A DNA stretch of 32,000 nt, from positions 1,860,001 through 1,892,000 of the forward strand of contig FP565575.1 of assembly GCA_000091165.1 (NCBI GenBank). The letters are read 5' to 3'. The stretch is from Candidatus Methylomirabilis oxygeniifera. GTDB lineage: Bacteria; Methylomirabilota; Methylomirabilia; Methylomirabilales; Methylomirabilaceae. Each line of letters starts with the position of its first letter. Positions within the stretch are counted from its first letter, which is position 1. Positions 1-32,000 of the stretch are shown one piece after another. The notes under the pieces are model-generated. The model worked only from the letters and a program-made list of their open reading frames with translations, was not told the origin of the DNA and did not search any database. The position numbers and the translations under genes were made by a program.

Positions 1-118
1 ACGGCTCCACAATCGGCACCGGCAGCCCCGGTCCAGTCACGCGCCGTCTTCAGCAGTGCTACCGGACAGCCGTTCAAGGGGAGCCGGCGCAAGGCAGGCG
101 AAGCGTGAAGGACAAGGC

Positions 119-1066
119 GTGAAAACGGATTTACGCGTCACCGTTGCGGGCATTCGTATGCAGAACCCTGTGATGACCGCCTCCGGGACCTTCGGCTATG
201 CTCAGGAGTTCGAACCGTTCCTGGACCTCTCTCGTCTGGGCGCCATCGTCGTCAAGACCATCACGCGTGCGCCGCGGGCTGGGAATCCGCCGCCTCGCGT
301 CGTCGAGACCCCAGCCGGGATGCTCAACGCCATCGGTCTGCAGAATGTCGGCGTGCAGGCGTTCGTCGAGGAGAAACTCCCCTACCTCAGAACGTTGGGT
401 CCGCCTGTCATTGTGAATATCGCCGGCGAGTCGATCGAGGATTACGTTGAGCTGGCAAAGAGGCTCAGCGATCACGAAGGCATTAGCGGGTTCGAGCTAA
501 ACATCTCCTGTCCCAACGTGGCCGACGGCCTGATCTTCGGCTGCAATGCGGCGTTGGCTCATCAATTGGTCGCTAAAGTTCGACAGGCCACGCCCCTCCC
601 CCTTATTCCCAAACTGTCCCCGAACGTCACCGATGCGGTGGAGATTGCGCGGGCGCTGGCGGATGCCGGGGCCGACGCGCTTTCCCTCATTAACACGCTG
701 ATCGGTATGGCCATCGACGTGCGAACCCGGCGACCGAAGCTCGGCAACGTCACCGGCGGGCTCTCCGGTCCGGCCATCCGGCCTGTTGCGGTCCGAATGG
801 TATGGGAGGTGGCGCGCGCAGTGAAGCTCCCGCTCATCGGGATGGGCGGGATCATGACGGCCGACGACGCACTGGAGTTCCTGATCGCCGGCGCCACGGC
901 CGTCGCGGTCGGGACGGCGAACTTTACCTCGCCGAGCAGTACGGAACGAGTCATTGATGGGATCGAAGCGTATCTAATCGACCACAAGGTCAAACGTGTG
1001 ACCGATCTCATCGGCTCCCTGGATCTGACCGGCACCGCCCGCGAGGTCACTGAATGGTCACGTTGA
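119..1066 (+). CDS. pyrD: dihydroorotate dehydrogenase, class 1 (1B-type catalytic subunit)
   Basis: The translation carries class 1 DHODH landmarks: NPVMTASGTFGY, GLQNVG, the active-site NISCPNV, and GGLSGPAIRP. I prefer the GTG at 119 (AAGGA 7 nt upstream, N-terminus aligning with typical PyrD starts) over the GTG at 56 in the ORF track. The 3' end overlaps nth by 13 nt. Confidence 0.9.
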   Translation: MKTDLRVTVAGIRMQNPVMTASGTFGYAQEFEPFLDLSRLGAIVVKTITRAPRAGNPPPRVVETPAGMLNAIGLQNVGVQAFVEEKLPYLRTLGPPVIVNIAGESIEDYVELAKRLSDHEGISGFELNISCPNVADGLIFGCNAALAHQLVAKVRQATPLPLIPKLSPNVTDAVEIARALADAGADALSLINTLIGMAIDVRTRRPKLGNVTGGLSGPAIRPVAVRMVWEVARAVKLPLIGMGGIMTADDALEFLIAGATAVAVGTANFTSPSSTERVIDGIEAYLIDHKVKRVTDLIGSLDLTGTAREVTEWSR

Positions 1067-1728
1067 GACCGGCAAAAGGCGATATTCGTACTGCCACCCC
1101 TGCCACCGCGAAAAAGATCCTCACCATTCTTGAGGAGACCTACCCCGATGCGCATGTGACGCTGGACTTCGAGAACCCGTTCCAATTGCTGATCGCCACG
1201 ATCCTGGCGGCCCAGTGTACCGACGAGCGGGTGAATCAGGTCACGAAGGGGCTGTTCGAACGGTATCCGACACCGAAGGCGTTTGCTGAGGCCGATCCGG
1301 TCGAGTTGGAGGAGGCGATCCGATCGACGGGATTTTACCGCAACAAGGCCAGGAGCATCATCGGCTGCTGCAAGAAACTGGTCGAGGAGTTCGGCGGTCA
1401 GGTGCCGCAGACCATGGAGGAGCTCATCACGCTGTCAGGCGTCTGGCGCAAAACCGCCAACATCGTCCTGGGCAATGCCCTGGGCATCACTGCCGGGATC
1501 GCGGTGGACACTCATGTCATACGGGTAGCCAACCGTCTGGGCCTGGCACAAAGCGACAAGCCGGATGAGATCGAGCAACAGCTCTGCCGGATCATCCCTA
1601 AGGAAAAGTGGATCCCCTTGACTCACCTGCTCGTCTTCCACGGTCGGCGCATCTGCATGGCCAGGAAACCAGATTGCCCCCGCTGCCCCGTCCGCCACCT
1701 CTGCCCCTGGCCCGACAAAACTCTCTAA
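1054..1728 (+). CDS. nth: endonuclease III (HhH-GPD base-excision glycosylase with 4Fe-4S cluster)
   Basis: HhH region LSGVWRKTANIVLG, catalytic DTHV, and the C-terminal Cys ladder CMARKPDCPRCPVRHLC (C-x6-C-x2-C-x5-C). ATG start. Confidence 0.92.
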   Translation: MVTLRPAKGDIRTATPATAKKILTILEETYPDAHVTLDFENPFQLLIATILAAQCTDERVNQVTKGLFERYPTPKAFAEADPVELEEAIRSTGFYRNKARSIIGCCKKLVEEFGGQVPQTMEELITLSGVWRKTANIVLGNALGITAGIAVDTHVIRVANRLGLAQSDKPDEIEQQLCRIIPKEKWIPLTHLLVFHGRRICMARKPDCPRCPVRHLCPWPDKTL

Positions 1729-1826
1729 CCTCACGCAATAGCTCGGTTCGTTAGGTTAAGGTATATGCGCTATGATACTGGCAAGCAACATCAGATAGGA
1801 TAAAAGAAGATCGAGGGACTAACTCA

Positions 1827-2348
1827 ATGGTCGGCGAAATCGAAGCGATCCTGGATGCGCTGAATCGGGCCCGCGTGCGCTATCTGGTCGTGGGGGGTGT
1901 GGCAGTAGTACTGCACGGATACCTCCGGACCACGGCTGATCTCGACCTGGTCATCCAACTCGACCGGGACAATCTGCTAAGAGCGATTCGCGCCCTGCAG
2001 GGTCATCAATACCGTCCCAGGGCCCCCGTGTCTGCTGAGGATTTTGCCGAGCCCGTGATCCGCGAGCAGTGGATTCGGGACAAGGGGCTGGCGGTTTTTT
2101 CACTCTGGAGCCCGGCCCATCCTACCCTGGAGATCGACCTGTTCGTTGCTGAACCGTTTGACTTTGACACGGTCTACGCCCGCGCGCTGCGCGTCCCATT
2201 GGAGAAGGCGGACGCTACCATCATTGCCCTCGAAGACCTGATCGCCCTCAAGAAGGGCGTGGGTCGGCCCAGGGATCTGGAAGACATTGTCGCCCTGGAG
2301 TCGCTCGCAGAGCACGTGAAGGAAAGCCGGGAACCTCCCGATGGATAA
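1827..2348 (+). CDS. minimal nucleotidyltransferase-fold protein (MNT/AbiEii-like)
   Basis: The N-terminus VRYLVVGGVAVVLHGYLRTTADLDLVI fits the hG[GS]-x(9-13)-DhDh pol-beta nucleotidyltransferase signature. ATG start preceded by GAGGGA. Confidence 0.7.
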   Translation: MVGEIEAILDALNRARVRYLVVGGVAVVLHGYLRTTADLDLVIQLDRDNLLRAIRALQGHQYRPRAPVSAEDFAEPVIREQWIRDKGLAVFSLWSPAHPTLEIDLFVAEPFDFDTVYARALRVPLEKADATIIALEDLIALKKGVGRPRDLEDIVALESLAEHVKESREPPDG

Positions 2349-2538
2349 ACAACAGATCAAGGCCTCAAAGACGCCAGCGGTTCCGGACTGGGACTTCAAG
2401 GGACACCGTCGTCGACAGGCCAGGCTGGGCCTGCAGCTCAGTCCTGCCCAACGGTTGCGGTGGCTTGAGGACTCGATGGAGGCACTCAGAAAGCTCGTAG
2501 GCCGCGCCCGTCAGGGAAGACCTTTGGCCCCAGATTAG
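2341..2538 (+). CDS. small hypothetical protein translationally coupled to the nucleotidyltransferase
   Basis: Its start overlaps the upstream stop by 8 nt (ATGGATAA). It is a basic 65-aa product. Its SPAQRLRWLE segment weakly resembles the TPAERIGLVW segment at the N-terminus of the second nucleotidyltransferase locus at 16200. Confidence 0.4.
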   Translation: MDKQQIKASKTPAVPDWDFKGHRRRQARLGLQLSPAQRLRWLEDSMEALRKLVGRARQGRPLAPD

Positions 2539-3169
2539 CAGTCCGTTGTCTCGCCGCGAGAATTCCTCGATCTGCTCCGCTGAGACTGCCTTGTAGAATT
2601 CAGCATCCGGCGCGACGGTAATAGGAGTGTTCCGGCTGGCCGCCCCCTCCACCAGTGACGATCGCACCCAGCCTTGTAAGCTCGTCATCATTTGCAGCCC
2701 GTGAAGCGTGGGTACATTGTGACCGTGTCGCTACTGGCGACCAAAGGATGCGCGGCAATCAGATACGCAGTGTCGTTGCAAACCGCAGGCGACACAATCC
2801 CTTCTGAAATTCTTCCCCTTCGCTTTATTCCGCGTCGTCATGACTATTCGAGTCTGATTATTTTATTTCATTCACTACAATAAGTTTCTATCTCTTATCC
2901 TATGTTTTGCTTTCTTCTTGACATCTTTTGTGTGAGGAGGATAGTAACAGTATAGTGTGTTCGTGGTATCTTTCTCTAGTAAGAGGATGGTCATGTCGAC
3001 CGATGGATATTCGCCATTGAAGTCGACTACTGTTGGGCAAAAGGAATGTGTGCGGCCCTTCATGGCAGCCTGCGACGAGTGTAGTCGAGGTAGGTGAGCC
3101 CTGAAGGGTCGTGGTGTTTCCAGGGGCGGGTGGGCAAACGTCTATCGGGGAGTCCATCAGGAGGAAGTC

Positions 3170-4207
3170 ATGGGAACGACAAAGCAGCCCGCGAGGTCGG
3201 CGGCGATCTTTATTCTTCTGATAACGTTGGCGGGGTGCGCCGGCACCGATGGCGCCTCTTCTCGGTCAGCCACACCGATAATCACGCCAGGTCCCGCTCT
3301 CGGCACACCAGGCGCAGGACTCGAGCATGGACTCCCCGGTCCTACGGGTCCCAAGAAGCGGATCACGGTCGCCAAATTCGATGCAGCCGGTGCCTTCATG
3401 GCCCACTATGGCGGCTGGGATATTGGTGGCGGCCTCGCGGCTCAACTGACCACCGCTCTGGTGAATTCTGGTCACTTCATCGTCGTCGAGCGGGCCGAAC
3501 TGACCCCCGTACTGCGTGAGCAGGATATGGCCATGCAGAAGATCGTCTCCCAAGAGACCGCCGCCCAGGTGGGCCGGGTGCTTGGCGCCCAGCTTCTCGT
3601 TGCAGGATCGGTGACCGAGTTCGATCAGGGGGCCGGCGGCGGGAGCTTGCATCTGGGGGTTGGGGCGGCTTCAGGGCTGCTGGGCGGTCTCATTGGAGCC
3701 CAAACTACCAGGGGTGTGGTCGGGATGGATGTGCGTGTCATCGATACTACCACGGGCCAAGTGGTGCAGTCGCACCGGGTCGAGGCGAACACATCGCAAA
3801 GCGGGATCTCGGCGGACATCAACGTGCAGCAGGTAACCTTCGGCGGCGATGCGTTCAACAAGACCGTGCTCGGACAGGCGACGCGGCGGGCCATCGAGCA
3901 GGCCGTGATGTTCGTCATCCAATCGACGGAACAGACGCCGTGGACCGGTCGTATTGTTGACGTGGCAGGCGACCAGGTGTACATCAACGCGGGTGCCGGT
4001 GCGGGCGTGAAGCCGGGCGACCGCTTCACCGTTGCGGCAGTCGTGCGGGAGCTCAGAGATCCCGAGTCAGGCGCTCTCTTGGGAATCGTGGAAAACAGGC
4101 GAGGCGAGATCGAAGTGGTCAGCGTCCAGGAAAAGTTCAGCGTGGCCAAGAGGCGTACGCCCTTTCAGGCTGCCCGGGGGGACCTTGTGAAGCTCCCTGG
4201 GCGCTGA
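3170..4207 (+). CDS. CsgG/HfaB-family outer-membrane lipoprotein with a C-terminal beta-rich extension
   Basis: AGGAGG SD; lipobox LAG|C with Cys at residue 23. Block-by-block resemblance to E. coli CsgG: KRITVAKFD, LTTALVNSGHFIVVERAELTPVLREQ, AQLLVAGSVTEFD, and VGMDVRVIDTTTGQVV. An extra ~90 aa C-terminal domain (GRIVDVAGDQVYINAGAGAGVKPGDRF) follows. Confidence 0.85.
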   Translation: MGTTKQPARSAAIFILLITLAGCAGTDGASSRSATPIITPGPALGTPGAGLEHGLPGPTGPKKRITVAKFDAAGAFMAHYGGWDIGGGLAAQLTTALVNSGHFIVVERAELTPVLREQDMAMQKIVSQETAAQVGRVLGAQLLVAGSVTEFDQGAGGGSLHLGVGAASGLLGGLIGAQTTRGVVGMDVRVIDTTTGQVVQSHRVEANTSQSGISADINVQQVTFGGDAFNKTVLGQATRRAIEQAVMFVIQSTEQTPWTGRIVDVAGDQVYINAGAGAGVKPGDRFTVAAVVRELRDPESGALLGIVENRRGEIEVVSVQEKFSVAKRRTPFQAARGDLVKLPGR

Positions 4208-4248
4208 GTATTAAGAGTTTCGATGCTCCATAGAAAGGAGGTGATACC

Positions 4249-4596
4249 ATGAAGCGATGGCCGACTTTCACTCCGACGCTTACGATCCTGGTGGCCTTCA
4301 CGGAGTTGAGCGCTGCTCAGGAGAGGAAGGCCTGGGAGAAGCCAGTGGAGAAGCCGACACAAGGCAAGCTTCCTTTTGTCGGGAAGCAGCAGCTGATGAC
4401 CGGCAAGGTGACACAGGCAAATCCAACGACCAACACCTTTACCGTCATGGCTAAGGGCCAAATGGTCACCTTCAACGGTGCAAACCTGAACGCTCTCCCC
4501 AGGGTTGGGGAGATTATAGAGATCACCTACACCCAGACCTCCGGCGGGCCCATGCAAGCGACGACCATCAATAGCACGAAAAGCAACACTTTCTAA
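4249..4596 (+). CDS. small secreted T/N/Q/G-rich beta protein (unknown function)
   Basis: The 11-nt SD AAGGAGGTGAT (4235-4245) is fully complementary to the canonical 16S 3' tail. Sec signal with predicted cleavage SAA|QE after residue 23. Lies 41 nt downstream of the csgG-like gene. Confidence 0.75.
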   Translation: MKRWPTFTPTLTILVAFTELSAAQERKAWEKPVEKPTQGKLPFVGKQQLMTGKVTQANPTTNTFTVMAKGQMVTFNGANLNALPRVGEIIEITYTQTSGGPMQATTINSTKSNTF

Positions 4597-4623
4597 CCCC
4601 TCAACAAACAAGGAGGTGTCACC

Positions 4624-5553
4624 ATGAAGAAATTGCTCACGCTGGCTTTGGCTCTTGTAACCCTGGCGGTTTTCCCCAGTCTCGGCGTAGCGCAGGAGGA
4701 GAGGAGGATAGGTATGCCGCCGGTAGACGCCAAAAAGGATATCGCCGAAGTAAGTGCGGCTTCTCCAACATTCAAGGCTATACATGACCCTCTCGAGGGG
4801 AAACTTAAAGCCATAGAAGGCGTTCTCAGCGGTGTAGAACGCAGGAAAATAGTTGTAGAAGCGGATGTAGAACTGGGTAAACAGATGTACGAGTATGCGG
4901 AAGCTATGAAGGCTGCCTTTGATCAGGCAATGAAGGACGCAGAAGAGGCAGCAAAATCTCAGGGGAAGAAGGGAAGTGTAGGGTCGTTAAGGGTTTTCGA
5001 AGACACAGCGAAGGCTCACGAGAAGAGAGTGAAGGGCATAGAGACACAGACAAAGAGCATCGAAAGCGCGCTTAAGAAGGGGACTATCAAGTTAGATAAA
5101 CCAGTACTACTGAAGATGGAACCGGCAGAAAGGGAAGAGTTTAGGAAGTTTTTGGAACCTCCGGTAAGCAAAGAGTTGGAAAAAACGCATCCTGATATAT
5201 TCCACCATCCGAGAAGAGGAACTTCTCTTGATCTTAGCGGAGTGACTCAGGTGGCCGAGAACATTCAGGGATTTTGCAGCTCTCTGCCTGAGGAGGTGAG
5301 CAACTTCTTGGTGACCCCTGCTGAGGCATCGATTGCGATTCCCTGTATTGCTCCGTGTGCTAACGCTTTCTCGAACAAGAAGAACCCGAATTGGGCAGCA
5401 TGTTGGAGCTGCATAGCTTCTCAAGGACAGCAGGCAATAGTAGCATGGAATTCCTTTGTATCCGGTTGGAATGCATGCGGACAGTGTAAGAAAGTAGTGA
5501 CCTGGCCGTGTAAGGCTTTGCGCTTAGCAATATTCATTGCAAAACTTGCATAG
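4624..5553 (+). CDS. secreted bipartite protein: K/E-rich helical region plus C-terminal 8-Cys/5-Trp domain (unknown function)
   Basis: SD AAGGAGGTG (4609-4617). Signal peptide MKKLLTLALALVTLAVFPSLGVA|QE. Residues 24-217 contain no Cys and are charged and heptad-like. Residues 218-296 hold all 8 Cys, including CIAPC, CWSC and CGQC. GC in sampled lines is about 43-48%. Confidence 0.75.
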   Translation: MKKLLTLALALVTLAVFPSLGVAQEERRIGMPPVDAKKDIAEVSAASPTFKAIHDPLEGKLKAIEGVLSGVERRKIVVEADVELGKQMYEYAEAMKAAFDQAMKDAEEAAKSQGKKGSVGSLRVFEDTAKAHEKRVKGIETQTKSIESALKKGTIKLDKPVLLKMEPAEREEFRKFLEPPVSKELEKTHPDIFHHPRRGTSLDLSGVTQVAENIQGFCSSLPEEVSNFLVTPAEASIAIPCIAPCANAFSNKKNPNWAACWSCIASQGQQAIVAWNSFVSGWNACGQCKKVVTWPCKALRLAIFIAKLA

Positions 5554-5764
5554 CGGGTTGATCTTAATTTAACCTGAATCCGGCGTAATCCGGAATCTAT
5601 TATGTTGAATCATGAGTGTCCAATAAAATTTTTGGTGGTATAGAGGAAGTCGTTGAAACAACGTCATTATCTGAACGAATCGCTTCGGAACAATTTGAGT
5701 TTTGGAATGGGTCATAATCCCGGAATTAACCGGGAGGAGGCCCATAAGCTGCGCGTTTCGGTCC

Positions 5765-5821
5765 ATCGTGAACGCTCGGATCGCTGGATCGTGAACACCG
5801 GGATCGGTGATCATGAACACC
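5765..5821 (+). repeat. three degenerate direct repeats (core ATC[G/A]TGAAC) at ~22-23 bp spacing upstream of the istA remnant
   Basis: ATCGTGAAC at 5765-5773 and 5788-5796, and ATCATGAAC at 5810-5818. Units 1 and 2 align over ~22 nt (ATCGTGAACgCtcGGATCGcT versus ATCGTGAACaCcgGGATCGgT). Confidence 0.55.
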
Positions 5822-5927
5822 TAGACAATCCCCCGGAATTCGACGACCCTCGTCCCCACGAGTAGGCGCCGAACCGCGAGGCGACGCTGGATGGTCCAGC
5901 GCGCCACCCGCTTCAGGAAGGAGTGGG

Positions 5928-6450
5928 ATGGCGACCGAACGACTATCCATGTAACAAATCCGTGAGATTCTTCGCCAGAAGTGGACCCTGGGCTGGAGCC
6001 ACCGGCAGGTCACGACCAGTCTCGCCGTCAGTCTTGGGACGGTGACCGCTGTCCTCCGCCGGGCCACCCTTGCCGGGCTGAACTGGGCGCAGGTCCAGAC
6101 CCTGACCGATGACACCGTGGAGGCGCGGCTCTACGGCGCGCCGACCACCCCCGGAGCGACCCGCCCGCTCCCCGATTACGCCTACACCCATACCGAACGG
6201 CGCAAGCCCGGGGTCACGTTGGAGCTGCTCCACCTCGAATACCTCGAGCAGCATCCCACCGGCTACCGCTACACGCAGTTTTGCGAGCTGTACCGCCGGT
6301 GGCTGGCCGCCATCGCCTGACCATGCGCCAGAACCATCGCGCCGGGGAGAAGGTGTTCGTTGATTACGCCGGGCAGCACCCCACCCTCGTCGATCCCACC
6401 ACCGGGGCGGTGACCGAGGTCGAGCTCTTCGTCTGGGCTCTCGGGGCCAG
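5928..6450 (+). mobile_element. istA: IS21-family transposase (istA) remnant, pseudogene
   Basis: The reading MATERLSM*QIREILRQKWTLGWSHRQV...GTVTAVLRRATLAGLNW...YRYTQFCELYRRW resembles the IstA N-terminal HTH region. It has an in-frame TAA at 5952-5954, a stop at 6318-6320, and a frame change into RAGEKVFVDYAGQHPTLVDPTTGAVTEVELFVWALGA. The match is lost after about 6445 and no istB follows. Confidence 0.75.
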
Positions 6451-6830
6451 ATCCGCGACGTCCTCCGTCAGTACCTTGCATCCCACCGCTGGCAGCGACT
6501 GCGCCAATGGGGCGCCGAGACGGCGGAGCGCCTCTGGCTCAAGACCGAGGCGGATCTCCAGCGCCTGCTCGACGAGGTGCGGGCTGGTATGACATCGGAC
6601 TATATACTAAGGAAATGGCTGCTAACCTGGAACGGGCCGAACAATCCCTTGGCGCCGCTCAATTTCTCCCATCTCGATAGCCTTGCTGTTGTCTCTTCCG
6701 GTCATGATCATCCAGCGTCCGCTTTCCCGCTGAGGAAACACGCGGCTTTCATTCCATAAATAGGCTTGTATTTCTATCAATAAGCATCATAATGTCACTG
6801 TAATATAATATCAGTAACAATGGAGAGTGA

Positions 6831-8114
6831 ATGGAACTGCATAGCTTCAACCCATGGTGGCAGGACGGCAAGGTCCCCACAGAATTTATCGGAGAACGAA
6901 GAAAGATCTTCGATGAAGTGCTTCAATATCTGGATCAACGCCAGATCCTTCTTTTTACGGGCCTTCGAAGGGTCGGCAAGACGACGCTCATACACCAGAT
7001 CATCGACGCACTCCTCAGAAAGGGTGTCCACCCCTATCACATCTTCTACTTCTCCTTCGATGAGGCCAGATTCGGCCTTGAAGAGCTGATCGAACAATAT
7101 GAAGTCGAGGTCTTGAAAAAAGATCTTTCCGAAGAAAAGGTGTTCCTGTTCCTCGATGAAATTCAGAAGATGAGGGATTGGCCGTCAAAGGTGAAAATTC
7201 TTTACGATCTCAATCCGACATTGAAAATAGTCCTGACCGGTTCGGCCCAGATCGCTATGTGGAAGGGAACAAGGGAAAGTCTGGCGGGCAGATATTTCGA
7301 CTTCATGATTCAGCCCTTGAATTTTGAGGAGTACCTTGGCTTCAGAAAGGTTGAGATTGATACAAGCAGGGAGAAGATTTTTGAAAAGGACTTGAAGCGC
7401 TACATGGCGGGATTCCTACGAACAGGAGGGTTTATTGAGGCGCTCGATATGGATGAGCGTATGCTTTACAAATATATCAAGGAGAGCCTGCTCGAACGAG
7501 TGGTGTTTGTGGACATCCCCCAGACCTTTCCGCTCGATATGCCGGCGCTCCTGCTCAGACTCTTGACGATCACCACTTCAAGGCCCGGCTTTTATCTGGA
7601 TTATCGAAACCTCAGCAACGATCTGAAGATCGATCAGAGGACGATTGCCAATTATATATCGTATCTGGAATACGCGCTGTTTTTACAGAAACTCTACAAC
7701 TACTCCCGAAACCTGCTCACCAGCGAGAAAAAGGTGAAAAAACTCTACCCCTCCAACACCGCGTTCACCTTGGCGCTGAATCCTCAGGCAGCATTGCCCG
7801 TTATTCTGGAGCAGTTTTTTGTCAATGCGCTTGGCGCGAGATTCTTTTTGAAAACGCCTCAGAAGGAAGAGATTGATATTATCCATACCCGTAATGCTCA
7901 TCTCCTTCCGATTGAGATCAAGATAAAAGAACAGATAAGCAAAGAGGATACGAAGACCCTTTTTAAATTCATGGAAAGACAGCAACTTCACAGGGCATTA
8001 CTCATTACCCTTAACACAGACACGACCATCCAAAAAGAGCAATATGTCGTTGAGGCAATTCCCTATTGGAGGTATTGGAGCATCATGCGGCGAGTATCGG
8101 CTTTCGATCAGTAG
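6831..8114 (+). CDS. COG1373-type AAA+ ATPase with C-terminal DUF4143 (PD-(D/E)xK-like) domain
   Basis: NPWW near the N-terminus, Walker A GLRRVGKTT, Walker B FLFLDEIQ, and C-terminal EIDIIH...LLPIEIKIKE typical of this family. GC about 43% in a sampled line. Confidence 0.9.
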   Translation: MELHSFNPWWQDGKVPTEFIGERRKIFDEVLQYLDQRQILLFTGLRRVGKTTLIHQIIDALLRKGVHPYHIFYFSFDEARFGLEELIEQYEVEVLKKDLSEEKVFLFLDEIQKMRDWPSKVKILYDLNPTLKIVLTGSAQIAMWKGTRESLAGRYFDFMIQPLNFEEYLGFRKVEIDTSREKIFEKDLKRYMAGFLRTGGFIEALDMDERMLYKYIKESLLERVVFVDIPQTFPLDMPALLLRLLTITTSRPGFYLDYRNLSNDLKIDQRTIANYISYLEYALFLQKLYNYSRNLLTSEKKVKKLYPSNTAFTLALNPQAALPVILEQFFVNALGARFFLKTPQKEEIDIIHTRNAHLLPIEIKIKEQISKEDTKTLFKFMERQQLHRALLITLNTDTTIQKEQYVVEAIPYWRYWSIMRRVSAFDQ

Positions 8115-8190
8115 CAGCACGAGACCGGTGGCCACGAGCGCGCGGGCTGTTGCCCCATCGGTAGGCCGCGAGGACCAGCGAGCAAACTGA

Positions 8191-8481
8191 ATGAAACGAA
8201 AGAAAATACCCTACGGAAGTAAGTTACCTGTCAAACTCACCATTCGGGAACGCGACCTTATTCGCGATGAGACGTTCTGCCACCCCGATTTTGCGAAAGT
8301 TGCGGTTGTTGATGGCAAACGTGTTCGGGTTGATCTGTCTCTGGATGAAATCGAGGAGATTCAAGGTTTCGTAGCCGCTGAAGCTAACCACATGGAAAAC
8401 ACAAAACTCCAAAAGGAGCTTTACCGGCTTTTCGACAAACTGCAGGTTTTCCTGGACACTTACAATGATCAAGACGACTGA
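8191..8481 (+). CDS. conserved hypothetical protein (96 aa)
   Basis: ATG-initiated ORF with protein-like composition. It has the LTIRERDLI...LSLDEIEEIQGFVAAEANH pattern that I recall from uncharacterised small proteins. No clear SD. Confidence 0.5.
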   Translation: MKRKKIPYGSKLPVKLTIRERDLIRDETFCHPDFAKVAVVDGKRVRVDLSLDEIEEIQGFVAAEANHMENTKLQKELYRLFDKLQVFLDTYNDQDD

Positions 8482-8540
8482 CGCGGCAAACCCCGCACCT
8501 ACTGTATCTTTCGAGCGTAGATCTTCATGATCTCAGCGCG

Positions 8541-9560
8541 TTACCGCTTCCCCTGGTAGAACTCCTCGACGAGCGCGACGTCGGCGGCACTCCCGATGAC
8601 GACCGGCACGCGCTGGTGGCATTCCTTCGGCTCGATATCCAGAATCCGCTCGATGCCGGTGCTGGCCCGTCCTCCGGCCTGTTCGACGATATAGGCCATC
8701 GGCGCAACCTCATAGAGGAGCCGGAGCTTTCCGTTGGCATTCTTGCCGCCGCCGGCCTCGCCCGGGTACATAAATACTCCGCCTTCGAGTAGCGTACGGT
8801 GCATATCCGCGACCATCGACCCGACGTAGCGGAGCGAATACGGGCGGCCTGTCGCCTTATCCGGCGTATTCAGATAATCGACGGCCCGCTGTGTCGGCTC
8901 GATCCAACGATGGTAGTTCCCGCAATTGACGCTGTAGGTCTTGCCCCGTTGCGGAATCCGAATGTCGGGGTGTGTCAGCAGGTAGTCGTCCACCGTGTGA
9001 TCCCACGTGAAACCGTGTACGGATTGGCCGGCGGCATAGACAAACATCGTACTGGGGCCATACATAACGTAGCCGGCCGCCACCTGCTCGGTACCCTTCT
9101 GCACAATATCTATCGCGACGTGCTCCCGCCCATGACCGCGCCGGTGCCGCACCGAAAAGATGGTCCCCACCGTGCCGTTGATGTCGATGTTCGACGAGCC
9201 GTCAACCGGGTCGAAACAGACGACGTAGCTTCCGGGGAGGCAGTTCCGGTCGACGTGCAGCGGCGCCTCCATCTCTTCCGAAACCATCGTACAGACGAGC
9301 CCGGTCTCCTTCAACGCATCCAGAAACACCTCATTCGACCAGAGGTCGAGCTGGGCGACCTTCTCCCCCTGAACGTTAACCTCTCCGGTATACCCCAATC
9401 GGCCGTGCAGCGCCGCCCTGGTCACCTCCCGCGCCAGCAGCTTCGAGGCGGCGCCGATCTTGATGAGCAGCGCGCCAAGATCGCCTTCCAGCGGTGTCCG
9501 GTCGTCAAGCAGATGACGGGTCAGGGTCACGCCTTTGCTGATCATCGGATCTCCCATCAT
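8541..9560 (-). CDS. fbp: fructose-1,6-bisphosphatase class 1
   Basis: FBPase class 1 landmarks: metal-site FDPVDGSSNID, GTIFSV, and SLRYVGSMVADMHRTLLEGGVFMYP. Its start overlaps the rpiA stop (ATGA). Confidence 0.93.
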   Translation of the reverse strand: MMGDPMISKGVTLTRHLLDDRTPLEGDLGALLIKIGAASKLLAREVTRAALHGRLGYTGEVNVQGEKVAQLDLWSNEVFLDALKETGLVCTMVSEEMEAPLHVDRNCLPGSYVVCFDPVDGSSNIDINGTVGTIFSVRHRRGHGREHVAIDIVQKGTEQVAAGYVMYGPSTMFVYAAGQSVHGFTWDHTVDDYLLTHPDIRIPQRGKTYSVNCGNYHRWIEPTQRAVDYLNTPDKATGRPYSLRYVGSMVADMHRTLLEGGVFMYPGEAGGGKNANGKLRLLYEVAPMAYIVEQAGGRASTGIERILDIEPKECHQRVPVVIGSAADVALVEEFYQGKR

Positions 9561-10324
9561 CGGTCTCCGCGTTGTTGCACGTGGACCGCATCGCCGTCCT
9601 GCACTAAAACTGTGTCGGCCATCCCGATGAAGAGCCCCGTGCCGACCACCCCGGGAATCTCGAGGATCGCCCGCTCGAACGCGGCCGGGTCGGAAAGCGG
9701 CGAGATGCTGCAGTCAAGAATCTGATTGCCGTTGTCGGTCACAAACGGCTGCCCATCCTGCGTGCGAACTGCCGGACGGCACCCGAGTTCTGTGAGACAA
9801 CGCCGGCAGAGGGACAGCCCGAACGGCACGACCTCAACGGGCAGAATGCCGCGGCTCCCAAGAACCGGCACCAGCTTTTCGGCCCCCACCAGGATGACCA
9901 GGCGTCGTGACGAGGCGGCTACGATCTTTTCCCGAATCAGCGCACCGCCATAACCCTTGATCAGGTCGAGCCGGGGATCGACCTCGTCCGCACCGTCAAA
10001 TGTGATGTCGATACTTGAAACTTCTTCAAGTGTTGCCAGCGGTATCCCAAGCTGTACTGCTAACGCTGCCGTAACCTGCGACGTCGAAACCGCCGTGACT
10101 CGAAGACCCGCCTTGACCGCATCCCCCAGGGCGCGGACAAATGCGGTCGCGGCTCGCCCGGTACCCAGACCGACCACATCGCCATCCTTGATAAATTCAA
10201 GGGCCATACTGGCCATAGACACCTGCGCCCCCGGCGCACCGTTAATAGTAGAAGGCAATTGCTGCTTATCGATACCTTGCTGCTGGCTTATCATACGATT
10301 GAACGCCCCCCAAAAGTTAAGCAT
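9557..10324 (-). CDS. rpiA: ribose-5-phosphate isomerase A
   Basis: GLGTGRAATAFV, FDGADEVD and KGYGGALIREKIVA. An alternative start at 10294 would give a more typical length. Confidence 0.9.
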   Translation of the reverse strand: MLNFWGAFNRMISQQQGIDKQQLPSTINGAPGAQVSMASMALEFIKDGDVVGLGTGRAATAFVRALGDAVKAGLRVTAVSTSQVTAALAVQLGIPLATLEEVSSIDITFDGADEVDPRLDLIKGYGGALIREKIVAASSRRLVILVGAEKLVPVLGSRGILPVEVVPFGLSLCRRCLTELGCRPAVRTQDGQPFVTDNGNQILDCSISPLSDPAAFERAILEIPGVVGTGLFIGMADTVLVQDGDAVHVQQRGDR

Positions 10325-10626
10325 ACTATTTGCTCAATATTCTCAAGCGATTCACAGCTTATACTATGCGACACGTTTGGATGTCAAGGAGCGGTTCAAG
10401 CACCGAGCGCCTACAGCGAGGAGGAGGATGCGCTGTGTTATGGAGCACCGTCGCGTGCTATAAACGAAACATTATAATGTATTCAATAATTTTCTATTTG
10501 ACCTTATGTTATGAACTGGTAACTTAAGGTCCGGTACGGGAGGGGTCCGGTTCTGATCGGACGTAACGAGATATACCGTCACCGTCCAGTATCCCCGTAG
10601 AAACGGGACAACAGAACGAACGGTAG

Positions 10627-12132
<1,506 letters not shown>

Positions 12133-12151
12133 GTGAGAAGGGAGGAACAGT

Positions 12152-12574
12152 ATGCGAATCACCCAAGGTACGTTCTCGTTCCTGGCTGATCTGACCGACG
12201 ACCAGATCAGAAAGCAGGTAGAGTATGCATTGAACAATAAATGGGCCGTCAGTGTCGAGTTTACGGATGACCCGCATCCCCGCAATACGTTCTGGGAAAT
12301 GTGGGGGTTGCCGATGTTCGACCTGGAAGACCCGGCGGGGGTCATGTATGAGATCGATGCTTGCCGCAAGGCCTATCCCAACCACTATATCAAGGTGAAC
12401 GCCTTCGACCATAACAAAGGTTGGGAAACCATCCGTCTGTCGTTCATTATCCATCGGCCGCCGCATGAGCCGGGCTTTGGCCTTGTGCGCCAGGAAGTCA
12501 AAGGCCGCACCGTCAACTATGTCGTGCACAGCTATGCTACCGACAAGCCGGAGGGCGCGCGGTATACGGACTGA
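12152..12574 (+). CDS. cbbS: RuBisCO small subunit (red-type with C-terminal extension)
   Basis: [14 protein letters not shown]-type N-terminus and [11 protein letters not shown]. It lies 19 nt downstream of cbbL with a GGAGGA SD. Confidence 0.95.
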
Positions 12575-12592
12575 GCACCGATCGGCAATCCT

Positions 12593-12626
12593 GGGAAGGG
12601 AAGGGGGTTCAACCCCTTCCCTTCCC
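12593..12626 (+). promoter_or_regulatory. perfect 14-bp GC-rich stem-loop between cbbS and cbbX
   Basis: GGGAAGGGAAGGGG (12593-12606), loop GTTCAA, then CCCCTTCCCTTCCC (12613-26), with every pair Watson-Crick. It lies 19 nt after the cbbS stop. No U-tract follows, so it is not a canonical intrinsic terminator. Confidence 0.6.
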
Positions 12627-12669
12627 ACACTGTACAGCCACAAGTAATCGTTGTAGATCTGCAAAGGCT

Positions 12670-12710
12670 CCCCTCACCCCAGCCCTCTCCCCCAAAAGGG
12701 GGCGAGGGGG
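12670..12710. repeat. REP-like GC-rich imperfect palindrome
   Basis: CCCTCTCCCCC (12683-93), AAAA, then GGGGGCGAGGG (12698-708) form 11 bp with one mismatch. The right arm can alternatively pair with TCCCCTCACCCC at 12670-81. A similar TCCCCTCGCCC...GGGCGCGAGTGGGGA element occurs at about 28984-29030. Confidence 0.4.
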
Positions 12711-12727
12711 ATTGAACGAGGAAGTCG

Positions 12728-13690
12728 ATGAGTGACGCGAACGTCGAACATATCCCCGAAGAAAATGCTCCGTCCCAACTCTCTGATGAGACGCCGGTAG
12801 ATCTTGATAGCGTCTTTCGCGATTCCCAGATTCAGGAGATCCTTGATAAGCTTGACCGGGAACTGGTCGGTCTGAAGCCGATTAAGACCCGAATTCGAGA
12901 AATCGCAGCCTTACTGCTCGTTGATAGGGTGCGGAAAAGCCTGGGTCTGATGTCAGGCCCGCCCAGCCTCCATATGTGCTTTACCGGCAATCCCGGTACA
13001 GGCAAGACCACCGTCGCGATGCGGATGGCCGAGATTCTGCACCGCCTGGGTTACATCCGTAAGTGCAACTTGGCGGCGGTCACGCGGGACGATCTCGTGG
13101 GCCAGTACATCGGACACACCGCACCGAAGACCAAAGAGGTCTTGAAGAGAGCGATGGGCGGCGTGTTGTTTATCGACGAAGCCTATTATCTCTACCGTTC
13201 GGAGAATGAGCGTGATTACGGCCAGGAGTCGATCGAGATCCTGCTCCAGGTTATGGAGAATCAGCGAGAGGACCTCGTGGTCATCCTGGCCGGTTACAAG
13301 GACCGCATGGAAACATTCTTCCAGGGCAATCCGGGGATGTCCTCCCGCGTCGCGCATCACTTGGATTTTCCGAACTACTCGGCGGAAGAGTTGATCGCAA
13401 TCGCCAAGCTGATGTTGGAGAAGCAACAATACCGTTTCAGCCCAGACGCTGAAAAGGTCTTTTATGAATATCTTCTCAAGCGCATGAAGCTGCCCAACTT
13501 CGCCAATGCCCGCAGTGTGCGGAATGCCCTTGATCGGGCCCGTCTGCGTCAGGCCAATCGCCTGTTCGCACAGCACAAAGACACGCTGACGAAAAAGGAT
13601 CTGGTCACGATTGAGGCCGAAGATATCCTTGTCAGTCGTGTATTCAAGGATAATCAGCCGGATTCCAATCAGACAGCAGATCACGAGTAG
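12728..13690 (+). CDS. cbbX: CbbX, AAA+ red-type RuBisCO activase
   Basis: Walker A GNPGTGKT, Walker B VLFIDEAY, and sensor region [17 protein letters not shown]. Its position immediately after cbbLS is the classic arrangement. Confidence 0.93.
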
Positions 13691-13694
13691 CGCG

Positions 13695-15191
13695 ATGATT
13701 GATGTCGCGACCCTCCGCCGTATCCCCCGGTGCATGAGTACCCAGCACCCGGACAACGTGACCGTCCCCTTCTTCGCCCAAGGACCTGTGATGGAGGGGA
13801 TGGACGAAATCCGGGAGGCGTACTACGCCTTCTCTCATTTAGGCTGCGATGAGCAGATGTGGGACTTCGAGGGGAAGGAGGTCGATGACTTCGTCGTCGA
13901 GAAGCTCCTGACGACCTACGAGGGGTTTTTCAGGGCGTTTCCCCTGGGACGGGAGATGTTCCTGACCTTACGAGTTCCAAACCCTGCGGTGGAAAAATCG
14001 CAGGGGAAAATCCTCCTTGAAGTTCTCCAGGGAATCCCCAGAGCCAACGACGTAGCCCGCCTTTTCTATGGGGAGGATGTCGCCCCCATCTTCGAAATCA
14101 TCTTCCCCATGACCACCTCGGCGGAGGAACTGGACCGTGTGCACCGGTACTATCAGGTCTTCGTCACGGGGAAGGGGGAGGCGGTCATGACCCCCGGTGA
14201 TATCCCTCTCAAAGAGTGGATTGGCGAGTTCCACCCCGCCGCGATTCAGATCATCCCCTTAATCGAGGATAAGGAGTCGCTGCTTCAGGCCGATGCTATT
14301 GTCCGCACGTATCTTCAGGACAAAGACCTCTCGTGCCAGCGCGTCTTCCTGGCCCGCTCCGATCCGGCCTTGAACTATGGCAGCCTGGCGGCCAGACTCC
14401 TGGTCAAGGTGGCCTTGAGCCGCCTGGACAGCCTGGAGCAGGAGCTTGGCATCCCTATTTATCCGATCTTCGGGGCCGGCAGCGCCCCGTTTCGAGGTAA
14501 CTTCCGACCTGACACCGTGGAACGAAACCTGGCTGAGCATCCGAGCGTTCAGACGTTTACGATCCAGTCAGCCTTCAAATACGACCATCCGGCTCCTGCG
14601 ATCATCCAGGCCATCGAGACCTTGAAGAGCACGCCCAGAAAGCGCGCCCAACCGATAGAGCCGGAGGGGAAGATCCTCGATCTGATTGAGCGAATCTCCG
14701 CGTGCTACCAGCGCCAAGTGAGAGCAATCGCCCCCCTGCTGAACGACGTCGCCCCAGCCGTCCCCCGGCGGCGGATGCGGAAGCTTCACATCGGTCTGTT
14801 TGGCTACAGCCGGAGTATCGGCGGAATCTCGCTTCCCAGAGCCATCTCCTTCTGCGCCGCCCTCTACTCCATAGGCCTCCCCCCTGAGATTCTCGGCCTC
14901 TCCTGTCTCAATCAGAACGATCTGACCCTTCTGAGGGAGGTCGATCCGGGGTTCGAAGCCGACCTCGGAGATGCCCTCCAGCATCTGAACGATGAGGTGT
15001 ACACCTTCCTCCCCTCCACTGAAGCGGAAGAGATTCGGAGGACTGTCCAACTCCTTCGTCCTACTCTCTCCCAGGATCATGCCCACCGTGAGGTCACAGC
15101 AACGATTATCAGGCGGGTTGGGAAGGGACACAGCAAGGACCTCGGCGATCTCATCCTCCGGGCGGCTTGGATTCGAAAGTTTTTGGGCTGA
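13695..15191 (+). CDS. ppcA: archaeal-type phosphoenolpyruvate carboxylase (PpcA family)
   Basis: The N-terminal IPRCMSTQHPDN motif is characteristic of the short archaeal-type PEPC, and the ~498 aa length fits. I chose the ATG at 13695, 4 nt after the cbbX stop, rather than the 13611 start in the ORF track, which would overlap cbbX. Confidence 0.85.
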   Translation: MIDVATLRRIPRCMSTQHPDNVTVPFFAQGPVMEGMDEIREAYYAFSHLGCDEQMWDFEGKEVDDFVVEKLLTTYEGFFRAFPLGREMFLTLRVPNPAVEKSQGKILLEVLQGIPRANDVARLFYGEDVAPIFEIIFPMTTSAEELDRVHRYYQVFVTGKGEAVMTPGDIPLKEWIGEFHPAAIQIIPLIEDKESLLQADAIVRTYLQDKDLSCQRVFLARSDPALNYGSLAARLLVKVALSRLDSLEQELGIPIYPIFGAGSAPFRGNFRPDTVERNLAEHPSVQTFTIQSAFKYDHPAPAIIQAIETLKSTPRKRAQPIEPEGKILDLIERISACYQRQVRAIAPLLNDVAPAVPRRRMRKLHIGLFGYSRSIGGISLPRAISFCAALYSIGLPPEILGLSCLNQNDLTLLREVDPGFEADLGDALQHLNDEVYTFLPSTEAEEIRRTVQLLRPTLSQDHAHREVTATIIRRVGKGHSKDLGDLILRAAWIRKFLG

Positions 15192-15227
15192 AGAGGGCGG
15201 CATTGAGGCAACGGTCAATAAATTCAG

Positions 15228-15857
15228 ATGATCTCCGCACGGGAAACACTCGAACGCCTTCGTGAGGGAAACCGCCGTTTCGCCTCGAACGTGCGGAGTC
15301 TCGATACGCTTCTGAGCCAGACCAGACGTGGTGAGCTCCAGACAGGTCAGCGGCCTGTTGCAATCGTACTTGGCTGTTCAGATTCACGTGTCCCAGCAGA
15401 GATCGTATTCGACCAGGGGCTCGGCGATCTCTTCGTCATCCGGGTTGCCGGCAATATCGTCGCCCCGTGCCTGGTCGGGAGTGTCGAGTTCGCTGCTGCT
15501 CAGTTTGGAACACGTCTGGTAGTTGTACTTGGCCATTCCCGGTGCAGCGCTATTCTGGCCACATTAGAGGCGCTGAGGCAGCCTACGATGATCCATTCCC
15601 ACAATCTGTACTCCATCATCGATCATATCCGCCCGTCAGTCGAGATCCTCCTCAGCGCTGAACTCCAGCACGATACGAACGACCTTATTCGAGATGCGGT
15701 TCGGGCTAACGTCCTCGCCTCTGCCAACCACCTGCGGCACGGCTCTGAGCTTCTTGAGAAGCTAATCCTCAATGACGGCCTCGTTGTCGTTGGCGCTGAG
15801 TACTCCCTCGAGACAGGTCTGGTTGAATTCTTTGATGGCGTACCGGATGCCGACTGA
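15228..15857 (+). CDS. beta-class carbonic anhydrase
   Basis: Zinc and active-site motifs CSDSRV, VIRVAGN and GHSRC, plus the N-terminal LREGNRRF typical of beta-CAs. Confidence 0.9.
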   Translation: MISARETLERLREGNRRFASNVRSLDTLLSQTRRGELQTGQRPVAIVLGCSDSRVPAEIVFDQGLGDLFVIRVAGNIVAPCLVGSVEFAAAQFGTRLVVVLGHSRCSAILATLEALRQPTMIHSHNLYSIIDHIRPSVEILLSAELQHDTNDLIRDAVRANVLASANHLRHGSELLEKLILNDGLVVVGAEYSLETGLVEFFDGVPDAD

Positions 15858-15859
15858 CT

Positions 15860-16200
15860 CCTGATCGTCCTTGCGCAGCGCTGAAGCACCGCAATGCGCG
15901 CAGACCGGCATCGGCATTTTCGCGTGATGGCATGATCTAAATGTCATATCCATGGTGGCGCAAGGATAGCCGTGGGCGGCCAGCGCATTGGCGCCGGCGA
16001 GAAAGAATCTAACCTTCTCGTCGACTCAGGCGTGTCACATGTCTCTGTAGTCTTCGTTCAGCATCGTGTCGCCTGCTCAGGGACGCGACTTCCCTGGTCA
16101 GCGGCCAGACCAGTCCAATTCGTTCCGCGGGAGTTCCGGGAACGGGAGCCTCTTTCTGCCGGTCGGCCATCCGGTATGTGGCTGTACGTTGCTTGTTCAT
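15860..16200 (-). pseudogene. nucleotidyltransferase-fold gene, frameshifted and 3'-truncated
   Basis: From the ATG at 16200 the reading is MNKQRT...TPAERIGLVWPLTREVASLSRRHDAERRLQRHVTRLSRREG, ending at a stop at 16009. A different frame continues VRFFLAGANALAAHGYPCATMDMTF, a degenerate hGG...DxD motif. That reading runs into the convergent carbonic anhydrase 3' end. Confidence 0.5.
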
Positions 16201-16261
16201 GGGGTCACAATACGCTTCCGGAAAAAGGGAATAAAGGCTGACCGCACCTCCAACGTGAGCG

Positions 16262-16603
16262 TCAGCCGCGTGCGCGGAGCGAAGCAGAGCGCGCGTTGGC
16301 TGGACGCGGTGTTGGGCGCAGCCTTGCTCGCCCCACCTTGATGGGGACTTGAAGGCCCACGCGCGGCGCCGGTAATCCACGCAACAATCCTTCAACGCTG
16401 AGGTCTTCGTCTACAGCCGGCCAGTGGATTCCGTATCCGCCACCGGCGATCTTCCATTTTGCGCGCTGTTGGGGTGTTGCATGCAATAACCGAGGATACC
16501 AAGCTAAAGGCACAATAATGGTTCGGCCGTCAAGCAACTCGACGCGGAGCGTGTCTCGCGTGCAGCGCACACTCTTAACTCGTTGACCCGGTTGCATGTC
16601 CAT
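16262..16603 (-). CDS. DUF2442 family protein
   Basis: VKSVRCTRDTLRVELLDGRTIIVPLAWYPRLLHATPQQRAKWKIAGGGYGIHWPAVDEDLSVEGLL matches the DUF2442 pattern. ATG at 16603 with AAGGTGG 10 nt upstream; it overlaps the upstream gene by 29 nt. Confidence 0.8.
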   Translation of the reverse strand: MDMQPGQRVKSVRCTRDTLRVELLDGRTIIVPLAWYPRLLHATPQQRAKWKIAGGGYGIHWPAVDEDLSVEGLLRGLPAPRVGLQVPIKVGRARLRPTPRPANARSASLRARG

Positions 16604-16832
16604 ACTCTTTGTACCACCTTTCAAGCAGTTGAGTTTGATGCTCGCGTACCACCTTTTCGATTTTGCGCAACTCTCTGGCGTTGAAGCCGAGGTTGCTGGC
16701 GAGTGCTATTGGATTGAGCCAGAACTTGGCGGATAAGTCATCTCGGTCAACATGAACGTGAGGCGGCTCATCGATCAAGTCGTGGCCGTAAAAGTAGAAT
16801 CGGTACGGTCCGATTCGTAGCACCGTGGGCAT
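16575..16832 (-). CDS. DUF4160 family protein
   Basis: MPTVLRIGPYRFYFYGHDLIDEPPHVHV...AKFWLNPI is the hallmark DUF4160 N-terminus. It is paired with a DUF2442 gene, the common arrangement. Confidence 0.85.
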   Translation of the reverse strand: MPTVLRIGPYRFYFYGHDLIDEPPHVHVDRDDLSAKFWLNPIALASNLGFNARELRKIEKVVREHQTQLLERWYKEYGHATGSTS

Positions 16833-16838
16833 ACGGGA

Positions 16839-16868
16839 ATATTACTGGTAGTGTAGACAGTATGTCAA
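16839..16868 (-). promoter_or_regulatory. sigma70-like promoter for DUF4160/DUF2442, implying a leaderless mRNA
   Basis: On the minus strand: -35 TTGACA (16868-16863), an 18-nt spacer, then -10 TAATAT (16844-16839). Only 6 nt separate the -10 from the ATG at 16832, and there is no SD. Confidence 0.4.
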
Positions 16869-16902
16869 ACGTAAGTGGAGTACCCAACAATAATTAGAAT
16901 GA

Positions 16903-16931
16903 TCCGCATAAGATGCGGAGTTTCGTTTTCC
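16903..16931. terminator. short hairpin with T-rich tail
   Basis: TCCGCAT (16903-09), AAG, ATGCGGA (16913-19), followed on the plus strand by GTTTCGTTTTCC. It sits between the intI remnant and the DUF4160 promoter. The functional strand is ambiguous. Confidence 0.35.
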
Positions 16932-17062
16932 TGTCGTCATATCACACCTTAGGAGCGCCGCACCGTGGCACACGCATTTCCTTATTTTCCGCCGGTTGCG
17001 TGCGATCCAGCAGTGTATCACGGCTTCGTATGCGGATCGGCATAATAACCTCCTTGCTGACC

Positions 17063-17437
17063 TTATAGCCCGTCAACCGGACTGCGAACGCCCACTGGTC
17101 CACGGTTGAGGACATGGGTGTACATCATCGTTGTCTTTACGTCGCTATGGCCGAGGAGTTCCTGGACAGGTCGAATATCGTAGCCGCCTTCAAGCACGTG
17201 CGTGGCAAATGCCGGGTGGCGCTTCCCGTGGAAGAAGATGAACCGCTTGATCCACCCAATATAGGTATCTTCTGTCCGGCGGCTGTAGTGGCGAGCGCGA
17301 ATCGCCAGGCGCACCTGGTCAAGGAGCTTGGGCTTCGCGGGAGAGGGTGACGAAGGCGTGAGCACGGCAGTAGTCCACCTGCCAGCATGCTGATGCGAGA
17401 GGTCCTGGATGACCCCCGTTGCAGTGGGATTGCCCAT
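17063..17437 (-). pseudogene. intI: integron integrase with in-frame internal deletion
   Basis: Residues 38-76 ([39 protein letters not shown]) resemble the IntI N-terminus. They are joined directly to [48 protein letters not shown], the IntI C-terminus including the GVRSP(L/V)D end. About 200+ aa of catalytic core are missing, with the junction near 17209. The AAGGAGGA SD is retained. Confidence 0.8.
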
Positions 17438-17530
17438 ACAGTCCTCCTTTCTGAAAGGAAGGCTCAGTTACGTGTCATACGCCAAACCTGAGAGGCGGTC
17501 AAGGATTTTCGTTGTGCGATTGCTTTTTCC

Positions 17531-17558
17531 TTGACACTCGTGTCAACCAAGCTATGGT
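17531..17558 (+). promoter_or_regulatory. candidate alr promoter embedded in a perfect palindrome
   Basis: -35 TTGACA (17531-36), a 16-nt spacer, then -10 TATGGT (17553-58). TTGACAC-TC-GTGTCAA (17531-46) is a perfect 7-2-7 palindrome, so it also presents TTGACA on the minus strand toward intI. Confidence 0.35.
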
Positions 17559-17622
17559 TGAACGCAGGCGTATCCGCGATGGGATAGAAGCTATTTGACC
17601 TTTAGAGACAGAGTAGAAATGA

Positions 17623-18801
17623 ATGAGTATTGTTCAGGGGTGTAGTCGGACAGCCGGTCGAGTTTCCTTGACCCATCGTGCCTGGGTCGAGGTCGATCTC
17701 GAGGCGATCCGCCACAATATAGCCGCCATCCGACGGCTGCTGAAACCCTCCACACAGTTGATGTCGGTCGTCAAGGCTGATGGCTATGGCCATGGTGCTG
17801 TTGCGGTCGCTCGGACCGCGCTGTCAGCCGGCGCCTCATGGCTTGCGGTCGCCACAGTTGACGAAGGAATCTCTCTAAGAATGGCGGGAATTGACGCACC
17901 GATTCTCCTCTTCGGCCCCGTCATCTGCACAGAGGAGATCGAGGCTGTTGCCGAGCATCGGCTACAACCGACCGTCTGCAGCCTCGACCAGGCCCGTCGC
18001 TTCTCCGAGGCGGGTCTGGGGCCGGTCCCAATTCACCTGAAGGTTGATACCGGCATGTCCCGCCTGGGAATCTCCTGGCAGGAGGCTCAGGATCTCTTGA
18101 GCGCGATAAGGGTTCTGCCGGATGTGTCGGTTGTCAGCCTGTACAGCCACCTCGCTACGGCTGACGCAGTCGATCCCACGACAACCCGGGAGCAGTTTGA
18201 ACGGTTCTCTCAGTTGGTGGAGACGCTGGAGCAACAGGGAATCCGACCCCCATTGGTGCATCTGGCTAATTCTGCCGCTACCCTGACGTTCCCCGACACT
18301 CACTTCGACCTGGTCCGGATCGGGTTGGCCCAGTATGGCCTGTATCCAAGCTCTCACTTACAGGCCGTCGTTGCCCTTCGCCCCGCCCTTGCGCTCAAAG
18401 CAAAGATCATCTTCGTCAAAACCGTTCCACCGGGGACCGGTGTCAGTTACGGTCATACCTTTCGCACGGCGCGCCGGACGCGTTTAGCCACCGTATCTAT
18501 CGGCTATGGCGATGGAATCTCCCGCGCCCTCTCAAACAGGATCGACTTTCTCGTTCGGGGTCGGCGGGTACGACAGGTGGGCACGATCACGATGGACCAA
18601 TGCCTGATCGATGTCACCGACGCGCCGGAGGTGTCCGATGGGGATATCGCTACGCTTCTTGGGCACGACGGGGAGGAAGGTATCTCAATCGCAGAATGGG
18701 CAGAGCGACTGGGGACCATCCCGTACGAGATCCTGACTGCCCTCTCCCCGCGCCTGCCAAGGATTGTCTGCAGGGACGCAGTTTTGTGGACAGAGGCTTG
18801 A
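17623..18801 (+). CDS. alr: alanine racemase
   Basis: PLP-Lys motif VVKADGYGHG, RVGLAQYG-type region, and C-terminal YEILTALSPRLPR. Confidence 0.92.
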   Translation: MSIVQGCSRTAGRVSLTHRAWVEVDLEAIRHNIAAIRRLLKPSTQLMSVVKADGYGHGAVAVARTALSAGASWLAVATVDEGISLRMAGIDAPILLFGPVICTEEIEAVAEHRLQPTVCSLDQARRFSEAGLGPVPIHLKVDTGMSRLGISWQEAQDLLSAIRVLPDVSVVSLYSHLATADAVDPTTTREQFERFSQLVETLEQQGIRPPLVHLANSAATLTFPDTHFDLVRIGLAQYGLYPSSHLQAVVALRPALALKAKIIFVKTVPPGTGVSYGHTFRTARRTRLATVSIGYGDGISRALSNRIDFLVRGRRVRQVGTITMDQCLIDVTDAPEVSDGDIATLLGHDGEEGISIAEWAERLGTIPYEILTALSPRLPRIVCRDAVLWTEA

Positions 18802-18842
18802 CCGTATGATATAGTTTTCGTGGTTCCCGCTCCGAGGCTCAC

Positions 18843-18929
18843 GCGAGAGTGGCGGAATGGCAGACGCGCTGGACTTAGGATCCAGTCCGCCTTTGGCGGA
18901 TGGGGGTTCAAGTCCCCCCTCTCGCACCA
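18843..18929 (+). tRNA. tRNA-Leu (anticodon UAG), CCA encoded
   Basis: Hand-folded cloverleaf. Acceptor GCGAGAG pairs with CTCTCGC. Anticodon stem CTGGA/TCCAG carries loop CTTAGGA. The long variable arm is CCGCC-TTT-GGCGG. The T arm is GGGGG-TTCAAGT-CCCCC, followed by discriminator A and CCA. Confidence 0.9.
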
Positions 18930-18958
18930 CAAATCCGACATCTAATTCCGAGATACGT

Positions 18959-20254
18959 ATGAAAGTAGATATCGAAGAGATCAGCAGCACCAAACGCGCA
19001 CTCCGAGTCGAATTACCCCCTGAAAGTCTCTCAGAGAAGTTGGAGACGGCATATCTGCGCCTTGCGAAGAAGGCTCGCCTCCCAGGCTTCCGTCCAGGTA
19101 AGATCCCGCGGGATCTCCTGCGTTCGCGTTTCAGGGATGAAGCCAAACAGGAGGCCCTCAGAGAACTCATCCCGGAAAGCTATGGTCAAGCGCTGAAGGA
19201 GTCCAATCTGGATCCGATAAGCGAACCGACGTTGGAAGAGATGGTCTGCGAGGAGGGTAAGCCTCTAAGCTACCGGGCTTGCTTTGACGTGAGGCCCGCG
19301 CTACAGCTTTCGGGCTACACGGGAGTTGAGGTCTACAAGGAAAAGCTTGAAGTAGCGGACACTGAGGTCGATCAAGCCGTGGAGTATCTCCGGGAGCGGA
19401 CGGCAGAGTTCGTACCGATGGATGGCTGGCCCGCTCTACAGGAAGACCTCCTGGTGGTAGACTACGAAGGCTTTACCGGCGGTAAACCGCTCAAGGGCGT
19501 AAGCGGTCAAAACACCTCGATCCTTCTCGGCGCCCACCGGTTCATCCCAGAATTTGAGACCCAACTCCATGGCCTCAAGAAGGGCGATCTTAAAGAGTTC
19601 TCTATGGAGTTCCCGAACGATTACGGACGACGGGAGTTGGCGGGAAAGCGGGTACTGTTCAAGGTCACGGTCAAAGAGGTGAAGAAAAAGCAGGTACCGT
19701 CGCCGGATGATAATTTCGCGAAATCGGTGGCCGGCTGCGAAGATATCCAGGCTCTCAGAGAGAAGATCAAGCAGGATCTACTCGCGCATAAGGAGCGGGA
19801 GCAGGTGGTCCGTCTCAAGGACCAGATCCTGGACAAACTGCGCACTGCCCATCCGTTCGATCCTCCGGAATCGTTGGTGGATGCAGAGGTCGAGGCTATC
19901 CTCGCTGATCTGAGGCGGAGCGCCGGCAGCCGTAAGCCCACCGCTGCTCCGAGCGAAGACGAGGCGACGCTGGCCAAGGCGAGAGAACTCGCCTCAAAAC
20001 GGGTTCAGGACTCTCTCTTGCTGGAAACGGTGGCGAAGCAGGAAGGACTTGAGGTGTCGGAGGACGAATTGAATAAAGAGGTCGAGTCGGCCGCTGCCAC
20101 CCTGAATCGTAAACCGGAGGCCCTCCGCGACATGTTGGAGCGAGAAGGACGGATTGAGGCCTTCCGAACACGCTTACTGGAGGGAAAGGCGCTCGATCTT
20201 CTGTATAAGCAGGCCAACATTGTGGAAGGGAAAAATCTCGTAACCCTCGCCTGA
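18959..20254 (+). CDS. tig: trigger factor
   Basis: MKVDIEEISSTKRALRVELP start; ribosome-binding motif GFRPGKIPR; FKBP-like middle domain. The longer ORF-track start at 18857 would read through the tRNA and is rejected. Confidence 0.93.
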   Translation: MKVDIEEISSTKRALRVELPPESLSEKLETAYLRLAKKARLPGFRPGKIPRDLLRSRFRDEAKQEALRELIPESYGQALKESNLDPISEPTLEEMVCEEGKPLSYRACFDVRPALQLSGYTGVEVYKEKLEVADTEVDQAVEYLRERTAEFVPMDGWPALQEDLLVVDYEGFTGGKPLKGVSGQNTSILLGAHRFIPEFETQLHGLKKGDLKEFSMEFPNDYGRRELAGKRVLFKVTVKEVKKKQVPSPDDNFAKSVAGCEDIQALREKIKQDLLAHKEREQVVRLKDQILDKLRTAHPFDPPESLVDAEVEAILADLRRSAGSRKPTAAPSEDEATLAKARELASKRVQDSLLLETVAKQEGLEVSEDELNKEVESAAATLNRKPEALRDMLEREGRIEAFRTRLLEGKALDLLYKQANIVEGKNLVTLA

Positions 20255-20280
20255 GTGTCACGCAAAGGGAGTAGTGCGCC

Positions 20281-20898
20281 ATGCAACTGATTCCAATGGT
20301 TGTCGAGCAGACCAGTCGGGGCGAGCGAGCCTATGATATCTTTTCTCGTCTCCTGAAGGACCGAATTCTATTCATCGGAACTCCGATCGATGATGCCGAG
20401 TCAAATCTGATCATCGCCCAACTTCTCTTTCTGGAGGCCGAAGACCCAGATAAAGATATCCACCTCTATGTCAATTCACCGGGCGGATCGGTTACGGCCT
20501 CTCTGGCGATCTATGACACGATGCAGTATATCAAGCCGGCTATCGAAACCATCTGCATGGGGCAAGCTGCCAGCGGCGCCGCACTCCTGTTGGCAGCCGG
20601 CGCCAAAGGGAAGCGCTATGCCCTTCCCCACGCGCGGATTATGATCCACCAGCCATACGGAGGAGCGCAGGGGCAAGCGTCAGACATTCAGATTCAGGCG
20701 AAAGAGATTCTTCGGATGCGGCAGGAACTGGATCGGATCATCGCCGACCATACCGGCCAGCCGCTGGAGCGAATCGAGAAGGACAGCGATCGAGACTTTT
20801 TCATGTCGCCCAGTGAGGCGAAGGACTACGGATTGATCGACGAGGTGATCTACTCGCGCGATGGCCTTGCATTATCGGCTACAGCCCCGGCGCCCTAG
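20281..20898 (+). CDS. clpP: ATP-dependent Clp protease proteolytic subunit
   Basis: [16 protein letters not shown], catalytic-Ser region [11 protein letters not shown], and IMIHQP. Confidence 0.96.
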
Positions 20899-21098
20899 GT
20901 GATCCGAACGTCGAACCGACGTCCGGAATCGCGCCAGTGACAGTCGCTTCAACTGTCATGGGGAGACAGATCGTCAGCGCTATCCAGATTACATGGACAG
21001 TATTATGTTCCGGGCAGCATAACGGAAGCGGAGAGCCACGCACGGCGGGCCACGCAGTACTTCGCGGTCGACGTCTGGAACGCAAGGGGGAAGAGTAG

Positions 21099-22346
21099 AT
21101 GGCCAAAGCGGTAAAAGGCGGGGGGAAACTCACTTGCTCCTTTTGCGGAAAAAGTCAGGATGACGTCCGGAAGCTGATCGCCGGTCCCACGGTCTACATC
21201 TGCGATGAGTGTATCGAGCTGTGCAACGACATCATCGCGGAGGAATGGGAGGAAGAAAAAGGGAAGAGTCTGGGCGAACTCCCCAAACCGTCCGAGATTA
21301 AATCGATCCTGGACCAGTATGTCATCGGTCAGGACCGGGCCAAAAAGAGCCTTGCGGTTGCCGTTCACAACCACTATAAGCGCGTCAATGCACGGATGAC
21401 CTTTGACGACGTCGAACTGACCAAGTCCAATATTCTTCTCATCGGTCCGACCGGATGCGGTAAGACACTGCTGGCGCAAACTCTGGCCAAAATCCTGGAT
21501 GTGCCGTTCACCATCGCCGATGCCACCACCCTCACTGAAGCGGGGTATGTTGGGGAGGATGTGGAGAACATCATCCTTCGACTGCTACAGGTTGCAGACT
21601 ACGATGTGGAGCGCGCAGAGCGAGGGATCATCTATATCGACGAGATCGACAAGATCGCGCGCAAGTCTGAAAATCCATCTATCACGCGGGACGTCTCCGG
21701 GGAAGGTGTTCAGCAGGCCCTCTTGAAGATCCTGGAGGGAACCGTCGCCAATGTCCCGCCTCAGGGTGGGCGGAAACATCCCCAACAGGAGTACCTGCAG
21801 GTCGATACGACAAATATCCTGTTTATCTGCGGCGGAGCATTTGTCGGGTTGGAGAAGGCCATTGAACATCGGACCGGCCAGAAGTCGATGGGATTCGGAG
21901 CCGAGATCCAGGCGAGGCGAGGCAGGCGGATCAGCGAGCTACTGGCCCATGTGCAACCGGAAGATCTGCTTCGGTACGGCCTCATCCCCGAATTGGTCGG
22001 GCGATTGCCGGTCATGGCCGTCGTGCATGAGCTCGATGAAAAAGCGCTGGTGCGAATCCTGGTAGAACCGAAGAACGCCCTGCTGCGTCAGTATCAGAGG
22101 TTCTTCGACTTTGAGCACGTCAAATTGACCTTTACCGACGATGCGATCAGCGCTGTAGCTCAGGAGGCGGCAAAGCGTCAAACCGGCGCCCGTGGCCTCC
22201 GGGCGATCCTTGAAGAGATCATGCTCGACATCATGTATGAGATCCCCTCACAGTCGGGGATTGCGGAGTGCATCATCAACCGCGAGACCGTCGTCGAGCG
22301 AAAAGCACCCATCATCCTCTATAAGAAAAAAGCCGAATCGGCCTGA
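21099..22346 (+). CDS. clpX: ATP-dependent Clp protease ATP-binding subunit ClpX
   Basis: N-terminal zinc finger CSFCGK...CDEC, Walker A GPTGCGKT, Walker [10 protein letters not shown], and GARGLR. Confidence 0.97.
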
Positions 22347-22500
22347 CCGCCGAATCGCTTGCAGGTTGCCGACACCATTTGCCGGCCCTACTTCCTTTCG
22401 CGGCAATCTGAGATTTTCGATCTTATCGCTCCTCGCCGATCTTTCGCCCACTTCATGAGGACGGGGTAGGACTTTCTCGAACGGCTCGGAGGTATTCACT

Positions 22501-23415
22501 ATGAGATTCTTTATGCCGCGCTTGCTGCTCGTGGCGGGCTGCGCGACGATCCTGTTCTCGGTCTCAGGGTGCGCGGGCCTCGATCTTTTTTCACCGAAAC
22601 AGGCTGAGGTGCCTGCCGGATCTGACCAGGAGTTGATGAGCCGGGCTGAGGCGGCCTTCGCCCTGAAGCAGTATGATGAGGGGCGCAAACATCTGCAGCG
22701 CCTGATCAACAACTTTCCTGAGAGCGAACTGGTCCCGACTGCTCGTTTGAACAGCGGTCGCACCTACTTCGATGAGAAGAGGTTTGATGAGTCGCGCGCC
22801 GAGTATCAACGGTTCATGGAACTGTTTCCACAACATGAGCAGCTTGATGAAGCCCAGTATTACATCGGACTGTCTTACTTCCGCCAGATGGAGAAGGTGG
22901 ACCGCGATCAGACCATGACTAATAACGCGGCGCGAGAGTTCCGGACCCTGATCAACGACTTTCGTAACTCACAGTTTGTGTCGGACGCGCAGGCCAAATT
23001 AGCGGAGTGCTATCGGCAACTGGTTCAAAGGGAGCTGTACGTCGGCAAATTTTACTTTCACCGTGAGGCGTATGGCGCCGCCATCCCGCGGTTCGAGTCG
23101 ATTCTGAAGGAGTACCCCGGCTCGCAGTACGACGATCAGGCACTCTACTATCTTGGAGAGTCGCTCTGGGAACTCGAACAGAAGGTACCGGCCAAGGCGG
23201 CCTTTCAGCGCCTCATTGCAGAATTTCCCGACTCCGACATGGCGCCGCCGGCCGCGAAACGGATCGGCATGACCCTTGTCCAGGGGCCGCGCAGTCGCAA
23301 ACCCCCTGCTGGTCTCGTGGGCGGCGCATTGGACTCGATGTCCGATACGCTCTCAGAGTTACAAGATGCCATCTTGGACAGTTCGATCTGGCAAGCCCCG
23401 ACGACCACCCCCTAG
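22501..23415 (+). CDS. bamD: outer membrane protein assembly factor BamD-like TPR lipoprotein
   Basis: Lipoprotein signal (VSG|C) and repeated TPR-like helices matching the BamD/YfiO pattern (AEYQRFMELFPQHEQLDEAQYYIGLSYF, FESILKEYPGSQYDDQALYYLG). Confidence 0.8.
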   Translation: MRFFMPRLLLVAGCATILFSVSGCAGLDLFSPKQAEVPAGSDQELMSRAEAAFALKQYDEGRKHLQRLINNFPESELVPTARLNSGRTYFDEKRFDESRAEYQRFMELFPQHEQLDEAQYYIGLSYFRQMEKVDRDQTMTNNAAREFRTLINDFRNSQFVSDAQAKLAECYRQLVQRELYVGKFYFHREAYGAAIPRFESILKEYPGSQYDDQALYYLGESLWELEQKVPAKAAFQRLIAEFPDSDMAPPAAKRIGMTLVQGPRSRKPPAGLVGGALDSMSDTLSELQDAILDSSIWQAPTTTP

Positions 23416-23500
23416 GATGTCTCAGCACATGCGGACGTCGTGTCGGTATGGGGGTCATACCGCTGCTCAGGATGAGAACGCTTGCTTGGCGCTTCAGTGA

Positions 23501-24439
23501 ATGCACGAGACCAGCTGCTCACATCGACCGCCGTCTCTCGGGCATGAGACCAGGGCGCTGCTCCGGCAGTACCATCTACTGCCGAAACGAGGTCTCGGGC
23601 AAAGCTTCCTCGTCTCCCCTACCGTTCGCGACCTGATCCTTCGCGCGGCAGATGTCGGGCCACAGGACCTCGTAGTGGAGATCGGTCCCGGTACGGGAGT
23701 TCTGACCGAGGGACTGGCCGAACAAGCGGGCCGGCTGATTGCCATCGAGCGTGATCCGGGGCTCCATCGGCTGCTGGCGGAGCGCCTCGGAGATCGTCCC
23801 ACGGTGTCACTGATCTGCGGTGACGCCCTCGAATTCGATTTCGTAAACGTATGTGGCACGATGTGTCCAGCGTATACACGGGCCAAGCTGGTTTCAAATC
23901 TCCCCTATTCGGTCGCCACGCCCCTGATCCTCCAGTTGATCCCACTGCAGCGGTACTTCTCCTTCCTCCTGGTGATGGTGCAACGAGAGGTGGCGCAGCG
24001 GCTTTTGGCGTCGCCAGGCGAAGAGGGGTATAGCGCCTTAACGCTCCGTTGCCGTTACGAGGCGGATGTCTCAGCGGTGGCGCAGGTCCCACGGACGGCC
24101 TTCTACCCAAAGCCCGCAGTGGACTCGACCCTCGTTCGCCTCGACCTGCTGCCTGGGCCCAAGGTGACCGTGCATTCCCCTGGCCTGCTGTTTCGCATCG
24201 TACGGGCTGCGTTCGGGCAGCGCAGGAAGATGCTGCGTAATGCGCTGTTGAACGCCGGCATCATGACGGAGCCTGCAGACCTGGACCGGATCTTAGCGGA
24301 TGCGGGCATCGACCCGAAGCGCCGCGGCGAAACCCTGAACCTTGATGAATTTGCTCAACTCGCCGATCGTCTGTATGCGATGGGCATCACCTCGCCTCGA
24401 CAGGCCCTCCCGGGAGAAGGAGATGTTGCGTACAGCTAA
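23501..24439 (+). CDS. rsmA: 16S rRNA (adenine1518/1519-N6)-dimethyltransferase
   Basis: KRGLGQSFL, SAM-binding VVEIGPGTGVLT, NLPYSVATP and FGQRRKML. Confidence 0.9.
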   Translation: MHETSCSHRPPSLGHETRALLRQYHLLPKRGLGQSFLVSPTVRDLILRAADVGPQDLVVEIGPGTGVLTEGLAEQAGRLIAIERDPGLHRLLAERLGDRPTVSLICGDALEFDFVNVCGTMCPAYTRAKLVSNLPYSVATPLILQLIPLQRYFSFLLVMVQREVAQRLLASPGEEGYSALTLRCRYEADVSAVAQVPRTAFYPKPAVDSTLVRLDLLPGPKVTVHSPGLLFRIVRAAFGQRRKMLRNALLNAGIMTEPADLDRILADAGIDPKRRGETLNLDEFAQLADRLYAMGITSPRQALPGEGDVAYS

Positions 24440-24469
24440 GCATCAGGAGAACGCGCGGGTTAGTCGACG

Positions 24470-25507
24470 ATGAAGATTTCGGCTATCGGAGAGTTTGCCC
24501 TGATCGAACGGATCAGGCGCATCCTGCCTCGACCGCGTGATGTATTGCTTGGAATCGGGGATGACTGCGCCGCGTTGCGGCCTACAGCAGGCACAGATCT
24601 CCTGCTGACGACCGATCTGTTGGTTGAAGGCGTCGATTTCACGCCGCAGACCATCACGCCCTTTCGTCTCGGGCGTAAGGCGATAGGAGTGAATCTCAGC
24701 GACATCGCCGCCATGGGGGGTATGCCGCGCACCGCGCTTGTTACGCTGGCAATTTCACCCGATGAAGAGATTGAGTTTGTCGATGAGCTCTATCGTGGTC
24801 TCCAGGAGGAAGGCGAGCGATTCGCAGTCGAGGTCATCGGTGGCGATCTGTCCGCCTCTTCCACCCTCATGATCGGCGTGACCCTGGTGGGGGAAGTAGA
24901 GGCCGGAAAGGCCGTCAGACGTTCCGGCGCGAAATCTGGGGAACGGATTTGGATCACGGGCCGCTTGGGCGCGTCGGCGGCAGGTCTTACCGCGCTCAGG
25001 GCCGGTTGCCGCCTTCAAGACGATCAGGTCGAGACCCCCTTTGAAGCCTCCGGCTCTCTCCTGGAGGCTATCAGGCAGGCTATCGAACGACATCTCTGTC
25101 CCGTCCCAAGGGTTCGAGAGGGAAGGACCCTTGGGCAGGCCGGAGTCGCATCCGCAATGATTGACCTGAGCGATGGGCTGGCTTCGGACCTGGCGCATCT
25201 GTGCCGCGAGAGCGGAGTCTCGGCAACAATCAGAGAGGATCAGATCCCGATCGACCAGGCTGCATCAGCCATCGCCCGGCGCTTCGGCCAGGAGCCGCTT
25301 ACCCTGGCGCTGCAGGGCGGAGAAGACTTCGAGCTGCTCTTCACCTCGTCGTGGGATCCTGCCGATATTGTCGCCATGTTTCCCGATGCGGTGACGGTAA
25401 CCGCAGTCGGGGAGATCCAGGAAGCGGGTGTAGGATGTCGGCTCGAACGCCAAGACGGTACCGCAATAGCGCTGACCGGCGGCTACAATCATTTCCGGCG
25501 AACATAG
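24470..25507 (+). CDS. thiL: thiamine-monophosphate kinase
   Basis: IGEFALIERI, GIGDDCA, LLLTTDLLVEGVDF, NLSDIAAMGG and GGEDFELLFT. Confidence 0.9.
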   Translation: MKISAIGEFALIERIRRILPRPRDVLLGIGDDCAALRPTAGTDLLLTTDLLVEGVDFTPQTITPFRLGRKAIGVNLSDIAAMGGMPRTALVTLAISPDEEIEFVDELYRGLQEEGERFAVEVIGGDLSASSTLMIGVTLVGEVEAGKAVRRSGAKSGERIWITGRLGASAAGLTALRAGCRLQDDQVETPFEASGSLLEAIRQAIERHLCPVPRVREGRTLGQAGVASAMIDLSDGLASDLAHLCRESGVSATIREDQIPIDQAASAIARRFGQEPLTLALQGGEDFELLFTSSWDPADIVAMFPDAVTVTAVGEIQEAGVGCRLERQDGTAIALTGGYNHFRRT

Positions 25508-25616
25508 CGATCAGCGTTCAGCACTCGGCCCTCAGCTACGGGTGTGGCCAGGAGGGCCGCAAGCGATTAGACTGTAAGAGCAAGAATGTTTCGCGGGTTT
25601 GTATGGAGGGATGAAG

Positions 25617-26060
25617 ATGCATCTGATAAAGGAGATATTACACGCCCTATGGACGCTGGGATCGATTGTCGGCGCCGGCCTCAGAGAGGTTGTCACGATC
25701 ATGGCCTTTACCGAAGGCGGCCTCATGCGGCAGTTTCGCCTTTCGAGGCGCATCATCGCCTTCTCCTGTATTGTGCTGACGGGCCTGACCGTCGGCTCAA
25801 GCGTCACCCTGCTCAACCTGGTTCGAGGTCGGTATTACCTGACTCGCGTAAAATATTTGGAACAGGAAAATCGCGCAATGACCTCGCTCCTGCAGGAACA
25901 GGCTGAGCAACTGAGCACACTGAAGATCGAGATGGCCAAGTTGAAGGAATTTGAAGAGAGCTTGCGGCAGGTTGCCGGTCTCAGCGTTGCATCCGAGCTC
26001 CAGACAAGCGCGCCTGAACCCGCCGGTGGACGCGCGCCCTCACGAGGCCGTAGGCCGTAA
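25617..26060 (+). CDS. membrane-anchored coiled-coil protein (hypothetical)
   Basis: One TM helix (IIAFSCIVLTGLTVGSSVTLLNLV) followed by a heptad-like segment (YLEQENRAMTSLLQEQAEQLSTLKIEMAKLKEFEESL). The ATG at 25617 has GGAGG 7 nt upstream. The ORF track starts at a TTG at 25599. Confidence 0.55.
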   Translation: MHLIKEILHALWTLGSIVGAGLREVVTIMAFTEGGLMRQFRLSRRIIAFSCIVLTGLTVGSSVTLLNLVRGRYYLTRVKYLEQENRAMTSLLQEQAEQLSTLKIEMAKLKEFEESLRQVAGLSVASELQTSAPEPAGGRAPSRGRRP

Positions 26061-26065
26061 CGGCC

Positions 26066-28608
<2,543 letters not shown>

Positions 28609-28923
28609 CCTGATATCCTCTGCTCTCGCTTGGTCACCAGCACATATGGCTACACGCCGAGCGCAACAACGCTACGCGCCACCATCACTTCACCGAACAG
28701 CGCACCAAAATCCCCCAGAATATTATCACGCTCACGGCCCCATGGCCAGATGAAACACGCGCGGTCACTCTCCAAAGAGTTACTTTTCACTTGACCCCAA
28801 CAGACATGAGATCATCGCGTGGGCCCGTAAAAGGGGCTCGCCTTGGCGCTCCTCCGGTTAAGCGCTCTGAGTAGGAAGCTCGCAAGGGGTGAGTTGCCCC
28901 GTAAAGGCAAAGAAGGACAGGAC

Positions 28924-28952
28924 TTGACAATTCGTGGGAAAGTGGTCAAAAT
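28924..28952 (+). promoter_or_regulatory. candidate promoter of the RelE-like TA operon, flanked by inverted repeats
   Basis: -35 TTGACA (28924-29), a 17-nt spacer, then -10 CAAAAT (28947-52). GGACTTG (28920-26) and CAAGTCC (28970-76) bracket it, and AAGGACA is repeated at 28914 and 28964. Confidence 0.3.
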
Positions 28953-29069
28953 CTTATTGCCCACAAGGACAAGTCCATAGGGTTCCCCTCGCCCACGGGT
29001 ACCAACGGGTACGGAGAGGGCGCGAGTGGGGAAGATTTTCTAACCGAGGCTAAAGGAGCTTGCGCAACG

Positions 29070-29402
29070 ATGTCATCCAATGAAGTTTTGTTAGACGAGC
29101 ATTTCACGCCCGTCGGAAAAGGTACCTTGGACAGTAAGAAGCGCATCGCCCTCACGAAGGCCATAGAAGCCCTGCACACTGTAATCGGCGAGGACGTAGA
29201 ACGGCTGCGTTTTAAGATCGCTTGCAACGACGCGGGCCAGATCCTGCTCTCCCCAGAAGTCACCGTTCCACTCCATGAAGCCTGGCTTTACAAAAACAAG
29301 GCCGCACTGGAGAGCGTACACCGGGGCTTGGAAGAAGCCGGACGCGGCAAGGCACGGAAGATCGGCTCGTTTGCTAAGCACGCCGACGACAAGATCGATT
29401 AG
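29070..29402 (+). CDS. putative type II antitoxin (AbrB/MazE-like N-terminus)
   Basis: AAGGAG SD 8 nt upstream. It sits immediately upstream of a RelE-superfamily toxin gene. N-terminal GKGTLDSKKRIAL; acidic C-terminus. The family assignment is tentative. Confidence 0.65.
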   Translation: MSSNEVLLDEHFTPVGKGTLDSKKRIALTKAIEALHTVIGEDVERLRFKIACNDAGQILLSPEVTVPLHEAWLYKNKAALESVHRGLEEAGRGKARKIGSFAKHADDKID

Positions 29403-29411
29403 CGGGCGAAC

Positions 29412-29711
29412 TTGTCTCAATTTACACTCACATTCACGCCGACCGCAGGCAAGCAACTAAAAGCGCTTGAGCGAGACAAGGGGCTTGAGAAGCGCCTGAA
29501 GGCGGTACAAAAGGCCCTCGGCCTCATGGAAATCGATCTCCGCCATCCGAGTCTTAATACTCATGAATACAAAAGCCTGAAGGGTTTGCAGGGTGAAAAG
29601 GTGTTTGCAACCTACGCAGAGAGTAAGACGCCGGCAGCCTATCGGATCTTCTGGCGCTACGGAACCAAGCGGGGTGAGATCATCGTTATCGCGATCACGT
29701 CTCACCCGTAA
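29412..29711 (+). CDS. RelE/ParE-superfamily toxin (RelE/YafQ-like)
   Basis: LRHPSLNTHEYKSLKG...AYRIFWRY...IIVIAITSHP resembles RelE/YafQ-type mRNA interferases. TTG start 9 nt after the antitoxin stop, in the same reading frame as the antitoxin. Confidence 0.78.
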   Translation: MSQFTLTFTPTAGKQLKALERDKGLEKRLKAVQKALGLMEIDLRHPSLNTHEYKSLKGLQGEKVFATYAESKTPAAYRIFWRYGTKRGEIIVIAITSHP

Positions 29712-29790
29712 AGCTGCACCATCCCTTACCGATACCTGTCCAGCATCGCTCCACTTTCTACTTGACACCAAAAGGCGCGAGATCATCATA

Positions 29791-29970
29791 TAGTTTCGTG
29801 ACGGGCAGGAGGGATCGCTTTGTCACACGTTACAACACTCCAAGGCGACCCACTTACTCGATGGCGGCCCCGACATCCGGACGGTCCAAGAGTTGCTTGG
29901 CCATCGGGATGTGAGCAGGACGATGATCTATGCGCAAACCACGCGTCTCCTTGGAACTACTCGGAGGTAG
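29791..29970 (+). pseudogene. tyrosine recombinase C-terminal fragment (decayed)
   Basis: The frame from 29821 reads [41 protein letters not shown]. The consensus is [38 protein letters not shown]. Here the catalytic Arg is replaced by Gln and there is no N-terminal portion or start codon. Confidence 0.7.
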
Positions 29971-29972
29971 CG

Positions 29973-30158
29973 ATGAAACAGCGTCAGAGTGATCCGGTCA
30001 TCGATGAGATCCGGGATGTGCGCCGCCGCATCTCAGCGCGCGTTGCGCATGATCCCGCCCGATTAGTGGCCCACTACATGGAGCTACAGAAACAGGACCA
30101 GGATCGGCTGATTGAGACCGAGAAAACCGCCCAGCGCATCGATCAGTCGGCCGCCTAA
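29973..30158 (+). CDS. small hypothetical protein (61 aa)
   Basis: ATG with GGAGG 5 nt upstream. The DPVIDEIRDVRRRISARVAHDPARLVAHYMELQK pattern is one I recall from small orphan genes in TA-rich regions. The longer 29820 start in the ORF track is a shadow of the recombinase fragment. Confidence 0.55.
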   Translation: MKQRQSDPVIDEIRDVRRRISARVAHDPARLVAHYMELQKQDQDRLIETEKTAQRIDQSAA

Positions 30159-30267
30159 CTTTGCGCCCCAGCCAGACGCTCGCTCCACTTGTACGGCTGA
30201 GCGTGGTTGTTATACCCCGCCTGTGCCGATGTCGTAGCGAAGCGAATCTTCGTAAGGTGAGTAATCG

Positions 30268-30296
30268 TTGACAAGCTGTAATCGTTCGATTACACT
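30268..30296 (+). promoter_or_regulatory. sigma70 promoter with palindromic operator for higBA-like operon (leaderless)
   Basis: -35 TTGACA (30268-73), a 17-nt spacer, then -10 TACACT (30291-96), with the ATG at 30303 and no SD. The perfect palindrome TAATCG-TT-CGATTA (30279-92) lies in the spacer, and the direct repeat GTAATCGTT occurs at 30261-69 and 30278-86. Confidence 0.55.
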
Positions 30297-30302
30297 CTAT
30301 CT

Positions 30303-30596
30303 ATGTTCTTGATAAAACTCCTGCCCGAATTTACCGCATGGCTGGACGGTCTGTCCGATGCGTCGGTGCGCGGGGTGGTCGCGGCGCGCATCAAGCGTCT
30401 GGAGCGCGGCTTGATGGGGGACGTGGAGCCGGTCGGCGACGGGGTGTCGGAGTTGCGCATTCATTTCGGTGCGGGCTGGCGCATGTATTTCGTGCAGCGT
30501 GACGGTCAGTTGATTGTGTTGCTCGTCGGTGGCTCCAAGCGTACCCAAAAGACTGACATCAAGCGCGCCAAGGCATTGGCGGCGCTCTTGGACTAA
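30303..30596 (+). CDS. higB: addiction-module killer protein (HigB/RelE-superfamily toxin)
   Basis: FTAWLDGL...RIKRLERGLMGDVEPVGDGVSELRIHFGAGWRMYF...LIVLLVGGSKRTQKTDI is the classic pattern of this killer-protein family. The toxin-first gene order is as in higBA. Confidence 0.88.
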   Translation: MFLIKLLPEFTAWLDGLSDASVRGVVAARIKRLERGLMGDVEPVGDGVSELRIHFGAGWRMYFVQRDGQLIVLLVGGSKRTQKTDIKRAKALAALLD

Positions 30597-30611
30597 GTGA
30601 AGGAGATGACT

Positions 30612-30917
30612 ATGATCCAACGTATCAAAGTAGCTGACTTACCCGAGTTTGATGCCGCGCCGTATCTCGACAGCGAGGCGGCGATTGCGGCTTACCTGAC
30701 GGATATTCTGGAAGCGAACGATTCGGCTTTGCTGGCGTCGGCATTGGGAGACATCGCTCGGGCGCGTGGCATGAGCGAGATTGCCAAGGCATCCGGACTG
30801 ACCCGCGAAGCTTTGTACAAGGCGCTCAGACCCAATGCGAAACCGCGCTACGACACCATCGCGAAGGTCTGTGCGGCGCTCGGGGTGCGGCTGGTGGCAC
30901 AGGCGATTCATGCGTGA
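30612..30917 (+). CDS. higA: addiction-module antidote protein, HigA family (HTH)
   Basis: FDAAPYLDSEAAIAAYL...IARARGMSEIAKASGLTREALYKAL...PRYDTIAKVCAALGVRL. The ATG at 30612 has AGGAG 6 nt upstream. In-frame alternatives are the GTG at 30597 and the ATG at 30606. Confidence 0.87.
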   Translation: MIQRIKVADLPEFDAAPYLDSEAAIAAYLTDILEANDSALLASALGDIARARGMSEIAKASGLTREALYKALRPNAKPRYDTIAKVCAALGVRLVAQAIHA

Positions 30918-31393
30918 GCCTCCAAAGTTGACCGCCCGAGGAGATAGGCGCCACAATGGTGCCTAATGAACGGCTCAACCAGGCAACTACCCGACCGCAA
31001 TGAATGGCTGAATGCCTCCACGCTTTCCCTCGAAAAGGCAGTCCAGACGCCTGCTTCGCCACGAGAAGCCACGAAAAGCGCTTGACCGCCTTCCAGATTT
31101 GGCGTAATAGATCGTTAGTTACCTTTCTTTCCCTTGGAGAGGTGTGTCTGCCGCTTGTCTGCCAGGCAGGGAGGATAGCATGGGGCAATCTCACTAAAAC
31201 GGGGGCAATTCATTGTCCTGCCCTTCCAGGTCATCGAGCAGGTGGACGAGCTGCACGCCGAAAGGCCAGAGGACACGTCACCACAAGGATTGCTTTTTGA
31301 CGAACGCGGGCTATCGTCTGCGTCGCTCAGTTCAAGTCGTAAGACGGCTGCACACGGCTTGCCTGATGAACAGTACCTACACTACCGGGGTCG

Positions 31394-31633
31394 ATGAGGC
31401 TTGAGGTTGTTGGTCCAATTGCAGACGTTGAGGTTATCGCGTCAGGACCAGCAATTCGGGCGCGCTCCTACCTTCGCAAGGCGTATGGTCGAGGTCGATG
31501 GCGGAAGTGAAAGGGTGTTGCCACCGTTCGCCTGCCGAACGGCGCTTTGCGGAGGGTAGAGTTGCGTTGGTATGAAGCGCATGATATTGGTAGGAGAGAC
31601 CTGAGAATCAAACGCTACTTGGAAGACGTATGA
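31394..31633 (+). pseudogene. small conserved hypothetical gene interrupted by an in-frame TGA
   Basis: The hand translation is MRLEVVGPIADVEVIASGPAIRARSYLRKAYGRGRWRK*KGVATVRLPNGALRRVELRWYEAHDIGRRDLRIKRYLEDV. TGA is at 31508-10. The stop overlaps the next ATG (ATGA at 31630-33). The GRWRKxKG...WYEAHGIG pattern is one I recall from uncharacterised small proteins. Confidence 0.5.
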
Positions 31634-31866
31634 AAACGACGATGAAGCCGTTTGCGCTGTGTATCGATAACACAGACTATCAGGCATCACTCATCCTTGG
31701 CAAGGTCTATCATATTCTTCCGGATCCAAAAGCTGCCAAAGATGATCTTGTGCGCATCGTCGATGAGAGCGGCGAAGACTACCTCTATCACAAGGGGCTT
31801 TTTGTCTTTGTGGACTTTCCGAAAGTAGTGAAGAAGAAAATCCTCGCCCTTGCGACTGCTGCCTAA
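31630..31866 (+). CDS. small conserved hypothetical protein (78 aa), partner of the preceding gene
   Basis: CIDNTDYQASLILGKVYHILPDPKAAKDDLVRIVDESGEDYLY has protein-like composition, and the gene is translationally coupled to the upstream gene by ATGA. The antisense ORF at 31687-31971 is rejected. Confidence 0.65.
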   Translation: MKTTMKPFALCIDNTDYQASLILGKVYHILPDPKAAKDDLVRIVDESGEDYLYHKGLFVFVDFPKVVKKKILALATAA

Positions 31867-32000
31867 CTCAAATTCGGACACTATGAATACGGTCAAACGG
31901 CTTGACCGCCCACGGCTGCCATGCGAGAGTCTCTTGGGATTCCGGCTGGTGGTCGCCGGCTGATGTTCCAAGCCGGTCTCGATAACAAGGCTGCCGGCGC

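Follow-up and report, generated by a model that had tools for sequence, protein, structure and literature searches.

The closest described relatives of the locus presented here are CsgG, the type VIII channel of the Escherichia coli curli system, whose hairpins build a 36-stranded nonameric barrel, and HfaB, the secretin-like lipoprotein of the Caulobacter holdfast anchor. To our knowledge, these two are the only characterised members of a very large lipoprotein family. Only 26% of PF03783 matches fall in curli loci (PMC3521004). Orphan CsgG-like genes are common, and the roles of the non-curli members are a wider question, one that a single locus such as this does not answer.

The analysed window is a 32,000-nt stretch of DNA from the methane oxidiser Candidatus Methylomirabilis oxygeniifera. 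Judged from its sequence, it encodes an uncharacterised relative of the curli pore CsgG at the head of a small gene cluster. Three co-directional open reading frames (ORFs) lie on the + strand, with gaps of 41 nt between the first and second and 27 nt between the second and third, exactly as a preliminary description of this DNA had placed them: g1 (3170-4207), a CsgG/HfaB-family lipoprotein of 345 aa with a predicted outer-membrane location; g2 (4249-4596), a predicted Sec-exported small beta-barrel of 115 aa; and g3 (4624-5553), a helical and Cys-rich protein of 309 aa, also predicted to be Sec-exported, so that all three products should leave the cytoplasm. Each ORF is preceded by a strong Shine-Dalgarno (SD) sequence, GGAGGA for g1 and AAGGAGGTG for g2 and g3. 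Database entries identical to each of the three proteins exist for this organism (CBE69202/04/05); in UniProt g1 already carries the label 'putative CsgG', while g2 and g3 are named 'DUF5666 domain-containing' and 'DUF5667 domain-containing'. Most of the window's larger ORFs have housekeeping functions, among them RuBisCO, PEP carboxylase, ClpXP and BamD. As stated previously, no curli or holdfast partner gene is seen among these larger ORFs (the small ORFs were scanned in part), and the larger ORFs include no flagellar or pilus genes. A phage or defence origin of the cluster was considered and rejected: PADLOC gives no match, and the PHROG matches are to two families of unknown function and concern g1 only.

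A consensus scan detects no terminator-like site within the g1-g2 or g2-g3 gap and two terminator-like hairpins (5543-5559 and 5579-5594, + strand) around and just past the g3 stop codon. Upstream of g1, the same scan finds a promoter-like site, TTGACA and GATAGT separated by 16 nt (2918-2945, + strand), whose -35 block CTTGACATC is invariant across five related loci. It is followed by a structured non-coding leader of ~225 nt (2946-3169, + strand) that alignments show to be conserved upstream of g1, with a minimum free energy of -86 kcal/mol (z -3.4) and none of 200 shuffled sequences as stable. With no terminators in the gaps and a shared promoter and leader, g1-g2-g3 look like a single transcription unit, and the operon-like reading of the trio was kept. 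Within the leader, a long hairpin (3052-3112, + strand) followed by GGTGTTTCC resembles a terminator or attenuator, and a UUCUCU stretch (2972-2977, + strand) is predicted to pair with the SD sequence of g1 (3160-3165). Matches to the leader in nhmmer searches are confined to syntenic NC10 loci, and no Rfam family matches it, whether at the gathering score or with the threshold relaxed to E<=1. In L045, a lineage without g1, promoter and leader directly precede g2. A small minus-strand gene at 2875-3157 was also entertained; in 3 of 4 relatives, stops or frameshifts interrupt its frame, and it was discarded. The conserved promoter and structured leader, with the attenuator-like hairpin and anti-SD pairing, probably govern expression of the genes behind them.

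The N-terminus of g1 (...LLITLAGC) ends in a lipobox, LAGC (residues 20-23), with Cys23 encoded at 3236-3238 (+ strand); this cysteine is kept by most of 23 aligned g1-family sequences and absent in 6. A CsgG domain follows (residues 62-259; 3353-3946, + strand), recognised by Pfam PF03783 with E 7e-34 and 117.4 bits against a cut-off of 20.8, and spanning profile positions 9-207 of 210 without a large deletion. Next comes a FlgT_C/TsaP-like domain (FlgT_C at residues 267-328; 3968-4153, + strand; Pfam E 4e-8, 34 bits against a cut-off of 27), which also matches the secretin-associated ring protein TsaP at E 3.7e-5 in a sequence search of the PDB. The view of g1 as a CsgG/HfaB-family lipoprotein with an added C-terminal beta-rich domain is borne out by the CsgG score, the lipobox and the FlgT_C match. 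This two-domain architecture is shared by nearly all members of a subfamily of >275 homologues from several phyla, found in NC10, Acidobacteria, Verrucomicrobia, Rokubacteria and some Proteobacteria.

Like CsgG, g1 is a PF03783 lipoprotein in which the alpha/beta periplasmic domain and both hairpin segments align; E. coli CsgG chains in the PDB match it at E 4e-5 with the single sequence and 3.6e-9 with a subfamily profile. Hairpin positions, taken from the alignment to these chains, put residues 154-182 and 207-231 opposite the CsgG hairpin regions TM1 and TM2 at similar length, and the strongest beta-amphipathic signals in g1 (residues 158, 181 and 210-213) fall within them. A profile-HMM check had been suggested for g1, and it places CsgG above its cut-off with both hairpin segments kept at the sequence level. 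Sequence identity to CsgG is only ~20%, however, and the NCBIfam equivalog PRK15184 scores g1 at 23.9 against a cut-off of 505. The CsgG constriction loop carries stacked Tyr/Asn/Phe rings formed by Y66, N70 and F71 in precursor numbering (PMC7304575, the source of the constriction residues used here). In g1 the match is partial: Y80 aligns with Y66, W83/D84 stand for N70/F71, and the loop, which reads YGGWD, is 3-4 residues shorter. Both Y80 and W83 vary in an alignment of the g1 subfamily. HfaB is a relative of the same kind, with membership of the same Pfam family and small exported proteins encoded alongside; unlike HfaB, g1 has the extra C-terminal domain, scores 18 against a cut-off of 300 with NCBIfam NF037935, and has no HfaA/HfaD-like neighbours detectable by Pfam among the window's larger ORFs.

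Could g1 be a scaffold instead of a channel? The best overall structural match to its AlphaFold2 (AF2) model is the arrangement of M and C domains in FlgT of the Vibrio H-ring (Foldseek, 3w1e, E 5e-18), and the Vibrio LPHT ring also scores well (8z5n, TM 0.63); both are ranked above CsgG because two domains align. PelC, LpoB and GNA1162 match the model too, the C-terminal domain is homologous to the ring-forming beta domains of FlgT_C and TsaP, and the Pfam LpoB profile exceeds its cut-off on g1, if over only 65 of 147 profile positions. The AF2 monomer, with a pLDDT of 72.9 overall, is of low confidence in the putative hairpin segments (below 50-67). These observations are what an outer-membrane-anchored, periplasm-facing ring or scaffold of the FlgT/TsaP/PelC/LpoB type would produce, with neighbouring genes either unrelated or encoding its binding partners. 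However, the CsgG score of 117 bits contrasts with FlgT_M at 27.3 bits (cut-off 31.2) and the NCBIfam LpoB model TIGR02722 at 26.2 (cut-off 110.55), both under their cut-offs; the CsgG domain of g1 exceeds the FlgT_M profile by ~40 residues; and the amphipathic beta signal is strongest precisely in the segments aligned to TM1/TM2. Unlike FlgT and TsaP, moreover, g1 is a lipoprotein, has neither FlgT_N (no Pfam match) nor LysM domains, and lies outside any flagellar or type IV pilus context. A ring without a channel function is accordingly regarded as unlikely, though it deserves consideration. On the preferred assignment to the CsgG family, g1 would be lipidated, then sorted to the outer membrane, where it may assemble as a ring or pore of the CsgG type, with the C-terminal domains perhaps serving as a collar in the periplasm or as a built-in cap below the vestibule, at the place taken by CsgE in curli.

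Unlike a curli locus, the cluster has no CsgA/B/C/E/F genes, and the neighbours of g1 are predicted to be folded, non-repetitive proteins; neither g2 nor g3 matches a curli family in Pfam or NCBIfam. The depiction of g2 as a secreted T/N/Q/G-rich protein of 115 aa is correct, these four residues making up 41% of its mature part. Its 22 homologues align and share a conserved C-terminal tail, ATTINSTKSNTF. Pfam DUF5666 reaches 15.6 bits on g2, under the cut-off of 27, and weak DUF5666/KfrB similarity, likewise under cut-off, recurs in 8-9 of the 22 family members (best E 6e-4), while a sequence search of the PDB yields noise-level matches only. g2 is a small beta-barrel, weakly DUF5666-like. CsgE and CsgF, which are also small, Sec-exported and encoded in the operon of the channel gene, offer a possible analogy, but no relationship of sequence or fold to them was found, and g2 resembles a DUF5666/SH3-like beta-barrel.

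The third protein was likewise characterised accurately as a secreted protein of 309 aa with a helical region and a Cys-rich domain. In the AF2 model the N-domain (residues ~45-195) is confidently helical; the C-domain, helical as well, is rich in Cys and terminates in KLA, and the last 92 residues of the protein include 8 Cys. No fold or sequence match in the PDB rises above noise, and Pfam has no family for it: the DUF5667 label of UniProt is not reproduced, DUF5667 having no match at E<=10 in any of 11 family members. Close homologues number 11, whereas an exhaustive profile search extends the family to 228 representative clusters at E<=1e-3; a metagenome scan with the g3 profile returned two loci only. 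Because the UniProt labels of g2 and g3 are DUF5666 and DUF5667, fusion of the two elsewhere was suspected, and a Rosetta-stone search was made: none of 150 g3-family representatives has a g2-like domain, and signal peptides alone match.

What follows g1 and g2 differs among NC10 relatives. In L005 the g1-g2 pair precedes genes for a 137-aa protein and DsbA, and in L041 a 75-aa cassette; L044 has the order g1, g2-like, 433-aa protein, g2, and L042 a divergent g1 together with a g2-like, g2, 583-aa and DsbA series. The closest orthologue of g1 examined (84% identity) heads L047, in which genes for 110-aa and 136-aa proteins and DsbA follow and both g2 and g3 are missing. Two further arrays are without g1: L038 consists of g2, a remnant, g3 and DsbA, and L045 of the leader, g2 and a 136-aa protein gene. 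The exchange has a defined junction, namely the 27-nt spacer (CCCTTCAACAAnnAAGGAGGTnnnnCC) together with the part of the next gene that encodes its signal peptide (4597-4705, + strand). Spacer and signal peptide are kept in the relatives and the mature protein is replaced. The same 27-nt spacing occurs in seven contexts, before four unrelated protein families and one short ORF; blastn homology to L005 stops at 4705, just past the g3 signal peptide; and the L038 remnant is a frameshifted copy at this very junction. Where the g1-g2 block is otherwise identical, unrelated proteins take the place of g3, and a DsbA gene often closes the array. g2 is the commonest first cassette and recurs beside g1 in NC10 relatives even after rearrangement; g3 is one of several exchangeable passengers behind the pair.

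Beyond these relatives, neither g2 nor g3 lies beside the g1 homologue in any of 27 genomes from other lineages (neighbour counts use a six-frame scan that includes ORFs truncated at contig ends). Frequently, though, the g1-subfamily lipoprotein gene has an exported-protein gene 3' of it, at -25 to +42 nt, and the identity of this partner depends on lineage: NC10 has g2, Acidoferrum a 'KSN' protein, Verrucomicrobiia and Ramlibacter have Pro-rich proteins, and a deltaproteobacterial clade has a PEGA lipoprotein. The g1-g2-g3 trio, as far as these comparisons of gene order go, is not a conserved module. Together, these results favour a reading of the cluster as an operon in which a CsgG/HfaB-family lipoprotein gene is followed by lineage-variable cassettes for Sec-exported proteins, to which we assign a probability of roughly 55%.

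The preliminary description had gone further and suggested that g2 and g3 are candidate cargo of a type-VIII-like pathway. In its strict form g1 would be the channel and the two proteins its co-evolved substrates, as CsgA/B are for CsgG. The family membership of g1 with its retained hairpin segments, the operon-like spacing behind a common leader, and the adjacency of g2 to g1 in several NC10 lineages all agree with this. The co-occurrence comparison proposed at the time gives a split answer, however. For g2 it is favourable: g2 or a g2-like paralogue adjoins the g1 homologue in 4 of 7 other lineages, though these are related to one another, and the adjacencies are therefore not independent observations. 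For g3 the outcome goes against the proposal by its own refuting condition, because a CsgG-like neighbour is present in 0 of 7 other contexts, an absence compatible with a g1 copy elsewhere in the genome since most of the comparison contigs are short; g3 family members mostly sit away from CsgG and g2 genes. The idea of a fixed cargo set also conflicts with the exchange of g3 behind the same g1-g2 block, with L047, and with the absence of both genes from all 27 other g1 loci. Further, folded structures are predicted for both g2 and g3, neither of which has repeats or amyloid-type sequence, and the CsgG eyelet, ~12 Angstrom wide, passes unfolded chains (PMC7304575). The Cys-rich character of g3, and the DsbA genes paired with its relatives behind such cassettes, point to a folded, disulfide-bonded periplasmic protein that would fit a CsgG-type eyelet poorly. 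Dedicated cargo is thus highly improbable as a model for the pair. Individually, g2 is at most a candidate cargo of g1, and would more likely assist g1 in the periplasm, as a partner or accessory, than be threaded through it; g3 is unlikely to be cargo from what its genomic contexts indicate, and would instead be a protein of the periplasm or envelope with disulfide bonds. Because the proteins behind g1 are interchangeable cassettes with no fixed cargo set, the locus does not establish a new secretion system.

A looser form of export would accommodate that exchange: g1, possibly with g2 as adaptor, might export changing small Sec-dependent proteins through a terminal motif, T-x-N-S-[ST]-[KR]-S-N-x-[FY], for which the N22 signal of curli is the proposed analogue. 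The motif lies at the C-terminus of g2 and at the N-terminus of the mature proteins of a 127-147-aa family, and occurs twice in the 75-aa L041 cassette. Members of that family are encoded directly 3' of g1 in Acidoferrum (L020, +5 nt), two genes behind g1 in L047, and after g2 in L008 and L045; a strict regular expression matched those proteins only, among ORFs of at least 40 aa in the window and loci L001-L037. The constant signal peptide and spacer with exchanged mature parts also resemble polymorphic secreted-protein loci. However, the motif is absent from g3, from the 137-aa, 110-aa and 583-aa cassettes and from the g2-like paralogues, the arrays L008, L038 and L045 have no g1 nearby, and the Cys-rich cassettes with DsbA speak for periplasmic folding. 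Since the motif is short, chance or shared ancestry could also account for it. Motif-directed export of this kind is distinctly unlikely. On this model the peptides ATTINSTKSNTF and ATNLNSSRSNIY would be candidates for binding to g1. By analogy with curli, one may even imagine the CsgG+FlgT_C lipoprotein as a type-VIII-like outer-membrane channel for recombining, motif-tagged Sec-exported substrates, the whole unit being switched by an undescribed leader RNA; so complete a scheme is a decidedly doubtful one.

Read as an operon with variable cassettes, the locus narrows the question of function for a widespread subfamily that combines CsgG with a FlgT_C/TsaP-like domain. It adds an unannotated secreted family, that of g3 with its 228 clusters, and a candidate regulatory leader, and the lineage-specific partners of g1 provide concrete pairs for accessory or cargo roles.

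The best-supported reading of the three genes is an operon in which an uncharacterised CsgG-family outer-membrane lipoprotein comes first and lineage-variable exported-protein cassettes follow behind it. The ORFs lie on the forward strand, each with a strong Shine-Dalgarno sequence: g1 (3170-4207), the 345-aa lipoprotein; g2 (4249-4596), a 115-aa exported beta-barrel; and g3 (4624-5553), a 309-aa exported helical, Cys-rich protein. These coordinates and the gaps of 41 nt (g1/g2) and 27 nt (g2/g3) reproduce the preliminary description exactly. A sigma-70-like site lies upstream of g1 (2918-2945), neither gap holds a terminator-like site, and two such sites stand directly 3' of g3. Identical proteins are CBE69202, CBE69204 and CBE69205 of Candidatus Methylomirabilis oxygeniifera (NC10 phylum), labelled in UniProt ‘putative curli production component CsgG’, ‘DUF5666 domain-containing’ and ‘DUF5667 domain-containing’, respectively. 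The rest of the window carries mainly housekeeping genes (including RuBisCO, CbbX-like AAA, PEP carboxylase, carbonic anhydrase, alanine racemase, trigger factor, ClpP/ClpX, BamD, KsgA, enolase and GDH), plus toxin-antitoxin and mobile-element debris; none of its scanned ORFs is a curli, holdfast or flagellar gene, which bears out the earlier statement that curli- and holdfast-type genes are absent. A tRNA-Leu (18843-18929) overlaps the initial codons of the trigger-factor ORF as mechanically called (18857-20254), and the actual tig start is probably further downstream.

The assignment of g1 as a CsgG-family lipoprotein with an additional C-terminal domain likewise stands. Its lipobox is canonical (LAGC, Cys23), Pfam CsgG matches residues 62-259 (profile positions 9-207 of 210) at 117 bits against a cut-off of 20.8, and FlgT_C matches the C-terminus (residues 267-328; 34 bits, cut-off 27). 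FlgT_M scores under its Pfam cut-off and the LpoB Pfam match is partial only. Since g1 matches Pfam CsgG and falls far under threshold for the NCBIfam equivalogs CsgG, HfaB and LpoB, it belongs to the superfamily and is orthologous to no characterised protein. PDB sequence searches return E. coli CsgG as the sole match to the first domain (E 4e-5 for the single sequence, 3.6e-9 for the subfamily profile) and the secretin-associated ring protein TsaP for the C-terminal domain (E 3.7e-5). A putative-CsgG annotation for g1 thus already exists. It is usual for CsgG-family genes to lie apart from curli genes: in the survey of Dueholm et al. only 26% of PF03783 matches lie within curli loci (PMC3521004).

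In the AF2 monomer model of g1 (pLDDT 72.9) both globular domains are confident and the putative hairpin loops are not. The top Foldseek matches are FlgT (E 5e-18) and the Vibrio LPHT ring (TM 0.63), because two domains align; CsgG chains (1e-9 to 1e-7) come next, then PelC, LpoB, GNA1162 and CT253. Less probably, g1 is a periplasmic ring protein of the FlgT/TsaP/LpoB kind, without a barrel. The alignment with CsgG spans both hairpin segments at similar lengths, and the beta-amphipathic maxima of the whole protein (residues 158, 181 and 210-213) fall within them. At the constriction, formed in CsgG by Tyr66, Asn70 and Phe71 (PMC7304575), the g1 loop is shorter (Y80-G-G-W83-D84) and partially conserved in the subfamily. 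Taken together, the sequence comparisons favour a CsgG-type protein bearing an extra ring-building domain, and g1 would probably form an oligomeric outer-membrane pore with a built-in periplasmic collar.

The g1-g2-g3 trio is not a conserved module. g2 does recur near g1, and in four other lineages a g1 homologue neighbours g2 itself or a g2-like paralogue: g1-g2-137aa-DsbA (L005), g1-g2-75aa (L041), g1 with a g2-like gene, then a 433-aa gene and then g2 (L044), and a divergent g1 ~1.2 kb from a g2-like gene, g2, a 583-aa gene and DsbA (L042). These counts include a six-frame scan, which caught g1 fragments at contig ends of L042 and L044. g1 is absent beside g2 in three lineages: it is not within reach in L008, an anti-sigma-like gene lies upstream in L038, and in L045 the leader runs straight into g2. 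But the link to g3 does not hold, as no g1 homologue lies near g3 in the available flanks of seven other contexts (L001, L002, L003, L004, L038, L039 and L040; up to 7-8 kb in L001 and L004), and a g2 homologue does so only in L038. Neither g2 nor g3 occurs within 5 kb of g1 in 27 loci from other genomes, and the closest g1 orthologue examined (L047; 84% identity, with the same DHODH and endonuclease III synteny) has, in place of g2 and g3, genes for proteins of 110 and 136 aa and then DsbA. The proposal that g3 is cargo of a type-VIII-like pathway is therefore unlikely and fails the test set for it beforehand, with a CsgG-like neighbour in 0 of 7 other g3 contexts. Such cargo would also be biophysically awkward, given the Cys-rich, helical character of g3 and the DsbA genes that accompany its relatives. 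g3 is instead an exchangeable passenger whose family mostly resides elsewhere.

Close homologues of g3 number 11, and an exhaustive profile search gives a family of 228 representative clusters (197 at E<=1e-10), typically ~284 aa long, with a signal-peptide-like N-terminus in 127 of 150 members, a mean of ~7 Cys within the last 100 residues and xLA as the usual C-terminal end. g3 has no fold or sequence match in the PDB and no Pfam family; in the AF2 model the helical N-domain (residues 45-195) is confident, at pLDDT ~90, and the helical, Cys-rich C-domain less so. A few family proteins carry dockerin or cohesin fusions (N-terminal in representatives P0168 and P0245), hinting at an extracellular or surface-assembly role. 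Upstream of the g3 homologue in L040, a 644-aa protein (218-2152) ending in ...GLRF looks by eye like an outer-membrane beta-barrel with an aromatic C-terminus, a possible outer-membrane partner other than CsgG.

What follows g2 is variable in a structured way. The 27-nt spacing is invariant, the spacer sequence is conserved (CCCTTCAACAAnnAAGGAGGTnnnnCC), and so is the start of the following gene (~25 codons), encoding the signal peptide MKKLLTLALALVxLAAF...; the mature part is variously g3, a beta-rich protein of 137 aa, a member of a 127/136-aa family with mature N-terminus ATNLNSSRSNIY or ATASWNYSKSNIN, a protein of 75 aa, or a Cys-rich one of 583 aa. Across seven contexts the spacer and signal-peptide coding region (4597-4705) thus precedes four unrelated families and the short 75-aa ORF. 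The window (2882-4705) is homologous to L005 at the nucleotide level up to a point just past the g3 signal peptide, and L038 retains a frameshifted remnant of the same segment (1702-1872) ahead of its g3 copy. The segment 4597-4705 has the look of a recombination junction at which secreted-protein cassettes are exchanged. Four arrays end in the same 262-aa DsbA-family gene (L005 8992-9780, L038 3312-4100, L042 4401-5189 and L047 8308-9096), which has no homologue in the window; there g3 is followed (5554-6830) by fragments matching relatives' toxin-antitoxin genes, for example 6450-6587, 93% identical to L041 2901-3038.

The 22 homologues of g2 share a signal peptide, a linker, a ~60-residue beta domain and a conserved tail, ATTINxTKSNT[FY]; likeness to DUF5666/KfrB small beta-barrels is weak, the PDB holds no relative, and g2 has no repeats or curli-like features. 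Its tail contains the motif T-x-N-S-[ST]-[KR]-S-N-x-[FY] (4561-4593). This KSN motif recurs at the mature N-terminus of a 127-147-aa family following g1 or g2 in other lineages (L008 2708-3091, L020 5863-6306, L045 646-1056 and L047 7713-8123) and twice in the 75-aa cassette (L041 1792-2019); a strict regex over all ORFs of >=40 aa in the window and L001-L037 matches these protein groups only. Polymorphic cargo recognised through this short terminal motif, common to g2 and the family behind g1 in Acidoferrum and L047, is a reading of low probability. As a recurrent NC10 partner of g1, g2 may rather have an accessory role. A g3 motif, KKGTIKLDKPVLLK (5077-5118, residues 152-165), reappears near-verbatim in several g2 homologues (P0020-P0022, P0025 and L038 1305-1682), within their N-terminal linker, and this suggests past recombination between the genes or a putative common binding motif.

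L005, L041 and L047 conserve the 250 nt upstream of g1, and in L045 the same sequence sits directly before g2, which gives the strongest indication at hand that one promoter would serve both g1 and the cassettes. The leader (2946-3169, ~225 nt) is strongly structured (MFE -86 kcal/mol, z -3.4, 0/200 shuffles), with an invariant long hairpin on the plus strand (3052-3112) followed by the U-rich tract GGUGUUUCC, and 2972-2977 is predicted to pair as an anti-SD with the g1 Shine-Dalgarno (3160-3165). L041 has lost the apical part of the hairpin and retains the stem; covariation is sparse because the sequences are close, and Rfam gives no match. Minus-strand ORFs overlapping the leader are not conserved and were dismissed as genes. 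Promoter and leader together (2918-3169) are a candidate new cis-regulatory RNA, whether attenuator, thermosensor or riboswitch.

Beyond NC10, the g1 subfamily (over 275 homologues at E<1e-10, with CsgG plus FlgT_C in nearly all) extends to Rokubacteria, Acidobacteria, Verrucomicrobia and Proteobacteria. The architecture is known to domain databases, and as far as the literature searched shows it has no study: no paper joins CsgG with FlgT, or CsgG with Methylomirabilis. In one metagenome assembly (L007 1467-2497) the g1 orthologue is split between ORFs of 147 and 196 aa, which points either to pseudogenisation by frameshift or to a fault in the assembly. In the wider family the gene directly downstream often encodes an exported protein of varying identity, such as a 147-aa ‘KSN’ protein 5 nt after g1 in Acidoferrum (L020), large Pro-rich proteins (L011, L012 and L013) or a vWA protein (L019). 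Deltaproteobacterial homologues (L023-L035, 31-34% identity) have a PEGA-domain lipoprotein of ~110 aa at -10 to +13 nt after the CsgG-like gene in all readable downstream flanks, a conserved pair distinct from the NC10 arrangement. The by-products (the junction of cassette swapping, the g3 family as an unannotated group, the shared terminal motif and the leader with its structure) are perhaps worth more than the cargo idea from which they came.

Follow-up and report, generated by a model that had tools for sequence, protein, structure and literature searches.

A probable small inverted chromosomal integron with a non-functional integrase remnant in Candidatus Methylomirabilis

We find that a short open reading frame beside alr in Candidatus Methylomirabilis (NC10) is very likely the non-functional integrase remnant of a small, sedentary chromosomal integron with an inverted layout. 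Hereafter, we refer to this reading frame as intI', and to the 32,000 nucleotides of Candidatus Methylomirabilis oxygeniifera that were analyzed (contig FP565575.1, positions 1,860,001 to 1,892,000) as the window. On the minus strand, the element would run from a promoter-like box (17503-17474) to a Shine-Dalgarno sequence and intI' (17437-17063), on through a 175-bp attI region to the crossover point G|TTGGGT, and from there into a first cassette with its attC and a decayed, truncated second cassette. The cassettes may be transcribed by read-through from the retained 5' box. Below, we demonstrate the deletion within the integrase gene, attI, attC, the cassette boundaries, and the decay of the orthologues. 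The remnant and its ribosome-binding site are located as follows.

17063..17437, minus strand: intI', integron integrase pseudogene, a 124-codon ORF with an ATG start (124 aa), from the ORF list, profile matches and alignments
17449-17442, minus strand: Shine-Dalgarno sequence AAGGAGGA, 4 nt 5' of the intI' ATG, read from the sequence

In intI', IntI residues 1-76 are joined straight to the last 48 residues, with a junction ...GKRHP(A)|FATH... at about 17210. The initial annotation had described the ORF in these terms, as an IntI N-terminus fused to the last ~48 residues, and both the profile matches and an alignment to an intact integrase bear this out. The best NCBIfam family was TIGR02249 (integron integrase), which matched with 112.7 bits in two stretches, the C-terminal one of which (aa 74-124) corresponds to model positions 266-315 of 315; this score lies below the curated cut-off of 265 bits for a full-length member, which the intact relatives L004 and L005 exceed with 470 and 475 bits. 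The closest intact relative that we found, the L004 IntI of 352 aa, aligns at 74% identity over aa 1-76 (L004 residues 1-76) and at 78% identity over aa 70-124 (residues 299-352), which places the deletion junction and leaves L004 residues 77-304, about 228 codons, absent in frame. The corresponding stretches of DNA are 80% and 78% identical to the L004 gene, in which 688 nt separate them. Pfam likewise recognized an N-terminal SAM-like domain at aa 38-76 (profile positions 1-39 of 85) and a phage-integrase domain at aa 65-110 (positions 125-169 of 172), with most of both profiles missing, and a comparison with VchIntIA of Vibrio cholerae (PDB 2a3v) matched residues 6-44 and 259-318 only.

The loss of the central catalytic core and of the IntI-specific insertion, also part of that earlier description, is thus confirmed by the 228 missing codons. 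The deleted residues (L004 numbering) include Arg-I, the catalytic Lys, and the His-II/Arg-II (HxxR) box, and intI' lacks the insertion ...RKYPNA..W.WQW... that L004 and L005 both have; of the catalytic residues, only the GH.. (His-III) and Tyr105 segment is left. The reading frame, the ATG, and a strong Shine-Dalgarno sequence are all kept, as had been noted. A hairpin predicted to sequester the Shine-Dalgarno sequence in the intI' leader was no better than in shuffled sequence (z -0.31).

That intI' derives from a generic Xer-type or phage tyrosine recombinase, or owes its junction to mis-assembly, is hardly credible. Xer models do match the C-terminal 40 residues, but with 51-55 bits against cut-offs of 330-335, which falls far short of XerC/XerD membership, whereas the integron-integrase model scores double and matches the N-terminal piece as well. 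Nucleotide identity to intact intI is 78-80% on both sides of the gap, and attI and attC are present next to the gene. The termini of intI' are therefore nearer to IntI than to XerC/D, in line with the original assignment to the integron integrases. Furthermore, three independent assemblies (the window, L001, and L089) have one and the same junction, which hence is not an assembly artefact.

Sequence repeats in intact relatives suggest how the gene came to be shortened. A deletion of ~684 bp removed residues 77-304, which include the insertion and the catalytic positions named above, most likely by slippage or microhomology-mediated joining between two short repeats in the same frame. The candidate repeats are CGC-CAY-(CCN)-TCG, which encode RH(P)S in 'GKRHPSEM' and in 'FRHSFATH'. 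Intact relatives read GGC AAG CGC CAY CCN TCG GAA (GKRHPSE) on the N-terminal side and TTC CGC CAT TCG TTT GCC (FRHSFA) on the C-terminal side, while at the junction the window allele reads CGC CAC CCG GCA TTT GCC, the L001 junction codon is TCA, and the junction of L002 lies at AAR-CGS (KR) on both sides. Because a junction between same-frame repeats yields an in-frame deletion automatically, without selection, such a repeat-mediated event probably explains the kept frame, as judged from relatives that are 74-80% identical and stand in for an absent true ancestor. The resulting stump would be incapable of catalyzing recombination, and its sequence would be drifting.

Same-frame repeats of this kind (RHP/RHS and FLTHL/FATHL) occur in the N-terminal domain and box II of IntI, and we offer them as a simple explanation of the frequent retention of the reading frame in internally deleted integrases. 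Short integrases were found in metagenomes with the mini-ORF as query: the best 120 matches were all 83-217 aa long with both Pfam ends present, and their anchor spacing was 13-134 aa versus 243 aa in intact IntI. A query of fused ends retrieves in-frame fusions only, an ascertainment bias that applies to all of these matches. Their junctions cluster around RH|S, RHP|xATH, and F(L/A)TH|LLE, and since they differ so widely, the short metagenomic proteins do not form one conserved family; one lineage of 138 aa nevertheless keeps a single junction across 81-96% identity, like the Methylomirabilis allele. The concern that the same short gene might be conserved as a family thus holds in that many short IntI proteins exist and fails in that their junctions differ and the orthologues that share the junction decay. 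Two other short IntI genes, L091 and L092, were seen to have co-oriented genes downstream.

This decay is extensive: intI has been hit by at least four different deletions within the genus, of which two or three preserve the frame. In L089, the identical junction CGCCACCCGGCATTTGCC is accompanied by a CAG>TAG nonsense mutation at codon 41. L001 shares this junction and shows 11 private amino-acid changes, among them the catalytic Tyr>Cys and changes at other invariant positions. In L084-L088, the equivalent of window 17127-17455 is lost, i.e., the Shine-Dalgarno sequence, the start codon, and 104 codons, so that the last 20 codons are left; the 5' box of 60 bp persists together with the attI region. 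A different in-frame junction, GKR|ATCHTFRHS, is found in L002, and a third junction in L003. Substitutions particular to intI' of the window affect conserved positions (L81V, T89P, and I104M). Given the nonsense codon, the lost Tyr, and the larger deletions in its orthologues, we conclude that intI' is a pseudogene.

An alternative is that the 124-aa fusion is a selected, functional mini-protein, be it a regulator that binds attI/attC or a dominant-negative partner of an IntI acting in trans, or that the open frame is maintained against polarity on the co-transcribed cassettes. The retention of frame, ATG, and strong Shine-Dalgarno sequence would fit this idea, as would the in-frame deletion alleles in one genus, at least three on this count, and the at least 120 clusters of short in-frame IntI in metagenomes, with the 138-aa lineage and its one junction. 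Additionally, the comparison of the window with L001, based on 12 synonymous and 16 non-synonymous changes, gives a dN/dS of 0.41, a value below 1 that could reflect residual constraint, although it derives from few sites with a method that inflates the synonymous share. We consider this alternative improbable, since L089 bears its nonsense codon on the very same allele, L001 has lost the catalytic Tyr and several other invariant residues, and the L084-L088 lineage dropped the start of the gene and 104 codons without losing the platform. The search for short IntI was biased toward in-frame fusions, and by our own estimate an open frame of 375 nt survives ~28 substitutions by chance fairly often. 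About 1.5 helices of the N-terminal domain plus the last helices of the catalytic domain would remain, which, to judge from 2a3v, would not make an autonomous fold. The in-frame state was accordingly rejected as a sign of selection, given that the search retrieves in-frame fusions only and the orthologues have a stop or a larger deletion.

The remnant thus read as a pseudogene, we turn to the platform around it, which was delimited by comparison with related loci.

16889..17062, minus strand: attI region between the intI' stop and the crossover point, 175 bp, from comparison with related loci
17043-16942, minus strand: 33-codon putative sORF with its own Shine-Dalgarno sequence, in the attI region
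16888-16882, minus strand: attI core GTTGGGT (GTTRRRY), from homology breakpoints of related contigs
17456..17517, minus strand: 5' platform segment, conserved at all related loci, even in L084 with its nearly complete loss of intI

Five related Methylomirabilis contigs have the same platform followed by different cassettes that start exactly at G|TT. The alignments with window 17517-16883 (91.7% identity for L001, 88.4% for L002, and 93.8% for L089) each stop at GTTGGGT, which sets the crossover between G16888 and T16887, with the attI core 175 bp downstream of the intI stop. L001 carries an extra 537-bp segment exactly at the attI core, consisting of one gene and a 67-nt hairpin site, after which it resumes as window 16888-15875 at 93.6% identity. 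In L002, L084, and L089, unrelated genes follow from the same G|TT onward. The attI region holds a conserved box, ATGCCGATCCGCATA..GCCGTGATA, and the same box (GTTATGCCGATCCGCATAAGA.GCCGTGATA) follows the intact intI of L005, with GTTGGG at a similar distance beyond it. It also contains inverted repeats at 16901-16916 and 17023-17038.

The first 9 codons of the sORF in this region are the only ones conserved in L005, and they coincide with the conserved DNA box. The attI1 site of class 1 integrons has ORF-11, a short ORF just before the first cassette. Both ORFs are short, have their own Shine-Dalgarno sequence, and lie in the attI region ahead of the first cassette, but they share no sequence similarity, and the sORF here is putative.

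The 5' platform segment contains CTTGACCGCC (17503-17494) and, 17 nt on, TATGAC (17479-17474), which together make up a putative promoter of intI that may also serve the cassettes by read-through. This TTGACC-17-TATGAC box is kept in all deletion alleles; its -10 element is without the final T, and a consensus scan did not call it. The same scan did call TTGACA-18-TAATAT (16868-16839) inside the leader of cassette 1.

The initial annotation had looked for attI on the other side, between intI' and alr, where the classical integron orientation would put it; under such a layout, the array across it would have been lost, and the downstream genes would be unrelated cargo. The GTTRRRY match GTTGAAC is indeed present at 17557-17563, and an inverted repeat exists at 17531-17546. 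We nonetheless regard an upstream attI as very improbable. Platform homology to L001 and L002 ends at 17517/17509, so both signals are outside the conserved integron platform, within the region upstream of alr, which adjoins that gene without a break and is 98% identical in L084 and L089. The repeat, described as a perfect palindrome, is TTGACAC tc GTGTCAA, i.e., two 7-nt arms around a non-symmetric 2-nt center (7-2-7), and an inverted repeat of that size within about 185 bp is not far from chance expectation. It overlaps a sigma-70-like TTGACA-16-TATGGT site that faces alr. On sequence grounds, the repeat and GTTGAAC are assigned to the alr promoter region, and not to attI. All cassette polymorphism, moreover, occurs at 16888, downstream of intI. 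The earlier reservation that the cargo lies downstream of intI rather than across attI is thereby removed, as attI itself is 3' of intI and the genes are inserted there.

Because attI lies 3' of intI, and the minus strand carries intI', attI, attC, and the cassette genes alike, the element has the known 'inverted integron-integrase' layout, which has been described before (PMC4889954, PMC3607928) and whose group of integrases is paraphyletic (Cury et al., PMC4889954). Both layouts were found among the relatives: in a crude attC scan, L031 and L077 (Rokubacteria/Methylomirabilota, with intact IntI) had 5 attC-like matches downstream and none upstream, and betaproteobacterial relatives showed the classical upstream arrangement. 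The integron sits between the PEP carboxylase/carbonic anhydrase genes and alr, and the gene order RuBisCO-CbbX-PEP carboxylase-carbonic anhydrase-[variable segment]-alr-tig-clpP-clpX also occurs in other Methylomirabilis assemblies (L084-L089). A scan of genome contigs found no intact intI at this same locus, the intact genes of L004 and L005 having flanks unlike the alr locus, and a scan of metagenome contigs with a 25-mer conserved in all five platforms found L089 only.

The variable segment of the window holds one complete cassette and part of another.

16254..16887, minus strand: cassette 1, two-gene DUF4160/DUF2442 cassette, from Pfam and boundary comparison
16575-16832, minus strand: DUF4160 gene, from Pfam
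16262-16624, minus strand: DUF2442 gene, from Pfam
16317-16248, minus strand: attC of cassette 1, R'' GCCCAAC ... R' GTTGGAG, from the R''/R' and folding scan
15875..16253, minus strand: cassette 2 remnant, from comparison with L001 and L084

The proposal that the neighboring minus-strand genes are cassette cargo was right, as seen from the boundaries at G|TT sites, the attC, and the DUF4160/DUF2442 matches. The attC of cassette 1 is an imperfect hairpin with bulged bases, in which the bottom strand folds at -20.6 kcal/mol versus -16.7 kcal/mol for the top strand, with a modest z of -2.0 against shuffled sequence; the sites of L001 and L002 reached z -4.4 and z -6.8. Cassette starts and their own R'' also pair as follows: the first 6 nt of cassette 1, TTGGGT, are complementary to its R'' GCCCAAC at 6/7 positions, and the corresponding values are 7/7 twice in L002 (TTAGGC/GCCTAAC and TTAGAC/GTCTAAC), 7/7 in L084 (TTCGCT/AGCGAAC), and 6/7 in L001 (TTGGGC/GCCCAAT). 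These attC sites come from a home-made, uncalibrated scan that combines R''/R' pairs with folding and yields some 2.4 background matches per 32 kb; in a MAFFT alignment, eight hand-picked sites were out of register at the 3' core. A further candidate at 30152-30214 was rejected, as it showed no folding (z -0.16).

Cassette 2 contains a 63-codon ORF (16009-16200) and a DUF6036/AbiEii-type nucleotidyltransferase pseudogene that starts with an ATG at 16064 and stops after 9 codons. It had been called a broken nucleotidyltransferase, and the intact DUF6036/AbiEii gene in L001 confirms this. The broken state is common to the window and L084, and the cassette breaks off at 15875, which leaves 18 nt to the stop codon of the carbonic anhydrase gene. 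Over window 14900-16253, up to the R' boundary of the attC (16253 being the next G|TT), L084 is 96% identical, and it has other cassettes between the equivalent of 16253 and attI. With only one complete attC site in 15.8-17.1 kb, the array falls short of the two-attC definition of a CALIN, and an intI remnant is adjacent. The view of the locus as a former integron platform therefore stands as regards the platform, and not as regards 'former', since attI, one complete attC, and cassettes persist.

In kind, the element is ordinary, as inverted integrons and intI pseudogenes are already known. Gillings et al. reportedly described, in 2005, Xanthomonas ilvD-linked integrons with independently inactivated intI. 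The present locus resembles such pseudo-integrons in its fixed chromosomal position across a genus, in the independent intI lesions, and in arrays that differ between lineages. It differs in its lesions, large internal deletions of which two or three preserve the frame, whereas those of pseudo-integrons are mostly frameshifts and stops, and in that carriers of one identical deletion allele still differ in their attI-proximal cassettes. Pseudogenes make up about a third of intI genes, and inactivation has often struck close relatives independently (Nemergut et al. 2008, PMC2426708). As in CALINs, the cassettes have no working integrase nearby, but attI and both ends of intI remain here, with one complete attC in the window; recognizable intI pseudogenes adjoin 15/279 CALINs (Cury et al. 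2016, PMC4889954). The inverted integrons of the Treponema denticola type (PMC3607928, PMC4889954) are likewise chromosomal and sedentary, with non-resistance cargo and an array 3' of intI. The likeness is one of layout, as the host here belongs to NC10/Methylomirabilota, the integrase is dead, and the array is tiny (one complete cassette and a remnant). A full-text literature search found no paper describing this Methylomirabilis integron, and the only integron-focused paper it found naming the organism lists a group IIC-attC intron in it. Our analysis thus adds a record of an integron that occupies a fixed chromosomal locus in Methylomirabilis (NC10), nitrite-dependent methane oxidizers. It corrects where attI lies and which way the array points, recognizes the downstream genes as cassettes, and amends the annotation logic for the clade, where attI and cassettes should be sought 3' of intI.

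The cassettes that differ between genomes with the same dead-integrase allele provide a modest lead. The window, L001, and L089 share one junction and have platforms that are 91.5-93.9% identical. Next to attI, the window carries DUF4160/DUF2442, L001 an extra gene of 149-166 aa ahead of that pair, L089 a gene of 180 aa followed by a HicAB-like pair, and L084, whose allele probably derives from the shared-junction allele, yet other cassettes. Cassette 2, or its first 35 nt, is distal in the window, L001, L089, and L084. Successive insertions at attI would be expected to produce this pattern. Provided that the junction is identical by descent, the insertions came after the death of the integrase, which implies either an integrase acting in trans or homologous recombination that exchanged the arrays. 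Identities among the platforms are star-like (93.4% between L089 and L002), which leaves room for such an exchange.

Later changes of cassettes would need an integrase supplied in trans. It is conceivable, though we put it forward only tentatively, that attI stayed in use through a trans integrase after its own integrase had died, that the 5' box and attI are selected as an integrase-less expression site, and that intI was repeatedly deleted between same-frame peptide repeats. The best 120 matches to the L004 IntI include none from the genome of the window, a search that is uninformative for more distant integrases. Trans-servicing of integrase-less platforms has been proposed for CALINs, and cassette turnover after the loss of the integrase, if true, would make the Methylomirabilis locus a natural example of it. 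As a minor observation on the cargo, the DUF4160/DUF2442 pair of cassette 1 resembles a toxin-antitoxin module, and its DUF4160 protein is weakly DhiT-like.

More remains of an integron platform are present in the window approximately 12 kb away from intI', the internally deleted integron integrase pseudogene, where two remnants (29821-29967 and 31007-31212, both on the plus strand) lie on the same strand, the 5' box copy 1.2 kb downstream of the integrase fragment, and where toxin-antitoxin-type small genes surround both of them:

29821-29967, plus strand: degenerate IntI C-terminal fragment, scoring 59.5 bits against TIGR02249, the NCBIfam integron integrase model
31007-31212, plus strand: copy of the 5' platform box with the SD and the first ~11 intI codons, 93% identity (44 nt) with L003, a further intI deletion allele
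30303-30596: RelE/ParE toxin, near the platform remnants
30597-30917: antidote of the RelE/ParE toxin, near the platform remnants

We found that a decamer of the platform 5' box, CTTGACCGCC, recurs elsewhere in the window. At one mismatch or fewer it gave 11 matches versus 3.0 expected, a number reached in 0 of 100 shuffles. All three of the exact copies, together with one that is near-exact, lie at integron-related places. The decamer may be a -35 element or a protein-binding site. These four copies are as follows:

17494-17503, minus strand: CTTGACCGCC copy
31081-31090, plus strand: CTTGACCGCC copy
31901-31910, plus strand: CTTGACCGCC copy
30927-30936, plus strand: CTTGACCGCC copy

Within the intI' leader (17425-17480, minus strand), CCUUCCUUU can pair with AAAGGAGG, a pairing that would sequester the SD, and the same motif is present again in L001, L002, and L089, three related Methylomirabilis contigs that carry this platform with different cassettes. 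We rejected the SD-sequestering hairpin as a candidate, as its fold was at the level of shuffled sequence (z = -0.31). Between the intI' stop and attI lies a short reading frame:

16942-17043, minus strand: 33-codon sORF (MPIRIRSRDTLLDRTQPAENKEMRVPRCGAPKV) with its own GGAGG

This sORF is retained in L001, L002, and L084 (another such contig), and in L089 a 1-nt difference shifts its frame past codon 7. After the intact intI of L005, one of the closest intact relatives, conservation covers the first 9 codons only, and these coincide with a conserved DNA box; from this sequence comparison, the conserved entity may therefore be the DNA.

The flanks of array and platform vary as well. The carbonic anhydrase gene adjoining the array (15228-15857, plus strand) is unstable across relatives, being intact in the window and in L084, absent in L001 (2511-2555), and cut to about half its length in L089 (2552). 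The attI-proximal cassette of L089 (3298-3840) encodes a 180-aa protein that is weakly beta-carbonic-anhydrase-like (Pro_CA, E = 9e-4). At ~17515, the window lacks a ~70-bp segment that in L084 and L089 separates the 5' end of the platform from the region upstream of alr; L001 has part of this segment. Beyond alr, we observed a tRNA gene:

18843-18926, plus strand: tRNA gene with an Rfam score of 60 bits, flanked by alr and the gene for trigger factor

With its 5' end, the long ORF 18857-20254 overlaps this tRNA gene, so the start of the trigger factor gene probably lies further downstream; in L084, that gene is called at 431 aa.

Among the arrays, L002 carries a group II intron without an ORF at ~3600-4290 (plus strand; Rfam matches to D1-D4 and domain V/VI), which starts within an attC and is co-oriented with the cassettes. 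A near-identical 3' fragment of this intron lies past the first attC of L084, at ~6600-6700 (minus strand). Ca. M. oxyfera has been listed with a group IIC-attC intron (PMC3001079).

L004 and L005, the intact IntI genes nearest in sequence to the remnant in Methylomirabilis, both come from a single MAG, DATMXF01, labelled "Patescibacteria group bacterium SMAG_U13113." Its Patescibacteria label or binning looks wrong; the CbbX of a Patescibacteria-labelled record shares a 90% cluster with Methylomirabilis CbbX. In metagenomes, we also observed a distinct lineage of IntI proteins that are internally deleted and 138 aa long (P0031, P0032, P0033, P0045, P0057, and P0118; locus L091), whose members share a single junction (..AFLTHVDCHTFRHS..) at 81-96% identity; this lineage is a second example of an in-frame stump persisting despite divergence.
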